Origin: Escherichia coli O157:H7
GTDB lineage: Bacteria > Pseudomonadota > Gammaproteobacteria > Enterobacterales > Enterobacteriaceae
Reading direction: 5' to 3' (one strand)
NCBI RefSeq assembly: GCF_013167455.1
Contig: NZ_CP038328.1
Length of the DNA: 64,000 nt
The notes beneath the pieces were generated by a model. That model was not told the DNA's origin and searched no databases. It was given only the letters and a program-made list of their open reading frames with translations. Below are positions 1-64,000 of this stretch, piece after piece. Position numbers and translations under genes: made by a program. The number at the start of each line of letters is the position of its first letter. Position 1 is the first letter of the stretch.

Positions 1-11
1 GAGGGAAGACT

Positions 12-731
12 ATGATGCGCAAAATGCTGCTGGCGGCAGCACTTTCAGTGACGGCAATGACCGCTCACGCCGACTACCAGTGCAGCGTCACGCCGCGTGA
101 CGATGTGATTGTCAGCCCGCAAACCGTGCAGGTGAAGGGCGAAAACGGCAATCTGGTGATCACGCCAGACGGCAACGTGATGTATAACGGTAAGCAATAT
201 TCCCTGAATGCCGCCCAGCGCGAGCAGGCGAAGGATTATCAGGCTGAACTACGTAGCACGCTGCCGTGGATTGATGAAGGCGCGAAAAGCCGCGTCGAGA
301 AAGCCCGTATTGCTCTGGATAAAATTATCGTTCAGGAGATGGGCGAAAGCAGCAAAATGCGCAGCCGTCTGACCAAACTTGATGCGCAGCTGAAAGAGCA
401 GATGAACCGCATTATCGAAACGCGCAGCGATGGCCTGACGTTCCACTATAAAGCCATTGATCAGGTTCGCGCTGAAGGCCAGCAATTAGTGAATCAGGCA
501 ATGGGCGGAATTTTACAGGACAGCATTAATGAAATGGGCGCGAAAGCGGTGCTGAAAAGCGGCGGTAACCCATTACAGAATGTGCTGGGAAGCCTGGGGG
601 GGCTGCAATCCTCAATCCAAACCGAGTGGAAAAAGCAGGAAAAAGATTTCCAGCAGTTTGGCAAAGATGTTTGTAGCCGCGTTGTGACTCTGGAAGATAG
701 CCGCAAAGCCCTGGTCGGGAATTTAAAATAA
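12..731 (+). CDS. yggN: YggN, DUF2884-family secreted protein
   Basis: 239-aa ORF with a signal peptide ending AHA. Sequence recognised as E. coli YggN, and it sits next to ansB as in K-12. Confidence 0.9.
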   Translation: MMRKMLLAAALSVTAMTAHADYQCSVTPRDDVIVSPQTVQVKGENGNLVITPDGNVMYNGKQYSLNAAQREQAKDYQAELRSTLPWIDEGAKSRVEKARIALDKIIVQEMGESSKMRSRLTKLDAQLKEQMNRIIETRSDGLTFHYKAIDQVRAEGQQLVNQAMGGILQDSINEMGAKAVLKSGGNPLQNVLGSLGGLQSSIQTEWKKQEKDFQQFGKDVCSRVVTLEDSRKALVGNLK

Positions 732-745
732 TCCTCTATTTTAAG

Positions 746-779
746 ACGGCATAATACTTTTTTATGCCGTTTAATTCTT
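746..779 (+). terminator. intrinsic terminator after yggN
   Basis: ACGGCATAA-N7-TTATGCCGT stem followed by a T-rich tract, 15 nt after the stop codon. Confidence 0.6.
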
Positions 780-784
780 CGTTT

Positions 785-800
785 TGTTACCTGCCTCTAA
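785..800 (+). promoter_or_regulatory. candidate CRP site of the ansB promoter
   Basis: TGTTA-cctgcc-TCTAA against consensus TGTGA-N6-TCACA. It is centred exactly 50 bp upstream of the FNR-like site, matching the published -91.5/-41.5 co-activation geometry of ansB. Confidence 0.5.
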
Positions 801-835
801 CTTTGTAGATCTCCAAAATATATTCACGTTGTAAA

Positions 836-849
836 TTGTTTAACGTCAA
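836..849 (+). promoter_or_regulatory. candidate FNR site of the ansB promoter
   Basis: TTGTT-TAAC-GTCAA against consensus TTGAT-N4-ATCAA, about 60 bp upstream of the ansB ATG. Confidence 0.6.
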
Positions 850-906
850 ATTTCCCATACAGAGCTAAGGGATAATGCGTAGCGTTCACGTAACTGGAGG
901 AATGAA

Positions 907-1953
907 ATGGAGTTTTTCAAAAAGACGGCACTTGCCGCACTGGTTATGGGTTTTAGTGGTGCAGCATTGGCATTACCCAATATCACCATTTTAGCAACCG
1001 GCGGGACCATTGCCGGTGGTGGTGACTCCGCAACCAAATCTAACTACACAGCGGGTAAAGTTGGCGTAGAAAATCTGGTTAATGCGGTGCCGCAACTGAA
1101 GGACATTGCGAACGTTAAAGGCGAGCAGGTAGTGAATATCGGCTCCCAGGACATGAACGATGATGTCTGGCTGACACTGGCGAAAAAAATTAACACCGAC
1201 TGCGATAAAACCGACGGCTTCGTCATTACTCACGGTACCGACACGATGGAAGAAACCGCTTACTTCCTCGACCTGACGGTGAAATGCGACAAACCGGTGG
1301 TGATGGTCGGCGCAATGCGTCCGTCCACGTCTATGAGCGCAGACGGTCCATTCAACCTGTATAACGCGGTAGTGACCGCAGCTGATAAAGCCTCCGCTAA
1401 TCGTGGCGTGCTGGTGGTGATGAACGACACCGTACTGGACGGTCGCGATGTCACCAAAACCAACACCACCGACGTAGCGACCTTCAAGTCTGTTAACTAC
1501 GGTCCGCTGGGATACATTCACAACGGTAAGATTGACTACCAACGTACCCCGGCACGTAAGCACACCAGCGACACGCCGTTCGATGTCTCTAAGCTGAATG
1601 AACTGCCGAAAGTCGGCATTGTTTATAACTACGCTAACGCATCCGATCTTCCGGCTAAAGCCCTGGTAGATGCGGGCTATGATGGCATCGTGAGCGCTGG
1701 TGTGGGTAACGGCAACCTGTATAAATCCGTGTTTGACACGCTGGCGACCGCCGCGAAAAACGGTACTGCAGTCGTGCGTTCTTCCCGCGTACCGACGGGC
1801 GCTACCACTCAGGATGCCGAAGTGGATGATGCGAAATACGGTTTTATTGCCTCTGGTACGCTGAACCCGCAAAAAGCGCGCGTCCTGCTGCAACTGGCTC
1901 TGACGCAAACCAAAGATCCGCAGCAGATCCAGCAGATCTTCAATCAGTACTAA
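907..1953 (+). CDS. ansB: L-asparaginase II (periplasmic)
   Basis: 348-aa ORF with a signal peptide, then LPNITILATGGTIAG and HGTDTMEET asparaginase motifs. Recognised as E. coli AnsB. Confidence 0.97.
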   Translation: MEFFKKTALAALVMGFSGAALALPNITILATGGTIAGGGDSATKSNYTAGKVGVENLVNAVPQLKDIANVKGEQVVNIGSQDMNDDVWLTLAKKINTDCDKTDGFVITHGTDTMEETAYFLDLTVKCDKPVVMVGAMRPSTSMSADGPFNLYNAVVTAADKASANRGVLVVMNDTVLDGRDVTKTNTTDVATFKSVNYGPLGYIHNGKIDYQRTPARKHTSDTPFDVSKLNELPKVGIVYNYANASDLPAKALVDAGYDGIVSAGVGNGNLYKSVFDTLATAAKNGTAVVRSSRVPTGATTQDAEVDDAKYGFIASGTLNPQKARVLLQLALTQTKDPQQIQQIFNQY

Positions 1954-1960
1954 TCATTTC

Positions 1961-1987
1961 GCCCCGGTATCGCGCCGGGGCTTTTTC
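1961..1987 (+). terminator. intrinsic terminator after ansB
   Basis: GCCCCGG-tatcgcg-CCGGGGC stem followed by TTTTTC. Confidence 0.75.
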
Positions 1988-2069
1988 ACTTCAGACTTAC
2001 GTCCATTGCCAATTTTAATTGCCCTAATGATAATCACCAGAATAAATTATTCCGCGCGAGGGTTTTCGG

Positions 2070-3077
2070 GTGAAAAAGCAATGGATTGTTGGCACGGCGC
2101 TGCTTATGTTGATGACTGGTAATGTCTGGGCAGATGGCGAACCGCCAACTGAAAATATCTTAAAAGATCAATTCAAAAAGCAGTATCACGGCATTCTCAA
2201 GCTTGATGCCATCACCTTAAAAAATCTTGATGCTAAGGGTAATCAGGCCACCTGGTCAGCGGAAGGCGATGTCTCTTCCAGTGACGATCTCTATACCTGG
2301 GTCGGTCAGTTGGCAGATTACGAACTGCTCGAACAGACCTGGACGAAAGATAAACCGGTAAAATTCTCGGCGATGTTAACCAGTAAAGGAACGCCCGCGT
2401 CTGGCTGGACGGTGAACTTTTACTCTTTTCAGGCGGCAGCTAGCGATCGTGGTCGGGTGGTCGACGATATCAAAACGAATAATAAATATCTGATCGTGAA
2501 TAGCGAAGATTTCAATTATCGCTTTAGTCAGCTTGAGACTGCGTTGAATACCCAGAAGAACTCGATTCCTGCGCTGGAAAAGGAAGTGAAAGCGCTTGAT
2601 AAGCAAATGGTGGCGGCGCAGAAAGCAGCGGATGCATATTGGGGAAAAGATGCAAATGGTAAGCAAATGACCCGCGAAGATGCCTTTAAAAAAATTCACC
2701 AACAGCGTGATGAGTTTAATAAACAGAACGATAGCGAGGCGTTCGCGGTTAAATATGACAAAGAGGTTTATCAACCGGCGATTGCGGCATGTCATAAACA
2801 GAGTGAAGAGTGTTATGAAGTGCCGATTCAGCAGAAACGAGATTTCGATATCAACGAACAACGGCGACAGACTTTTCTGCAATCACAAAAACTTAGCCGT
2901 AAATTGCAGGATGACTGGATAACGCTCGAAAAAGGGCAATATCCGTTAACGATGAAAGTTTCAGAAATAAACAGTAAAAAAGTCGCGATTTTGATGAAAA
3001 TTGACGATATCAACCAGGCTAATGAACGCTGGAAAAAAGATACCGAACAACTGCGGCGCAATGGGGTGATTAAGTAA
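2070..3077 (+). CDS. yggM: YggM, secreted protein of unknown function
   Basis: 335-aa ORF with a GTG start and a signal peptide (..GNVWA/DG). Recognised as E. coli YggM. Confidence 0.85.
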   Translation: MKKQWIVGTALLMLMTGNVWADGEPPTENILKDQFKKQYHGILKLDAITLKNLDAKGNQATWSAEGDVSSSDDLYTWVGQLADYELLEQTWTKDKPVKFSAMLTSKGTPASGWTVNFYSFQAAASDRGRVVDDIKTNNKYLIVNSEDFNYRFSQLETALNTQKNSIPALEKEVKALDKQMVAAQKAADAYWGKDANGKQMTREDAFKKIHQQRDEFNKQNDSEAFAVKYDKEVYQPAIAACHKQSEECYEVPIQQKRDFDINEQRRQTFLQSQKLSRKLQDDWITLEKGQYPLTMKVSEINSKKVAILMKIDDINQANERWKKDTEQLRRNGVIK

Positions 3078-3098
3078 GTTTTGATATAGCGCACGATT

Positions 3099-3313
3099 TG
3101 TAGCAGGATGCGGCGTTGACCCCGCATCCGGCAATCAACGTCTGATGCGACGCTAGCGCGTCTTATCAGACCTACAACAGCTGCCACATGTCGGCTGAGG
3201 TGCTCACGCCGCATCCGGCAATCAACGTCTGATGCGACGCTTGCGCGTCTTATCAGACCTACAACCGTTGCCACATGTAGGCTGGATAAGGCGTTCACGC
3301 CGCATCCGGCAAT
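3099..3313. repeat. REP/BIME cluster (about 2.5 tandem units, period 87-91 bp)
   Basis: Repeated CCGCATCCGGCAATCAACGTCTGATGCGACGCT..GCGTCTTATCAGACCTACAAC units, the classic REP palindromes, lying between convergent genes. Confidence 0.9.
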
Positions 3314-3319
3314 ACAAGT

Positions 3320-4456
3320 TTACTCAGCCAGAAAAAGCTCCAGCAGCGAATTTAAAAACAGCTTCCCATGTTCCGTAATCTGCCAGTAATCCGCACATTC
3401 GGTGAGATAACCCTGGGCAATCGCCTCGTCTAACTGTGGGCGAATCACATCTTCGCAAAGCCCGGTATACGCACTAAACTCCACGCGCGGCGCAGGTTCC
3501 AGCAACCGGAAGCGATTCATAAAGAACTCAAACGGCTTATCTGCGGCTTCGACATCACGCTGGCTTTCCAGATACCTTCCTTGCATAAAACCACGCGGAT
3601 GACGCGTTTTGGTGGTACGCAGAATGCGCCCATCCGGGAAGGTCACTTTGCCGTGCGCGCCGCAGCCAATACCGATGTAGTCACCAAAGCGCCAGTAGTT
3701 GAGATTGTGCTGGCACTGATAACCGGGTTTGGCGTAAGCGGAAGTTTCATATTGCTGATAACCCGCTGCGGTTAATAACTGATGCCCCTGTTCGAAAATA
3801 TCCCACAGCGCGTCGTCGTCCGGCAGTACCGGCGGGCGTGAACCAAACAGCGTATTAGGTTCGATGGTCAGTTGATACCAGGAAAGATGCGGCGGATTCA
3901 GTTCAATAGCCTGGCGCAGATCGCCAAGCGCCTCTTCCAGCGATTGATCCGGTAGCCCATGCATCAAATCAAGGTTAAAGCTACGTAACCCTAAACCGCT
4001 CGCCAGCTTTGCCGCTCGTTTCGCTTCTTGCGGGCCATGAATACGTCCCAGCCGTTTCAGCTTTTCTTCGCTAAAACTCTGTACCCCAATAGAGATACGA
4101 TTTACACCGGCACGCTGATAATCAACAAAGCGATCGGCTTCTACCGTACCGGGGTTCGCTTCCATGGTAATTTCTGCATCCGCTGCCAGCGGCAAACGCG
4201 CACGCACGCCGTCCAGCAGCGTTTGCATCGCCGAGCCGGAAAGCAGGCTCGGCGTACCACCGCCAATAAAGATTGTCTTTACTTCACGGCCCTGAGCGTA
4301 AGCCACATCGTTGTCCAGATCGTTAAGCAGATGCTGAACGTAATCGTCGTGCGGCACTTCTCCTTTCAACGCGTGAGAGTTGAAATCGCAGTACGGGCAT
4401 TTCTGCACGCACCACGGGATGTGAATGTAGAGACTCAGCGGCGGTAATTTAACCAT
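3320..4456 (-). CDS. hemW: radical-SAM heme chaperone HemW (YggW)
   Basis: 378-aa ORF with the CxxxCxxC radical-SAM motif ([10 protein letters not shown]). Recognised as E. coli YggW/HemW. Confidence 0.93.
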
Positions 4457-5042
4457 TACGTAAAGCGTCCAGCAGCAGTTTCAATGCCTGACCACGGTGG
4501 GAAATGGCGCTCTTTTCTTCGCGGGTCAGTTCGGCAGCGGTTTTCCCTTCGGAAGGTACGAAGAAGATTGGATCATAACCAAAGCCACCAGTGCCCGCCG
4601 GTTCGCGAGTAATCACACCCGGCCAGCTGCCATGGCACACCAGCGGGGTCGGATCTTCTGCGTGACGCAGATACACCAGCACGCAGTGGAAACGCGCCTG
4701 ACGTTGGTCGTCCGGTACGTCTTTCAGTGTTTCCAGCAGTTTTTGCAGATTCTTTTGATCGGTCGCGTCTTCACCGGAATAACGTGCGGAGTAAATACCC
4801 GGCGCGCCGCCAAGCACATCTACCGCCAGGCCAGAGTCGTCGGCAATTGCCGGTAAACCGGTCACTTTTGCCGCGTGGCGCGCTTTCAGAATCGCGTTTT
4901 CGATAAAGGTCAGGCCGGTTTCTTCAGCGGAATCAACGCCGAGTTCTGTTTGGGCCACGATATCAAGACCGAAGTCGCTAAGCAGCGACGCCAGCTCACG
5001 CACTTTACCGGCATTGCCGGTTGCGAGGACAACTTTTTGCAT
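4449..5042 (-). CDS. rdgB: dITP/XTP pyrophosphatase RdgB
   Basis: 197-aa ORF ([16 protein letters not shown]...) in the Ham1/RdgB family. Its end overlaps the hemW start by 8 nt. Confidence 0.95.
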
Positions 5043-5049
5043 AGGATAC

Positions 5050-5340
5050 CTAATTAATTAACGCCGCGACTTCTGGCGGGATTTGTTGCGGATTAATGAT
5101 TTTAATTTGTTTGTGGCGGCCAAGTTCGCCTTTTTCAATCACCACCTGGCTTTTGGCAACCCGGAATTGCTTACCGAGAAACTTCACCAGATGGCTGTTG
5201 GCCTGACCGTCAACCGGCGGCGCGGTAATGGCGACTTTTACCTCGTCGCCATGTAAACCGACAATAGAATCACGGCTGGCTTTCGGCTGAATATAGAGCC
5301 GTAAAACCAGACCGTCATCGTTAACTGTTACGGCACTCAT
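5050..5340 (-). CDS. yggU: YggU (DUF167)
   Basis: Start trimmed to [10 protein letters not shown], giving 96 aa as in K-12. ATGA overlap with the yggT stop. Confidence 0.85.
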
Positions 5341-5903
5341 AACGCCATCCACAGCCCCGGCAGCAGCATATTTCCGGTCGCCTGTAATACTTCTGCGACA
5401 CCCATATTGATGACATACAGCAGCAGAACGAGGATCATCGGCGAGAAATCAATCCCCCCCATTGCCGGTAGCAAGCGGCGAATCGGGCGCAGCAGCGGAT
5501 CGGCCAGCTGAATCAGCACGTATTCAATCGGGCTACGGCCCTGGCTTACCCAGCTCATAATCGCCATCACCAGCAGGACCCAGAAAATCAGCAGGCCGAT
5601 GGTTTTCAGCAGAATCAGTAAACCGGCAATCCAGATGATTGGCAGGAAGGTCACCACTTTAAACAGCACGATGGCTTTGATAAAACTGAGAATATAGGCA
5701 ACCAGCAGCGAGGCGCTATCAATGGGTCCCATTGCCGGAATAACGCGGCGCAGTGGCCCGATAATTGGCTGCGTTACCTTCACTACAAACTGTGAGAAGG
5801 GGTTGTAAAAATCACAATGAGCCCACTGCATCCAGATGCGTAATAACAGCACCATGGTATACAGCTCAATGACCGTTGAAAGCAGGAAAGTCAACGTATT
5901 CAT
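5337..5903 (-). CDS. yggT: YggT-family inner-membrane protein
   Basis: 188-aa hydrophobic ORF recognised as E. coli YggT, in the yggS-yggT-yggU-rdgB-hemW gene string. Confidence 0.9.
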
Positions 5904-5920
5904 GGCGTTCCTTTAATTCC

Positions 5921-6625
5921 TTATTTTTTAGAGTAATCACGCGCACCAAAAATTGCAGTGCCGATACGAACCATCGTGCTACCTGCCGCAATGGCGGCTT
6001 CCATATCGTCCGACATTCCCAGAGAGAGCGTGTCGATATGCGGGTAGCGCGTTTTCAGTCCGGCAAATGCTACAGCCATTTGGCGTGCAACTTCAAACTG
6101 CCTTACATATTCTGACTCAGGCGCAGGGATTGCCATCAGCCCGCGCAGACGTAAACGCGGTAGTTCAGCGACCGCAGCTGCCAGCTCGTCCAGTTCTGCC
6201 AGTTGAATCCCGGACTTACTGTTTTCATCACTAATATTAATTTGAATCAGTACGTTAAGAGGGGGAAGTTCTGCCGGGCGCTGATCGTTGAGGCGGGTAG
6301 CAATGCGCAAACGGTCGATGGTATGACACCAGTCGAAATGCTCTGCCACCAGGCGGCTTTTATTAGACTGCAACGGGCCAATAAAATGCCATTCTAATCC
6401 TGTTACGCCCAGTTCCTGAAAGTGGCGAATTTTATCTACCCCTTCCTGAACGTAGTTTTCACCAAATTGACGCTGCCCGGCATCAATGGCTTCTGCGATG
6501 GCGCTCGCAGGTTTTGTTTTACTGACTGCAAGCAGCGTAATTTCTTCTGGAGAACGGCCGCAACGCGTTGCAGCCGCTGAGATTTTGTCCCGGACCTGTG
6601 CCAGGTTATGCGCAATATCGTTCAT
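5921..6625 (-). CDS. yggS: PLP-homeostasis protein YggS
   Basis: 234-aa ORF with the alanine-racemase-N-like fold signature (LLAVSKTKP). Recognised as YggS. Confidence 0.93.
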   Translation of the reverse strand: MNDIAHNLAQVRDKISAAATRCGRSPEEITLLAVSKTKPASAIAEAIDAGQRQFGENYVQEGVDKIRHFQELGVTGLEWHFIGPLQSNKSRLVAEHFDWCHTIDRLRIATRLNDQRPAELPPLNVLIQINISDENSKSGIQLAELDELAAAVAELPRLRLRGLMAIPAPESEYVRQFEVARQMAVAFAGLKTRYPHIDTLSLGMSDDMEAAIAAGSTMVRIGTAIFGARDYSKK

Positions 6626-6642
6626 TTTCCGAGGATCTTAGT

Positions 6643-7623
6643 ATGAATATGGAAGAAATTGTGGCCCTTAGTGTAAAGCATAACGTCTCGGATCTACACC
6701 TGTGCAGCGCCTGGCCCGCACGATGGCGCATTCGCGGGCTAATGGAAGCTGCGCCGTTTGATGCGCCGGACGTCGAAGAGCTACTGCGGGAGTGGCTGGA
6801 TGACGATCAGCGGGCAATATTGCTGGAGAATGGTCAGCTGGATTTTGCCGTGTCGCTGACGGAAAACCAGCGATTGCGTGGCAGCGCATTCGCGCAACGG
6901 CATGGCATTTCGCTGGCGTTACGGCTGTTACCTTCGCACTGCCCGCAGCTCGAACAGCTTGGCACACCACCGATATTGCCGGAGTTACTCAAGAGCGAGA
7001 ATGGCTTGATTCTGGTGACGGGGGCGACGGGGAGTGGCAAATCTACCACGCTGGCGGCGATGGTTGGTTATCTCAATCAACATGCTGATGCGCATATTCT
7101 GACGCTGGAAGATCCTGTGGAATATCTCTATGCCAGCCAGCGATGTTTGATCCAGCAGCGGGAAATCGGTTTGCATTGTATGACGTTCGCATCGGGATTG
7201 CGGGCCGCATTGCGGGAAGATCCTGATGTGATTTTGCTCGGAGAGCTGCGTGACAGCGAGACAATCCGTCTGGCGCTGACGGCGGCAGAAACCGGGCATC
7301 TGGTGCTGGCAACCTTACATACACGTGGTGCCGCGCAGGCAGTTGAGCGACTTGTGGATTCATTTCCGGCGCAGGAAAAAGACCCCGTGCGTAATCAACT
7401 GGCAGGTAGTTTACGGGCAGTGCTGTCACAAAAGCTGGAAGTGGATAAACAGGAAGGACGCGTGGCGCTATTTGAATTGCTGATTAACACACCCGCGGTG
7501 GGGAATTTGATTCGCGAAGGGAAAACCCACCAGTTACCGCATGTTATTCAAACTGGGCAACAGGTGGGGATGATAACGTTTCAGCAGAGTTATCAGCAGC
7601 GGGTGGGGGAAGGGCGTTTGTGA
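6643..7623 (+). CDS. yggR: PilT-like type IV pilus retraction ATPase homologue YggR
   Basis: Start trimmed to MNMEEIVALS (326 aa). Walker A GATGSGKST. Recognised as YggR. The ORF-track 5' extension overlaps the yggS start. Confidence 0.9.
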   Translation: MNMEEIVALSVKHNVSDLHLCSAWPARWRIRGLMEAAPFDAPDVEELLREWLDDDQRAILLENGQLDFAVSLTENQRLRGSAFAQRHGISLALRLLPSHCPQLEQLGTPPILPELLKSENGLILVTGATGSGKSTTLAAMVGYLNQHADAHILTLEDPVEYLYASQRCLIQQREIGLHCMTFASGLRAALREDPDVILLGELRDSETIRLALTAAETGHLVLATLHTRGAAQAVERLVDSFPAQEKDPVRNQLAGSLRAVLSQKLEVDKQEGRVALFELLINTPAVGNLIREGKTHQLPHVIQTGQQVGMITFQQSYQQRVGEGRL

Positions 7624-7632
7624 CGTTGCCAT

Positions 7633-7760
7633 GCCCGATGCGCAAGCTTATCGGGCCTACAAAGGCAATAAACGTCTGATGCGACGCTTGCGCGTCTTAT
7701 CAGACCTACAACCGCTGCCACATGTAGGCCGGATAAGGCGTTCACGCCGCATCCGGCAAT
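7633..7760. repeat. REP/BIME cluster
   Basis: GCCCGATGCGCAAGCTTATCGGGCCTAC plus the same CGTCTGATGCGACGCTTGCGCGTCTTATCAGACCTACAAC unit seen at 3.1 kb. Confidence 0.9.
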
Positions 7761-7813
7761 AAGGCGTAAGGCGCGATGATATTATTTACACTCCAGCAGG
7801 CGATTAAATCTCC

Positions 7814-8230
7814 TTAATATCCCTGCTCGAAATAGCTTTCGAGAATAATAACCGCAGAGGCAGAGTCGATTTTGCCTTTGTTGAGCGCCCGATAGCCGCC
7901 CTGTTCAAACAGACCGGAACGTGCCTCCACGGTGCTAAGACGCTCGTCATGGAGCTTTACTTCAACACCGAAACGACCATGAATACGGTTAGCAAATTTA
8001 CGCGCTCTGGCGGTTAACGGCTGTTCGGTGCCGTCCATATTCAGCGGTAAACCGACGATGATTTCGTCTGGCTGCCACTCTTTCAGTAAACGTTCGATGA
8101 GGTTCCAGTCCGGCGTACCGTCCTGTGCTTTAATTGCAGGCAAAGGGCGAGCGGTGCCGGTAATGCGTTGGCCGACCGCTACGCCAATGCTTTTGGTGCC
8201 GAAGTCGAAGGCGAGTAAGGTTCCACTCAT
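7814..8230 (-). CDS. ruvX: pre-16S rRNA nuclease / Holliday-junction-resolvase-like RuvX (YqgF)
   Basis: Start trimmed to [20 protein letters not shown] (138 aa). 1-nt TGATG overlap with the yqgE stop. Confidence 0.93.
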
Positions 8231-8793
8231 CAGGCGTGTCCTGCCACACCAGGCATGGTGAGAATATCCACACCAATCAGTTTTGCCGCCTCGCGCCAGC
8301 GGTCGGCAATTGGCGTTTTGAACAGAATATTCAGATCTGCCGGGGCGGTTAGCCACGCGTTATCGAGAATTTCTTGTTCCAGTTGACCTTTTTCCCAGGA
8401 GGCATAGCCCAGAGCCACCAATACGTCAGACGGTTGTTTATCGGTGCCGAGCGTTTCCAGCACATCGCGGGAAGTGGTCATCACTGTGTTGTCTGAAATG
8501 CGAATGCTGGAAGCAAAATTGGAGGGCGGAGTATGCAAAATAAACCCGCGATCTTCAGCCAGTGGGCCGCCGAGCATAACCGGTTTATCCAGACGGATTG
8601 ATTCATCACGCGGCTCCGGCGTGATCTTCAGCTTTTCCAGAATCCCTTCAATTTTGAGATTTTCCAGCGGCTTGTTGACGATGATCCCCATTGCACCATT
8701 GGTATTATGTTCGCAAATGTAGACCACGGAACGACGGAAAATCGGATCCTGGAGAGCAGGCATGGCAATAAGAAAGTGATGCTGTAAATTCAT
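8230..8793 (-). CDS. yqgE: YqgE (UPF0301)
   Basis: Start trimmed to [17 protein letters not shown] (187 aa). Recognised as YqgE. Confidence 0.9.
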
Positions 8794-8814
8794 TGTCAGA
8801 GGTTCTGTTTCCTG

Positions 8815-8862
8815 GTTCAAAAAAGCAACAGCGCCCAGTATGCGTGGAAAGAAGGGCGCTGT
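8815..8862 (-). terminator. intrinsic terminator after gshB
   Basis: On the minus strand, ACAGCGCCC-N17-GGGCGCTGT followed by TGCTTTTTTGAA. Confidence 0.6.
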
Positions 8863-8904
8863 CACTCAGAGTCTCAACGAGATCCTTCTCGCTAAGGTGG
8901 GTTA

Positions 8905-9852
8905 CTACTGCTGTAAACGTGCTTCGATGGCATCCATTAACATTCCGGTGATCGACACCGGAAACTCTGCTTCAATCTCACGAATACAGGTTGGGCTGGT
9001 GACGTTAATTTCAGTCAGACGGTCGCCGATGATATCCAGACCAACAAAAATCAGCCCTTTTTCTTTCAGCGTCGGCCCGATCTGACGGGCGATTTTCCAG
9101 TCACTTTCCGTCAGCGGACGAGGTTCACCGCGACCACCGGCAGCCAGATTGCCACGGGTTTCGCCCCCCTGCGGAATACGCGCCAGGCAGTACGGTACTG
9201 GTTCGCCGTCCACCACCAGCACGCGTTTGTCGCCATCTTTAATGGCTGGCAGATAATTTTGTGCCATGCAGTAGCGAGTGCCGTGTTCGGTCAAGGTTTC
9301 GGCAATGACGCCGAGGTTTGGATCGCCTTCTTTCACGCGGAAAATCGACGCGCCGCCCATACCGTCCAGCGGCTTAAGAATGATGTCGCTGTGTTTCTCC
9401 CAGAACGCTTTTAGCTGCGCTTTATTGCGCGTAACCAGCGTTTCTGGCGTTAAGTCAGAGAACCAGGCGGTAAACAGTTTCTCGTTACAGTCGCGCAGGC
9501 TCTGCGGCTTGTTAACGATCAGCGTCCCTTTCTCTTCGGCACGTTCCAGAATATAGGTCGCGTAGATAAACTCGGTATCAAACGGCGGGTCTTTACGCAT
9601 CAGGATCACATCGAGATCGGCCAGCGGCAGATCCTGTTCACCGACGAATGAAAACCACTCTTCGTAGTTCTGTTTCACGTTCAGCGTGCGGGTATGGGCG
9701 CGGGCTTCGCCATTGATCAGATACAGATCGCCCATCTCCATATAGTGAAGTTCGTAACCACGACGCTGTGCTTCCAGCAACATAGCGAAACTGGAATCTT
9801 TCTTGATGTTGATGTTTGCGATGGGGTCCATCACGATGCCGAGCTTGATCAT
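8905..9852 (-). CDS. gshB: glutathione synthetase
   Basis: 315-aa ORF (MIKLGIVMDPIANINIKKDSS...) recognised as GshB. It ends ..ARLQQ, then TAG TAA. Confidence 0.96.
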   Translation of the reverse strand: MIKLGIVMDPIANINIKKDSSFAMLLEAQRRGYELHYMEMGDLYLINGEARAHTRTLNVKQNYEEWFSFVGEQDLPLADLDVILMRKDPPFDTEFIYATYILERAEEKGTLIVNKPQSLRDCNEKLFTAWFSDLTPETLVTRNKAQLKAFWEKHSDIILKPLDGMGGASIFRVKEGDPNLGVIAETLTEHGTRYCMAQNYLPAIKDGDKRVLVVDGEPVPYCLARIPQGGETRGNLAAGGRGEPRPLTESDWKIARQIGPTLKEKGLIFVGLDIIGDRLTEINVTSPTCIREIEAEFPVSITGMLMDAIEARLQQ

Positions 9853-9864
9853 TATTCTTCTCCG

Positions 9865-10596
9865 TTAGCCCAAATCGCCAAATCGTACTTGTAGCGCGGT
9901 AATGGCGGTGAGCGCAGTTGTCTCTGTACGCAAAACGCGAGGTCCCAACAGGATATCAGTAAATTGATAGCGGGCAGTCATGGCAATTTCATCTGCCGAT
10001 AAACCGCCTTCCGGGCCAATCAGCAGGCGGACGCGTTCAACCGGTAAAGGCAACGTATTGATGCTGTTACTGGCGCGCGGGTGAAGATTCAGTTTCAGTC
10101 CTTCATCCTGCTCTGCACACCAGGCTTCCAGATCCATCGCTGGACGGATTTCCGGCACCCGGTTACGACCACACTGCTCACAGGCAGCAATTGCAATCTT
10201 CTGCCACTGCTGGAGCTTCTTGTTCAGACGTTCACTATCCAGTTTAACGCCGCAGCGCTCAGAAAAAAGTGGCGTAATGAGGCTTACACCGAGTTCGATC
10301 GATTTCTGGATCGTAAATTCCATTTTTTCACCACGCGACATCACCTGACCGAGGTGAATATGCAGCGGAGATTCGCGATCGTCGATCTGGCCTTCCAGCA
10401 CCTTCACTTCCACGCTTTTTTTGCTGGCGCTGGTAATTTCGGCGTCAAAGACCTGGTTGCTGCCGTCAAACAATTGCAACGCCTGTCCCGGCCCCATACG
10501 CAGTACGCGCCCAATATGGTTGGCGGCATCTTCGCAAAGCGCGATGTGAGAATGGCTGGTCAGTGGTTCAGGATGATAAATGCGGGGGATACGCAT
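9865..10596 (-). CDS. rsmE: 16S rRNA m3U1498 methyltransferase RsmE (YggJ)
   Basis: Start trimmed to [12 protein letters not shown] (243 aa). Recognised as RsmE. Confidence 0.92.
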
Positions 10597-10675
10597 AGTT
10601 AAAAATCCGCGTCGTCTCCCCACGCGGTTGTACGCGTGGGGTAGGGGTTAACAAAAAGAATCCCGCTAGTGTAGG

Positions 10676-11383
10676 TTAGCTCTTTCGCGCCTGGCAAGCG
10701 CGTTGCACATACGGGTTATGATTGCCCTGTACCTTCGCGATGCGTTCATCGCGCTCGCACTCCCAGTCGGTAACCGGATACATCTTGTCCCATGCGTTGA
10801 ACAGCTGCGTTTGCTGGCGAGAGAGTGTCAGGTTGTAATGGTCACGCATATAGAAGTAGGTGCGCGCAATGGCACCGCGTGCACGCGCTGGTGGTTCGGC
10901 AGCTTTTTCTTTGAAATCGACCTTCATGGCGCATTGACCGTACTGGCCTTCACCGCCATTCCACTGGCTGTACATAAAGTTGCCGCGATCGCCATTCACC
11001 TCGCCGACTGACGGTTGCAGGTTATGCATATCGCTTTCCATCTTGCGATAGACCGGATCTTTGGCGCAATTTTTACGTCCACCGTCCTGCCAGCACTGGC
11101 GCTGGTGACCGAATTGCCAGGCGGGAACGACGTGTTCCCACTCTACGCGGCTGGCGCGGTTTTCATTTTTGCGCACCTGATAGCCGCACGATTGCAGATC
11201 GACAACGCCTTTTTTGCCCTGCCAGTTAATTTTACATCCGCAATAAAACGTACCGGGCGCGTCAGCGTGGACTTTTACCGCCGCGGCTTTCGCCTGAGAA
11301 AAACTATTGATACCTTCGGCCAACGCCGGGCCGGAAAATGCTGCGCTCAGTACCACCGCAGCAATAGACAAATAACGGTACAT
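10676..11383 (-). CDS. endA: periplasmic endonuclease I
   Basis: [22 protein letters not shown] signal peptide, 235 aa. Recognised as EndA. Confidence 0.94.
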
Positions 11384-11477
11384 CACTTACTCCGTGTTAA
11401 AACGAGCCAGCAACGTAGCGAAAGTTGTTTTGGTATGCAATCAGCCAGATCAGGAAAGTTCCTGATAGTTCAGATGG

Positions 11478-11975
11478 TTATTTTGCGACCAGTTGTTCGC
11501 CGCAGTGAACACAGCGATAGACGGCTTCGCCACGAACTACGCGATTATGACGGCGTACGGTAAGCTGATGTTCCTGACACTTACAGCTGTAGGGGAAGGT
11601 GTTGCGGCGCACGGATTGCAGTTCGAACTGATGCGTACGGCGGGCTGGAACGCCCAGCACACTTTCCATCATCCACTTCCACTCTTTGCCATGTGGTGCT
11701 ACGCGGCCAAAATGTTTCCATACCAGCAAATGTGCCAGTTCGTGCGGTACCACTTCTTCAATAAAGGCTTCACTGTTTTCCAACAGCAAAACGGGATTAA
11801 GGCGAATTTCATAGCTTTCCAGCCAGGCTGTTCCGGCAGAGGTTCCGCGCTGGGTGTAAGAGAGTTTTGGCTCCGGGTAGTTACGCCCCAATTTCAGGTT
11901 GGCCTGGGCGAGTTTTTCCCGCAGGCGACGCATAACGGCCTGCTGGATGGCGATAGGGAGACGGGATGTTTTCAT
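11478..11975 (-). CDS. sprT: SprT (zinc-metalloprotease-like)
   Basis: Start trimmed to [12 protein letters not shown] (165 aa). HELAH zinc motif plus C-terminal Cys pairs. Confidence 0.9.
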
Positions 11976-12017
11976 AGCGGCAGAGGATAGAGCGAAGAAA
12001 AGATGACTGCAAGAGGT

Positions 12018-12043
12018 GGCTTCCTCCACGACGGGAGGAAGCC
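12018..12043 (-). terminator. hairpin downstream of galP (candidate terminator)
   Basis: GGCTTCCTCC-N6-GGAGGAAGCC perfect 10-bp stem, 9 nt after the galP stop. The T-tract is weak and not adjacent. Confidence 0.45.
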
Positions 12044-12051
12044 TGGGGAGA

Positions 12052-13446
12052 TTAATCGTGAGCGCCGATTTCGCGCAGTTTACGACCTTTCATCAGATTA
12101 CGTTCAATATGTTCCAGCGAAACGTGTTTGGTTTCTGGCACCAGCCACAGTGTCAGCAGGATAAACAGGACGTTCAGACCCGCGTAAACCCAGAAGGTAT
12201 TAGCGTTGCCCAGCGTGTTGAGCATGGTCAGGAACGTTGCGCCAACGATCATGTTGGCAATCCAGTTGGTGGCGGTGGAGCAGGTGATGCCAAAATCGCG
12301 GCCTTTCAGCGGCTGAATTTCGGAGCACAGTACCCAAATCAGCGGACCGGCACTCATGGCAAAACCGACAATAAACATCAGCAGCATGGCGATGGCGAAA
12401 TACTGCGCCGACGGAGAGTGGATACCGATATGCATCATTGTACCGAGTACGCCCATACCAGCAGCCATCACCAGGAAGCCCAGCGTTAGCGTTGGTTTAC
12501 GTCCCCAGCGGTCAACAAGGCCGATTGCGATAAAGGTGGCAAGTACGTTGGTCAGGCCGACAATCACTGTCCCCCACATTTGCTCGGTGGTGTTGGTATA
12601 ACCCGCCAGTTCGAAGATTTTCGGCGCGTAATACATGATGACGTTCATCCCGGTGAATTGCTGCATTACCTGTAACAGTACGCCAAGGAACACCGCGCGG
12701 CGGAAGTTGCTATTCTCTTTAAACAGCGCCCAGCCACTCTGTTTAACCTGCAAACTTTCACGGATTTCATCCAGTTCGCGTTTCGCTTCCGCGCTGGTGT
12801 CACGCAGGCGTAGCAGCACGCGTTCGGCATCAACAAAACGGCGTTTGGCGGCAAACCAACGTGGGCTGTCTGGCAGGAAGAAGACACCAATCAGCAGCAA
12901 AATTGCCGGGATGATAATCACACCCAGCATCCAGCGCCATGCACCGGTGTAGCTGAAGGCGGTATCAGAAAGATAAGCACCGAGGATCCCGATTGTGATC
13001 ATTAACTGATACATCGAGATCATACTGCCGCGAATTTTTTCCGGCGCAATTTCAGAGAGGTACAGTGGTGCGGTATAAGAGGCCACACCTACCGCCAGCC
13101 CCAGCAGAACGCGGGAAAGAATCAGTACTTCAACGTTTGGCGCAGCCGCAGAGAACAGCGAACCGGCAACAAACAAAATTGCGCCGATCATCAGGCTCTT
13201 TTTGCGCCCGAGTTTAAAGGAGAGCCAGCCGCTGCCCACCGCACCGACTGCCGCACCGAACATCATGGAGCTTACGACCCATTCTTGCGTGTGCGAAGTA
13301 ATCTGGAATTCATCTGCAATAAACGGCAGTGCGCCAGCAATTACACCGATATCCAGGCCAAAGAGTAATCCCGCCAGAGCGGCAAGGAAGCAGACGAAAA
13401 ACGTCATTGCCTTGTTTGACTGCCCCTGTTTTTTAGCGTCAGGCAT
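12052..13446 (-). CDS. galP: galactose:H+ symporter (MFS)
   Basis: Start trimmed to MPDAKKQG.. (464 aa). Sugar-porter motifs are present. Recognised as GalP. Confidence 0.96.
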
Positions 13447-13509
13447 GATGCCCTCCAATATGGTTATTTTTTATTGTGAATTAAGATAGGTGAGTACGAC
13501 GTAAAAAGA

Positions 13510-13525
13510 TGTGAAGCAAATCACA
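13510..13525 (-). promoter_or_regulatory. CRP site of the galP promoter
   Basis: TGTGAagcaaaTCACA, a perfect match to both consensus CRP half-sites. It lies about 41 bp upstream of the start predicted from a TATCTT -10 at 13483-13488. Confidence 0.7.
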
Positions 13526-13528
13526 TCA

Positions 13529-13544
13529 GTGTAATCGCTTACAC
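13529..13544 (-). promoter_or_regulatory. GalR/GalS operator of galP
   Basis: GTGTAATCGCTTACAC, a 16-bp dyad matching the gal operator consensus GTGKAANCGNTTMCAC. Confidence 0.7.
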
Positions 13545-13792
13545 TAATATTTATCTTAGTTATGATTTAAGTGCATGAAAATAATTGAGTTATATCATCA
13601 TAGATTAAACGCTGTTATCTGCAATTAAGACTTTACTGAAAAGAAATGTAACAACTGTGAAAACCGAATAATAATATGGAAATATTACAAATCTTTGTCT
13701 GTTGTGGTTGGTGTAATCGGTTTCAGTTGTGATGATAATTTGCGGTGAAACGTGATCAGGAAGAATGATGTTATTGTGCAGGCGGTTTTTTT

Positions 13793-13822
13793 GCCGGATG
13801 CGGCGTGAACGCCTATCCACCG
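13793..13822. repeat. single REP element
   Basis: GCCGGATGCGGCGTGAACGCCTATCC, a REP consensus-like sequence. Confidence 0.7.
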
Positions 13823-13830
13823 CGGTGAGG

Positions 13831-13860
13831 TAAAAGAAAAAGGCCAGCGCGAGGCTGGCC
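13831..13860 (-). terminator. intrinsic terminator after metK
   Basis: On the minus strand, GGCCAGC-ctcgc-GCTGGCC followed by TTTTTCTTTT. Confidence 0.8.
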
Positions 13861-13882
13861 TTTGAAAGCAGGTGAAGAAAGA

Positions 13883-15037
13883 TTACTTCAGACCGGCAGC
13901 ATCGCGCAGCAGCTGCGCTTTGTCGGTTTTTTCCCACGGGAAATGTTCACGACCAAAGTGACCGTATGCTGCGGTTTCTTTGTAGATCGGGTGCAGCAGA
14001 TCCAGCATCTGAATCAGACCGTATGGGCGCAGGTCGAAGAACTCACGTACCAGCAGAGTCAGTTGTTCAGAAGGCACTTTCTCAGTACCGAAAGTTTCTA
14101 CCATGATGGAAGTCGGTTCAGCCACGCCGATTGCGTAGGAAACCTGAATTTCACAACGATCGGCCAGGCCAGCAGCAACGATGTTTTTCGCGACATAACG
14201 TGCTGCGTAGGCTGCGGAACGGTCCACTTTTGATGGATCTTTACCAGAGAATGCACCGCCACCGTGACGCGCCATGCCGCCGTAGGTATCAACGATAATT
14301 TTACGACCAGTCAGACCGCAGTCACCCATCGGGCCACCGATAACAAAACGACCGGTCGGGTTGATGAAGAATTTGGTGGCAGAAGTCAGCCATTCAGCGG
14401 GCAGAATCGGCTTGATGATCTCTTCCATTACCGCTTCTTGCAGCGATTTCTGGTCGATCTCTTCAGAGTGCTGAGTGGAAAGCACGACAGCATCGATACC
14501 AACGATTTTGCCGTCGTCATACTGGAAAGTCACCTGGCTTTTCGCGTCCGGGCGCAGCCACGGCAGAGTGCCGTTTTTACGCACTTCAGCCTGACGCTGT
14601 ACCAGACGGTGTGCATAGGTGATAGGTGCTGGCATCAGCACGTCGGTTTCATTAGTTGCGTAGCCAAACATCAGACCCTGGTCACCCGCGCCCTGTTCCA
14701 GCGGATCGGCACGGTCAACGCCCTGGTTGATGTCAGGAGACTGTTTGCCGATAGCGCTCAGAACTGCACAGGAGTTAGCGTCAAAGCCCATGTCGGAATG
14801 CACATAGCCAATTTCGCGAACGGTGTTACGGGTGATCTCTTCGATGTCTACCCAGGCGCTGGTGGTGATTTCGCCGCCAACTAAAACCATGCCGGTTTTT
14901 ACGTAGGTTTCGCAAGCAACGCGTGCTTTCGGATCCTGTTCGAGGATCGCGTCTAAAACGGCATCAGAGATTTGGTCAGCAATTTTGTCAGGATGCCCTT
15001 CAGAGACGGACTCGGACGTAAAAAGGTGTTTTGCCAT
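13883..15037 (-). CDS. metK: S-adenosylmethionine synthetase
   Basis: Start trimmed to [18 protein letters not shown] (384 aa). Recognised as MetK. Confidence 0.98.
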
Positions 15038-15092
15038 ATTTAATATCACCTAAAGAGAATTTGGTTAGCTCAAACTGTTGTGTGGATTTTCT

Positions 15093-15344
15093 GTGGTAGC
15101 GGATCCTACCACGACTCTGCAGGTTAAAAACACTGGCAGTCTGAGTGTTAATCGGTATGGATGGATTAACATCTGGATGGCTATTTTAGGTCAATTCTTC
15201 ACCCGATTTCCACTTTTTTTTGAATCGTGTCTCATTCTGTTAAAAACGTGGCTGGAAATTTTTCCTGACAATGCCGGCATTCTGCGTATTTATCTTTTGC
15301 AATTTTCTGCCATTGTGGGGTATAAAACGCGGCGCGCGGCTTAA
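15093..15344 (+). CDS. yqgD: YqgD-like hypothetical ORF (doubtful gene)
   Basis: A GTG start gives 83 aa, the length annotated for K-12 yqgD. No functional motif, and it lies over the metK promoter region. Confidence 0.3.
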
Positions 15345-15556
15345 ATAAAAAGCACACGACGTTTCTTTCGTGTTGCCACTTCCAGCCGGGTTGAAATCAG
15401 AGTTTTGGCTTGTGGGTTCGTCTTAACAGGCGGCCGTGGAGGTGATACGAAATAATGAACCGTTGTCTGCTGCTTAACCTGTCTCACCGTTCTGGTGAAG
15501 ATTCGTTCCCCGCACTCTGCATCTCTGCTTTGCATACCTGCCGATGTTATACCCAT
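15341..15556 (-). CDS. yqgC: YqgC-like hypothetical ORF (doubtful gene)
   Basis: 71-aa ORF of the same length as K-12 yqgC. No motif or convincing RBS, and it is antisense to a small ORF with a strong SD (see findings). Confidence 0.3.
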
Positions 15557-15691
15557 CTCGGCGCTTCTCAGGATTCAAGAGCTGGTTACAGTTACTGAGG
15601 ACTGAACAAGGGCGCTCTTGTAAAAACAAGAGTTTTCTCGTGGTTTCGCCGAACTGTCACACTTACGTTCGGTTATGTGCTTAATAATGTT

Positions 15692-15823
15692 ATGAAAAAG
15701 AAACCGGTTGCGCAGTTGGAGCGTCAGCATTCACTGCTGGAAAATCCATGTGCTTATGGGTTGTTATCGCAGTTCCAGGCTGCGATAGTCGTTAACTGTT
15801 TTACACTTAATAAAATAATTTGA
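15692..15823 (+). CDS. yqgB: small acid-stress protein YqgB
   Basis: 43-codon [46 protein letters not shown], translated by hand and recognised as YqgB. It ends 8 nt before the speA ATG. Confidence 0.75.
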
Positions 15824-15831
15824 GGTTCGCT

Positions 15832-17808
15832 ATGTCTGACGACATGTCTATGGGTTTGCCTTCGTCAGCGGGCGAACACGGTGTACTACGCTCCATGCAG
15901 GAGGTTGCAATGAGCTCCCAGGAAGCCAGCAAGATGCTGCGTACTTACAATATTGCCTGGTGGGGCAATAACTACTATGACGTTAACGAGCTGGGCCACA
16001 TCAGCGTGTGCCCGGACCCGGACGTCCCGGAAGCTCGCGTCGATCTCGCGCAGTTAGTGAAAACTCGTGAAGCACAGGGTCAGCGTCTGCCTGCACTGTT
16101 CTGTTTCCCACAGATCCTGCAGCACCGTTTGCGTTCCATTAACGCCGCGTTCAAACGTGCGCGGGAATCCTACGGCTATAACGGCGATTACTTCCTTGTT
16201 TATCCGATCAAAGTTAACCAGCACCGTCGCGTGATTGAGTCCCTGATTCATTCGGGCGAACCGCTGGGTCTGGAAGCCGGTTCCAAAGCCGAGTTGATGG
16301 CAGTGCTGGCACATGCTGGCATGACCCGTAGCGTCATCGTCTGCAATGGTTATAAAGACCGCGAATATATCCGCCTGGCATTAATTGGCGAGAAGATGGG
16401 GCACAAGGTCTATCTGGTCATTGAGAAGATGTCAGAAATCGCCATTGTGCTGGATGAAGCAGAACGTCTGAATGTCGTTCCTCGTCTGGGCGTGCGTGCA
16501 CGTCTGGCTTCGCAGGGCTCCGGTAAATGGCAGTCCTCCGGCGGGGAAAAATCGAAGTTCGGCCTGGCGGCGACTCAGGTACTGCAACTGGTTGAAACCC
16601 TACGTGAAGCCGGGCGTCTCGACAGCCTGCAACTACTGCACTTCCACCTCGGTTCGCAGATGGCGAATATTCGCGATATCGCGACAGGCGTTCGTGAATC
16701 CGCGCGTTTCTATGTTGAGCTGCACAAGCTGGGCGTCAATATTCAGTGCTTCGACGTCGGCGGCGGTCTGGGCGTGGATTATGAAGGTACTCGTTCGCAG
16801 TCCGACTGTTCGGTGAACTACGGCCTCAATGAATATGCCAACAACATCATCTGGGCGATTGGTGATGCGTGTGAAGAAAACGGTCTGCCGCATCCGACGG
16901 TAATCACCGAATCGGGTCGTGCAGTGACTGCGCATCACACCGTGCTGGTGTCTAATATCATCGGCGTGGAACGTAACGAATACACGGTGCCGACCGCGCC
17001 TGCAGAAGATGCGCCGCGCGCGCTGCAAAGCATGTGGGAAACCTGGCAGGAGATGCACGAACCGGGAACTCGCCGTTCTCTGCGTGAATGGTTACACGAC
17101 AGTCAGATGGATCTGCACGACATTCATATCGGCTACTCTTCCGGCACCTTTAGCCTGCAAGAACGTGCATGGGCTGAGCAGCTTTATTTGAGCATGTGCC
17201 ATGAAGTGCAAAAGCAGCTGGATCCGCAAAACCGTGCTCATCGTCCGATTATCGACGAGCTGCAGGAACGTATGGCGGACAAAATGTACGTCAACTTCTC
17301 GCTGTTCCAGTCGATGCCGGATGCGTGGGGGATCGACCAGTTGTTCCCGGTTCTGCCGCTGGAAGGGCTGGATCAAGTGCCGGAACGCCGCGCTGTGCTG
17401 CTGGATATTACCTGTGACTCTGACGGTGCTATCGACCACTATATCGATGGTGATGGTATTGCCACGACAATGCCTATGCCGGAGTACGATCCAGAGAATC
17501 CGCCGATGCTCGGTTTCTTTATGGTCGGCGCATATCAGGAGATCCTCGGCAACATGCACAACCTGTTCGGTGATACCGAAGCGGTTGACGTGTTCGTCTT
17601 CCCTGACGGTAGTGTAGAAGTGGAACTGTCTGACGAAGGCGATACCGTGGCGGACATGCTGCAATATGTACAGCTCGATCCGAAAACGCTGTTAACTCAG
17701 TTCCGTGATCAAGTGAAGAAAACCGATCTTGATGCTGAACTGCAACAACAGTTCCTTGAAGAGTTCGAGGCAGGTTTGTACGGTTATACCTATCTTGAAG
17801 ATGAATAA
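15832..17808 (+). CDS. speA: biosynthetic arginine decarboxylase
   Basis: Start trimmed to [12 protein letters not shown] (658 aa). Recognised as SpeA. Confidence 0.97.
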
Positions 17809-17825
17809 TTAAGATTATTCTGCTG

Positions 17826-17866
17826 GCGGGTCGATTTATTTACGTAAATCGGTCCGCTTTCTTTTT
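17826..17866 (+). terminator. intrinsic terminator after speA
   Basis: GCGGGTCGATTTA-tttacg-TAAATCGGTCCGC stem followed by TTTCTTTTT. Confidence 0.75.
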
Positions 17867-17953
17867 ATATATTCTTAAAAATAATTTAGCTGCTTTTCTT
17901 ATTAAATAATCTCCCTACAATCGCTGCATTAATTAAATGCAGAGGGAACGGTT

Positions 17954-18685
17954 ATGAAAAAATGGAAAGTACGCAGCGCGTTGGTGGCATTAATCGTGCT
18001 GCTGGCCGGTTGTTCCAGTAATGCGCAGTATAATAGCAGTGCATCGGGCAATGTCGGCACCGCCTGGGGTGGGGATGTGCACTCAACGGTTCAGGGCGTA
18101 TCTGCTGAGCGAGCCTGGCGCGATCCGGCGGAGATGATCGTTATTAGTTATTCGACTAATGTTCCTTCCGGCTACGATCGCGTTTATAGCATTCGTATTA
18201 ACGAACTGGAATATGCTATTCGCGATGGTAATTTTAATTCTCTACCTATTACGCGTGTTTATGATTCATCTAATAATGAACCACGCTATATTGTCCATGC
18301 CAGAGTCGGAATGAATTATCAATTATATGTCCGTAATTACAGTCGTAACACCAACTACGAGATCGTTGCTACGGTTGATGGCCTGGATGTGCTGAACGGC
18401 AAGCAAGGTTCGCTGAATAACAACGGCTATATTGTGAATGCCGGAGATTCGTTAGCGATTAAAGGATTCCGCAAAGATAAACATACCGAAGCGGCTTTTC
18501 AGTTCGCCAACGTTGCTGATTCCTACGCAGCCAATTCGGCGCAAGGCGATGTGCGTAATACCGGTGTAATCGGCTTTGCCGCCTTTGAATTACAAGGCCA
18601 GGCGCAAAACGCGCTGCCACCGTGCTCTGGACAAGCCTTTCCGGCAGATAACAATGGCTATGCGCCGCCACCGTGTCGGAAATAG
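17954..18685 (+). CDS. predicted lipoprotein of unknown function (strain-variable insertion between speA and speB)
   Basis: 243-aa ORF with SD GAGGGA 6 nt upstream. The lipobox is LLAG|C, in MKKWKVRSALVALIVLLAGCSS. N/Y/S-rich, with the gene's central portion (~18180-18400) AT-rich, and I recognise no family. Confidence 0.8.
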   Translation: MKKWKVRSALVALIVLLAGCSSNAQYNSSASGNVGTAWGGDVHSTVQGVSAERAWRDPAEMIVISYSTNVPSGYDRVYSIRINELEYAIRDGNFNSLPITRVYDSSNNEPRYIVHARVGMNYQLYVRNYSRNTNYEIVATVDGLDVLNGKQGSLNNNGYIVNAGDSLAIKGFRKDKHTEAAFQFANVADSYAANSAQGDVRNTGVIGFAAFELQGQAQNALPPCSGQAFPADNNGYAPPPCRK

Positions 18686-18751
18686 CAACCTCGCTTGATG
18701 CCTCGCCCATTTAAGGCGATAATTAGCACAAACTTGTGTTTCGCAAATCCA

Positions 18752-18792
18752 ACCCTTCCTCGTCGGGCCTAACGACGCGGAAGGGTTTTTTT
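18752..18792 (+). terminator. intrinsic terminator upstream of speB
   Basis: CCCTTCC(TCGTCG-ggcctaa-CGACG)CGGAAGGG compound stem followed by TTTTTTT. Confidence 0.8.
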
Positions 18793-18820
18793 ATATCGAC
18801 TTTGTAATAGGAGTCCATCC

Positions 18821-19741
18821 ATGAGCACCTTAGGTCATCAATACGATAACTCACTGGTTTCCAACGCCTTTGGTTTTTTGCGCCTGCCGATGAACTTCCA
18901 GCCGTATGACAGCGATGCTGACTGGGTGATTACTGGTGTGCCGTTCGATATGGCCACTTCTGGTCGTGCGGGGGGACGCCACGGTCCGGCAGCTATCCGT
19001 CAGGTTTCGACGAATCTGGCCTGGGAACACAACCGCTTCCCGTGGAATTTCGACATGCGTGAGCGTCTGAACGTCGTGGACTGTGGTGATCTGGTATATG
19101 CTTTCGGCGATGCCCGTGAGATGAGCGAGAAGCTGCAGGCGCACGCCGAGAAGCTGCTGGCTGCCGGTAAGCGTATGCTCTCCTTCGGTGGTGACCACTT
19201 TGTTACGCTGCCGCTGCTGCGTGCTCATGCGAAGCATTTCGGCAAAATGGCGCTGGTACACTTTGACGCCCACACCGATACCTACGCGAACGGTTGTGAA
19301 TTTGACCACGGCACCATGTTCTATACCGCGCCGAAAGAAGGTCTGATCGACCCGAATCATTCCGTGCAGATTGGTATTCGTACCGAATTTGATAAAGACA
19401 ACGGCTTTACCGTGCTGGACGCCTGCCAGGTGAACGATCGCAGCGTGGATGACGTTATCGCCCAGGTGAAACAAATTGTGGGTGATATGCCGGTTTACCT
19501 GACCTTTGATATCGACTGCCTGGATCCTGCATTTGCGCCGGGAACCGGTACGCCGGTAATTGGCGGTCTGACCTCCGATCGCGCTATTAAACTGGTACGC
19601 GGCCTGAAAGATCTCAACATCGTTGGGATGGACGTAGTGGAAGTGGCTCCGGCATACGATCAGTCGGAAATCACCGCTCTGGCAGCGGCAACGCTGGCGC
19701 TGGAAATGCTGTATATTCAGGCGGCGAAAAAGGGCGAGTAA
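18821..19741 (+). CDS. speB: agmatinase
   Basis: 306-aa ORF in the ureohydrolase family ([21 protein letters not shown]). Recognised as SpeB. Confidence 0.97.
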
Positions 19742-19780
19742 GCACCAGATGCGATGCGCACGGGTAAAACGTGCCATTAA

Positions 19781-19930
<150 letters not shown>

Positions 19931-19946
19931 TCGACACCACCAGGCT

Positions 19947-20705
19947 TTACTTAATCCCATCCGCGCTCATGCGATCGCGAATATGCTGGGCGCGTTCGGC
20001 GGATGCAGGATGGTCGTCAAACATTGAGCTTTGGCGACCTTCTTCCAGTTTTGCCAGTTTTTCAAAGCTGGTGGCAAGACCTGCCGGGCTGATGCCGCGT
20101 TGGCGCAGAAGATCGTAAGAATAATCATCGGCTTCTGCTTCCTGGCGCTGGGAGAATTGCGAATTAACTAATTTCTCGCCCAGATCACCGAGTTGTGATT
20201 GAGATAAACTGCCGACAATCCCGCCCGCCGAGGCCGCAGCTACTCGTACGGCATTTGTACCAAGTGCCACCTGCATTCCTTTTTTCACATGGCCTAATGC
20301 CACGTGCCCCATTTCGTGACCGATCACCGCTTCGACTTCGTTATCCGTCATCATATCCATCAGCCCGCTATAGACACGGATACAGCCGTTAGCCATTGCA
20401 AAGGCGTTCACATCCTTCGCCATATACACTTTGTAATTTACCGGCTGACCGTTGATATTGTTGCCTAGCGCATTGGCAATAGTTGTCAGACGTTTAGCGT
20501 ATTCGCTATTGGCTGGCGCAATCGTCGCCTTGCTGTCCATCTCCTGACATGCCTGATCGCTCAGGGTTTTCACCTGCGCATCACTCAAACTGTAAGCCTG
20601 AAAAGCTTCCGCTCCTGATGAGAGCAGTCCGTTGGAGTCCATATTCTGGCAACCGGTCAGTACCGTTGCCACGCTCATTGCTACCAATAAGGCGCGAATT
20701 TTCAT
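19947..20705 (-). CDS. loiP: outer-membrane metalloprotease lipoprotein LoiP (YggG)
   Basis: Start trimmed to MKIRALLVAMSVATVLTGC (252 aa). Lipobox and HEMGH zinc motif are present. Confidence 0.93.
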   Translation of the reverse strand: MKIRALLVAMSVATVLTGCQNMDSNGLLSSGAEAFQAYSLSDAQVKTLSDQACQEMDSKATIAPANSEYAKRLTTIANALGNNINGQPVNYKVYMAKDVNAFAMANGCIRVYSGLMDMMTDNEVEAVIGHEMGHVALGHVKKGMQVALGTNAVRVAAASAGGIVGSLSQSQLGDLGEKLVNSQFSQRQEAEADDYSYDLLRQRGISPAGLATSFEKLAKLEEGRQSSMFDDHPASAERAQHIRDRMSADGIK

Positions 20706-20982
20706 GTTTTTTCTTCCGCACAAGGTCAGGATTATTCTAAAAATGCGCCGTTTGCAGGTGAACCGACGCTCAGTCTCAGTATAAGGAAAAGCGCAGCGGA
20801 CGGGCGAGTAGATTGCGCAACATGCGAGCATGATCCAGAGATTTCTGAAGCGGCAAAAGGATGTTCCATGTACATGACGCGCGGCTTGCGGTAAATTGTT
20901 GGCAAATTTTCCGGCGTAGCCCAAAACGCGCTGTCGTCAAGTCGTTAAGGGCGTGCCCTTCATCATCCGATCTGGAGTCAAA

Positions 20983-22974
20983 ATGTCCTCACGTAAAGAG
21001 CTTGCCAATGCTATTCGTGCGCTGAGCATGGACGCAGTACAGAAAGCCAAATCCGGTCACCCGGGTGCCCCTATGGGTATGGCTGACATTGCCGAAGTCC
21101 TGTGGCGTGATTTCCTGAAACATAACCCGCAGAATCCGTCCTGGGCTGACCGTGACCGCTTCGTGCTGTCCAACGGCCACGGCTCCATGCTGATCTACAG
21201 CCTGCTGCACCTCACCGGTTACGATCTGCCGATGGAAGAACTGAAAAACTTCCGTCAGCTGCACTCTAAAACTCCGGGCCACCCGGAAGTGGGTTACACC
21301 GCTGGTGTGGAAACCACCACCGGTCCGCTGGGGCAGGGTATTGCCAACGCAGTAGGTATGGCGATTGCAGAAAAAACGCTGGCGGCGCAGTTTAACCGTC
21401 CGGGCCACGACATTGTCGACCACTACACCTACGCCTTCATGGGCGACGGCTGCATGATGGAAGGCATCTCCCACGAAGTTTGCTCTCTGGCGGGTACGCT
21501 GAAGCTGGGTAAACTGATTGCGTTCTACGATGACAACGGTATTTCTATCGATGGTCACGTTGAAGGCTGGTTCACCGACGACACCGCAATGCGTTTCGAA
21601 GCTTACGGCTGGCACGTTATTCGCGACATCGACGGTCATGACGCAGCATCCATCAAACGCGCAGTAGAAGAAGCGCGCGCAGTGACTGACAAACCGTCCC
21701 TGCTGATGTGCAAAACCATCATCGGTTTCGGTTCCCCGAACAAAGCCGGTACTCACGACTCCCACGGTGCGCCGCTGGGTGATGCAGAAATCGCTCTGAC
21801 CCGCGAACAGCTGGGCTGGAAATACGCACCGTTCGAAATCCCGTCTGAAATCTATGCGCAGTGGGATGCGAAAGAAGCAGGCCAGGCGAAAGAATCTGCA
21901 TGGAATGAGAAGTTTGCGGCTTACGCGAAAGCTTATCCGCAGGAAGCGGCTGAATTTACCCGCCGTATGAAAGGCGAAATGCCGTCTGACTTCGACGCCA
22001 AAGCGAAAGAGTTTATCGCTAAACTGCAGGCTAATCCGGCGAAAATCGCCAGCCGTAAAGCGTCTCAGAATGCTATCGAAGCGTTCGGCCCGCTGTTGCC
22101 GGAATTCCTCGGCGGCTCCGCTGACCTGGCACCGTCTAACCTGACCCTGTGGTCTGGTTCTAAAGCAATCAACGAAGATGCTGCGGGTAACTACATCCAC
22201 TACGGTGTTCGCGAGTTCGGTATGACCGCGATTGCTAACGGTATCTCCCTGCACGGTGGCTTCCTGCCGTACACCTCCACCTTCCTGATGTTTGTCGAAT
22301 ACGCACGTAACGCCGTACGTATGGCTGCGCTGATGAAACAGCGTCAGGTTATGGTTTACACCCACGACTCCATCGGTCTGGGCGAAGATGGCCCGACTCA
22401 CCAGCCGGTTGAGCAGGTTGCTTCTCTGCGCGTGACCCCGAACATGTCTACATGGCGTCCGTGTGACCAGGTTGAATCCGCGGTCGCGTGGAAATACGGT
22501 GTTGAGCGTCAGGACGGTCCGACCGCGCTTATCCTCTCCCGTCAGAACCTGGCGCAGCAGGAACGTACTGAAGAGCAACTGGCAAACATCGCGCGCGGTG
22601 GTTATGTGCTGAAAGACTGTGCTGGTCAGCCGGAACTGATCTTCATCGCGACCGGTTCGGAAGTTGAACTGGCTGTTGCCGCCTACGAAAAACTGACTGC
22701 CGAAGGCGTGAAGGCGCGCGTGGTTTCCATGCCGTCTACCGATGCATTCGACAAGCAGGATGCGGCTTACCGTGAATCCGTACTGCCGAAAGCGGTTACT
22801 GCACGCGTTGCGGTAGAAGCGGGTATTGCTGACTACTGGTACAAGTATGTTGGCCTGAATGGCGCTATCATCGGTATGACCACCTTCGGTGAGTCAGCTC
22901 CGGCAGAGTTGCTGTTCGAAGAGTTCGGCTTCACCGTCGACAACGTCGTTGCGAAAGCAAAAGAACTGCTGTAA
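20983..22974 (+). CDS. tktA: transketolase 1
   Basis: Start trimmed to [19 protein letters not shown] (663 aa). Recognised as TktA. Confidence 0.98.
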
Positions 22975-22988
22975 CTAGCATTTCGGGT

Positions 22989-23016
22989 AAAAAGGTCGCT
23001 TCGGCGACCTTTTTTA
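22989..23016 (+). terminator. intrinsic terminator after tktA
   Basis: AAAAGGTCGC-ttcg-GCGACCTTTT stem followed by a T-tract. Confidence 0.85.
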
Positions 23017-23287
23017 TTACCTTGATATGTCCGTTTGCGGACAAGCAATAGATAAAGCGTGTTGTAGATCGCAAATATTTATATGCAATAAATATCAATT
23101 ATGTAATATGCATCACGATATGCGTGTTGACATTTGTTGTTATATCTATAACTCAATGTTATATAAGAAATTAATAATTCACTGTTTTCAAAACACCGGT
23201 TTCCCTGCTCAATTGCTTTCATTAAACCGCACGAGTATTTTATTTTTACCGCCGGACGGTACCCTAAAAATAAAATAAGGATAATTT

Positions 23288-23731
23288 ATGCGGCTTAGTG
23301 ACTATTTTCCAGAATCATCAATCTCAGTTATACATTCAGCAAAAGATTGGCAGGAAGCTATCGATTTCTCGATGGTATCATTGCTGGATAAAAACTATAT
23401 CAGCGAGAATTACATTCAGGCAATTAAAGATTCCACCATTAACAATGGCCCTTATTATATTCTCGCACCAGGCGTGGCAATGCCTCATGCGCGACCGGAA
23501 TGTGGGGCGCTTAAAACCGGGATGTCTTTGACATTACTTGAACAAGGTGTTTATTTTCCGGGGAATGACGAACCAATTAAATTACTCATCGGACTCTCTG
23601 CTGCCGATGCCGATTCGCACATTGGCGCTATTCAGGCGTTAAGTGAATTACTGTGCGAAGAAGAAATACTCGAACAACTCTTAACAGCATCATCAGAAAA
23701 ACAATTAGCGGACATTATCAGCCGCGGATAA
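23288..23731 (+). CDS. cmtB: cryptic mannitol-type PTS EIIA component
   Basis: 147-aa ORF with the PTS EIIA(Mtl/Fru) fold and phosphorylatable His in GVAMPHARPE. Recognised as CmtB. Confidence 0.92.
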   Translation: MRLSDYFPESSISVIHSAKDWQEAIDFSMVSLLDKNYISENYIQAIKDSTINNGPYYILAPGVAMPHARPECGALKTGMSLTLLEQGVYFPGNDEPIKLLIGLSAADADSHIGAIQALSELLCEEEILEQLLTASSEKQLADIISRG

Positions 23732-23758
23732 TTACTCTCTCCTCTACAGGATAATATT

Positions 23759-25147
23759 ATGGAAAACAAGTCTGCTCGTGCAAAGGTCCAGGCTTTTGGG
23801 GGCTTTTTGACTGCAATGGTCATCCCCAATATTGGTGCTTTTATTGCCTGGGGTTTTATTACTGCGTTATTTATTCCCACCGGTTGGCTGCCTAACGAAC
23901 ATTTCGCCAAAATTGTCGGCCCGATGATTACCTATTTATTGCCCGTGATGATTGGTTCTACCGGTGGTCATCTGGTCGGCGGTAAACGCGGCGCGGTCAT
24001 GGGCGGAATAGGTACTATTGGTGTGATCGTCGGCGCAGAGATCCCGATGTTCCTTGGCTCAATGATTATGGGGCCGCTCGGTGGTCTGGTCATAAAATAT
24101 GTTGATAAGGCACTGGAAAAACGCATACCTGCCGGTTTTGAGATGGTTATCAATAACTTCTCATTAGGTATCGCGGGGATGCTCCTTTGCCTGCTGGGTT
24201 TTGAAGTGATCGGCCCGGCGGTGTTAATTGCCAATACTTTCGTCAAAGAGTGTATTGAGGCGCTGGTACATGCGGGTTATCTGCCTCTGCTGTCAGTCAT
24301 CAATGAACCGGCGAAAGTGCTTTTCCTTAATAATGCGATCGATCAGGGCGTCTATTATCCGCTGGGAATGCAACAGGCTTCGGTTAACGGTAAATCCATC
24401 TTCTTTATGGTGGCCTCTAACCCAGGTCCGGGCCTGGGGCTGCTGCTGGCGTTTACCTTGTTTGGTAAAGGGATGAGTAAACGTTCTGCGCCCGGGGCGA
24501 TGATTATTCACTTCCTCGGTGGGATCCACGAACTGTATTTCCCATATGTGCTGATGAAGCCGCTGACTATTATTGCCATGATTGCGGGCGGTATGTCTGG
24601 CACCTGGATGTTTAACTTACTGGACGGTGGTCTGGTGGCTGGCCCAAGTCCGGGGTCTATCTTTGCTTACCTGGCGCTGACGCCGAAAGGTTCGTTCCTG
24701 GCGACAATTGCCGGTGTTACGGTAGGTACCCTGGTGTCCTTTGCTATCACTTCGCTGATACTGAAGATGGAAAAAACGGTGGAAACGGAGAGCGAAGATG
24801 AGTTTGCTCAGTCAGCCAATGCGGTTAAGGCGATGAAACAAGAGGGTGCATTCTCGTTAAGCAGGGTTAAGCGTATCGCCTTTGTTTGCGATGCGGGGAT
24901 GGGCTCCAGTGCGATGGGCGCGACCACCTTCCGTAAACGCCTGGAAAAAGCGGGGCTGGCAATTGAAGTAAAACATTACGCCATAGAAAACGTGCCTGCG
25001 GATGCGGATATCGTCGTTACTCATGCCAGTCTGGAAGGGCGCGTGAAACGTGTGACGGATAAACCACTGATATTGATTAATAACTATATTGGCGATCCAA
25101 AACTCGACACTTTATTTAATCAATTAACCGCCGAACATAAACACTGA
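23759..25147 (+). CDS. cmtA: cryptic mannitol-type PTS EIICB component
   Basis: 462-aa ORF: a membrane EIIC domain plus a C-terminal EIIB (IAFVCDAGMGSSAMG). Recognised as CmtA. Confidence 0.93.
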   Translation: MENKSARAKVQAFGGFLTAMVIPNIGAFIAWGFITALFIPTGWLPNEHFAKIVGPMITYLLPVMIGSTGGHLVGGKRGAVMGGIGTIGVIVGAEIPMFLGSMIMGPLGGLVIKYVDKALEKRIPAGFEMVINNFSLGIAGMLLCLLGFEVIGPAVLIANTFVKECIEALVHAGYLPLLSVINEPAKVLFLNNAIDQGVYYPLGMQQASVNGKSIFFMVASNPGPGLGLLLAFTLFGKGMSKRSAPGAMIIHFLGGIHELYFPYVLMKPLTIIAMIAGGMSGTWMFNLLDGGLVAGPSPGSIFAYLALTPKGSFLATIAGVTVGTLVSFAITSLILKMEKTVETESEDEFAQSANAVKAMKQEGAFSLSRVKRIAFVCDAGMGSSAMGATTFRKRLEKAGLAIEVKHYAIENVPADADIVVTHASLEGRVKRVTDKPLILINNYIGDPKLDTLFNQLTAEHKH

Positions 25148-25161
25148 TTACAGAGGTAAAA

Positions 25162-26439
25162 ATGAAAACCAAAGTTGCTGCTATTTATGGCAAGCGGGAT
25201 GTCCGTCTGCGCGAATTTGAACTGCCAGAAATTACCGATAATGAATTACTGGTGAGTGTGATTTCTGACAGCGTCTGTTTATCCACCTGGAAAGCGGCGT
25301 TACTCGGTAGTGAACATAAACGCGTACCCGACGATTTAGAAAATCATCCGGTCATTACCGGGCATGAATGTGCCGGGGTTATTGTCGAAGTGGGTAAAAA
25401 TCTCACTGGCAAATATAAAAAAGGCCAGCGTTTTGTATTGCAACCGGCGATGGGGTTACCAAGCGGATATTCAGCGGGCTACAGCTACGAATATTTTGGC
25501 GGCAATGCCACTTATATGATTATTCCCGAAATCGCCATTAATTTGGGCTGCGTATTACCGTATCACGGCTCTTATTTTGCTGCGGCGTCGCTGGCAGAGC
25601 CTATGTGCTGCATTATTGGCGCTTATCATGCCAATTATCACACCACGCAATATGTTTATGAGCATCGCATGGGCGTCAAACCTGGCGGCAATATTGCACT
25701 GCTGGCGTGTGCAGGTCCGATGGGCATTGGCGCTATCGATTACGCCATTAACGGCGGCATACAACCGTCGCGGGTGGTGGTGGTCGATATCGACGACAAA
25801 CGTCTGGCGCAGGTACAGAAGCTGCTGCCGGTGGAACTGGCGGCCAGTAAAGGCATTGAGCTGGTGTATGTGAATACCAAAGGGATGAGCGATCCTGTCC
25901 AGATGCTGCGGGCGCTGACAGGAGATGCCGGGTTCGATGACATTTTTGTTTATGCGGCGGTGTCTGCTGTCGTTGAGATGGCTGATGAATTACTGGCGGA
26001 AGATGGCTGTCTGAACTTCTTTGCCGGGCCGACGGATAAAAACTTCAAAGTGCCGTTTAATTTCTACAACGTTCATTACAACAGCACGCACGTCGTCGGT
26101 ACATCCGGCGGTTCAACGGACGACATGAAAGAGGCGATTGCCCTTAGCGCCACAGGGCAGTTACAGCCCTCGTTTATGGTGACCCATATCGGTGGCCTGG
26201 ATGCGGTGCCAGAAACCGTGCTCAATCTGCCGGATATCCCTGGCGGTAAAAAACTCATTTATAACGGCGTGACCATGCCGCTCACTGCCATTGCCGATTT
26301 TGCCGAAAAAGGCAAAACCGATCCGCTGTTTAAAGAGTTGGCGCGGCTGGTTGAGGAAACGCACGGCATCTGGAATGAACAGGCCGAGAAATATCTGCTG
26401 GCACAATTTGGCGTTGATATCGGGGAGGCCGCGCAATGA
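25162..26439 (+). CDS. yggP: Zn-dependent medium-chain polyol(-phosphate) dehydrogenase homologue YggP
   Basis: 425-aa ORF with GHECAG zinc motif and a GPMG Rossmann motif. Recognised as YggP. Confidence 0.88.
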   Translation: MKTKVAAIYGKRDVRLREFELPEITDNELLVSVISDSVCLSTWKAALLGSEHKRVPDDLENHPVITGHECAGVIVEVGKNLTGKYKKGQRFVLQPAMGLPSGYSAGYSYEYFGGNATYMIIPEIAINLGCVLPYHGSYFAAASLAEPMCCIIGAYHANYHTTQYVYEHRMGVKPGGNIALLACAGPMGIGAIDYAINGGIQPSRVVVVDIDDKRLAQVQKLLPVELAASKGIELVYVNTKGMSDPVQMLRALTGDAGFDDIFVYAAVSAVVEMADELLAEDGCLNFFAGPTDKNFKVPFNFYNVHYNSTHVVGTSGGSTDDMKEAIALSATGQLQPSFMVTHIGGLDAVPETVLNLPDIPGGKKLIYNGVTMPLTAIADFAEKGKTDPLFKELARLVEETHGIWNEQAEKYLLAQFGVDIGEAAQ

Positions 26440-27401
26440 TGTCCCTGGCGTGGCCATTATTTCGCGTTACGGAACAGGCAGCGTTGGCTGCCTGGCCGCA
26501 AACCGGATGTGGCGACAAAAATAAAATTGATGGCCTGGCGGTCACCGCGATGCGCCAGGCATTAAACGACGTCGCTTTTCGTGGACGAGTGGTTATCGGC
26601 GAAGGAGAAATTGACCATGCGCCGATGCTGTGGATTGGCGAAGAGGTGGGCAAAGGCGATGGGCCAGAAGTCGATATCGCGGTTGATCCCATTGAAGGCA
26701 CGCGGATGGTGGCGATGGGGCAGAGCAATGCGCTGGCGGTCATGGCTTTCGCCCCTCGAGATAGCCTGTTACATGCGCCCGATATGTATATGAAAAAGCT
26801 GGTTGTTAATCGACTGGCTGCCGGGGCGATTGATCTGTCTTTGCCTCTGGCGGACAACTTGCGTGACGTGGCGCGGGCGTTAGGTAAACCGCTGGACAAG
26901 CTGCGCATGGTTACGCTGGATAAACCGCGTCTGAGTGCCGCGATTGAAGAAGCAACACAGCTGGGCGTGAAGGTTTTTGCCCTGCCGGATGGCGATGTCG
27001 CCGCCAGCGTGCTGACCTGCTGGCAGGATAATCCTTACGATGTGATGTACACCATCGGCGGTGCGCCGGAAGGCGTGATTTCTGCCTGTGCCGTTAAAGC
27101 ATTAGGCGGGAATATGCAGGCCGAGCTGATTGACTTTTGTCAGGCCAAAGGGGATTACACGGAAAATCGGCAGATTGCAGAGCAGGAGCGCAAGCGTTGC
27201 AAGGCAATGGGTGTTGACGTTAACCGTGTGTACTCGCTCGATGTACTGGTAAGGGGGAACGATATCCTCTTTAGCGCTACGGGCGTCACGGGCGGCGAGT
27301 TGGTGAACGGTATCCAACAGACGGCGAATGGAGTGCGGACGCAGACATTACTGATCGGCGGCGCGGACCAAACGTGTAATATAATAGACTCCCTGTATTG
27401 A
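26436..27401 (+). CDS. yggF: class II (GlpX-type) fructose-1,6-bisphosphatase YggF
   Basis: 321-aa ORF of the GlpX family. ATGA overlap with the yggP stop. Recognised as YggF. Confidence 0.9.
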   Translation: MMSLAWPLFRVTEQAALAAWPQTGCGDKNKIDGLAVTAMRQALNDVAFRGRVVIGEGEIDHAPMLWIGEEVGKGDGPEVDIAVDPIEGTRMVAMGQSNALAVMAFAPRDSLLHAPDMYMKKLVVNRLAAGAIDLSLPLADNLRDVARALGKPLDKLRMVTLDKPRLSAAIEEATQLGVKVFALPDGDVAASVLTCWQDNPYDVMYTIGGAPEGVISACAVKALGGNMQAELIDFCQAKGDYTENRQIAEQERKRCKAMGVDVNRVYSLDVLVRGNDILFSATGVTGGELVNGIQQTANGVRTQTLLIGGADQTCNIIDSLY

Positions 27402-27422
27402 TGGTGATCTATCGGAAGACCA

Positions 27423-27932
27423 ATGGCGACGCTGTCAGAAGATGATGTGCTTGAGCAACTGGATGCACAGGACAATTTATTTTCATTTATGAAAACTGCG
27501 CATTCTATTTTGCTCCAGGGGATACGCCAGTTTCTGCCGTCGCTGTTTGTCGATAACGATGAAGAGAGCGTCGAATATGCAGTGAAGCCGTTACTCGCCC
27601 AAAGCGGCCCGCTTGACGATATTGATGTTGCACTGCGTTTGATTTATGCGCTGGGGAAAATGGATAAATGGCTGTACGCCGATATCACGCATTTTTCCCA
27701 GTACTGGCATTACCTGAAAGAACAGGATGAAACGCTCGGATTTGCCGATGACATGACTTGGGATTTTATCAGCAACGTCAATAGCATAACCTGCAATGCG
27801 ACGCTCTATGACGCGTTGAAAGCGATGAAGTTCGCCGATTTCGCCGTCTGGTCAGAGGCGCGTTTTAGCGGAATGGTCAAAACGGCGCTGACGCTGGCAG
27901 TAACGACCACCTTAAAGGAATTAACGCCGTGA
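27423..27932 (+). CDS. yggD: MtlR-family protein YggD (also reported as fumarase E)
   Basis: 169-aa ORF recognised as YggD. Confidence 0.88.
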   Translation: MATLSEDDVLEQLDAQDNLFSFMKTAHSILLQGIRQFLPSLFVDNDEESVEYAVKPLLAQSGPLDDIDVALRLIYALGKMDKWLYADITHFSQYWHYLKEQDETLGFADDMTWDFISNVNSITCNATLYDALKAMKFADFAVWSEARFSGMVKTALTLAVTTTLKELTP

Positions 27933-28642
27933 AAATTGAATTAACGGTGAATGGGCTGAACGTGCAAGCGCAGTACCATGATGAAGAGATAGAACGCGTG
28001 CATAAACCGTTGCTGCGTATGCTGGCGGCCTTACAGACGGTAAATCCGCAGCGCCGAACCGTGGTTTTTCTTTGCGCTCCGCCGGGGACGGGTAAATCTA
28101 CCCTAACCACCTTCTGGGCATATCTCGCGCAACAAGACCCGGAGCTGCCCGCTATTCAGACGCTCCCGATGGATGGTTTTCACCATTACAATAGCTGGCT
28201 GGATGCGCATCAATTGCGCCCCTTCAAAGGCGCACCAGAGACATTTGACGTTGCGAAACTGGCGGAAAATCTGCGCCAGGTCGTGGAAGGGGATTGTACG
28301 TGGCCGCAGTACGATCGACAAAAGCATGATCCTGTTGAAGATGCGTTGCACGTTACCGCACCAATAATCATCGTCGAAGGAAACTGGCTATTGCTGGATG
28401 ACGATAACTGGCGCCAGCTAGCGCAATTTTGTGATTTCTCGATCTTTATCAATGCGCCAGCTACTGCGTTGCGGGAACGACTGGTGGGGCGCAAGCTGGC
28501 GGGAGGGTTATCGCTGGCAGACGCAGAAGCTTTTTATGACCGTACCGACGGGCCGAATGTTCGCCGGGTGCTGGAAGAGAGTCTGCCTGCAAATTTGACC
28601 TTAATGATGACCGCTACGGGTGAATATCGTCTGGTGGATTAA
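27929..28642 (+). CDS. yggC: P-loop kinase-like protein YggC
   Basis: 237-aa ORF with a GTG start in a GTGA overlap with the yggD stop. Walker A PPGTGKST. Recognised as YggC. Confidence 0.85.
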   Translation: MKIELTVNGLNVQAQYHDEEIERVHKPLLRMLAALQTVNPQRRTVVFLCAPPGTGKSTLTTFWAYLAQQDPELPAIQTLPMDGFHHYNSWLDAHQLRPFKGAPETFDVAKLAENLRQVVEGDCTWPQYDRQKHDPVEDALHVTAPIIIVEGNWLLLDDDNWRQLAQFCDFSIFINAPATALRERLVGRKLAGGLSLADAEAFYDRTDGPNVRRVLEESLPANLTLMMTATGEYRLVD

Positions 28643-29291
28643 TGTTCCTGATTAGACCATCTTCCAGTCGCACCACACGAGAGAAATGACGCCGGGTAAA
28701 TGCGGCGTCATGACTGATTGCTACGACGCTCGTGCCTCGCTGGCGGCACTTCTCCAGCCAGCTTTCAAACACGCTCAACCAATTTTCGTCAAAATCCCGA
28801 CTCGGCTCGTCCAGCAGCAATAGTGGCGGAGAGAGTGCTTCCAGGCAGGCGACGGCGACCATCCGTCGCTGCGCACTATGCAGATCCAACGGGTGCGCGC
28901 TGGCAGTGTCTGCTAACTGACAACATTGCAGGGCAGCATGGGTACGTTGAGTGATTTCATCCGCCGGGCATTTTTGCAGTTTCAAACCAAATGCGATCTC
29001 GTCAGCGACGGTGCTGTGAAAAAGTTGGTTTTCCGCTTCCTGAAACAGTACGCCAATCTTTGCCGCGCGCTGGCGGTTTTTCAGGTTTTTCATCGCCTGT
29101 TGTTGCAGCATAACCGTACCGGCTGTGGGCGTAAGAAGACCTGCCATTACTCGTAACAGCGTCGATTTCCCTGCGCCATTGTCGCCGGTCAACGCCAACC
29201 ATTCACCTTGTTTGAGTTGCAGAGAAATGTCGCAAAGACAATCCGTTGCCGCGCCAGGCCAGCGATAAGATATCTGATTTAACGTTAACAT
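28614..29291 (-). CDS. ECF/ABC transporter ATPase subunit, second copy, with degenerate signature motif
   Basis: Start at MLTLNQISYRW (225 aa), in an ATGTTAA overlap with the upstream stop. Walker A GDNGAGKST, Q-loop, Walker B LLLLDE and H-loop ISHD are present, but the signature motif reads LHSAQ instead of LSGGQ. Confidence 0.8.
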   Translation of the reverse strand: MLTLNQISYRWPGAATDCLCDISLQLKQGEWLALTGDNGAGKSTLLRVMAGLLTPTAGTVMLQQQAMKNLKNRQRAAKIGVLFQEAENQLFHSTVADEIAFGLKLQKCPADEITQRTHAALQCCQLADTASAHPLDLHSAQRRMVAVACLEALSPPLLLLDEPSRDFDENWLSVFESWLEKCRQRGTSVVAISHDAAFTRRHFSRVVRLEDGLIRNINPPDDIHP

Positions 29292-29962
29292 AGTGGCTGG
29301 AGCGCTCCGTTTTGCAATTGCCACGCTTGCTGGCAGTAGTTCAGGAAAGGTGTGCGATGACGTTCAAAAAGAATAATCAGCGAACCACGTTCAAACGCCC
29401 AGTGTTGTAAGCGCTGCAACAGCATTTCGCTGGCCTGCGGCGTCAGGCGGCTAAAGGCTTCATCAAGAATTAATAGCTTTGGCTGCATCGCGATGGCGCA
29501 GGCGATGACCACGCGCTGTGTCTCTCCACCGGAGAGTGTTGCCGGGTGACGATGGCGCAACGGCTGGCACTCGGTCAGAGTCAGGGCGGCATCAATCCGC
29601 GCCATAATCTCTGCTTCAGCAAGACACAGATTTTCTGGCCCAAAGGCAACTTCTTCTTCCACGCTAAAGGTACAGCCGGAGAGCTGCAAATAGGGCGATT
29701 GCTGGACGAGCTGGATGGTGGCGGATTGTTCATTAAGCGGGAGATGCCCAATGGGCGTACCGAGGAGCGTCCCCGTGCCTGTTATCTCTCCTGGCAGAAA
29801 GTCCGGATACCAGCCCGCCATCAGCTGTGCCAGCGTACTTTTGCCACTGCCGTTGTCACCAAAGATGGCGACCATCCCCGGTTTGACATAGTGAAAGTCA
29901 TAACAGAACGGAGGATGCGTTGAGTGTGTCGGGCAATAACGGAACTGTTCTAACGTAACCAT
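29285..29962 (-). CDS. ECF/ABC transporter ATPase subunit, first copy
   Basis: ATG at 29962 (an alternative GTG lies at 29968) gives 225 aa. Walker A GDNGSGKST, signature LSGGETQR, Walker B LLILDEA. Confidence 0.8.
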   Translation of the reverse strand: MVTLEQFRYCPTHSTHPPFCYDFHYVKPGMVAIFGDNGSGKSTLAQLMAGWYPDFLPGEITGTGTLLGTPIGHLPLNEQSATIQLVQQSPYLQLSGCTFSVEEEVAFGPENLCLAEAEIMARIDAALTLTECQPLRHRHPATLSGGETQRVVIACAIAMQPKLLILDEAFSRLTPQASEMLLQRLQHWAFERGSLIILFERHRTPFLNYCQQAWQLQNGALQPLC

Positions 29963-30657
29963 ATCCACGCTCCGAATTCTGTCAGCATCAGCAAGATCAT
30001 GGTGTAACGCGCTACGCGTTGTAGGGTGCTATCGGCTGGTGCCCACAACGTTGTTCGTCGGTTGTGGATCCGAAATGCCCGCATATCCAGCGCCGCACCA
30101 CGGACAGCAAGATCGTTTAGCGCATTGTGTGTTAGCGGAATAGTTAACGCGGGCATCGCACGTAAACGCTGATACCAGCCCTCATCCAGCGGCACGCCGC
30201 GGGCACGCTGCGCTTCATGAATAATCGCTAATTGCCGTTTTAACTGCTCAACGACCAATAACGGCCCGGCAAACAGATAAGCGACGCCCGGCGGCAGGCG
30301 AGAAGCAAACAGAGCGCGGATAAAACATTGCACGGGGACGTACTGCATCCACAACTGTGAGGTTGAAACAATCGCCAGAATCCGCAACCAGAGCGTAATA
30401 GCATGCGTCCAACGCTCCGGCGAACGCGGCGTGCCGCTTAGCCATTCTGTTAGCCAGCCACCGTGTACCAGCCACAGCCCGGCTCCCAGCGAGAACATCA
30501 GCCAGACGACATATTTTGCCCGCCGCCGCGTGGCCTTTAGCGCAATAAGGCAAAAAAAGGTCGCCGCGCTATAGATCGGCAAAATGGTCTGCGCGGGCAG
30601 GATAAGCGTGGTGCAGGCCGCCAATGCCCATAGTGTTAATGAGGTAAATGGATGCAT
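29950..30657 (-). CDS. ECF transporter transmembrane T component (CbiQ/EcfT family)
   Basis: 235-aa multi-TM ORF with the paired Ala-Arg-Gly coupling motifs (HEAQRARG, LAVRGAALDMRAF) typical of EcfT/CbiQ. Its ATG directly follows the upstream TAA. Confidence 0.75.
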   Translation of the reverse strand: MHPFTSLTLWALAACTTLILPAQTILPIYSAATFFCLIALKATRRRAKYVVWLMFSLGAGLWLVHGGWLTEWLSGTPRSPERWTHAITLWLRILAIVSTSQLWMQYVPVQCFIRALFASRLPPGVAYLFAGPLLVVEQLKRQLAIIHEAQRARGVPLDEGWYQRLRAMPALTIPLTHNALNDLAVRGAALDMRAFRIHNRRTTLWAPADSTLQRVARYTMILLMLTEFGAWIWLR

Positions 30658-31236
30658 TTAGCGCACGGCAGCCATTGCCGGAAAATGGCGCGTGGTGCGA
30701 ATCGGCAGCTGGCGCAGTAAAAGCCAGACAATCACCGCTGTAAGAGTTTTATCGACCAGGTTCGCGCCTATCACCGTAATCGCCACCGACTCCACCAGGT
30801 TTTGCCCCATCGAGTGCATCCAGGCAACGAACAAATCGGCTCCGCTACCGGTGACACCGCCGAACAGCGCAGTACGCAGCGGTACAGCGACGACCGTTAC
30901 CGCAAGCGTAATAATCACGCCGCTGACAACGACTTTTGGCAGGGTGCGAAACCAACCCGCTCGCGCCAGCCAACCGGCGACCAGGCCGATGACCATCGCG
31001 ACGGGGGCAAAAGCGGCAGCGATCGGGTCGGTCAGTAATCCCCAGAGTAAATTGGTCAGTAAGCCGGTCAGCATCCCGATCACCGGACCAAGCAGTACCG
31101 CGCTAATAAGTGTGCCGATGGAGTCGAGAAATATAGGTAATTTGACCATGCTGGCCAGTTGCCCGCCGATCATATTGATGGCGATAGATATAACGATCAA
31201 CACCAGTGCCTGACTGGAAAAGTGGCTACGCGCCAT
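30658..31236 (-). CDS. putative ECF transporter substrate-capture (S) component
   Basis: Start at MARSHFSS, preceded by AGAGG 7 nt upstream (192 aa). About six hydrophobic helices. Size and operon position fit an S component, but the family and substrate could not be assigned. Confidence 0.65.
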   Translation of the reverse strand: MARSHFSSQALVLIVISIAINMIGGQLASMVKLPIFLDSIGTLISAVLLGPVIGMLTGLLTNLLWGLLTDPIAAAFAPVAMVIGLVAGWLARAGWFRTLPKVVVSGVIITLAVTVVAVPLRTALFGGVTGSGADLFVAWMHSMGQNLVESVAITVIGANLVDKTLTAVIVWLLLRQLPIRTTRHFPAMAAVR

Positions 31237-31258
31237 AAGAAAACCTCTCTGAAAGTAG

Positions 31259-31690
31259 TTATTTAACGGGGGAAATATGCAACTCGTCGTAACCAGAAAG
31301 CGCGCAAGGTTGGCGGCTAAACGCCAGTTCCTCAAGGCTACCGATCACCAGTTCAAGCGTGGTCCGCACGGTACAGCCGGGCATCATATGACCGCCAAGC
31401 ATCGTGCCGTGTGGATCGGAAACGCAGAGATGAAGATGCTCACCACTCTGTTCCAACGTGCCGTTTAGTGAGATCACTTCGAATGTACCGTTCAGGAGCG
31501 TGGTGCCTTCTTGCCCGGCATAGCGCAAGGCGATGTCAGTCAGGCTACCGGTACAGCCTGCAATCCAGGCGGCATGAAGTTGCTGCTGCTGTGCAAAAGC
31601 GTGTAGCTGGGAAAAAACTTCCTGCCCGGGGAGGAGGCGCAGTGCGTAAAAGCGTGCGGAGGAAGAATATGGGTAGGGCAATGTCATCAT
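31259..31690 (-). CDS. PPC (DUF296) domain protein
   Basis: 143-aa ORF with the LRLLPGQEV..HLHLCVSDPHGTMLGGHMMPG pattern characteristic of the PPC/DUF296 domain. It is the first gene of the ECF operon. Confidence 0.7.
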   Translation of the reverse strand: MMTLPYPYSSSARFYALRLLPGQEVFSQLHAFAQQQQLHAAWIAGCTGSLTDIALRYAGQEGTTLLNGTFEVISLNGTLEQSGEHLHLCVSDPHGTMLGGHMMPGCTVRTTLELVIGSLEELAFSRQPCALSGYDELHISPVK

Positions 31691-31752
31691 TGGAGTACTC
31701 CGAAACTCGGACGTATTACGGATAATATCGACGCTGCATCAGTCATATTCTG

Positions 31753-31780
31753 ATATAAGTCAGGGTTTGTGACGGCACAA
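31753..31780 (-). promoter_or_regulatory. candidate sigma70 promoter of the PPC-ECF operon
   Basis: On the minus strand, TTGTGC-16 nt-TTATAT about 60 nt upstream of the PPC gene ATG. This is a sequence-only prediction. Confidence 0.3.
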
Positions 31781-32061
31781 CGAAAAGATTTTGCTACGCT
31801 TATTCGTGATTCTGCAAAGTGGAATAAATTCCACAGGGGCGGGGCTGAAAACGTGACGTAAGTCAGATAATTGTTTTCTTTGACTGGACAATCATTCCTT
31901 TTATTCCACGTTTCGCTTATCCTAGCTGAAGCGTTTCAGTCGATTAAATGTTCGACAATTAACCAATCAGTCGCAGTTTGCGACAGGTAAGGTTTCCCCG
32001 GACGATTTGCTGGATTACTCTGTCTGGCAAATTTGCTCAGGGAAAACCTTGCAGGAGATCT

Positions 32062-33081
32062 ATGACCGTACGCGTAGCGATAAATGGCTTCGGTCGCATC
32101 GGGCGTAATGTGGTTCGTGCTTTGTATGAATCCGGACGCCGGGCGGAAATTACCGTGGTGGCAATCAACGAACTGGCGGATGCTGCGGGCATGGCGCATT
32201 TGTTGAAATACGACACCAGCCATGGCCGTTTTGCATGGGAAGTACGACAGGAACGCGATCAACTTTTTGTTGGTGATGACGCCATCCGCGTATTGCATGA
32301 ACGTTCACTGCAATCGCTCCCCTGGCGTGAACTTGGCGTTGATGTAGTCCTCGACTGCACCGGCGTATATGGCTCCCGCGAGCATGGCGAAGCGCACATT
32401 GCCGCCGGGGCTAAAAAAGTGCTCTTTTCACATCCTGGCAGTAACGATCTCGACGCGACCGTTGTTTACGGCGTCAATCAGGATCAACTTCGTGCGGAGC
32501 ACCGCATCGTTTCTAACGCTTCCTGTACCACGAATTGCATAATTCCCGTCATCAAATTGTTAGATGATGCGTACGGTATTGAGTCCGGCACTGTGACCAC
32601 AATTCACTCCGCCATGCACGATCAACAGGTTATTGATGCATACCATCCTGACCTGCGTCGCACCCGGGCAGCCAGCCAGTCGATCATTCCGGTCGATACT
32701 AAACTGGCCGCCGGTATCACACGATTTTTTCCGCAATTTAACGATCGCTTTGAAGCGATTGCGGTACGTGTGCCAACCATAAATGTGACGGCAATCGATT
32801 TAAGCGTGACGGTGAAGAAACCTGTAAAAGCCAATGAAGTCAACCTGTTGCTGCAAAAAGCAGCACAAGGTGCATTTCATGGTATAGTTGACTATACGGA
32901 ATTGCCGTTGGTCTCTGTAGATTTTAACCACGATCCGCACAGTGCCATTGTCGATGGCACCCAAACCCGGGTCAGTGGCGCACACCTGATCAAAACGTTG
33001 GTCTGGTGCGATAACGAATGGGGCTTTGCTAACCGAATGCTCGACACGACGTTAGCTATGGCTACTGTTGCTTTCAGGTAA
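32062..33081 (+). CDS. epd: erythrose-4-phosphate dehydrogenase
   Basis: Start trimmed to [15 protein letters not shown] (339 aa). SNASCTTN active site. Recognised as Epd (GapB). Confidence 0.96.
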
Positions 33082-33130
33082 GACGCAAGCAGCGTCTGCA
33101 AAACTTTTAGAATCAACGAGAGGATTCACC

Positions 33131-34294
33131 ATGTCTGTAATTAAGATGACCGATCTGGATCTTGCTGGGAAACGTGTATTTATCCGTGCGGATCTGAACG
33201 TACCAGTAAAAGACGGGAAAGTAACCAGCGACGCGCGTATCCGTGCTTCTCTGCCGACCATCGAACTGGCCCTGAAACAAGGCGCAAAAGTGATGGTAAC
33301 TTCCCACCTGGGTCGTCCTACCGAAGGCGAGTACAACGAAGAATTCTCTCTGCTGCCGGTTGTTAACTACCTGAAAGACAAACTGTCTAACCCGGTTCGT
33401 CTGGTTAAAGATTACCTCGACGGCGTTGACGTTGCTGAAGGTGAACTGGTTGTTCTGGAAAACGTTCGCTTCAACAAAGGCGAGAAGAAAGACGACGAAA
33501 TCCTGTCCAAAAAATACGCTGCACTGTGTGACGTGTTCGTAATGGACGCATTCGGTACTGCTCACCGCGCGCAGGCTTCTACTCACGGTATCGGTAAATT
33601 CGCTGACGTTGCGTGCGCAGGCCCGCTGCTGGCAGCTGAACTGGACGCGCTGGGTAAGGCACTGAAAGAACCTGCTCGCCCGATGGTGGCTATCGTTGGT
33701 GGTTCTAAAGTATCTACCAAACTGACCGTTCTGGACTCCCTGTCTAAAATCGCTGACCAGCTGATTGTTGGTGGTGGTATCGCTAACACCTTTATCGCGG
33801 CACAAGGCCACGATGTGGGTAAATCCCTGTACGAAGCTGACCTGGTTGACGAAGCAAAACGTCTGCTGACCACCTGCAACATCCCGGTTCCGTCTGATGT
33901 TCGCGTAGCAACCGAGTTCTCTGAAACCGCTCCGGCTACCCTGAAATCTGTTAACGACGTGAAAGCTGACGAGCAGATCCTGGATATCGGTGATGCTTCC
34001 GCTCAGGAACTGGCTGAAATCCTGAAGAATGCGAAAACCATTCTGTGGAACGGTCCGGTTGGCGTGTTCGAATTCCCGAACTTCCGCAAAGGTACTGAAA
34101 TCGTGGCTAACGCTATCGCAGACAGCGAAGCGTTCTCCATCGCTGGCGGCGGCGACACTCTGGCAGCAATCGACCTGTTCGGCATTGCTGACAAAATCTC
34201 CTACATCTCCACTGGCGGCGGCGCATTCCTCGAATTCGTGGAAGGTAAAGTACTGCCTGCAGTAGCGATGCTCGAAGAGCGCGCTAAGAAGTAA
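33131..34294 (+). CDS. pgk: phosphoglycerate kinase
   Basis: Start trimmed to [16 protein letters not shown] (387 aa). Recognised as Pgk. Confidence 0.98.
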
Positions 34295-34301
34295 AAAATC
34301 A

Positions 34302-34328
34302 CAGGGCAGGGAAACCTGCCCTTGTTTC
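34302..34328 (+). terminator. hairpin after pgk (partial terminator/processing site)
   Basis: CAGGGCAGG-gaaa-CCTGCCCTTG stem with only a short T tract, consistent with read-through into fbaA. Confidence 0.5.
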
Positions 34329-34355
34329 AGCGCGCTTTTAGAGCACGCATTTTTT

Positions 34356-34483
34356 CATACTCTAAATAATTCGAGTTGCAGGAAGGCGACAAGAGAGTGA
34401 ATCCCCAGGAGCTTACATAAGTAAGTGACTGGGGTGAGCGAACGCAGACGCAGCACATGCAACTTGAAGTATGACGAGTATAA
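34356..34483. repeat. ERIC (IRU) element
   Basis: Contains GTGAATCCCCAGGAGCTTACAT and AAGTAAGTGACTGGGGTGAGCG, the sequences from which the ERIC1R/ERIC2 primers derive, plus inverted ends. Boundaries are approximate. Confidence 0.85.
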
Positions 34484-34508
34484 GGCCCGACGATACAGGA
34501 CAAGAGAC

Positions 34509-35588
34509 ATGTCTAAGATTTTTGATTTCGTAAAACCTGGCGTAATCACTGGTGATGACGTACAGAAAGTTTTCCAGGTAGCAAAAGAAAACAACTTCGC
34601 ACTGCCAGCAGTAAACTGCGTCGGTACTGACTCCATCAACGCCGTACTGGAAACTGCTGCTAAAGTTAAAGCGCCGGTTATCGTTCAGTTCTCCAACGGT
34701 GGTGCTTCCTTTATCGCTGGTAAAGGCGTGAAATCTGACGTTCCGCAGGGTGCTGCTATCCTGGGCGCGATCTCTGGTGCGCATCACGTTCACCAGATGG
34801 CTGAACATTATGGTGTTCCGGTTATCCTGCACACTGACCACTGCGCGAAGAAACTGCTGCCGTGGATCGACGGTCTGCTGGACGCGGGTGAAAAACACTT
34901 CGCAGCTACCGGTAAGCCGCTGTTCTCTTCTCACATGATCGACCTGTCTGAAGAATCTCTGCAAGAGAACATCGAAATCTGCTCTAAATACCTGGAGCGC
35001 ATGTCCAAAATCGGCATGACTCTGGAAATCGAACTGGGTTGCACCGGTGGTGAAGAAGACGGCGTGGACAACAGCCACATGGACGCTTCTGCACTGTACA
35101 CCCAGCCGGAAGACGTTGATTACGCATACACCGAACTGAGCAAAATCAGCCCGCGTTTCACCATCGCAGCGTCCTTCGGTAACGTACACGGTGTTTACAA
35201 GCCGGGTAACGTGGTTCTGACTCCGACCATCCTGCGTGATTCTCAGGAATATGTTTCTAAGAAACACAACCTGCCGCACAACAGCCTGAACTTCGTATTC
35301 CACGGTGGTTCCGGTTCTACTGCTCAGGAAATCAAAGACTCCGTAAGCTACGGCGTAGTGAAAATGAACATCGATACCGATACCCAATGGGCAACCTGGG
35401 AAGGCGTTCTGAACTACTACAAAGCGAACGAAGCTTATCTGCAGGGTCAGCTGGGTAACCCGAAAGGCGAAGATCAGCCGAACAAGAAATACTACGATCC
35501 GCGCGTATGGCTGCGTGCCGGTCAGACTTCGATGATCGCTCGTCTGGAAAAAGCATTCCAGGAACTGAACGCGATCGACGTTCTGTAA
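34509..35588 (+). CDS. fbaA: class II fructose-bisphosphate aldolase
   Basis: Start trimmed to MSKIFDFVKPGVITGDD (359 aa). Recognised as FbaA. Confidence 0.98.
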   Translation: MSKIFDFVKPGVITGDDVQKVFQVAKENNFALPAVNCVGTDSINAVLETAAKVKAPVIVQFSNGGASFIAGKGVKSDVPQGAAILGAISGAHHVHQMAEHYGVPVILHTDHCAKKLLPWIDGLLDAGEKHFAATGKPLFSSHMIDLSEESLQENIEICSKYLERMSKIGMTLEIELGCTGGEEDGVDNSHMDASALYTQPEDVDYAYTELSKISPRFTIAASFGNVHGVYKPGNVVLTPTILRDSQEYVSKKHNLPHNSLNFVFHGGSGSTAQEIKDSVSYGVVKMNIDTDTQWATWEGVLNYYKANEAYLQGQLGNPKGEDQPNKKYYDPRVWLRAGQTSMIARLEKAFQELNAIDVL

Positions 35589-35612
35589 GTCATTCCTTTC
35601 TGCTTATCTCAA

Positions 35613-35637
35613 GGCCCGCTCTGCGGGTCTTTTTTTC
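35613..35637 (+). terminator. intrinsic terminator after fbaA (copy A)
   Basis: GCCCGC-tct-GCGGGT stem followed by CTTTTTTT. Confidence 0.75.
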
Positions 35638-35652
35638 GCCAAAAGCAAAATT

Positions 35653-35750
35653 GCCTGATGCGCTATGCTTATCAGGCCTACACGTATCCTGCAATATATT
35701 GAATTTGCAGGTTTTTGTAGGCCGGATAAGGCGTTCACGCCGCATCCGGC
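35653..35750. repeat. BIME (pair of inverted REPs)
   Basis: GCCTGATGCGCTATGCTTATCAGGCCTAC ... GTAGGCCGGATAAGGCGTTCACGCCGCATCCGGC. Confidence 0.9.
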
Positions 35751-35780
35751 ATGACAAAGCGCACATTGATATCTGTCTGA

Positions 35781-35805
35781 GCCCCGCTCTGCGGGGATTT
35801 TTTTG
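35781..35805 (+). terminator. second terminator-like hairpin (copy B of the fbaA terminator)
   Basis: CCCCGC-tct-GCGGGG stem followed by ATTTTTTT, then the same GCCAAAAGCAA tail as copy A. Confidence 0.65.
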
Positions 35806-35945
35806 CCAAAAGCAAGGTGATTCAGATGAGAAATCTGTGATCTATTTGGCAAAATTATGCTTTATTGTTTACCCTTGTCAGACTGCCCGTCATAAGGCGG
35901 CGGAGTGTATTTCTCCATTTTGAGTCAGTTGAAAAGGAATATTGA

Positions 35946-36806
<861 letters not shown>

Positions 36807-36814
36807 TCAACGCT

Positions 36815-36848
36815 GAGGCCAGATAATACTCTCTGGCCTCTCTCTTAT
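36815..36848 (+). terminator. hairpin after mscS (candidate terminator)
   Basis: GAGGCCAGA-N8-TCTGGCCTC stem followed by TCTCTTATT. Confidence 0.5.
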
Positions 36849-36849
36849 T

Positions 36850-36944
36850 AGTTATTCTGATTGCCAATTAATATTATCAATTTCCGCTAATAACAATCCC
36901 GCGATATAGTCTCTGCATCAGATACTTAATTCGGAATATCCAAC
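36850..36944 (+). promoter_or_regulatory. argO promoter/control region (ArgP- and Lrp-regulated in K-12)
   Basis: AT-rich 95 bp immediately upstream of the argO GTG. The assignment rests on published argO regulation, and individual sites were not mapped. Confidence 0.4.
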
Positions 36945-37580
36945 GTGTTTTCTTATTACTTTCAAGGTCTTGCTCTTGGGGCAGCTATGATTCTGCCGCT
37001 CGGCCCACAAAATGCTTTTGTGATGAATCAGGGCATTCGTCGTCAGTACCACATTATGATTGCCTTACTTTGCGCTATCAGCGATTTGGTCCTGATTTGC
37101 GCGGGGATTTTTGGTGGTAGCGCGTTATTGATGCAGTCGCCGTGGTTGCTGGCGCTGGTCACCTGGGGCGGCGTAGTCTTCTTGCTGTGGTATGGTTTTG
37201 GCGCTTTTAAAACAGCGATGAGTAGTAATATTGAGTTAGCTAGTGCCGAAGTCCTGAAGCAAGGCAGATGGAAAATTATCGCCACCATGTTGGCAGTGAC
37301 CTGGCTGAATCCGCATGTTTACCTAGATACTTTTGTTGTACTGGGCAGCCTTGGCGGGCAGCTTGACGTCGAACCAAAACGTTGGTTTGCGCTCGGGACA
37401 ATTAGCGCCTCTTTCCTGTGGTTCTTTGGTCTGGCTATTCTCGCAGCCTGGCTGGCACCGCGCCTGCGCACGGCAAAATCACAGCGCATTATCAATCTGG
37501 TAGTGGGATGTGTCATGTGGTTTATAGCCTTGCAGCTGGCGAGAGACGGTATTGCTCATGCACAAGCCTTGTTCAGTTAG
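36945..37580 (+). CDS. argO: arginine exporter (LysE family)
   Basis: 211-aa ORF with a GTG start ([25 protein letters not shown]). Recognised as ArgO (YggA). Confidence 0.94.
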
Positions 37581-37672
37581 GCGCTATCTGATGGAAAAAT
37601 AAAACAGAGGCGCTAAGCTTGCCTCCAGAGATCCTGAATTTTGGGCAAGTCAATTAACACGGAGAGACTAAC

Positions 37673-38413
37673 GTGAAGTTCAAAGTTATCGCCCTGGCGG
37701 CATTAATGGGTATTAGCGGGATGGCAGCGCAGGCTAACGAATTGCCGGATGGACCGCATATTGTCACCTCCGGTACGGCAAGTGTGGATGCGGTGCCAGA
37801 CATTGCCACTCTTGCGATTGAAGTTAACGTGGCCGCGAAGGATGCCGCTACAGCCAAGAAACAGGCAGATGAGCGCGTCGCACAATACATTTCCTTCCTT
37901 GAACTCAATCAGATCGCGAAAAAAGATATCAGCTCAGCGAATTTACGCACCCAGCCAGATTATGATTATCAGGATGGTAAAAGTATCCTGAAAGGCTACC
38001 GCGCTGTGAGAACGGTGGAAGTCACGCTCCGTCAGTTAGACAAACTGAATTCCTTGCTGGATGGCGCGCTGAAGGCGGGTCTTAACGAAATTCGTTCAGT
38101 GTCGCTGGGCGTGGCGCAGCCGGATGCCTATAAAGACAAAGCGCGTAAGGCAGCGATTGATAACGCGATTCATCAGGCGCAGGAACTGGCGAACGGCTTT
38201 CATCGTAAACTGGGGCCGGTATATAGCGTGCGCTACCATGTTTCCAACTATCAGCCCAGCCCAATGGTGCGGATGATGAAAGCCGATGCCGCGCCGGTGT
38301 CTGCCCAGGAAACTTACGAGCAGGCCGCTATTCAGTTTGATGATCAGGTCGATGTGGTCTTCCAGTTAGAACCTGTGGATCAACAACCCGCTAAAACACC
38401 TGCAGCACAATAA
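37673..38413 (+). CDS. yggE: periplasmic oxidative-stress-related protein YggE (SIMPL/DUF541)
   Basis: 246-aa ORF with a GTG start and a signal peptide. Recognised as YggE. Confidence 0.9.
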   Translation: MKFKVIALAALMGISGMAAQANELPDGPHIVTSGTASVDAVPDIATLAIEVNVAAKDAATAKKQADERVAQYISFLELNQIAKKDISSANLRTQPDYDYQDGKSILKGYRAVRTVEVTLRQLDKLNSLLDGALKAGLNEIRSVSLGVAQPDAYKDKARKAAIDNAIHQAQELANGFHRKLGPVYSVRYHVSNYQPSPMVRMMKADAAPVSAQETYEQAAIQFDDQVDVVFQLEPVDQQPAKTPAAQ

Positions 38414-38419
38414 TACTTG

Positions 38420-38443
38420 TAGCCCGACGTATTCGTCGGGCTA
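38420..38443. terminator. hairpin after yggE
   Basis: TAGCCCGACG-tatt-CGTCGGGCTA perfect 10-bp stem. No clear T tract on either side. Confidence 0.4.
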
Positions 38444-38579
38444 ATGCCTTTACCCGATATTGCCTCCTTTTTCTGTAATTTTCTGTAAAACCATGACGTA
38501 ATCACCTATCTTTGCTCGCGGTTTCATCAAGGATAGGCTGACTGAAACGGTTAAGCGGACAAGGATGCGGGGAGGGGGG

Positions 38580-39476
38580 ATGGACATTTTTATTTCGAAA
38601 AAGATGCGCAATTTCATTTTATTAGCGCAAACCAATAATATTGCCCGGGCGGCAGAAAAAATCCATATGACGGCTTCGCCATTTGGTAAAAGCATTGCCG
38701 CGCTGGAAGAACAAATTGGCTATACGCTATTTACCCGCAAAGATAATAATATCAGCCTCAATAAAGCCGGTCAGGAACTGTATCAAAAACTGTTCCCGGT
38801 TTATCAACGACTTTCTGCGATTGATAATGAAATCCATAACTCAGGGCGTCGTTCACGAGAAATTGTGATTGGCATAGATAATACTTATCCGACAATTATT
38901 TTCGATCAGTTGATTAGTCTCGGAGATAAGTATGAAGGCGTGACCGCCCAGCCAGTTGAGTTCAGCGAAAACGGCGTTATCGATAATCTTTTTGACCGTC
39001 AGTTAGATTTTATTATCTCCCCACAGCATGTATCTGCACGAGTTCAGGAACTGGAAAACCTGACTATCAGTGAATTACCACCGCTGCGATTGAACTTTCT
39101 CGTTTCTCGCCGTTATGAAGAGCGTCAAGAGCAAGAGCTGCTTCAGGAGCTGCCCTAGCTACAAATGCGCTTTCAAAACCGGGCTAACTTCGAAGCAATG
39201 ATTGATGCGAATATGCGACCTTGTGGGATCAATCCCACCATTATTTATCGTCCCTACAGTTTTATGGCCAAAATCAGCGCCGTGGAGCGCGGACATTTTC
39301 TGACGGTGATCCCGCATTTTGCCTGGCGACTGGTGAATCCGGCAACGCTGAAATATTTTGATGCGCCGCACAGGCCGATGTATATGCAGGAATATCTTTA
39401 TTCAATCAGAAATCATCGTTATACCGCCACGATGCTTCAGCATATTGCTGAAGATCGTGACGGGACAAACCATTAA
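38580..39476 (+). pseudogene. ygfI: LysR-family regulator YgfI interrupted by an in-frame amber codon
   Basis: The ORFs at 38565-39158 and 39165-39476 are in the same frame, separated by a single TAG at 39156-39158. Joined from the ATG at 38580 (SD GGAGGGGGG) they give 298 codons, the K-12 YgfI length. The HTH is in the first part and the end of the effector domain in the second. Confidence 0.8.
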
Positions 39477-40951
39477 CCCAGCATCGAGCCGGTTGCAATT
39501 AAATTACGGTGTAAGTCGAAGACGTGGCTAAGATCGTGGTGAATATGTCCGCCGGGCGCATTTTCCAGATAGCGATGCAGATAATCCCGATACATAGGAT
39601 GTGCACAATTATCAATGATAGTGCGGGCGCGTTGAAGCGGGGAAAGACCGCGCAGATCGGCGATCCCTTGTTCGGTGATGATCACTTTGACGCTGTGTTC
39701 GTTGTGATCAACATGGCTGCACATTGGCACGACGGTTGAGATCTTGCCTTCTTTAGCAATCGACGGAGCCATAAAGATCGACAGATACGCGTTGCGTTCA
39801 AAATCACCGCTGCCGCCGATGCCGTTCATCAGATCGACCCCGGCTACGTGCGTTGAGTTGGCATGCCCGTAAATATCAAACTCCAGGCCGACGTTCAGAG
39901 CGATGACGCCCAGACGACGGATGATTTCCGGGTTATTGGAAATCTCCTGCGGACGCAACACAATGCGGCTGGCAAAGTAATCCATATTGTCGTAAATCTT
40001 GCGCAGGGAATCGGCCGAGATTGTCAGGCTGGAGGCGCTGGCCCCGCTGATTTTGCCGGTTTCCAGTAAATGCACCACCGATTCCTGTAGCACTTCCGAA
40101 TACATCATAAACGGAGGAATTTCCGGGTTTTCCCCCAGACGCGCCATTACCGCATTATTGATATTGCCCACGCCACTTTGCAGCGGCAGAAATTCCGGCG
40201 GAATACGCCCATGCGCCATTTCCTGCAATAAGAACGTGACCACGTTATCGGCAATCTGCTGGCACATGGGATTTTGCTTATCCAGCATATTACCGGCGTC
40301 GGGCAAGTTGGTTTCCACGACGGCGACAATCTTTTTCGGATCGATTTGCACATAGCGGGTACCGACGCGATCCATTGCATGGAAGATCGACACGCTATTG
40401 CGCCGCGGTGGCGCGCCAGGAATCACAATATCCGCCAGTTCTGCAACGCGCGGATCGTGATAGTGATTGAGTTCAATGATCACTTTCTTCGCTCGCAGCA
40501 GCCAGGTCGGCGCATTACCGATCCCGCTGGTTAACCAGACTCGACCATCTGGTGCCAGTGCCGATGCTTCAATGACGGCAACATCAATGTCGCCGAAGAA
40601 ACCGTAATTGACCATTTGCGCCACTTCGCTCAAATGCAGGTCAACGAAACTCACCGCGCCCTGATTGATCTTTTTACGTAAACCGGACGATGTTTGATAT
40701 GGCGCACGCCAGGAAACAGCATCGGCGTCAGAAAGTACATCGTCAGCGGCGGCGCTGATTGACGCCCCCGTCAGCAGGCGAATTTGATACGGCTTTTTGG
40801 CCTCATGCTGTTCGTTAGCTCTGCGGGCAATCGCGGTGGGTAGGGCTTTCGGCGAACCCGCTGGGGTAAAGCCGCTAAATGCCACCATGTCGTTATGCTG
40901 GATAATTTCTGCCGCTTCATCGGCGGTCATCCTTGTCCACTGAGTTTCCAT
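39473..40951 (-). CDS. scpC: propionyl-CoA:succinate CoA-transferase
   Basis: 492-aa ORF recognised as ScpC (YgfH), the last gene of the sbm operon. Confidence 0.94.
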   Translation of the reverse strand: METQWTRMTADEAAEIIQHNDMVAFSGFTPAGSPKALPTAIARRANEQHEAKKPYQIRLLTGASISAAADDVLSDADAVSWRAPYQTSSGLRKKINQGAVSFVDLHLSEVAQMVNYGFFGDIDVAVIEASALAPDGRVWLTSGIGNAPTWLLRAKKVIIELNHYHDPRVAELADIVIPGAPPRRNSVSIFHAMDRVGTRYVQIDPKKIVAVVETNLPDAGNMLDKQNPMCQQIADNVVTFLLQEMAHGRIPPEFLPLQSGVGNINNAVMARLGENPEIPPFMMYSEVLQESVVHLLETGKISGASASSLTISADSLRKIYDNMDYFASRIVLRPQEISNNPEIIRRLGVIALNVGLEFDIYGHANSTHVAGVDLMNGIGGSGDFERNAYLSIFMAPSIAKEGKISTVVPMCSHVDHNEHSVKVIITEQGIADLRGLSPLQRARTIIDNCAHPMYRDYLHRYLENAPGGHIHHDLSHVFDLHRNLIATGSMLG

Positions 40952-40974
40952 TTTTACTCCTTCGTTCGCAGGGA

Positions 40975-41760
40975 TTAATGACCAACGAAATTAGGTTTAC
41001 GTTTTTCGAGGAAAGCGTTCATCCCTTCCTGGTAATCTTCGCTGTCATAAACCGCGCGGCGCATCCCCTGAATACGTTCAAATTCATCGGAGTTCATGGT
41101 GTGTGCTTCGCCCAGTACACGCAGCTCTTCTTTGATAACGGCAATGGCTAACGGCGCTTTCTCAGAGATGTGGTGCGCCATTTGTAAGGTGAAATCTTCC
41201 AGTTCTTCCACTTCCACAACATGGTTGAGGATGCCGACAGCCAGCGCGCGCTGGGCGGTGATGGGCGAAGCGGTAAAAATCAGCTCTTTGACAATGTGGA
41301 AGCCCGCGTCGCGGGTCAGGTTGTGAATGCCGACCAGGTTATACGGGACGCCGAGGTTTACAGGCGTCATTGAGAAGGTTGAGGTACTGGCGGCGATAAT
41401 CAGATCGGAACTCATGATCATTTCAAATGCGCCACCCCAAACACTACCTTCCACCATCGAAATAATCGGTTTCGGGAATTTTTGGATCATGCGGGTGATT
41501 TGACGCAATGGATCATCATAGGAGAGCGGATCGCGACCGCCAGACGGCAGTTCGTGAATATCGTGACCTGCGGAGAAGACTTTGGATCCACTCGGCGCGC
41601 GCAAAATGATACAGCGAATTTCCGGCCGGTTGAGATCGCTTAACGCCTGCATAAGATCATCAATAAAGACTTTACTTAAGGCATTAAGTTTTCGGCCATA
41701 GTTAAACTCAATGACCGCCACTTTGTTGATAGTGACAACGTTAACATACTGATAAGACAT
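40975..41760 (-). CDS. scpB: methylmalonyl-CoA decarboxylase (crotonase family)
   Basis: Start trimmed to MSYQYVNVVTINKVAVIEF (261 aa). Recognised as ScpB (YgfG). Confidence 0.94.
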   Translation of the reverse strand: MSYQYVNVVTINKVAVIEFNYGRKLNALSKVFIDDLMQALSDLNRPEIRCIILRAPSGSKVFSAGHDIHELPSGGRDPLSYDDPLRQITRMIQKFPKPIISMVEGSVWGGAFEMIMSSDLIIAASTSTFSMTPVNLGVPYNLVGIHNLTRDAGFHIVKELIFTASPITAQRALAVGILNHVVEVEELEDFTLQMAHHISEKAPLAIAVIKEELRVLGEAHTMNSDEFERIQGMRRAVYDSEDYQEGMNAFLEKRKPNFVGH

Positions 41761-41770
41761 AAAAATTCCT

Positions 41771-42766
41771 TTAATCAAAATATTGCGTCTGGATAAATTC
41801 ACTGAGCTGCCGCAGGCCGGTGCGCGGTGAGAGCGTATTGTTTTTGACCGCTAAAAGCGTCTGGCGGTAATAGCGATCGAAATCTTCATTCGCGAACAGG
41901 TGATTCAGTACTTCTTCTTCGGTCTGCTTACGCAGCCATTCCACCGATTGTTGTTGCCGCACTTGTTGTAAACGACCACTGGCAGTTAGCGCGGTTTTGA
42001 AGTCGATGATGGCGTGCCAGATCTCATCGATTCCACGTTTTTCCAGTGCGCTACAAGTCAGAACCCGTGGCTGCCATTCGTCGTATTTACGTCGCAGAAT
42101 ATGCAGGGCACTCTCGTACATATGCCGGGCAATGGCGACATTGGTATGGTTATCGCCATCGTCTTTGTTGATAACGATCAGATCAGCCACTTCCATCAGC
42201 CCTTTTTTAATGCCCTGCAGATCATCGCCGCCACCGGCAATTTGCAACGAGATAAAACAGTCCACCATGCGGGCGACTTCTGTTTCCGACTGCCCGACGC
42301 CAACCGTTTCGACAATCACTACGTCATAACCCGCTGCTTCGCATAACAGCATTAATTCCCGCGCTCGCTGACTGGCACCGCCCAGATGACCGGAGGATGG
42401 TACCGGGCGAATAAACGCCGCTTCGGCACGCGCCAGGTCATTCATGCGGGTTTTATCCCCGAGAATGCTACCGCCAGTGACCGGGCTGCTGGGATCGACC
42501 GCAATAACCGCGACCTTTAATCCCTCTCGAATCAACAACATGCCAAAGGCCTCAAGAAAGGTACTTTTCCCCGCGCCGGGGGTGCCGGTAACGCCCAGTC
42601 GCAGGGTGTTACCGCAGTACGGCATAATGGCATCAAGCAGCTGCGTACTTAGTGCCTGATGACGCGGGTGACGGCTTTCCACCAGCGTCATGGCCTGGGC
42701 GAGTGTGGCATGCTCACCCTGACGTAAGCGGCGAATACTTTCTGCCAGCGTGGCTTCATTAATCAT
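41771..42766 (-). CDS. argK: MeaB-like G-protein chaperone of methylmalonyl-CoA mutase
   Basis: 331-aa ORF with the P-loop GTPGAGKST. Recognised as ArgK (YgfD). 8-nt overlap with the scpA end. Confidence 0.93.
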
Positions 42767-44903
42767 GATGCTGGCTTATCAGATTCAGTACGTCGCGCAC
42801 ACTGTCGAGCATAGGTGTACCTGGACCATAAATCGCCGCCACGCCGCGCTCTTGCAGGAAGGCGTAATCCTGCGGTGGAATGACGCCACCGGCGACTACG
42901 CAGATATCTTCGCGTCCCCATTTTTTCAGCGCTTCGACCAGTTCCGGGATCAGCGTTTTATGACCGGCAGCCAGTGAGGATGCGCCCACTACGTGAACGT
43001 CATTTTCTACTGCCAGGCGGGCGATCTCTTCAGGTGTAGAGAACATCGGGCTTAAATCTACGTCGAAACCGAGATCGGAATAGGCGCTGGCGATCACTTT
43101 CGCGCCGCGATCGTGTCCATCCAGGCCCATTTTGGCGATCAGAATGCGCGGGCGACGACCATTGTCGGCAAGGAACTGCTCCGTTTGCGCAACAATGGCA
43201 TCGAACTCGGAGGCCGATTTCTCAGATTGATGATAGCTTTGCGCAATCACGCCGGTAACACACTGGCTTGGCACCAGATAACGGTCGAAAGCGGCTTCCA
43301 GCGCATCGGAAATTTCACCCAGGGTGGCGCGAACGCGAGCGGCATTAACAGCGGCAGCCAGCAGGTTTTCGTTATGCTGTGCGGCGTGAGTCAGGGCGTT
43401 CAACGCGGCGGTTACGGCGGCATCATCACGGGTGGCGCGAATGCGTTCCAGCGAAGCAATTTGCTCGTTACGCACCATCACGTTGTCGATCTCAAGTACA
43501 TCGGTTTCGTCTTCGTGATCCAGTTTGTACTTGTTGACACCAACGATGACACGCTTGCCCTGGTCGATCAGCGACTGTTCGCGCGCTGAGGCCTCTTCGA
43601 TCATTCGTTTTGGCAGACCTGCTTCGATCGCTTTCGCCATGCCACCGGCTTCGTCGATCTGTTGGATAATAGCTCTGGCTTGTTTGACGATTTGATCGGT
43701 CAGCGACTCAATGTAATAGGATCCGGCCAGTGGATCGACGGTGCGGCAGAGTTCTGATTCTTCCTGGATGATGATCTGGGTGTTGCGGGCAATGCGTGCT
43801 GAGAAATCGGTAGGCAAACCAAGCGCTTCGTCAAAGGCGTTGGTATGCAGTGACTGAGTACCGCCCAGCGTCGCAGCCAGCGCTTCAATGGTGGTGCGGA
43901 TAACGTTGTTATACGGATCCTGTTCAGTCAGGCTCCAGCCTGAGGTCTGGCAGTGGGTACGCAGCGCCAGTGATTTCGGGTCCTGTGCGCCAAATCCACT
44001 GACCGCTTCGCTCCATAAATAACGTGCCGCACGCAACATGGCGACGTTCATAAACAGATCCATGCCGATGCCGAAGAAGAACGACAGGCGAGGAGCGAAG
44101 TCATCAATTTTCAGTCCGGCAGAGATTGCTGCTTTGATGTACTCAATCCCATCAGCGAGCGTAAATGCTACCTGCTGCACGCAGTTGGCACCCGCTTCAC
44201 CCATGTGGTAACCGCTGATACTGATGGTATTAAATCGCGGCATGTTGCCGGAACACCAGGCGATGATGTCGGCGATAATGCGCATTGACGGTTTTGGCGG
44301 GTAAATATAGGTGTTGCGGCAGAGGTACTCTTTGAGAATATCGTTTTGAATGGTGCCGGTCAGTTTATCAGGTGTAACACCTTGCTCTTCCGCGGCGATG
44401 ATATAAAACGCCAGTACTGGTAGCACTGCGCCATTCATGGTCATCGAAACCGACATTTTATCCAGCGGGATCTGGTCGAACAGGACTTTCATATCTTCCA
44501 CGGTGTCGATAGCGACGCCCGTTTTGCCGACGTCACCCGCCACGCGTGGGTTATCGGAGTCGTAGCCACGGTGGGTGGCAAGGTCAAACGCAACGGAAAG
44601 ACCTTTTTGCCCGGCGGCCAGGTTACGGCGATAAAAAGCGTTGGACTCTTTTGCTGTTGAAAAACCAGCATACTGACGGATGGTCCACGGTTGGGCGGTA
44701 TACATAGTGGCACGCGGGCCACGAACGTAGGGCGGCAAACCAGGAAGGGTACCTGTCACCTCCAGATTATCGAGATCGGCTTCGGTATACAGCGGCTTGA
44801 TGGCGATCCCTTCCGCGGTTTGCTGAACCAGCGAGTCGACAGTTTTCTCCCGACGGCTCAATTCCTTGTTGGCAAGCTGTTGCCACTCCTGCTCGTTAGA
44901 CAT
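42759..44903 (-). CDS. scpA: B12-dependent methylmalonyl-CoA mutase
   Basis: Start trimmed to [15 protein letters not shown] (714 aa). Recognised as ScpA (Sbm). Confidence 0.95.
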
Positions 44904-45106
44904 TATTTGCTCCGTAAAACGCAATCAAAATGAGGGTATTTGCGCTTACGGTGAGCTTTTTACGTGGGTTTGTCGCCAGCAAAAAAAATGCATTCAGACG
45001 TCGTTTTTTGCCGCCTGAGATTTGTCTATTTTGTGATGTGATTCAAGGAATACAAAAAGAAGTGAGGATAACGCCTGATATGTGCTATCAGGCATTATTT
45101 GATGGA

Positions 45107-46000
45107 TTAATCCTGACGAAGGACTTTGTGACCATAATCGAGCAACGCATCAGTGACTTTACGCATCATGCGGCTTTCAGGAGCAAAGCGGTGCCAGTAG
45201 AGCATCCGGCGTTGAAATAGCCCTGGCGTTAAGTCAATCAGTTCACCGCTGGCTAGTTCTTTCTCGATTTGCAGGTGCGGGATCATACAGCAGGTGGTGC
45301 CCTGGCGAGCAAGTTGCACGAACGCTTCTGAAGAATTAACGATATGGCAGGGCACGCTGCCTGGAGGCAGATCGAAGTTTTGCTGCAAAAAGGCCTGGTG
45401 CATATCGTCAAGATGGTCAAACGCGACCACTGGCGCTTTCAGTAATGCCGAACGCGTTACGCCGTTAGGGAAATATTTTTCGGCAAAGGGTTTTGAGCTG
45501 ACGAACAGATAGTCGAGCGCACCAAGTTTATCGACAAGACAACTCGGCAGCGCCTGATGTTGAATACTCACCGCGCCGACCACTTCGCCGCGACGCAGAC
45601 GTTCCTGAGTGCGGGTTTCATCTTCTACCTGCAAGTTGAGGCGGATAGGCGAATCAGCCAATACAGGAGCCAGTGCCGGAAGCAACCACGTCGCCAGACT
45701 GTCGGCATTGACCGCCAGTGAAAGCAGCAGCGGAGTCGAACCGGTTTGTTCATCGCCCAGCCACTCTTCTTCCAGCAACTCCACCTGGCGCAGCAGTGCC
45801 AGCAGTTTTTGCCCTTGTTCCGTCGGGCGCGGCGGTACGGTACGCACCAACAGCGGCTGCCCGAACATATTTTCCAGTTGCTTAATGCGCTGTGAGACGG
45901 CTGATTGTGTAATGCACAGCTTTTGTGCCGCGCGCTCAAATCCTCGTTCACGTATCACCGCATCCAGTGCCTGTAATGTTCTGTAGTCCGGGCGTTTCAT
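45107..46000 (-). CDS. argP: LysR-family regulator ArgP (IciA)
   Basis: Start trimmed to [21 protein letters not shown] (297 aa). Recognised as ArgP. Confidence 0.95.
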
Positions 46001-46382
46001 TGCTGTTGTCTGCTCCTGGTAAATGCTTTTTCCTGCACTATGACACAATTTTGTGTCAGGTTGCATATACCGCAGCCGTCGGCGGGTAACATTTGTATCA
46101 ATGGTTAAACGCGCAGCTTAAAAGATCAGGGATTTGCGCTATTGCATTTCGCTTAGCAACTTCGCGCCCTGGTTATGTTGAATGGCGTGGCGTTATTGCC
46201 TCTGTTCGCACCGTGGAGCGGCATACCCAGACCGTTGTATGCTTTATTTGCGGGGCGAAAGGGGATGCCCGCCATTGCGCGATATTTTATGGATGAGTTA
46301 ACCACGCGGCTTGCCAACGGGGTCTGAATCGCTTTTTTTGTATATAATGCGTGTGAAATTTCATACCACAGGCGAAACGATC

Positions 46383-47042
46383 ATGACGCAGGATGAATTG
46401 AAAAAAGCAGTAGGATGGGCGGCACTTCAGTATGTTCAGCCCGGCACCATTGTTGGTGTAGGTACAGGTTCCACCGCCGCACACTTTATTGACGCGCTCG
46501 GTACAATGAAAGGCCAGATTGAAGGGGCCGTTTCCAGTTCAGATGCTTCCACTGAAAAACTGAAAAGCCTCGGCATTCACGTTTTTGATCTCAACGAAGT
46601 CGACAGCCTTGGCATCTACGTTGATGGCGCAGATGAAATCAACGGCCACATGCAAATGATCAAAGGCGGCGGCGCGGCGCTGACCCGTGAAAAAATCATT
46701 GCTTCGGTTGCAGAAAAATTTATCTGTATTGCAGACGCTTCCAAGCAGGTTGATATTCTGGGTAAATTCCCGCTGCCAGTAGAAGTTATCCCGATGGCAC
46801 GTAGTGCAGTGGCGCGCCAGCTGGTGAAACTGGGCGGTCGTCCGGAATACCGTCAGGGCGTAGTGACCGATAACGGCAACGTGATCCTCGACGTCCACGG
46901 CATGGAAATCCTTGACCCGATAGCGATGGAAAACGCCATAAATGCGATTCCTGGCGTGGTGACTGTTGGCTTGTTTGCTAACCGTGGCGCGGACGTTGCG
47001 CTGATTGGCACACCTGACGGTGTCAAAACCATTGTGAAATGA
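46383..47042 (+). CDS. rpiA: ribose-5-phosphate isomerase A
   Basis: Start trimmed to [18 protein letters not shown] (219 aa). Recognised as RpiA. Confidence 0.97.
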
Positions 47043-47296
47043 TCTGACGGGGGAACCTCCCCCGTTAAAAAAATTCTCTTCATTAAATTTGGTGACATGT
47101 GTCACGTTTTTACCTGGATATTGTCGATTGCTCTAAATAAATCCTCTAAACCAGCATATTCAACCAAGAAATACCTTTGCGTGATATTTCCTCAACATCG
47201 CGACGCAAACGTTCATATTGCCGCAATATTATTTTTTGATATGTTGAAAGGCGGATGCAAATCCGCACACAACATTTCAAAGACAGGATTGGGTAA

Positions 47297-48529
47297 ATGG
47301 CAAAGGTATCGCTGGAGAAAGACAAGATTAAGTTTCTGCTGGTAGAAGGCGTGCACCAAAAGGCGCTGGAAAGCCTTCGTGCAGCTGGTTACACCAACAT
47401 CGAATTTCACAAAGGCGCGCTGGATGATGAACAATTAAAAGAATCCATCCGCGATGCCCACTTCATCGGCCTGCGATCCCGTACCCATCTGACTGAAGAC
47501 GTGATCAACGCCGCAGAAAAGCTGGTCGCTATTGGCTGTTTCTGTATAGGAACAAACCAGGTTGATCTGGATGCGGCGGCAAAGCGCGGGATCCCGGTAT
47601 TTAACGCACCGTTCTCAAATACGCGCTCTGTTGCGGAGCTGGTGATTGGCGAACTGCTGCTGCTATTGCGCGGCGTGCCGGAAGCCAATGCTAAAGCGCA
47701 CCGTGGCGTGTGGAACAAACTGGCGGCGGGTTCTTTTGAAGCGCGCGGCAAAAAGCTGGGTATCATCGGCTACGGTCATATTGGTACGCAATTGGGCATT
47801 CTGGCTGAATCGCTGGGAATGTATGTTTACTTTTATGATATTGAAAACAAACTGCCGCTGGGCAACGCCACTCAGGTACAGCATCTTTCTGACCTGCTGA
47901 ATATGAGCGATGTGGTGAGTCTGCATGTACCAGAGAATCCGTCCACCAAAAATATGATGGGCGCGAAAGAGATTTCGCTAATGAAGCCCGGCTCGCTGCT
48001 GATTAATGCCTCGCGCGGTACTGTGGTGGATATTCCGGCGCTGTGTGATGCGCTGGCGAGCAAACATCTGGCGGGGGCGGCAATCGACGTATTCCCGACG
48101 GAACCGGCGACCAATAGCGATCCATTTACCTCTCCACTGTGTGAATTCGACAACGTCCTTCTGACGCCACACATTGGCGGTTCGACTCAGGAAGCGCAGG
48201 AGAATATCGGCCTGGAAGTTGCGGGTAAATTGATCAAGTATTCTGACAATGGCTCAACGCTCTCTGCGGTGAACTTCCCGGAAGTCTCGCTGCCACTGCA
48301 TGGTGGTCGTCGTCTGATGCACATCCACGAAAACCGTCCGGGCGTGCTAACTGCGCTGAACAAAATCTTCGCCGAGCAGGGCGTCAACATCGCCGCGCAA
48401 TATCTACAAACTTCCGCCCAGATGGGTTATGTAGTTATTGATATTGAAGCTGACGAAGACGTTGCCGAAAAAGCGCTGCAGGCAATGAAAGCTATTCCGG
48501 GTACCATTCGCGCCCGTCTGCTGTACTAA
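47297..48529 (+). CDS. serA: D-3-phosphoglycerate dehydrogenase
   Basis: 410-aa ORF (MAKVSLEKDKIKFLLVEGVHQ...) recognised as SerA. Confidence 0.98.
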   Translation: MAKVSLEKDKIKFLLVEGVHQKALESLRAAGYTNIEFHKGALDDEQLKESIRDAHFIGLRSRTHLTEDVINAAEKLVAIGCFCIGTNQVDLDAAAKRGIPVFNAPFSNTRSVAELVIGELLLLLRGVPEANAKAHRGVWNKLAAGSFEARGKKLGIIGYGHIGTQLGILAESLGMYVYFYDIENKLPLGNATQVQHLSDLLNMSDVVSLHVPENPSTKNMMGAKEISLMKPGSLLINASRGTVVDIPALCDALASKHLAGAAIDVFPTEPATNSDPFTSPLCEFDNVLLTPHIGGSTQEAQENIGLEVAGKLIKYSDNGSTLSAVNFPEVSLPLHGGRRLMHIHENRPGVLTALNKIFAEQGVNIAAQYLQTSAQMGYVVIDIEADEDVAEKALQAMKAIPGTIRARLLY

Positions 48530-48549
48530 TTCCCCTTCTCTGAAAATTA

Positions 48550-48581
48550 ACGGGCAGGTCACTGACTTGCCCGTTTTTTTA
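48550..48581 (+). terminator. intrinsic terminator after serA
   Basis: ACGGGCA..TGCCCGT stem followed by TTTTTTT. Confidence 0.85.
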
Positions 48582-48712
48582 TCCCTTCTCCACACCGTTG
48601 CCGCGTTGCGCATTCTACTTTGCGAGTCTGCTCCAGAAAATAAATCAAAGTCAGATCAATGCGTTGTGTTTATTTAATGGGGATTTACGATGGCGGGACA
48701 GCATGGGGCTGT

Positions 48713-48857
48713 AACGGTGAAGCCCTCACCGAAGCGAGGGCTTAAAGGAGAAGGGTTATGATGCGACTTGTCATCATACTGATTGTACTGTTACTGATAA
48801 GTTTCGGAGCTTATTAACAGTCAGTCTCAGGGGAGGAGTCATCCTCCCTTACCCTTA
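48713..48857 (-). ncRNA. sibC: SibC-like antisense antitoxin RNA, copy 1 (ends approximate)
   Basis: Minus-strand promoter TTGACA (48892-48887), 17-nt spacer, TAATTT (48869-48864). The transcript would be fully antisense to ibs and end after the hairpin GCCCTC-gcttcggt-GAGGGC. The predicted ~145 nt fits the published ~140-nt Sib RNAs. Confidence 0.6.
48758..48817 (+). CDS. ibsC: type I toxin IbsC-like peptide, copy 1
   Basis: 19-codon ORF MMRLVIILIVLLLISFGAY, translated by hand, with SD AAGGAG 8 nt upstream. It differs from K-12 IbsC (..ISFSAY, from memory) at one residue. Confidence 0.8.
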   Translation: MMRLVIILIVLLLISFGAY

Positions 48858-49105
48858 CTCACTAAATTAGGTCAAAGAATCAACGATGTCAATCAGGGCG
48901 ATGCGGGGTGCATCGCCCTGAACCGAACTTTTTGATAGCCACTTCATCGCCCACGTTTACTGCCGTAATTAATCCCTTATTCCTGCAATGTATGTCTGCC
49001 TTACATGACGTTTTACGAGTGCGCTCGAAGAAAAGATTTAAAGGTAGATCAATGCGTTGTGGTTATTTAAAGAGAGTTTACGATGGCAGGGCAGCATGGG
49101 GCTGT

Positions 49106-49250
49106 AACGGTAAAGCCCTCACCGAAGCGAGGGCTTGAAGGAGAAGGGTTATGATGCGACTTGTCATCATACTGATTGTACTGTTACTGATAAGTTTGCC
49201 AGCTTATTAACAGTCAGTCTCAGGGGAGGAGTCATCCTCCCTTACCCTTA
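49106..49250 (-). ncRNA. SibC-like antisense antitoxin RNA, copy 2 (ends approximate)
   Basis: Same promoter (TTGACA at 49285-49280) and terminator hairpin as copy 1, shifted by 393 bp. Confidence 0.6.
49151..49210 (+). CDS. type I toxin Ibs peptide, copy 2
   Basis: 19-codon ORF MMRLVIILIVLLLISLPAY with the same SD as copy 1. It differs from copy 1 only in the codons for residues 16-17. Confidence 0.8.
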   Translation: MMRLVIILIVLLLISLPAY

Positions 49251-49310
49251 CTCACTAAATTAGGTTAAAGAATCAACGATGTCAATCAGGGCGATGCAGG
49301 TGTATCGCCC

Positions 49311-49859
49311 TTACCACTCCCAGACTTTCGACGGTGTAACCACCGCAGGAAGAGGGATATCCCACTCTTCAACGGGGAGTTTTTCCACCAACTGACAATC
49401 ATGCGCATAACCCACCGGTTGCGTTTTATAGTGCTGCCAGTTTTGTAAGGTCCGATCATAAAAACCACCGCCCATTCCCAGGCGCTGACCGTACTCATCA
49501 AAGGCGACCAGCGGTGTGATCAGCACGTCTAATCGGGAAAGGGGGAGCACGTCACGCACATCCAGTTTTGGCTCATGGATTTTCAACCTGTTCATCACCA
49601 GTTCGCTTTGCGGATGGTAATTCAGGAACAGCAAATTACCGGCACTAAAGGGATGCAAAACTGGAAGATATACGCGCTTACCGGCGCGCCAGAGTTGTTC
49701 TATAAGCGGCTGGGTGTCGAGTTCACCATCAAAAGAGAGGAATACAGCGACCGTATGCGCCATCACCACCGGGGGATAAGTCATCATCCGGGTAGCGGCT
49801 TGTTGACCCATTTCCTGCTGTTGTTCCGGCGTTAACGCACGACGACGTTGCCGAATCAT
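49311..49859 (-). CDS. ygfA: 5-formyltetrahydrofolate cyclo-ligase
   Basis: Recognised as YgfA (Fau). The start is set at MIRQRRRALTPEQ (182 aa, the K-12 length). An upstream ATG at 49913 (MTQLPELPL, 200 aa) is also possible. The ORF-track extension beyond that runs into ssrS. Confidence 0.88.
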   Translation of the reverse strand: MIRQRRRALTPEQQQEMGQQAATRMMTYPPVVMAHTVAVFLSFDGELDTQPLIEQLWRAGKRVYLPVLHPFSAGNLLFLNYHPQSELVMNRLKIHEPKLDVRDVLPLSRLDVLITPLVAFDEYGQRLGMGGGFYDRTLQNWQHYKTQPVGYAHDCQLVEKLPVEEWDIPLPAVVTPSKVWEW

Positions 49860-49932
49860 TTTGCGGATTTCTTGTCGGGATAATGTCAGTGGGAGTTCTG
49901 GTAGTTGCGTCATGGCTGGTGCCAGATAAGAA

Positions 49933-50117
49933 GGGAATCTCCGAGATGCCGCCGCAGGCTGTAACCCTTGAACCCTTGGTTCAAGGTGAATGTGTCGTCG
50001 CAGTTTTAAGGCTTCTCGGACGGACCGAGCATGCTCACCAACCGCGGAGCGCCACATTCTTGTGGTATGAAATATCGGCTCAGGGGACTGGCCCGCTTGC
50101 GAACATCTCAGAGAAAT
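49933..50117 (-). ncRNA. ssrS: 6S RNA
   Basis: The minus strand reads AUUUCUCUGAGAUGUUCGCAAGCGGGCCAGUCCCCUGAGCCGAUAUUUCAUACCACAAGAAUGUGGCGCUCCGCGG...GGCAUCUCGGAGAUUCCC, matching E. coli 6S RNA as I remember it. Ends are accurate to within 1-2 nt. Confidence 0.95.
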
Positions 50118-50158
50118 TTTGTCTTCACGGTTACTCTACCACAGTAAACCGAAAAGTG

Positions 50159-50554
<396 letters not shown>

Positions 50555-50655
50555 CTATAGCTACCCTGATGAGAAGAGACAAGCCCTTTTCTGGTCCACC
50601 AGGGCCCAAAGTGGTAGCATATCATGAATATTCCTCCCTTTGACGACGAATGCTT

Positions 50656-51234
50656 ATGTCTATACAGAACGAAATGCCTGGTTACAACGAAATGAACCAG
50701 TATCTGAACCAACAAGGGACGGGTCTGACCCCTGCTGAGATGCATGGTTTAATCAGTGGGATGATATGTGGCGGTAACGATGACAGCTCATGGCTACCGC
50801 TACTTCACGACCTGACGAACGAAGGCATGGCTTTCGGTCATGAGCTGGCACAGGCATTGCGTAAAATGCACTCTGCCACCAGCGATGCCCTGCAGGATGA
50901 CGGCTTCCTTTTTCAGCTTTATCTGCCTGATGGCGATGATGTCAGCGTTTTCGATCGGGCTGATGCATTGGCAGGTTGGGTCAATCACTTCCTGCTTGGT
51001 CTTGGTGTTACGCAACCGAAGCTGGATAAAGTGACCGGCGAAACCGGTGAAGCTATCGACGATCTGCGTAACATTGCGCAACTGGGTTACGACGAAGACG
51101 AAGATCAGGAAGAGCTTGAAATGTCGCTTGAAGAGATCATCGAATACGTTCGTGTTGCCGCGCTGTTATGCCACGACACCTTTACTCATCCGCAACCGAC
51201 CGCGCCAGAAGTACAAAAACCGACTCTACACTAA
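50656..51234 (+). CDS. ygfB: YgfB (UPF0149)
   Basis: Start at [13 protein letters not shown] (192 aa). An ATG two codons upstream at 50650 is an alternative. Recognised as YgfB. Confidence 0.9.
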
Positions 51235-51259
51235 AAACAAAAAACGTAAGGAGAGTGTT

Positions 51260-52585
51260 ATGAGTGAGATATCCCGGCAAGAGTTTCAGCGTCGCCGTCA
51301 GGCCCTGGTGGAGCAAATGCAACCCGGCAGCGCCGCGCTGATTTTTGCTGCACCAGAAGTAACACGTAGCGCCGACAGCGAATACCCCTATCGTCAGAAC
51401 AGTGACTTCTGGTACTTCACCGGCTTTAACGAACCGGAAGCGGTGTTGGTGCTGATTAAAAGCGATGACACTCATAACCACAGCGTTCTGTTTAACCGCG
51501 TTCGCGACCTGACGGCGGAGATCTGGTTTGGCCGTCGCTTAGGCCAGGATGCCGCGCCAGAGAAACTGGGCGTTGACCGCGCACTGGCATTCAGCGAAAT
51601 TAATCAGCAACTTTATCAACTACTTAATGGTCTGGATGTGGTTTACCATGCTCAGGGCGAATATGCATATGCTGATGAAATCGTGAACAGTGCGCTGGAA
51701 AAACTGCGTAAAGGTTCGCGGCAAAATCTCACCGCACCGGCAACGATGATCGACTGGCGTCCTGTTGTTCATGAAATGCGCCTGTTCAAATCGCCAGAAG
51801 AGATTGCCGTACTCCGCCGCGCGGGAGAAATCACCGCCATGGCACATACACGGGCGATGGAAAAATGCCGTCCGGGAATGTTCGAGTACCATCTGGAAGG
51901 CGAAATTCACCACGAATTTAACCGCCACGGTGCGCGCTATCCGTCCTATAACACCATTGTAGGCAGCGGTGAAAACGGCTGCATTTTACACTACACCGAA
52001 AACGAGTGTGAAATGCGCGACGGCGACCTGGTGTTGATTGACGCAGGCTGCGAATACAAAGGTTACGCAGGCGATATCACCCGTACCTTCCCGGTCAACG
52101 GCAAATTCACCCAGGCCCAGCGCGAAATCTACGACATTGTGCTGGAGTCTCTTGAAACCAGCCTGCGCCTGTATCGTCCGGGAACCTCCATTCTGGAAGT
52201 CACCGGTGAAGTGGTGCGCATTATGGTTAGCGGCCTGGTAAAACTCGGCATCCTGAAAGGTGATATTGATGAACTGATCGCTCAGAACGCCCATCGTCCT
52301 TTCTTTATGCATGGCCTTAGCCACTGGTTAGGACTGGATGTCCATGACGTTGGCGTTTATGGTCAGGATCGCTCGCGCATTCTGGAACCGGGGATGGTAC
52401 TGACCGTAGAGCCTGGTCTGTATATCGCGCCGGATGCGGATGTGCCAGAACAATATCGCGGTATCGGCATTCGTATTGAAGACGACATTGTGATTACCGA
52501 AACCGGCAACGAAAACCTCACCGCCAGCGTGGTGAAAAAGCCGGAAGAAATCGAAGCGTTGATGGCTGCTGCGAGAAAGCAATGA
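51260..52585 (+). CDS. pepP: Xaa-Pro aminopeptidase P
   Basis: Start trimmed to MSEISRQEFQRRRQAL (441 aa), with SD AAGGAG upstream. Recognised as PepP. Confidence 0.96.
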   Translation: MSEISRQEFQRRRQALVEQMQPGSAALIFAAPEVTRSADSEYPYRQNSDFWYFTGFNEPEAVLVLIKSDDTHNHSVLFNRVRDLTAEIWFGRRLGQDAAPEKLGVDRALAFSEINQQLYQLLNGLDVVYHAQGEYAYADEIVNSALEKLRKGSRQNLTAPATMIDWRPVVHEMRLFKSPEEIAVLRRAGEITAMAHTRAMEKCRPGMFEYHLEGEIHHEFNRHGARYPSYNTIVGSGENGCILHYTENECEMRDGDLVLIDAGCEYKGYAGDITRTFPVNGKFTQAQREIYDIVLESLETSLRLYRPGTSILEVTGEVVRIMVSGLVKLGILKGDIDELIAQNAHRPFFMHGLSHWLGLDVHDVGVYGQDRSRILEPGMVLTVEPGLYIAPDADVPEQYRGIGIRIEDDIVITETGNENLTASVVKKPEEIEALMAAARKQ

Positions 52586-53760
52586 GCGTAATCATCGTCG
52601 GTGGCGGCATGGCGGGCGCGACGCTGGCGCTGGCTATTTCCCGGTTAAGTCACGGGGCGCTGCCGGTACATTTGATTGAAGCGACTGCGCCAGAGTCACA
52701 TGCTCATCCGGGCTTTGATGGACGAGCGATAGCGCTGGCGGCGGGTACCTGTCAGCAACTGGCGCGCATCGGCGTTTGGCAATCTCTGGCGGATTGCGCA
52801 ACTGCCATCACCACCGTGCATGTCAGCGATCGAGGTCACGCTGGATTTGTCACCCTCGCCGCAGAAGATTACCAACTGGCGGCGCTGGGACAGGTTGTCG
52901 AATTGCACAATGTCGGGCAACGGCTGTTTGCATTGCTGCGTAAAGCACCTGGCGTAACGCTGCATTGCCCTGATCGCGTGGCTAACGTTGCCCGTACTCA
53001 GAGTCACGTTGAAGTGACGCTGGAGGGTGGCGAGACGCTGACGGGCCGCGTGCTGGTAGCCGCTGATGGCACCCATTCAGCGTTAGCCACTGTGTGCGGC
53101 GTTGACTGGCAGCAGGAGCCTTACGAACAACTGGCTGTGATTGCCAACGTTGCGACTTCCGTTGCGCATGAAGGGCGCGCTTTTGAACGCTTTACGCAAC
53201 ATGGCCCGCTGGCGATGTTGCCGATGTCTGACGGACGCTGTTCGCTGGTCTGGTGTCATCCACTGGAACGGCGCGAAGAGGTGCTGTCGTGGAGCGACGA
53301 GAAGTTTTGCCGTGAACTCCAGTCGGCCTTTGGCTGGCGACTTGGGAAAATTACCCACGCTGGTAAACGCAGTGCTTATCCGCTGGCGTTAACCCACGCC
53401 GCCAGATCTATTACCCATCGTACCGTGCTGGTGGGCAATGCGGCGCAAACCCTGCACCCGATTGCCGGGCAAGGGTTCAACCTCGGTATGCGAGATGTCA
53501 TGAGTCTTGCGGAAACCCTGACTCAGGCGCAGGAGCGCGGAGAAGACATGGGTGATTACGGCGTATTGTGTCGTTATCAGCAGCGTCGACAGAGCGATCG
53601 CGAAGCAACCATTGGCGTCACGGACAGCCTTGTACATCTTTTTGCCAACCGTTGGACGCCACTGGTTGTCGGGCGCAACATCGGGCTGATGACGATGGAA
53701 TTATTCACCCCGGCACGCGATGTGCTGGCGCAGCGCACCCTCGGTTGGGTGGCGCGTTGA
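52582..53760 (+). CDS. ubiH: 2-octaprenyl-6-methoxyphenol hydroxylase
   Basis: 392-aa ORF with the FAD motif VGGGMAG. ATGA overlap with the pepP stop. Recognised as UbiH (VisB). Confidence 0.95.
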   Translation: MSVIIVGGGMAGATLALAISRLSHGALPVHLIEATAPESHAHPGFDGRAIALAAGTCQQLARIGVWQSLADCATAITTVHVSDRGHAGFVTLAAEDYQLAALGQVVELHNVGQRLFALLRKAPGVTLHCPDRVANVARTQSHVEVTLEGGETLTGRVLVAADGTHSALATVCGVDWQQEPYEQLAVIANVATSVAHEGRAFERFTQHGPLAMLPMSDGRCSLVWCHPLERREEVLSWSDEKFCRELQSAFGWRLGKITHAGKRSAYPLALTHAARSITHRTVLVGNAAQTLHPIAGQGFNLGMRDVMSLAETLTQAQERGEDMGDYGVLCRYQQRRQSDREATIGVTDSLVHLFANRWTPLVVGRNIGLMTMELFTPARDVLAQRTLGWVAR

Positions 53761-53783
53761 AGGCGGTTATTAAGGAATAAACA

Positions 53784-54986
53784 ATGCAAAGTGTTGATGT
53801 AGCCATTGTTGGCGGCGGCATGGTGGGGCTGGCGGTTGCCTGCGGCTTACAGGGTAGCGGCTTACGCGTTGCCGTACTGGAGCAGCGCGTACCGGAACCT
53901 CTGGCGGCGGATGCACCACCACAACTGCGCGTTTCGGCTATCAATGCCGCCAGCGAAAAATTACTCACCCGTCTTGGCGTCTGGCAGGACATTCTCTCTC
54001 GCCGAGCCAGCTGTTATCACGGTATGGAAGTGTGGGACAAAGACAGTTTTGGTCACATCTCGTTTGACGATCAAAGCATGGGCTATAGCCATCTTGGGCA
54101 CATCGTTGAAAACTCAGTGATTCACTACGCGCTGTGGAACAAAGCGCAGCAGTCGTCAGATATCACTCTTTTGGCCCCCGCAGAATTACAGCAGGTCGCC
54201 TGGGGAGAAAATGAAACCTTCCTGACGCTGAAAGATGGCAGTATGTTAACGGCGCGTCTGGTGATTGGCGCGGACGGCGCTAATTCCTGGTTGCGCAACA
54301 AAGCCGATATTCCGCTGACTTTCTGGGATTATCAGCATCACGCGCTGGTAGCGACCATACGCACGGAAGAACCGCATGATGCGGTGGCGCGGCAGGTTTT
54401 CCATGGCGAAGGCATTCTGGCCTTTTTACCGCTTAGCGATCCGCATCTTTGCTCGATTGTCTGGTCACTGTCGCCAGAGGAAGCGCAGCGGATGCAGCAG
54501 GCAAGTGAAGACGAATTTAATCGCGCGTTAAATATCGCTTTTGATAATCGCCTGGGCTTATGCAAGGTTGAGAGCGCGCGTCAGGTGTTCCCACTGACGG
54601 GGCGTTATGCGCGCCAGTTTGCCGCGCACCGTCTGGCGCTGGTGGGCGACGCCGCGCATACCATTCACCCGCTGGCGGGGCAGGGGGTAAATCTTGGCTT
54701 TATGGATGCTGCAGAGCTGATTGCTGAACTGAAACGGTTGCATCGTCAGGGTAAAGACATCGGGCAGTACATTTATCTGCGTCGCTATGAGCGTAGCCGC
54801 AAGCACAGTGCGGCGCTGATGCTGGCTGGTATGCAGGGATTCCGCGATCTGTTTTCTGGTACCAATCCGGTGAAAAAACTGCTGCGTGATATTGGTCTGA
54901 AACTGGCCGACACGCTTCCTGGCGTTAAACCACAACTTATCCGCCAGGCAATGGGATTAAACGATTTGCCTGAATGGCTGCGTTAA
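53784..54986 (+). CDS. ubiI: 2-octaprenylphenol hydroxylase
   Basis: 400-aa ORF with the FAD motif VGGGMVG. Recognised as UbiI (VisC). Confidence 0.95.
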   Translation: MQSVDVAIVGGGMVGLAVACGLQGSGLRVAVLEQRVPEPLAADAPPQLRVSAINAASEKLLTRLGVWQDILSRRASCYHGMEVWDKDSFGHISFDDQSMGYSHLGHIVENSVIHYALWNKAQQSSDITLLAPAELQQVAWGENETFLTLKDGSMLTARLVIGADGANSWLRNKADIPLTFWDYQHHALVATIRTEEPHDAVARQVFHGEGILAFLPLSDPHLCSIVWSLSPEEAQRMQQASEDEFNRALNIAFDNRLGLCKVESARQVFPLTGRYARQFAAHRLALVGDAAHTIHPLAGQGVNLGFMDAAELIAELKRLHRQGKDIGQYIYLRRYERSRKHSAALMLAGMQGFRDLFSGTNPVKKLLRDIGLKLADTLPGVKPQLIRQAMGLNDLPEWLR

Positions 54987-55028
54987 AAATTTCTCTTCTG
55001 CTGTTTATTTGATACCCATCACACTTTC

Positions 55029-55060
55029 ATCTCCCGGTTTTTTCGCCGGGAGATTTTCCT
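55029..55060 (+). terminator. intrinsic terminator after ubiI
   Basis: ATCTCCCGG-ttttttcg-CCGGGAGAT stem followed by TTTCCT. Confidence 0.75.
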
Positions 55061-55433
55061 CATTTGAAATAAACTAATTTCACCTCCGTTTTCGCATTAT
55101 ATTTTCTAATGTCACGAATTTTTGATTTAGTGTTTTTTGACATTTTTTCAGCTCTTAATATTGCCTTATTCAAATTAACTTTCTCATCACATCATCTTTA
55201 TATAGAAACTTGTGTATTTTTTGGTTTTTTATTCTGTTGCGATTTTGGCGTTTTTTAACCATAAGCTAATGTGATGATCAATTTTACCTTATGGTTAACA
55301 GTCTGTTTCGGTGGTAAGTTCAGGCAAAAGAGAACGATTGCGTTGGGGACCGGGAGTGGCTCCGATGCTGGGTTTCGTGGTGATAATTTCACCATGAAAA
55401 AGTTGTCAGCCCCGCTTATTCAATGAGGACAAG
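55061..55433 (+). promoter_or_regulatory. gcvTHP promoter and upstream control region
   Basis: A 370-bp AT-rich non-coding stretch upstream of gcvT with several CTAAT/ATTAG motifs (the GcvA core). The assignment rests on published GcvA/GcvR/Lrp/PurR/CRP control of gcvTHP, and sites were not individually mapped. Confidence 0.5.
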
Positions 55434-56528
55434 ATGGCACAACAGACTCCTTTGTACGAACAACACACGCTTTGCGGCGCTCGCATGGTGGATTTCCACG
55501 GCTGGATGATGCCGCTGCATTACGGTTCGCAAATCGACGAACATCATGAGGTACGTACCGATGCCGGAATGTTTGATGTGTCACATATGACCATCGTCGA
55601 TCTTCGCGGCAGCCGCACCCGGGAGTTTCTGCGTTATCTGCTGGCGAACGATGTGGCGAAGCTCACCAAAAGCGGCAAAGCCCTTTACTCGGGGATGTTG
55701 AATGCCTCTGGCGGTGTGATAGATGACCTCATCGTCTACTACTTTACTGAAGATTTCTTCCGCCTCGTTGTTAACTCCGCCACCCGCGAAAAAGACCTCT
55801 CCTGGATTACCCAACACGCTGAACCTTTCGGCATCGAAATTACCGTTCGTGATGACCTTTCCATGATCGCCGTACAAGGGCCGAATGCGCAGGCAAAAGC
55901 TGCCACACTGTTTAATGATGCTCAGCGTCAGGCGGTGGAAGGGATGAAACCGTTCTTTGGCGTGCAGGCGGGCGATCTGTTTATTGCCACCACTGGTTAT
56001 ACCGGTGAAGCGGGCTATGAAATTGCGCTGCCCAATGAAAAAGCGGCCGATTTCTGGCGTGCGCTGGTGGAAGGGGGCGTTAAGCCATGCGGTCTGGGCG
56101 CGCGTGACACGCTGCGTCTGGAAGCGGGCATGAATCTTTATGGTCAGGAGATGGACGAAACCATCTCTCCGTTAGCCGCCAACATGGGCTGGACTATCGC
56201 CTGGGAACCGGCAGATCGTGACTTCATCGGTCGTGAAGCCCTGGAAGTGCAGCGTGAGCATGGCACAGAAAAACTGGTTGGTCTGGTGATGACCGAAAAA
56301 GGCGTGCTGCGTAATGAACTGCCGGTACGTTTTACCGATGCGCAGGGCAACCAGCATGAAGGCATTATCACCAGCGGGACTTTCTCCCCGACGCTGGGTT
56401 ACAGCATTGCGCTGGCACGCGTGCCGAAAGGTATTGGCGAAACGGCGATTGTGCAAATTCGCAACCGTGAAATGCCGGTTAAAGTGACAAAACCTGTTTT
56501 TGTGCGTAACGGCAAAGCCGTCGCGTGA
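55434..56528 (+). CDS. gcvT: glycine cleavage system T protein (aminomethyltransferase)
   Basis: 364-aa ORF ([24 protein letters not shown]) recognised as GcvT. Confidence 0.97.
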
Positions 56529-56551
56529 TTTACTTTTTTGGAGATTGATTG

Positions 56552-56941
56552 ATGAGCAACGTACCAGCAGAACTGAAATACAGCAAAGAACACGAATGGC
56601 TGCGTAAAGAAGCCGACGGCACTTACACCGTTGGTATTACCGAACATGCTCAGGAGCTGTTAGGCGATATGGTGTTTGTTGACCTGCCGGAAGTGGGCGC
56701 AACGGTTAGCGCGGGCGATGACTGCGCGGTTGCCGAATCAGTAAAAGCGGCGTCAGACATTTATGCGCCAGTAAGCGGTGAAATCGTGGCGGTAAACGAC
56801 GCACTGAGCGACTCCCCGGAACTGGTGAACAGCGAACCGTATGCAGGTGGCTGGATCTTTAAAATCAAAGCCAGCGATGAAAGCGAACTGGAATCACTGC
56901 TGGATGCGACCGCATACGAAGCATTGTTAGAAGACGAGTAA
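56552..56941 (+). CDS. gcvH: glycine cleavage system H protein
   Basis: 129 aa from the ATG at 56552. Lipoyl-lysine motif ESVKAASD. Recognised as GcvH. Confidence 0.97.
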
Positions 56942-56951
56942 CGGCTTTATT

Positions 56952-57022
56952 CCTCTTCTGCGGGAGAGGATCAGGGTGAGGAAATTTACACCTCACCCTC
57001 ACTCTCTTCGCAAGGAGAGAGG
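56952..57022. repeat. cluster of three short GA/CT-rich hairpins between gcvH and gcvP
   Basis: CCTCT..AGAGG, GGGTGAGG-aaatttaca-CCTCACCC and CTCTCTT..AAGGAGAG, read directly from the sequence. Family not assigned. Confidence 0.5.
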
Positions 57023-57058
57023 TTCACAATTCACTGCACGTTTCAGGAACCATCGCTC

Positions 57059-59932
57059 ATGACACAGACGTTAAGCCAGCTTGAAAATAGCGGCGCTTTT
57101 ATTGAACGCCATATCGGACCGGACGCCGCGCAACAGCAAGAAATGCTGAATGCCGTTGGCGCACAATCGTTAAACGCGCTGACCGGCCAGATTGTACCGA
57201 AAGATATTCAGCTTGCGACCCCGCCGCAGGTTGGCGCACCGGCGACCGAATACGCCGCGCTGGCGGAACTCAAGGCTATTGCCAGTCGCAATAAACGCTT
57301 CACGTCTTACATCGGCATGGGTTACACCGCCGTGCAGTTACCGCCGGTTATCCTGCGTAACATGCTGGAAAATCCGGGCTGGTATACCGCGTATACTCCG
57401 TATCAACCTGAAGTCTCGCAGGGCCGCCTTGAGGCACTGCTCAATTTCCAGCAGGTAACGCTGGATTTAACCGGGCTGGATATGGCCTCTGCTTCTCTTC
57501 TTGACGAAGCCACCGCTGCCGCCGAAGCAATGGCGATGGCGAAACGCGTCAGCAAACTGAAAAATGCCAACCGCTTCTTCGTGGCTTCCGATGTGCATCC
57601 GCAAACGCTGGATGTGGTCCGTACTCGTGCCGAAACCTTTGGTTTTGAAGTGATTGTCGATGATGCGCAAAAAGTGCTCGACCATCAGGACATCTTCGGC
57701 GTGCTGTTACAGCAGGTTGGCACTACCGGTGAAATTCACGACTACACTGCGCTTATCAGCGAACTGAAATCACGCAAAATTGTGGTCAGCGTTGCCGCTG
57801 ATATTATGGCGCTGGTGCTGTTAACTGCGCCGGGTAAACAGGGCGCGGATATTGTTTTTGGTTCGGCGCAACGCTTTGGCGTACCGATGGGTTACGGTGG
57901 CCCACACGCGGCATTCTTTGCGGCGAAAGACGAATACAAACGCTCAATGCCAGGCCGTATTATCGGTGTATCGAAAGATGCAGCTGGCAATACCGCGCTG
58001 CGCATGGCGATGCAGACTCGCGAGCAACATATTCGTCGTGAGAAAGCGAACTCCAACATTTGTACTTCTCAGGTGCTGCTGGCAAACATCGCCAGCCTGT
58101 ATGCCGTTTATCACGGCCCGATTGGCCTGAAACGTATCGCTAACCGCATTCACCGTCTGACCGATATCCTGGCGGCAGGCCTGCAACAAAAAGGTCTGAA
58201 GCTGCGCCATGCGCACTATTTCGACACTCTGTGTGTGGAAGTGGCCGACAAGGCGGGCGTACTGGCGCGTGCCGAAGCGGCTGAAATCAACCTGCGTAGC
58301 GATATCCTGAACGCGGTTGGGATCACCCTTGATGAAACCACCACGCGCGAAAACGTGATGCAGCTTTTCAGCGTACTACTGGGGGATAACCACGGGCTGG
58401 ACATCGACACGCTGGACAAAGACGTGGCTCACGACAGCCGCTCTATCCAGCCTGCGATGCTGCGCGACGACGAAATCCTCACCCATCCGGTGTTTAATCG
58501 CTACCACAGCGAAACCGAAATGATGCGCTATATGCACTCGCTGGAGCGTAAAGATCTGGCGCTGAATCAGGCGATGATCCCGCTGGGTTCCTGCACCATG
58601 AAACTGAACGCCGCCGCCGAGATGATCCCAATCACCTGGCCGGAATTTGCCGAACTGCACCCGTTCTGCCCGCCGGAGCAGGCCGAAGGTTATCAGCAGA
58701 TGATCGCGCAGCTGGCTGACTGGCTGGTGAAACTGACCGGTTACGACGCCGTTTGTATGCAGCCGAACTCTGGCGCACAGGGCGAATACGCGGGCCTGCT
58801 GGCGATTCGTCATTATCATGAAAGCCGCAACGAAGGGCATCGCGATATCTGCCTGATCCCGGCTTCTGCGCACGGCACTAACCCCGCTTCTGCACATATG
58901 GCAGGAATGCAGGTGGTGGTTGTGGCGTGTGATAAAAACGGAAATATCGATCTGACTGATCTGCGCGCGAAAGCCGAACAGGCAGGTGATAATCTCTCCT
59001 GCATCATGGTGACCTATCCTTCCACCCACGGTGTGTATGAAGAAACGATCCGTGAAGTGTGTGAAGTCGTGCATCAGTTCGGCGGTCAGGTTTACCTTGA
59101 TGGCGCGAACATGAACGCCCAGGTTGGCATCACCTCGCCGGGCTTTATTGGCGCAGACGTTTCACACCTTAACCTGCATAAAACTTTCTGCATTCCGCAC
59201 GGCGGTGGTGGTCCGGGTATGGGACCGATCGGCGTGAAAGCGCATCTGGCTCCGTTTGTACCGGGTCATAGCGTGGTGCAAATCGAAGGCATGTTAACCC
59301 GTCAGGGCGCGGTTTCTGCGGCACCGTTCGGTAGCGCCTCTATCCTGCCAATCAGCTGGATGTACATCCGCATGATGGGCGCAGAAGGGCTGAAAAAAGC
59401 AAGCCAGGTGGCAATCCTCAACGCCAACTATATTGCCAGCCGCCTGCAGGATGCCTTCCCGGTGCTGTATACCGGTCGTGACGGTCGCGTGGCGCACGAA
59501 TGTATTCTCGATATTCGTCCGTTGAAAGAAGAAACCGGCATCAGCGAGCTGGATATTGCCAAGCGCCTGATCGACTACGGTTTCCACGCGCCGACGATGT
59601 CGTTCCCGGTGGCAGGTACGCTGATGGTTGAACCGACTGAATCTGAAAGCAAAGTGGAACTGGATCGCTTTATCGACGCGATGCTGGCTATCCGCGCAGA
59701 AATTGACCAGGTGAAAGCCGGTGTCTGGCCGCTGGAAGATAACCCGCTGGTGAACGCGCCGCACATTCAGAGTGAACTGGTCGCCGAGTGGGCGCATCCG
59801 TACAGCCGTGAAGTTGCGGTATTCCCGGCAGGCGTGGCAGACAAATACTGGCCGACAGTGAAACGTTTGGATGATGTTTACGGCGACCGTAACCTGTTCT
59901 GCTCCTGCGTACCGATTAGCGAATACCAGTAA
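57059..59932 (+). CDS. gcvP: glycine dehydrogenase (decarboxylating), P protein
   Basis: 957-aa ORF ([22 protein letters not shown]) recognised as GcvP. Confidence 0.98.
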
Positions 59933-59954
59933 TTCACTGATTCGACTATCTTCT

Positions 59955-59977
59955 AAAGGCGCTTCGGCGCCTTTTTA
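59955..59977 (+). terminator. intrinsic terminator after gcvP
   Basis: AAAGGCGC-ttcg-GCGCCTTT stem followed by TTAG. Confidence 0.75.
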
Positions 59978-60056
59978 GATTGTTAATAAAGTGCGCTTTG
60001 TGTGTTTCGGCTGAGGCGTAATATAAAATATTGCGAGCTCAATATATTAAAAGAGT

Positions 60057-60088
60057 GCCAGGCCTGATGAGCGTAGCGCATCAGGCAC
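60057..60088. repeat. single REP element
   Basis: GCCAGGCCTGATGAGCGTAGCGCATCAGGCAC. Confidence 0.8.
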
Positions 60089-60097
60089 ATCGGCTAA

Positions 60098-61558
<1,461 letters not shown>

Positions 61559-61575
61559 TTACAGGAAATAGTACC

Positions 61576-61887
61576 ATGCAGCCAAACGACATCACTTTTT
61601 TTCAACGTTTCCAGGATGACATTCTGGCTGGGCGTAAAACCATCACCATCCGCGACGAGTCTGAATCGCACTTCAAAACGGGTGATGTGCTTCGTGTCGG
61701 ACGTTTTGAAGATGACGGTTATTTTTGCACGATTGAAGTCACCGCAACCTCAACCGTAACGCTGGATACGCTGACGGAAAAACATGCAGAGCAGGAAAAT
61801 ATGACCCTGACTGAACTGAAAAAGGTCATTGCCGACATCTATCCCGGCCAGACACAGTTTTATGTGATTGAATTTAAATGCCTTTAA
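61576..61887 (+). CDS. yqfB: N4-acetylcytidine amidohydrolase (ASCH domain) YqfB
   Basis: 103-aa ORF ([27 protein letters not shown]) recognised as YqfB. Confidence 0.92.
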
Positions 61888-62047
61888 ATTGAACTCACGC
61901 CTGTTAGTTGAAATTTCGCATTTAATTTCATGATTTTTAGGAGATTAGTCTCAAATCAGAATTTATTTTAGCTAACAGGTGTTCACTGGAACTATTCTCA
62001 GTTACGCTGGAGAGGTATACATGTGCGTGTACGTTTCTCCGGAGTAA

Positions 62048-62710
<663 letters not shown>

Positions 62711-62720
62711 TGGGTATGCC

Positions 62721-62779
62721 TTTGTAGGCCTGATAAGACGCGCCAGCGTCGCATCAGGCGATAAATGCCTGATGCGACA
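62721..62779. repeat. REP pair
   Basis: GTAGGCCTGATAAGACGCGCCAGCGTCGCATCAGGCG..GCCTGATGCGACAC. Confidence 0.85.
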
Positions 62780-62786
62780 CAGAGAT

Positions 62787-63767
62787 TTACTCTTCGAGCG
62801 AATACGGCAGTGGCTCGATACACAATGTATTCGCATCGTCGCGCACGCGGAAGATGCTGTCCGGTTCCATATCGTTATTCATCACTACCTGCACCACGAC
62901 CTGACCATCTTCCAGTTTTACCGCAGCCAGCACCGTACCAGTACGACGCCAGTTCTCGCCCATTTTCAGCTCTAAGTCTTCACCAGCTTCCGGCAGTCGG
63001 CTGGCACTACCTGTCAGCAACCAGAGCGCGCGTTTGTTGGCACCACGGAATTTTGCTCGCGCCACCATCTCTTGTCCGGTATAGCAGCCTTTCTTAAAGC
63101 TGATACCGCCCAGCGCCTGGAGGTTGGTCGCCTGTGGGATAAACTGCCCGCTGTTCGCGGCATCAATCACCGGGAAACCCGCTTCAATGTTTAATGCCAG
63201 CCACTGTTGGCTATTGTTCAGTTCCGCTTCACCGCGCAGTTTATCGGTCAGCATATTGGCAGTAGCTTCATCGGTTACGATCAGGAAACGTTCTGCCGGG
63301 TGTTCAAACCATAGCAAAGTGGTCGCGCCTTCTTTAACTACCTGTTTTTCTTTCGAAGGCAGTTCACTAAAGATATTTGCCAGCGCGGCGCGCGCCTGAA
63401 AACCGGCAACACCAAGCAGCACACGCTCGTCGTCTGGCGCGATGGTCACTTTAGAGAACACCGCATATTTTTTCAGTTCAGCCAGCTGCGGTTCACGCAC
63501 GCTGCGCCGTTCAATCCATGCAAAGCCATCGCCGTCGCGGAACAGACGTAAATTGCTCCACATTTTACCTTTGGCGTCGCAATGGGCGGCGAGCAGGTGC
63601 TGATCATCTGTCATCTGGCTGACATCTGCTGTCACCTGGCCCTGCAAATATTTTTCGCTGTCCGCGCCAGTAATGGTGGCAAGCGCCCAGTCATCAAGCG
63701 TCATCAGCGTCAGTGGCAAACGGGCAGAAGCCGTAGGCTGACGGGGAGGAAAAGGTGTAAAAGCCAT
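62787..63767 (-). CDS. ygfZ: folate-binding Fe-S cluster repair protein YgfZ
   Basis: 326-aa ORF ([29 protein letters not shown]) with the KGCYTGQE motif. Recognised as YgfZ. Confidence 0.96.
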
Positions 63768-64000
63768 AATAGAGTCCTGAGTTGCTTAACGGCGTATTAA
63801 TAACTAATGGTAAAAGAGCTATGAGGCAATGCAAGTGCTTTCACTACGCGATCTGTGCCTTCTGCGAGGCGACTTCCCAAAAAATGAAGCCCTTAAATTG
63901 TTGTGAATTAATTTCGCGATCGCGATTGTGTTTACTGATATTCCCGTAAAAGAAGTCGAAAAACACGTTACAATAGCCGGGTACTGGATTTTCGTGAGAC

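Follow-up and report, generated by a model that had tools for sequence, protein, structure and literature searches.

The closest described counterparts of the gene located between speA and speB in Escherichia coli O157:H7 are annotated genes without an assigned function. RefSeq entry WP_000758914.1 of E. coli O157:H7 is the same gene: it lies in the same place between speA and speB, its product shows 100% identity, and its annotation names no function. The 90%-identity cluster of this entry contains 4753 member sequences, and near-identical entries in other E. coli are named 'hypothetical protein' or 'membrane protein'. The Salmonella enterica orthologue, an 'outer membrane lipoprotein' (P0004/P0282), is 74% identical, and the K. 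aerogenes orthologue, a 'hypothetical lipoprotein' (P0045), is 61% identical. Both share the length, the lipobox and the two C-terminal cysteine residues of the O157:H7 protein and are encoded directly 3' of speA. The Salmonella locus differs on its downstream side, where a GntR regulator gene and sugar dehydrogenase genes come next rather than speB as in O157:H7. The Salmonella and K. aerogenes orthologues are uncharacterized as well. A literature search by locus tag found no functional study of the lipoprotein gene, and no published data on the expression, lipidation, localization or phenotype of the lipoprotein were found in the literature. At the level of the fold, the candidates for comparison are generic Ig-like or MATH-TRAF-like beta-sandwiches, including the MATH domains of SPOP and USP7, the MSP domain and accessory domains of glycoside hydrolases. 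LpoB-type tethered outer-membrane lipoproteins likewise consist of a lipid anchor, a disordered linker and one small globular domain and are encoded by a stand-alone gene; profile, PDB and structure searches detected no sequence or structural similarity of our lipoprotein to any characterized lipoprotein family.

The gene is thus already annotated and encodes a widespread conserved hypothetical lipoprotein of a large family without an assigned function. Here, we describe the locus in a 64,000-nucleotide stretch of O157:H7 DNA (the window). We consider it likely that the gene has long been part of enterobacterial chromosomes, is inherited vertically, encodes a lipoprotein anchored in the outer membrane, forms a stand-alone unit, belongs to a large uncharacterized family and is missing from the gene-less allele of K-12.

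Organization of the locus

The list of open reading frames (ORFs) places the gene in the order metK (- strand), speA (+), 243-codon ORF (+), speB (+), loiP (-) and tktA (+) at approximately 15.8-22.9 kb of the window, and the queried 1261 bp are 100% identical to E. coli O157:H7 genomes. The features of the locus are as follows.

15832..17808, + strand: speA, biosynthetic arginine decarboxylase, the upstream neighbour (ORF list; 100% identical to the annotated O157:H7 speA)
17825..17868, + strand: speA intrinsic terminator, a 15-pair hairpin at 17825-17858 followed by TTCTTTTTAT (terminator scan; RNA fold)
17894..17921, + strand: putative sigma-70 promoter of the lipoprotein gene, with a -35-like TTTTCT at 17894-17899, a 16-nt spacer and a -10 TACAAT at 17916-17921
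17924..17942, + strand: small inverted repeat CTGCATT-AATTA-AATGCAG between the -10 element and the Shine-Dalgarno sequence (RNA fold)
17942..17946, + strand: Shine-Dalgarno sequence GAGGG, 7 nt 5' of the ATG (sequence reading)
17954..18685, + strand: lipoprotein gene, 243 residues, RefSeq WP_000758914.1 'lipoprotein' (ORF list; dN/dS; homologues)
17954..18013, + strand: predicted lipoprotein signal peptide, residues 1-19, with lipobox L17-A18-G19-C20 (18002-18013) and Ser at +2 (sequence)
18053..18592, + strand: predicted globular all-beta core, residues 34-213, approximately 13 strands (AlphaFold2 model; alignment conservation)
18593..18682, + strand: low-confidence C-terminal tail, with Cys224 at 18623-18625 and Cys241 at 18674-18676 (pLDDT; alignment)
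18695..18723, + strand: promoter-like site TTGATG-17-GATAAT, the presumed speB promoter (promoter scan; cross-genus conservation)
18751..18794, + strand: conserved hairpin and U7 just 5' of speB (inverted repeat search; fold; covariation)
18821..19741, + strand: speB, agmatinase, the downstream neighbour (ORF list; O157:H7 annotation)

The spacer between the speA stop codon (17808) and the speB ATG (18821) measures 1012 bp, compared with 137 bp and no gene inside in K-12 MG1655. The initial annotation, which had put the K-12 spacer at about 140 bp and had read a 243-residue ORF with a lipobox and two Pro-Pro-Cys motifs in the longer spacer, was accurate on these points: the lipobox cysteine is invariant in 57 aligned homologues, and the two motifs are present as LPPC224 and PPPC241. 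The protein had also been described as rich in Asn, Tyr and Ser. These residues are enriched, but only mildly (N 9.9%, S 8.6% and Y 5.8%).

Family size and taxonomic distribution

The initial annotation could not place the protein in any family, and curated libraries are indeed silent. Pfam gave no match at E<=1 for the lipoprotein and none at E<=0.01 for 10 distant homologues, NCBIfam gave signal-peptide-level matches to other lipoprotein families only, far below the cut-off, PHROGs gave matches at E>=0.027 only, and PADLOC gave none. The label of an orphan does not hold, however, given thousands of homologues. A word-indexed protein search retrieved 286 homologues at E<=0.001; the Salmonella homologue shares 74% identity, those of Klebsiella and Citrobacter share 61-75%, and those of Variovorax, Acidovorax, Paracoccus and other taxa share approximately 40%. 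When 1.84 billion representatives of 50%-identity clusters were searched with a profile, 4173 of them matched at E<=1e-3, 3238 at E<=1e-10 and 513 at E<=1e-30. The family spans alpha-, beta- and gammaproteobacteria, and a scan of a genome collection, which yielded at least 600 pattern matches and provides a sample of genera rather than a census, adds Providencia, Proteus, Gilliamella, Neisseria, Kingella, Ralstonia, a Pseudomonas, Inquilinus and Pseudorhodobacter among the matches listed. In every source, family members are named 'hypothetical', 'lipoprotein' or 'membrane protein'.

Probable vertical descent of the lipoprotein gene

Is the lipoprotein gene a newcomer at this locus? Among the matches listed, the order speA, lipoprotein gene, speB occurs in E. 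ruysiae, E. whittamii and two further Escherichia species, and also in several Klebsiella, a Citrobacter, an Enterobacter, Phytobacter, Kosakonia and Entomohabitans; K. aerogenes shares it. In E. albertii, the contig ends inside the lipoprotein gene, which lies directly 5' of speB. In Salmonella, the lipoprotein gene lies directly 3' of speA and is followed by sugar-metabolism genes. The slot after speA is occupied in sister Escherichia species and in at least seven other enterobacterial genera. Furthermore, with the copy in the O157:H7 window as the reference, dS from E. ruysiae is 0.318 for the lipoprotein gene, 0.323 for speA and 0.278 for speB, and dS from E. whittamii is 0.311, 0.313 and 0.244, respectively. 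Because these dS values match those of the flanks, the lipoprotein gene has diverged in step with speA and speB. The dN/dS ratio of the lipoprotein gene (0.040 with E. ruysiae, 0.067 with E. whittamii and 0.17 within E. coli) indicates purifying selection. At the protein level, the lipoprotein evolves faster than its neighbour, with 53-97% identity where SpeA shows 94-100%. Given the slot shared with sister species and genera and the dS of the flanks, the presence of the lipoprotein gene is ancestral within Escherichia, and the K-12 arrangement is derived.

The initial annotation had instead taken the gene for foreign, AT-rich DNA inserted between speA and speB. In its strongest form, this explanation holds that a recent cassette of terminator, gene and terminator entered the O157 lineage. 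Its starting points are real: the gene and most of the spacer length are absent from K-12, the lipoprotein gene has a GC3 of 47%, against 61-62% in speA and speB, and uses rare codons more often than they do, and hairpins on both sides carry similar T-rich tails (TTTTTATAT) 926 bp apart. The occupied slots and the matching dS values described above nevertheless speak against both a recent event and an insertion between the two genes. The 33% GC that had been counted in one 60-nt line (18180-18239) is correct, but the whole ORF has 48.8% GC against 51.8% for the window, which puts it in the 19th percentile of 732-nt windows and not among the outliers. The 145-bp intergenic stretch 5' of the gene (32% GC) is the sole AT-rich part, and promoter regions are usually AT-rich. 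The lower GC3 is expected of a weakly expressed gene beside two highly expressed ones.

Signs of mobility are also missing from the locus. The spacer holds a single gene and no integrase, IS or tRNA features, and its flanks show no meaningful repeats, those detected being either short matches attributable to chance or the T-rich tails that follow the hairpins. The family was not found on mobilizable plasmids; its 12 'plasmid' matches, every one of which is rated non-mobilizable, are chromids, megareplicons or pieces of chromosome with a wrong label. Among phages, the matches are limited to a partial core homologue in three jumbo rhizobial phages. Thus, the lipoprotein gene shows neither the atypical composition nor the mobility features nor the non-vertical distribution and divergence that define an islet or cassette, and a recent foreign cassette is extremely improbable.

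Two alleles in E. coli

The impression of an insertion arises from the choice of K-12 as the reference. The lipoprotein gene is carried by 3550 of the 5426 complete E. coli genomes, the K-12-type junction is found in 1867, including K-12 and BL21, and only nine have neither allele. Because approximately one-third of E. coli, K-12 included, carry the gene-less allele, the gene appears as an 'insertion' relative to K-12. The polarity must be corrected: K-12 is the odd one out at speA-speB, and a comparison with K-12 only therefore mislabels an ancestral lipoprotein gene as an insertion.

The gene-less allele exists essentially in a single form. Its last 77 nt, which comprise the hairpin and the ribosome-binding region of speB, are identical to the O157:H7 window. 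Roughly half of the positions in its first ~60 nt differ from the stretch that follows the lipoprotein stop codon, and the DNA that flanks this divergent patch differs by only 0-4 per 100 nt. Both versions of the 60-nt stretch contain a -35-like element (CTTGAA or TTGATG), a 17-18-nt spacer, GATAAT and a small palindrome (CACAA..TTGTG). The O157-type stretch is present in all gene-bearing E. coli alleles examined and in E. ruysiae, E. whittamii and E. albertii, and no gene-bearing allele with a K-12-like patch was found among the E. coli alleles examined. The K-12 patch had no good match to either O157:H7 intergenic region or to the other DNA compared. A simple deletion between repeats was considered as the origin of the K-12 allele and rejected, given that K-12 keeps the second hairpin without the first and that its 60-nt patch resembles neither of the intergenic regions closely. 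With about half of the positions different in the first ~60 nt, the K-12 allele did not arise recently by deletion from an O157-type allele; judged from these sequence differences, it has the appearance of a gene-less allele that is old or was imported.

How the gene reached its position in the first place is a deeper question. One scenario places an ancient insertion in an early enterobacterial ancestor, in which terminator, promoter and ORF entered precisely after the speA stop codon, and derives the K-12 allele from a lineage that never carried the gene, with import by homologous recombination. In support of this scenario, the K-12 speA stop codon takes exactly the place that the lipoprotein stop codon has in gene-bearing genomes, and the same arrangement of promoter, hairpin and speB follows it. 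The K-12 patch is also as diverged from the O157-type stretch as those of other genera within nearly identical flanks, and the uniformity of each allele, with one patch common to gene-bearing E. coli and sister species and another in the single gene-less form, fits as well. A precise old deletion in another lineage followed by import, however, fits the data equally well, and the scenario concerns the deep history only, leaving the presence of the gene ancestral within Escherichia. We regard this ancient insertion as possible but less probable than not.

Transcription signals

The initial annotation had described two terminators that bracket the gene as a self-contained unit. Both hairpins are real, and the two have different affiliations. 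The first is the terminator of speA: the hairpin at 17825-17858 with its T-run has a folding energy of -17.8 kcal/mol (z -4.9 vs shuffled sequence), is maintained in 12 syntenic loci with changes in both arms and is missing from the K-12-type allele. The second hairpin, at 18751-18787 with U7, is more stable (-24.4 kcal/mol, z -4.0 vs shuffled sequence); 14 of its pairs are conserved in nine sequences, two of them with compensatory changes, and it is identical in K-12. Because it is present in K-12 and conserved across genera, the downstream hairpin belongs to the region upstream of speB and is no cassette edge. The layout of stop codon, GCTTGAa, 17-18 nt and GATAAT 5' of speB is likewise common to the genera and K-12, and the promoter-like site at 18695-18723 presumably belongs to speB and not to the lipoprotein unit. 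The downstream hairpin probably ends the lipoprotein transcript and would do so inside the presumed speB leader.

An alignment of the intergenic region between speA and the ORF from 12 loci of at least eight genera points to a separate start of transcription. T17916, A17917 and T17921, which form a TAnnnT -10 element, and T17894/T17895 at the start of the -35 element are invariant throughout this alignment. The TACAAT -10 element sits ~30 nt 5' of the lipoprotein ATG, and a purine-rich GG(G)A is kept at the Shine-Dalgarno site in syntenic loci. The conservation of these positions leads us to infer that the lipoprotein gene has its own weak sigma-70 promoter, which the consensus scan did not call because the -35 element is weak. 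The inverted repeat at 17924-17942 (-7.8 to -8.6 kcal/mol, z -2.1) is conserved only within Escherichia. Together, the speA terminator and the conserved -10 element make the lipoprotein gene look like its own transcription unit, and the part of the earlier description that stands is this apparent autonomy, not the cassette boundary. No Rfam family matched in the region; a sub-threshold match to Rfam P31 was discarded as the speA terminator hairpin read on the opposite strand.

Predicted structure of the lipoprotein

The N-terminus of the protein, MKKWKVRSALVALIVLLAG/CSSN, contains all elements of a bacterial lipoprotein signal, namely, a basic n-region with four basic residues (three Lys and one Arg), a hydrophobic h-region with a 12-residue core and L-A-G-C20, which conforms to the lipobox pattern [LVI][ASTVI][GAS]C. 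The lipobox is also present in most of 142 distant family representatives. In Enterobacteriaceae, lipoproteins that are sorted to the outer membrane by the Lol system lack an Asp residue at +2, directly behind the lipidated cysteine (the '+2 rule'). Residues +2 and +3 after Cys20 are Ser-Ser, and the +2 Ser suggests outer-membrane localization.

An AlphaFold2 model, which was computed with a 57-sequence alignment, has a mean pLDDT of 81 and a pTM of 0.79. Residues 1-30, corresponding to the signal peptide and a short tether, are disordered in the model. Residues 34-213 form an all-beta core of approximately 13 strands and one short helix with core-block pLDDT values of 82-98, and the core is confidently predicted to be a beta-sandwich. 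The C-terminal tail has pLDDT values of only 46-65. Foldseek with this model found nothing in the PDB at E<=0.001, a sequence-profile search of the PDB found no significant match (best E 0.24), and a structure search of BFVD returned one viral protein with 28% identity.

The alignment of homologues identifies LGTxWG, YEIVATVDGLDVLxGK and GFRK as invariant motifs of the core, in addition to a strongly conserved NxGVIGxAxF. An invariant acidic and polar cluster (E136, D142, D145, N128, R173 and K174) lies amid many invariant aromatic residues. The tail carries a conserved QAFPAD...YAPPP motif, and Cys224 and Cys241 are mainly confined to Enterobacteriaceae, with PPPCRK in enterics and PPPxY elsewhere. 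In longer homologues, the additional length consists only of low-complexity Pro-, Ala- and Ser-rich tethers of 100-200 residues that separate the domain from its lipid anchor; no extra Pfam domains were found in them. An internal duplication, suggested by a DNA repeat encoding YIVHA and YIVNA, was rejected by hhalign of the two halves (probability <1%).

Proposed function

The gene's position could hint at a link to polyamine metabolism, in which the lipoprotein might, for instance, sense or bind agmatine or putrescine in the periplasm; such a link would account for the long persistence of the gene at this site. Many enterobacterial genera have retained the gene between speA and speB or immediately after speA, and the hairpin at which lipoprotein transcription probably stops is also part of the presumed speB leader. 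Against such a coupling, the gene is separated from speA by a strong terminator and its own putative promoter, SpeB is identical in the E. coli that do without the gene, and unrelated sugar-metabolism genes follow the lipoprotein gene in Salmonella. Clustering of neighbours at 80 loci revealed no partner conserved across genera, and Pfam assigned 20 neighbours to assorted housekeeping genes. Outside the Enterobacteriaceae, the neighbours of the family include metB/metJ, thrS/recO, mltG, map, hisD, prc and queF, and the loci of Providencia, Proteus, Gilliamella, Neisseria, Kingella, Variovorax, Saezia and Trabulsiella have unrelated neighbours, none linked to polyamines. A role in polyamine metabolism is therefore quite improbable: the gene has a terminator and a putative promoter of its own, one-third of E. 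coli dispense with it, it is uncoupled from speB in Salmonella, and in other lineages it does not lie near polyamine genes.

Our best guess, which relies on the structural model, is that the lipoprotein serves as a periplasmic binding module tethered to the outer membrane and has no connection with polyamines. In the proposed sequence of events, the speA transcript would end at its own terminator, and transcription of the lipoprotein gene would start from its own weak sigma-70 promoter and most likely stop at the conserved hairpin before speB. The protein would be exported by Sec and processed by Lgt, LspA and Lnt, whereby Cys20 would be lipidated and signal peptidase II would cleave the precursor. 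Because the +2 residue is Ser and not Asp, the Lol pathway would then transfer the lipoprotein to the inner leaflet of the outer membrane, where a short flexible tether would hold the ~180-residue beta-sandwich in the periplasm. A binding function is favoured by the fold class and the lack of obvious catalytic or metal-binding residues. More speculatively, the polar and aromatic invariant cluster around TVDGLDV and GFRK may be the binding site, and the beta-sandwich would probably use this invariant face to bind an envelope protein or glycan. The proline-rich C-terminal tail may serve as a second interaction element, which in enterics would probably be stapled by a Cys224-Cys241 disulfide; this proposal is likewise speculative.

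A related alternative assigns the lipoprotein a role as an enzyme or inhibitor that acts on envelope glycans, such as a module that binds or cleaves peptidoglycan or glucan or an inhibitor of a lytic enzyme. An acidic and polar invariant cluster amid invariant aromatics is also found in carbohydrate-binding modules, and the 100-200-residue tethers of some homologues would suit a domain that reaches out from the membrane. We consider this alternative unlikely, though more plausible than a polyamine role, and retain the binding module as the preferred description.

The locus contributes a conserved 'dark' lipoprotein that approximately two-thirds of E. coli carry, O157:H7 among them, and that also occurs in Salmonella, Klebsiella, Citrobacter and numerous other Proteobacteria. 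With neither a curated family nor a structure, it is a reasonable but unremarkable target for envelope-biology screens, and the clean two-allele polymorphism of E. coli offers natural backgrounds with and without the gene for phenotype tests. The remaining curiosities of the locus are a Pfam-less family that has no solved structural relative, the divergent 60-nt patch of K-12 and a hairpin that sits in the presumed leader of speB.

Variable gene content around speA, speB and loiP

The interval between speA and speB is a site of recurrent gene gain and loss, given that genes other than speB follow the lipoprotein gene in Salmonella enterica. In this species (loci L083 and L084, 5886-10732), the lipoprotein gene lies directly 3' of speA and is followed by genes for a GntR-family regulator, a mannitol dehydrogenase, a zinc alcohol dehydrogenase and an Ldh_2-family protein; speB is not located there. 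The gene-less allele of E. coli occurs in a single form, which is found in 1867 genomes. It carries a 60-nt patch behind the speA stop codon in the same layout as behind the lipoprotein stop codon. When K-12 (L092, 1869-1947) and a second gene-less locus (L001, 598-676) are compared with the window (18686-18745), approximately half of the patch positions differ, versus 0-4 per 100 nt in the flanks. The K-12-type patch is present in none of the gene-bearing alleles examined.

The speB-loiP interval is likewise variable among E. coli (contigs L093, L094 and L100-L102; 3' of speB, 4470-7480). It accommodates a 520-aa DUF1266 gene in some strains. In others, it holds a PTS EIIA gene and a gene whose 932-aa product is a sigma-54 activator containing a PRD domain. 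The corresponding gap in the window spans only 205 bp.

Candidate regulatory elements

Two noncoding elements of the window are located ahead of speB and the lipoprotein gene, respectively:

18695-18820, speB upstream region: a promoter-like site, a small palindrome and a strong hairpin with U7, in that order
17924-17942, 7-bp inverted repeat CTGCATT/AATGCAG, flanked by the putative -10 element of the lipoprotein gene on one side and its Shine-Dalgarno sequence on the other

In the speB upstream region, which has no match in Rfam, the promoter-like site (TTGATG-17-GATAAT) is followed by the palindrome CACAA-AC-TTGTG (18727-18738) and then by the hairpin with its U7 tract (18751-18794), just 26 nt ahead of the speB ATG. 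This layout is retained in Escherichia, Klebsiella, Citrobacter, Enterobacter and Entomohabitans, with compensatory changes in the stem. Because the hairpin resembles a terminator and would lie within the presumed leader of speB, attenuation is suggested.

The predicted start site falls within the inverted repeat's span, at least in part, and the repeat could function as an operator or as a 5'-UTR hairpin. Its fold is weak (z -2.1), and its conservation is limited to Escherichia.

Shortened and distant copies of the lipoprotein

Shortened E. coli-type lipoproteins, represented by P0025 (174 aa, 448 member sequences), P0036 (181 aa) and P0056 (150 aa), exhibit 86-97% identity across 45-73% of the E. 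coli-type length. Their fairly frequent occurrence among public assemblies suggests pseudogenization or assembly breaks in some lineages. In one complete genome (match H20), the lipoprotein locus is split between two separate places.

Another copy resides at 6001-6729 of L015, a contig labeled Chryseobacterium sp. 18061 (a Bacteroidota genus), with DUF4026 and DUF2314 genes as neighbors and neither speA nor speB nearby. Because this copy is 64% identical, L015 probably represents contamination with an enterobacterial contig or belongs to a mislabeled assembly.

The core domain of the lipoprotein is also present now and then in phage genomes, as indicated by matches to phages and to a viral structural model. 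Hypothetical proteins of three large rhizobial or agrobacterial phages (PV764938.1, MN988519.1 and NC_042013.1; matches H31-H34), two of which are jumbo phages of about 470-490 kb, align to core-domain residues ~90-220 with 32-37% identity, and the BFVD viral model A0A7S5RDU0 gives a match with 28% identity.

What the first reader, a model, noticed from the sequence alone, without database searches (positions are those of the whole stretch)
48653..49311. Tandem pair of IbsC/SibC-like type I toxin-antitoxin modules in the serA-ygfA spacer
Two ~268-bp units lie 393 bp apart. Each encodes a 19-aa hydrophobic Ibs peptide (MMRLVIILIVLLLISFGAY and ...ISLPAY) with an AAGGAG SD. Each also has, on the opposite strand, a near-consensus promoter (TTGACA-17-TAATTT) that would drive a ~145-nt fully antisense Sib RNA. 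From memory, K-12 has a single sibC/ibsC at this locus, its tandem pairs being sibA/B and sibD/E elsewhere. The two ORFs differ only in the codons for residues 16-17, so the antisense RNAs are almost identical across the toxin mRNA. This raises the question of cross-repression versus the cognate-only discrimination reported for the K-12 Sib RNAs.
Basis: partly seen in the sequence, partly recalled or inferred. Interest (0 to 1): 0.6.

Follow-up and report, generated by a model that had tools for sequence, protein, structure and literature searches.

The report
Tandem ibsC/sibC toxin-antitoxin pair, already known
This E. coli O157:H7 spacer holds two adjacent copies of the well-known Ibs/Sib small-toxin/antisense-RNA module where K-12 has one; the arrangement is already annotated and is found in a third of E. 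coli genomes.

Summary
Two 289-nt direct repeats lie 393 bp apart between serA and fau (ygfA). Each encodes a 19-aa Ibs peptide on the + strand and a full-length Sib antisense RNA on the - strand (Rfam RF00113, 134 bits each; gathering score 56). K-12 has one copy here.

It is not new. RefSeq annotates both ORFs as Ibs toxins. Fozo et al. 2010 counted seven Ibs genes in O157:H7 Sakai, against five in K-12. The inter-copy spacer is present in 1867 of 5426 complete E. coli genomes (34%). Outgroups (E. albertii, E. ruysiae, Citrobacter, Salmonella, Klebsiella, Kluyvera) have one copy, so the tandem arose within E. coli/Shigella.

One detail is worth keeping. The two 141-nt Sib RNAs differ at only five positions. 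Four of these fall in the two target-recognition domains defined by Han et al. 2010: +50-52 in the centre of the TRD1 loop and +113 at the edge of TRD2. Cross-pairing costs about 13 kcal/mol at TRD1, as in K-12 pairs that discriminate. At TRD2 it costs only about 2.3 kcal/mol, against 9-13 in K-12. Han showed that either domain suffices, so I predict cross-repression through TRD2. This is an inference and is untested.

The parts
48619..48907 (.). Repeat unit 1 (serA-proximal ibs/sib module)
   Evidence: the repeat finder family D1, reference copy
49012..49300 (.). Repeat unit 2 (fau-proximal ibs/sib module)
   Evidence: the repeat finder family D1, 91% identical to unit 1, spacing 393. The core 48653-48904 is far more similar than the edges.
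48664..48691 (+). Putative ibs-1 promoter, TTGTGT-16-TACGAT
   Evidence: Inferred. It is placed relative to the ibsC +1, derived from Han 2010 (159-nt mRNA with an 18-nt 5' overhang beyond the Sib 3' end). The sequence is identical to K-12 here.
48698..48856 (+). ibs-1 mRNA (159 nt, by homology to K-12 ibsC mRNA)
   Evidence: Han 2010 mRNA ends transferred to the window. Not measured in O157.
48745..48750 (+). ibs-1 Shine-Dalgarno AAGGAG, which is the target of Sib J1/7 (TRD2)
   Evidence: Sequence; pairing register
48758..48817 (+). ibs-1 ORF, MMRLVIILIVLLLISFGAY*
   Evidence: RefSeq CDS ibsC WP_071524576.1 at the same place.
48716..48856 (-). Sib-1 RNA (141 nt; +1 = 48856)
   Evidence: 5' end AAGGGTAAGGG as in Han 2010's SibC constructs; mapping; Rfam hit; fold
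48789..48811 (-). Sib-1 TRD1 (+46..+68). The variable triplet +50-52 (CCG) is at 48805-48807, in the P5 loop.
   Evidence: TRD definition from Han 2010
48742..48758 (-). Sib-1 TRD2 (+99..+115). The variable +113 (U) is at 48744, the last base of the single-stranded J1/7.
   Evidence: Han 2010
48864..48892 (-). sib-1 promoter TTGACA-17-TAATTT
   Evidence: Identical to the K-12 sibC promoter in Han's oligo SibCKO1. Not called by the generic scan.
48908..49011 (.). Inter-copy spacer, diagnostic of the two-copy state
   Evidence: Present in 1867 of 5426 complete E. coli genomes. No significant similarity to the outer flanks beyond the repeat edges.
49057..49084 (+). Putative ibs-2 promoter, TTGTGG-16-TACGAT
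   Evidence: Inferred by register with copy 1. The upstream sequence differs from K-12 at several positions, so its activity is unverified.
49091..49249 (+). ibs-2 mRNA (159 nt, by homology)
49151..49210 (+). ibs-2 ORF, MMRLVIILIVLLLISLPAY* (SD AAGGAG at 49138-49143)
   Evidence: RefSeq CDS 'Ibs family toxin' WP_100635201.1.
49109..49249 (-). Sib-2 RNA (141 nt; +1 = 49249). TRD1 is 49182-49204 with the triplet GGC at 49198-49200. TRD2 is 49135-49151 with C113 at 49137.
49257..49285 (-). sib-2 promoter TTGACA-17-TAATTT, with one G->A change in the spacer relative to copy 1 and K-12
   Evidence: The same spacer variant occurs in single-copy strains 3385 and Combat11I9.
48894..48920 (.). GC-rich hairpin just beyond the sib-1 promoter. 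It is the duplicated counterpart of the hairpin at 49288-49311 that abuts the fau stop codon.
   Evidence: Local alignment 24/27 identical, score 37 vs a shuffle maximum of 21. That the copy-2 hairpin is the fau terminator is inferred.

Best explanation
The region holds two adjacent, complete copies of the ibsC/sibC type I toxin-antitoxin module. In each copy, a + strand mRNA of about 159 nt encodes a 19-aa hydrophobic membrane toxin (Ibs). A 141-nt Sib RNA made from a TTGACA-17-TAATTT promoter on the - strand is fully complementary to that mRNA. As shown for K-12 SibC, pairing is expected to start at two exposed elements. One is the P5 loop (TRD1), which pairs with codons 15-18. The other is the single-stranded J1/7 (TRD2), which pairs with the Shine-Dalgarno. 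Pairing then spreads, blocks translation and leads to mRNA decay. The two O157 Sib RNAs differ at only 5 of 141 nt: +50-52 in the centre of the TRD1 loop, +113 at the 3' edge of TRD2, and +138 in the tail. My inference is that TRD1 is specific to each module but TRD2 is effectively shared. Each Sib should therefore also repress its neighbour's ibs mRNA through the SD-covering TRD2, and Sib-1 acting on ibs-2 (a G.U wobble at +113) should work better than Sib-2 acting on ibs-1 (a C.A mismatch). Shown here: the anatomy, family membership, K-12 single copy, population frequency, and positions of the differences. Inferred: transcription of both copies in O157, toxicity of both peptides, and cross-repression (sub-claim confidence about 0.6).
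For: Two full-length RF00113 matches. The peptides are 18/19 and 17/19 identical to K-12 IbsC, and both are annotated as Ibs toxins in RefSeq. The sib promoters are the same as K-12's, apart from one spacer change in copy 2. K-12 SibC, Sib-1 and Sib-2 give the same MFE structure. In Sib-1 and K-12 SibC, +48-55 is fully unpaired (P >= 0.96). In Sib-2 the ensemble gives only 0.45-0.64 for +48-51. J1/7 (+107-113) is fully unpaired (P >= 0.95) in all three. The differences are at +50, 51, 52, 113 and 138 only. Han 2010: TRD1 is +46-68 (essential part +46-53) and TRD2 is +99-115; either suffices; SibC with only TRD1 swapped to SibD's still represses ibsC; both must be changed to lose repression. 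Calibration: cross-pair ddG at TRD1 is +12.9/+13.3 kcal/mol, like the K-12 SibC/SibD non-cognates (+11.2/+13.8). At TRD2 it is only +2.2/+2.5, against +8.7 to +13.0 for K-12 non-cognates. In all five two-copy E. coli genomes aligned, the two copies differ at 2-3 nt of +49-52. The two further two-copy genomes (S. flexneri, E. coli SCPM-O-B-8794) also differ there. Among 15 units, 4 of 13 variable sites fall in the 8-nt P5 loop (p = 0.0026) and 11 of 13 are unpaired (p = 1.7e-4). An EDL933 Cappable-seq study reports exact TSSs for SibA-E in O157:H7.
Against: I could obtain no direct transcript evidence for the second copy. The EDL933 TSS table held here is truncated before this locus, and the two Sib RNAs are identical for their first 49 nt, so short reads cannot tell them apart. 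The ibs-2 upstream region differs from K-12 at several positions, so the ibs-2 promoter may be weaker or inactive. Neither peptide allele (FGAY, LPAY) has been tested for toxicity. No single-nucleotide TRD2 mutant data exist, so a C.A mismatch at +113 in a 7-nt seed could matter more than the duplex energy suggests. The SibD/SibE pair, reported as discriminating (Han 2010's summary of Fozo 2008, which I could not read), also retains long complementarity around TRD2. S. flexneri copy 2 carries a frameshift, which shows that copies do decay in some lineages.
Confidence: 0.85

Rival explanations
1. The two modules are fully insulated, with cognate-only repression. The 3-nt TRD1 loop difference together with the single +113 difference in the 7-nt J1/7 seed prevents productive initiation on the neighbour's mRNA, as reported for the K-12 Sib family.
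For: Han 2010 states that K-12 Sib RNAs repress only cognate ibs mRNAs (except ibsA), and that SibD does not bind ibsC at 37 C despite extensive complementarity. All differences between the O157 copies inside the pairing region fall in TRD1 or TRD2. Every tandem sampled differs in the TRD1 loop. K-12 SibD and SibE keep a 36-50-nt contiguous run through J1/7.
Against: The TRD2 cross-pair penalty is only 2.2-2.5 kcal/mol, against 9-13 in K-12 non-cognates. Sib-1 on ibs-2 has only a G.U wobble at +113. In DSM103246-type tandems TRD2 is identical between copies, so insulation cannot be a general property of tandems at this locus. Han's SibC1d (TRD1 swapped only) still repressed ibsC.
Confidence: 0.3
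2. One copy is a silent or decaying duplicate, and only one module is functional in O157.
For: The ibs-2 upstream region has diverged from the K-12-type promoter context. S. flexneri copy 2 has a frameshifted ibs. O157 strain TR01 lacks both modules, and many lineages carry only one copy, so a second copy is dispensable.
Against: Both ORFs, both SDs, both sib promoters and both Sib folds are intact. The sib-2 promoter variant is the one present in single-copy strains, where it must work. The exact copy-2 allele is conserved in 306 O157-lineage genomes. The Pro17-type C-terminus is widespread in the family, including the outgroups.
Confidence: 0.1
3. The repeat is an assembly or chance artefact and not a real tandem.
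For: None found.
Against: The region is 100% identical in multiple complete O157:H7 genomes, and the spacer is present in 1867 complete genomes. There are two independent covariance-model hits at E ~1e-28.
Confidence: 0.01

Closest known systems
E. coli K-12 ibsC/sibC (rygC, QUAD1c) between serA and fau/ygfA
   Same: Same locus, same architecture and same sib promoter. The Sib RNA is 134-135/141 identical (7 differences each) with the same predicted fold, and the peptides are 18/19 and 17/19 identical.
   Different: K-12 has one module and this window has two. The TRD1 core is GCUG in K-12, against UCCG (copy 1) and UGGC (copy 2). K-12 TRD2 equals copy 2, while copy 1 has U113.
K-12 tandem pairs sibA/ibsA-sibB/ibsB and sibD/ibsD-sibE/ibsE
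   Same: Two ibs/sib modules in one intergenic region at spacings of about 335 and 376 bp, against 393 here. The paralogues differ in the same P5-loop hotspot.
   Different: The K-12 paralogues also differ clearly in TRD2 (3 nt for D/E, with ddG 9-12.5 kcal/mol) and at 11-39 positions overall. The O157 pair differs at 5 positions, with a TRD2 ddG of about 2.3.
Han et al. 2010 engineered SibC1d (SibC carrying SibD's TRD1 only)
   Same: A Sib that differs from its parent by a 3-nt change in the TRD1 loop with TRD2 essentially unchanged. This is exactly how Sib-2 relates to Sib-1.
   Different: The pair here is natural and not engineered, the triplet is +50-52 rather than +49-51, and there is one extra change at +113.
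zorO-orzO / zorP-orzP tandem type I TA of EHEC (Fozo 2010; Wen 2014)
   Same: A tandemly duplicated type I toxin-antitoxin locus that is present in O157:H7 and absent from or reduced in K-12.
   Different: It is an unrelated toxin family, and its antitoxin is divergently encoded and pairs with the 5' UTR rather than being a fully overlapping antisense RNA.

Membership tests
Sib antitoxin RNA (Rfam RF00113 SIB_RNA) | Sequence and structure match to the family covariance model above the curated gathering score | tested here: met
   134.2 and 134.4 bits against gathering 56, full model 1-147
Sib antitoxin RNA (Rfam RF00113 SIB_RNA) | Encoded antisense to, and fully overlapping, a short hydrophobic ibs ORF | tested here: met
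   Sib-1 48856-48716 spans ORF 48758-48817, and Sib-2 49249-49109 spans 49151-49210
Sib antitoxin RNA (Rfam RF00113 SIB_RNA) | SibC-type secondary structure (P1-P7) with an exposed P5 loop and a single-stranded J1/7 | tested here: met
   The MFE structures of Sib-1 and Sib-2 are identical to K-12 SibC. J1/7 (+107-113) is fully unpaired (P >= 0.95) in both. The P5 loop (+48-55) is fully unpaired in Sib-1 but only 0.45-0.64 unpaired over +48-51 in Sib-2. This is a prediction only, with no probing data.
Sib antitoxin RNA (Rfam RF00113 SIB_RNA) | Own promoter and an abundant transcript of about 140 nt | not testable with these tools
   The promoter sequence equals K-12 sibC's. Cappable-seq in EDL933 reports SibA-E TSSs but does not resolve the second copy, and the held supplement is truncated.
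Ibs type I toxin | 18-19-aa hydrophobic peptide with the MM(K/R)xxIIL...SFxxY pattern, preceded by an SD | tested here: met
   MMRLVIILIVLLLISFGAY and MMRLVIILIVLLLISLPAY against K-12 IbsA-E. AAGGAG lies 7 nt upstream. RefSeq names both as Ibs toxins. An HMM scan was not possible because the peptides are under 20 aa.
Ibs type I toxin | Toxic (membrane depolarisation) when overexpressed | not testable with these tools
   This is known for K-12 IbsC (review PMC8309996). The FGAY and LPAY alleles are untested. Pro17 is common in the outgroups.
Type I toxin-antitoxin system | The antisense RNA represses toxin synthesis by base pairing | not testable with these tools
   Each cognate pair has perfect 141-nt complementarity. 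Repression is shown only for K-12.

The most novel reading that the evidence does not exclude
The serA-fau tandems are natural 'half-insulated' paralogue pairs. Selection keeps the TRD1 loop (which is also Ibs codons 16-17) different between co-resident copies, while TRD2 remains shared. Each toxin mRNA then has one private and one common repression handle, giving built-in redundancy against loss of one antitoxin. If so, the O157 pair (5 differences in 141 nt) would be the minimal natural system for measuring how few nucleotides set antisense specificity in vivo.
Probability: 0.3. Interest if true: 0.45.

Novelty: already known. Interest (0 to 1): 0.22.

Why it matters
As a genome feature it adds nothing, because the two genes are annotated and the family and mechanism are textbook type I toxin-antitoxin biology. 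Its limited value is as a natural test case. The two co-resident modules differ almost only in the two elements that Han et al. identified as specificity determinants, and one of those elements is barely diverged. That allows a direct and inexpensive test of whether a 3-nt loop change alone insulates paralogous antisense RNAs, or whether neighbouring type I modules back each other up. It also matters practically, because RNA-seq or TSS reads shorter than about 50 nt cannot be assigned to Sib-1 versus Sib-2.

Tried and rejected
1. I hypothesised that the tandem is ancestral and that single-copy strains are recurrent collapses. The reasons were that single-copy units look like chimeras (copy-1-type left, copy-2-type right, with different crossover points) and that K-12 IbsC is the same protein as the fau-proximal copy in some tandems. 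Outgroups reject this at genus level. E. albertii, E. ruysiae, two other Escherichia lineages, Citrobacter, Salmonella diarizonae, Klebsiella and Kluyvera all have one copy. The chimera pattern is expected under either polarity. Within E. coli the polarity remains open. A collapse in the K-12 lineage is plausible but not shown.

2. Transcript evidence for copy 2. The EDL933 Cappable-seq TSS table is stored only for roughly the first 0.6 Mb of the genome, so this was a dead end.

3. Fozo et al. 2008 (the original cross-repression matrix and strain comparison) and Mok et al. 2010 (IbsC mutagenesis) are not held. Fozo 2010's supplement is not held either.

4. The generic sigma-70 scan did not call the sib promoters. 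I did not count this against them because the sequence equals the experimentally used K-12 sibC promoter.

5. Origin of the 104-nt inter-copy spacer. Beyond the degenerate repeat edges and the duplicated hairpin, I found no similarity to the flanks above shuffle controls, so this is unresolved.

6. My first extraction scripts used wrong offsets. This was corrected, and the coordinates in this report are the corrected ones.

Full report
**What is there**

The window matches E. coli O157:H7 chromosomes at 100% identity. Between the serA stop (48529) and the fau/ygfA stop (49311) lies a 289-nt direct repeat, at 48619-48907 and 49012-49300. The copies are 91% identical and spaced 393 bp apart.

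Rfam finds a full-length SIB_RNA (RF00113) in each unit on the minus strand, at 134 bits against a gathering score of 56. On the plus strand each unit carries AAGGAG, a 7-nt spacer, and a 19-codon ORF:
- 48758-48817, MMRLVIILIVLLLISFGAY
- 49151-49210, MMRLVIILIVLLLISLPAY

The only overstatement is 'near-consensus promoter', because TAATTT matches TATAAT at 3 of 6 positions and a generic scan skips it. It is nevertheless the K-12 sibC promoter sequence (Han 2010 oligo).

**Transcript boundaries**

I placed these by homology to K-12.
- Han et al. 2010 (PMC2943612) start SibC at AAGGGTAAGGG and give it 141 nt.
- They give the ibsC mRNA 159 nt, with its 3' end opposite Sib +1 and an 18-nt 5' overhang.
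- Transferred to the window, Sib-1 is 48856-48716 and Sib-2 is 49249-49109.
- The ibs mRNAs are 48698-48856 and 49091-49249.
- The ibs promoters would be TTGTGT-16-TACGAT (copy 1, identical to K-12) and TTGTGG-16-TACGAT (copy 2, in a diverged context). Both are inferred and not measured.

**Is it known?**

Yes.
- RefSeq/PGAP annotates both ORFs in O157:H7, as 'IbsC' WP_071524576.1 and 'Ibs family toxin' WP_100635201.1.
- K-12 has one ibsC here.
- Fozo et al. 2010 (PMC2887945) report seven Ibs genes in O157:H7 Sakai and discuss lineage-specific duplication of ibs-sib loci.
- A probe made from the inter-copy spacer hits 1867 of 5426 complete E. coli genomes (34%). Of these, 308 match at >=99% (the O157 lineage) and 1552 at 90-95% (for example O104:H4).
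- 5423 of 5426 genomes retain at least one copy.
- One O157:H7 strain, TR01, has a 576-bp deletion that removes both modules.

**Evolutionary context**

I anchored on Fau and fetched the locus from 80 species representatives, then ran Rfam on 20 of them.
- One sib next to fau: E. ruysiae, E. albertii, Escherichia sp. E1V33 and MOD1-EC7003, Pseudocitrobacter, four Citrobacter species, Klebsiella spallanzanii, Salmonella diarizonae and Kluyvera.
- Two copies: only an E. coli representative and Shigella flexneri.
- None: E. whittamii, C. sedlakii, S. arizonae, Lelliottia, Enterobacter and Pseudescherichia.

So one copy is ancestral and the tandem arose within E. coli/Shigella.

Both O157 alleles also exist as the single copy in sister lineages. 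E. ruysiae carries FGAY/UCCG and E1V33 carries LPAY/UGGC with C61. Within complete E. coli genomes, the exact LPAY allele is confined to 306 O157-lineage genomes.

**The detail worth keeping**

Sib-1 and Sib-2 differ at only five of 141 positions: +50, +51, +52 (CCG vs GGC), +113 (U vs C) and +138.

Han et al. defined two independent target-recognition domains. TRD1 is +46-68, with the essential part at +46-53 in the P5 loop. TRD2 is +99-115, including the single-stranded J1/7 at C107-C113, which pairs with the SD. Swapping G49CU51 and the TRD2 sequence to SibD's re-targets SibC. Either domain alone suffices, and repression is lost only when both are changed.

K-12 SibC, Sib-1 and Sib-2 give the same MFE structure. 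The variable triplet sits in the middle of the 8-nt P5 loop, and +113 is the last base of J1/7. In the ensemble, the P5 loop is fully unpaired in Sib-1 and K-12 SibC, but +48-51 is only 0.45-0.64 unpaired in Sib-2. J1/7 is fully unpaired in all three.

Across 15 units from 10 E. coli genomes, the +49-52 core has four alleles: GCUG, UCCG, UGGG and UGGC. These correspond to the peptide endings FSAY, FGAY, FPAY and LPAY. In all five two-copy genomes in that set, the copies differ at 2-3 of these positions. The two further two-copy genomes (S. flexneri, E. coli SCPM-O-B-8794) also differ there. Four of 13 variable sites lie in the 8-nt loop (hypergeometric p = 0.0026), and 11 of 13 lie in unpaired positions (p = 1.7e-4). 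These sites are not phylogenetically independent, so the p-values are indicative only. The same hotspot distinguishes K-12 SibA-E, as Han et al. already noted.

**Predicted behaviour**

| Cross pair | +50-52 | +113 | +138 | Longest contiguous pairing |
|---|---|---|---|---|
| Sib-1 on ibs-2 | three mismatches | G.U wobble | mismatch | 85 nt (+53 to +137) |
| Sib-2 on ibs-1 | three mismatches | C.A mismatch | G.U wobble | 60 nt (+53 to +112) |

Duplex energies of the isolated TRD segments, calibrated on K-12 pairs that experiments show to be discriminated:

| Domain | O157 cross-pair penalty (kcal/mol) | K-12 non-cognate penalty (kcal/mol) |
|---|---|---|
| TRD1 | +12.9 / +13.3 | +11.2 / +13.8 (SibC/SibD) |
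| TRD2 | +2.2 / +2.5 | +8.7 to +13.0 |

In DSM103246-type tandems the TRD2 penalty is zero. Han's SibC1d, which had only TRD1 swapped, still repressed ibsC. The best-supported inference is therefore that TRD1 is private to each module and TRD2 is shared, so the two Sib RNAs cross-repress, possibly asymmetrically. I put this at about 0.6. The alternative is full insulation through the +113 mismatch in a 7-nt seed, and it remains open because no single-nucleotide TRD2 data exist.

**Limits**

I could not obtain transcript evidence for the second copy. An EDL933 Cappable-seq study reports exact TSSs for SibA-E, but its stored table is truncated. In any case, the two Sib RNAs are identical for their first 49 nt. 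Toxicity of the FGAY and LPAY alleles is untested, although Pro17 is common in outgroup Ibs peptides. Fozo 2008 and Mok 2010 were not available.

**Verdict**

The residual interest is that this is a natural minimal-divergence pair for testing Sib specificity rules.

Noticed in passing
L011 (E. coli O157:H7 strain TR01) 1560-1800; corresponds to window ~48704-49279: This O157:H7 isolate has a clean 576-bp deletion that removes both ibs/sib modules, from ibs-1 +6 to the sib-2 -35 box. It also carries a non-O157 fau allele (WP_000192751.1). Only about 3 of 5426 complete genomes lack the locus.
   Followed up: partly
L013 (Shigella flexneri SFBU0723), second module; sib at L013 3129-3278: The fau-proximal ibs copy has a 1-nt deletion in the TRD1-core codons. 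The ORF reads MMRLAIILIVLLLISFQLINSQ..., so it is a frameshifted or extended toxin while the Sib RNA is still a full Rfam match.
   Followed up: no
window 48908-49011 and copy 2 (49012-49300) versus L003 (O104:H4): The inter-copy spacer and copy 2 are unusually divergent between the O157 and O104:H4-type lineages: the spacer is 95% identical over only 71% of its length, and Sib-2 differs at 6 of 141 nt. Copy 1 is nearly identical between them (1 of 141). The O157 copy-2 allele (UGGC, C61) recurs as the single copy in Escherichia sp. E1V33. This suggests old polymorphism, introgression or gene conversion at this locus.
   Followed up: partly
window 49934-50117 (-): 6S RNA (ssrS), Rfam RF00013 at 139.8 bits, immediately upstream of fau on the same strand, as in K-12.
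   Followed up: no
window 3189-3259 (+) and 35674-35716 (-): Rfam matches just above gathering score to naRNA4 (RF02564, 63 bits vs 59.5) and ES036 (RF02751, 47.3 bits vs 37.6).
   Followed up: no
L017 (Escherichia whittamii), L059 (Salmonella arizonae), L048 (Citrobacter sedlakii): No Sib match next to fau in these species, although close relatives have one, so there is lineage-specific loss at this locus. L048 also has a C4 antisense RNA match (RF01695, 5032-5120), which suggests a P1/P7-type prophage nearby.
   Followed up: no
L054 and L056 (record titles): A record labelled Vagococcus sp. WN89Y encodes an enterobacterial Fau (82% identity), which is probably contamination or mislabelling. 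A 775-kb 'plasmid unnamed6' of Klebsiella sp. WOUb02 carries the fau locus, so it may be a chromid or a misassembly.
   Followed up: no
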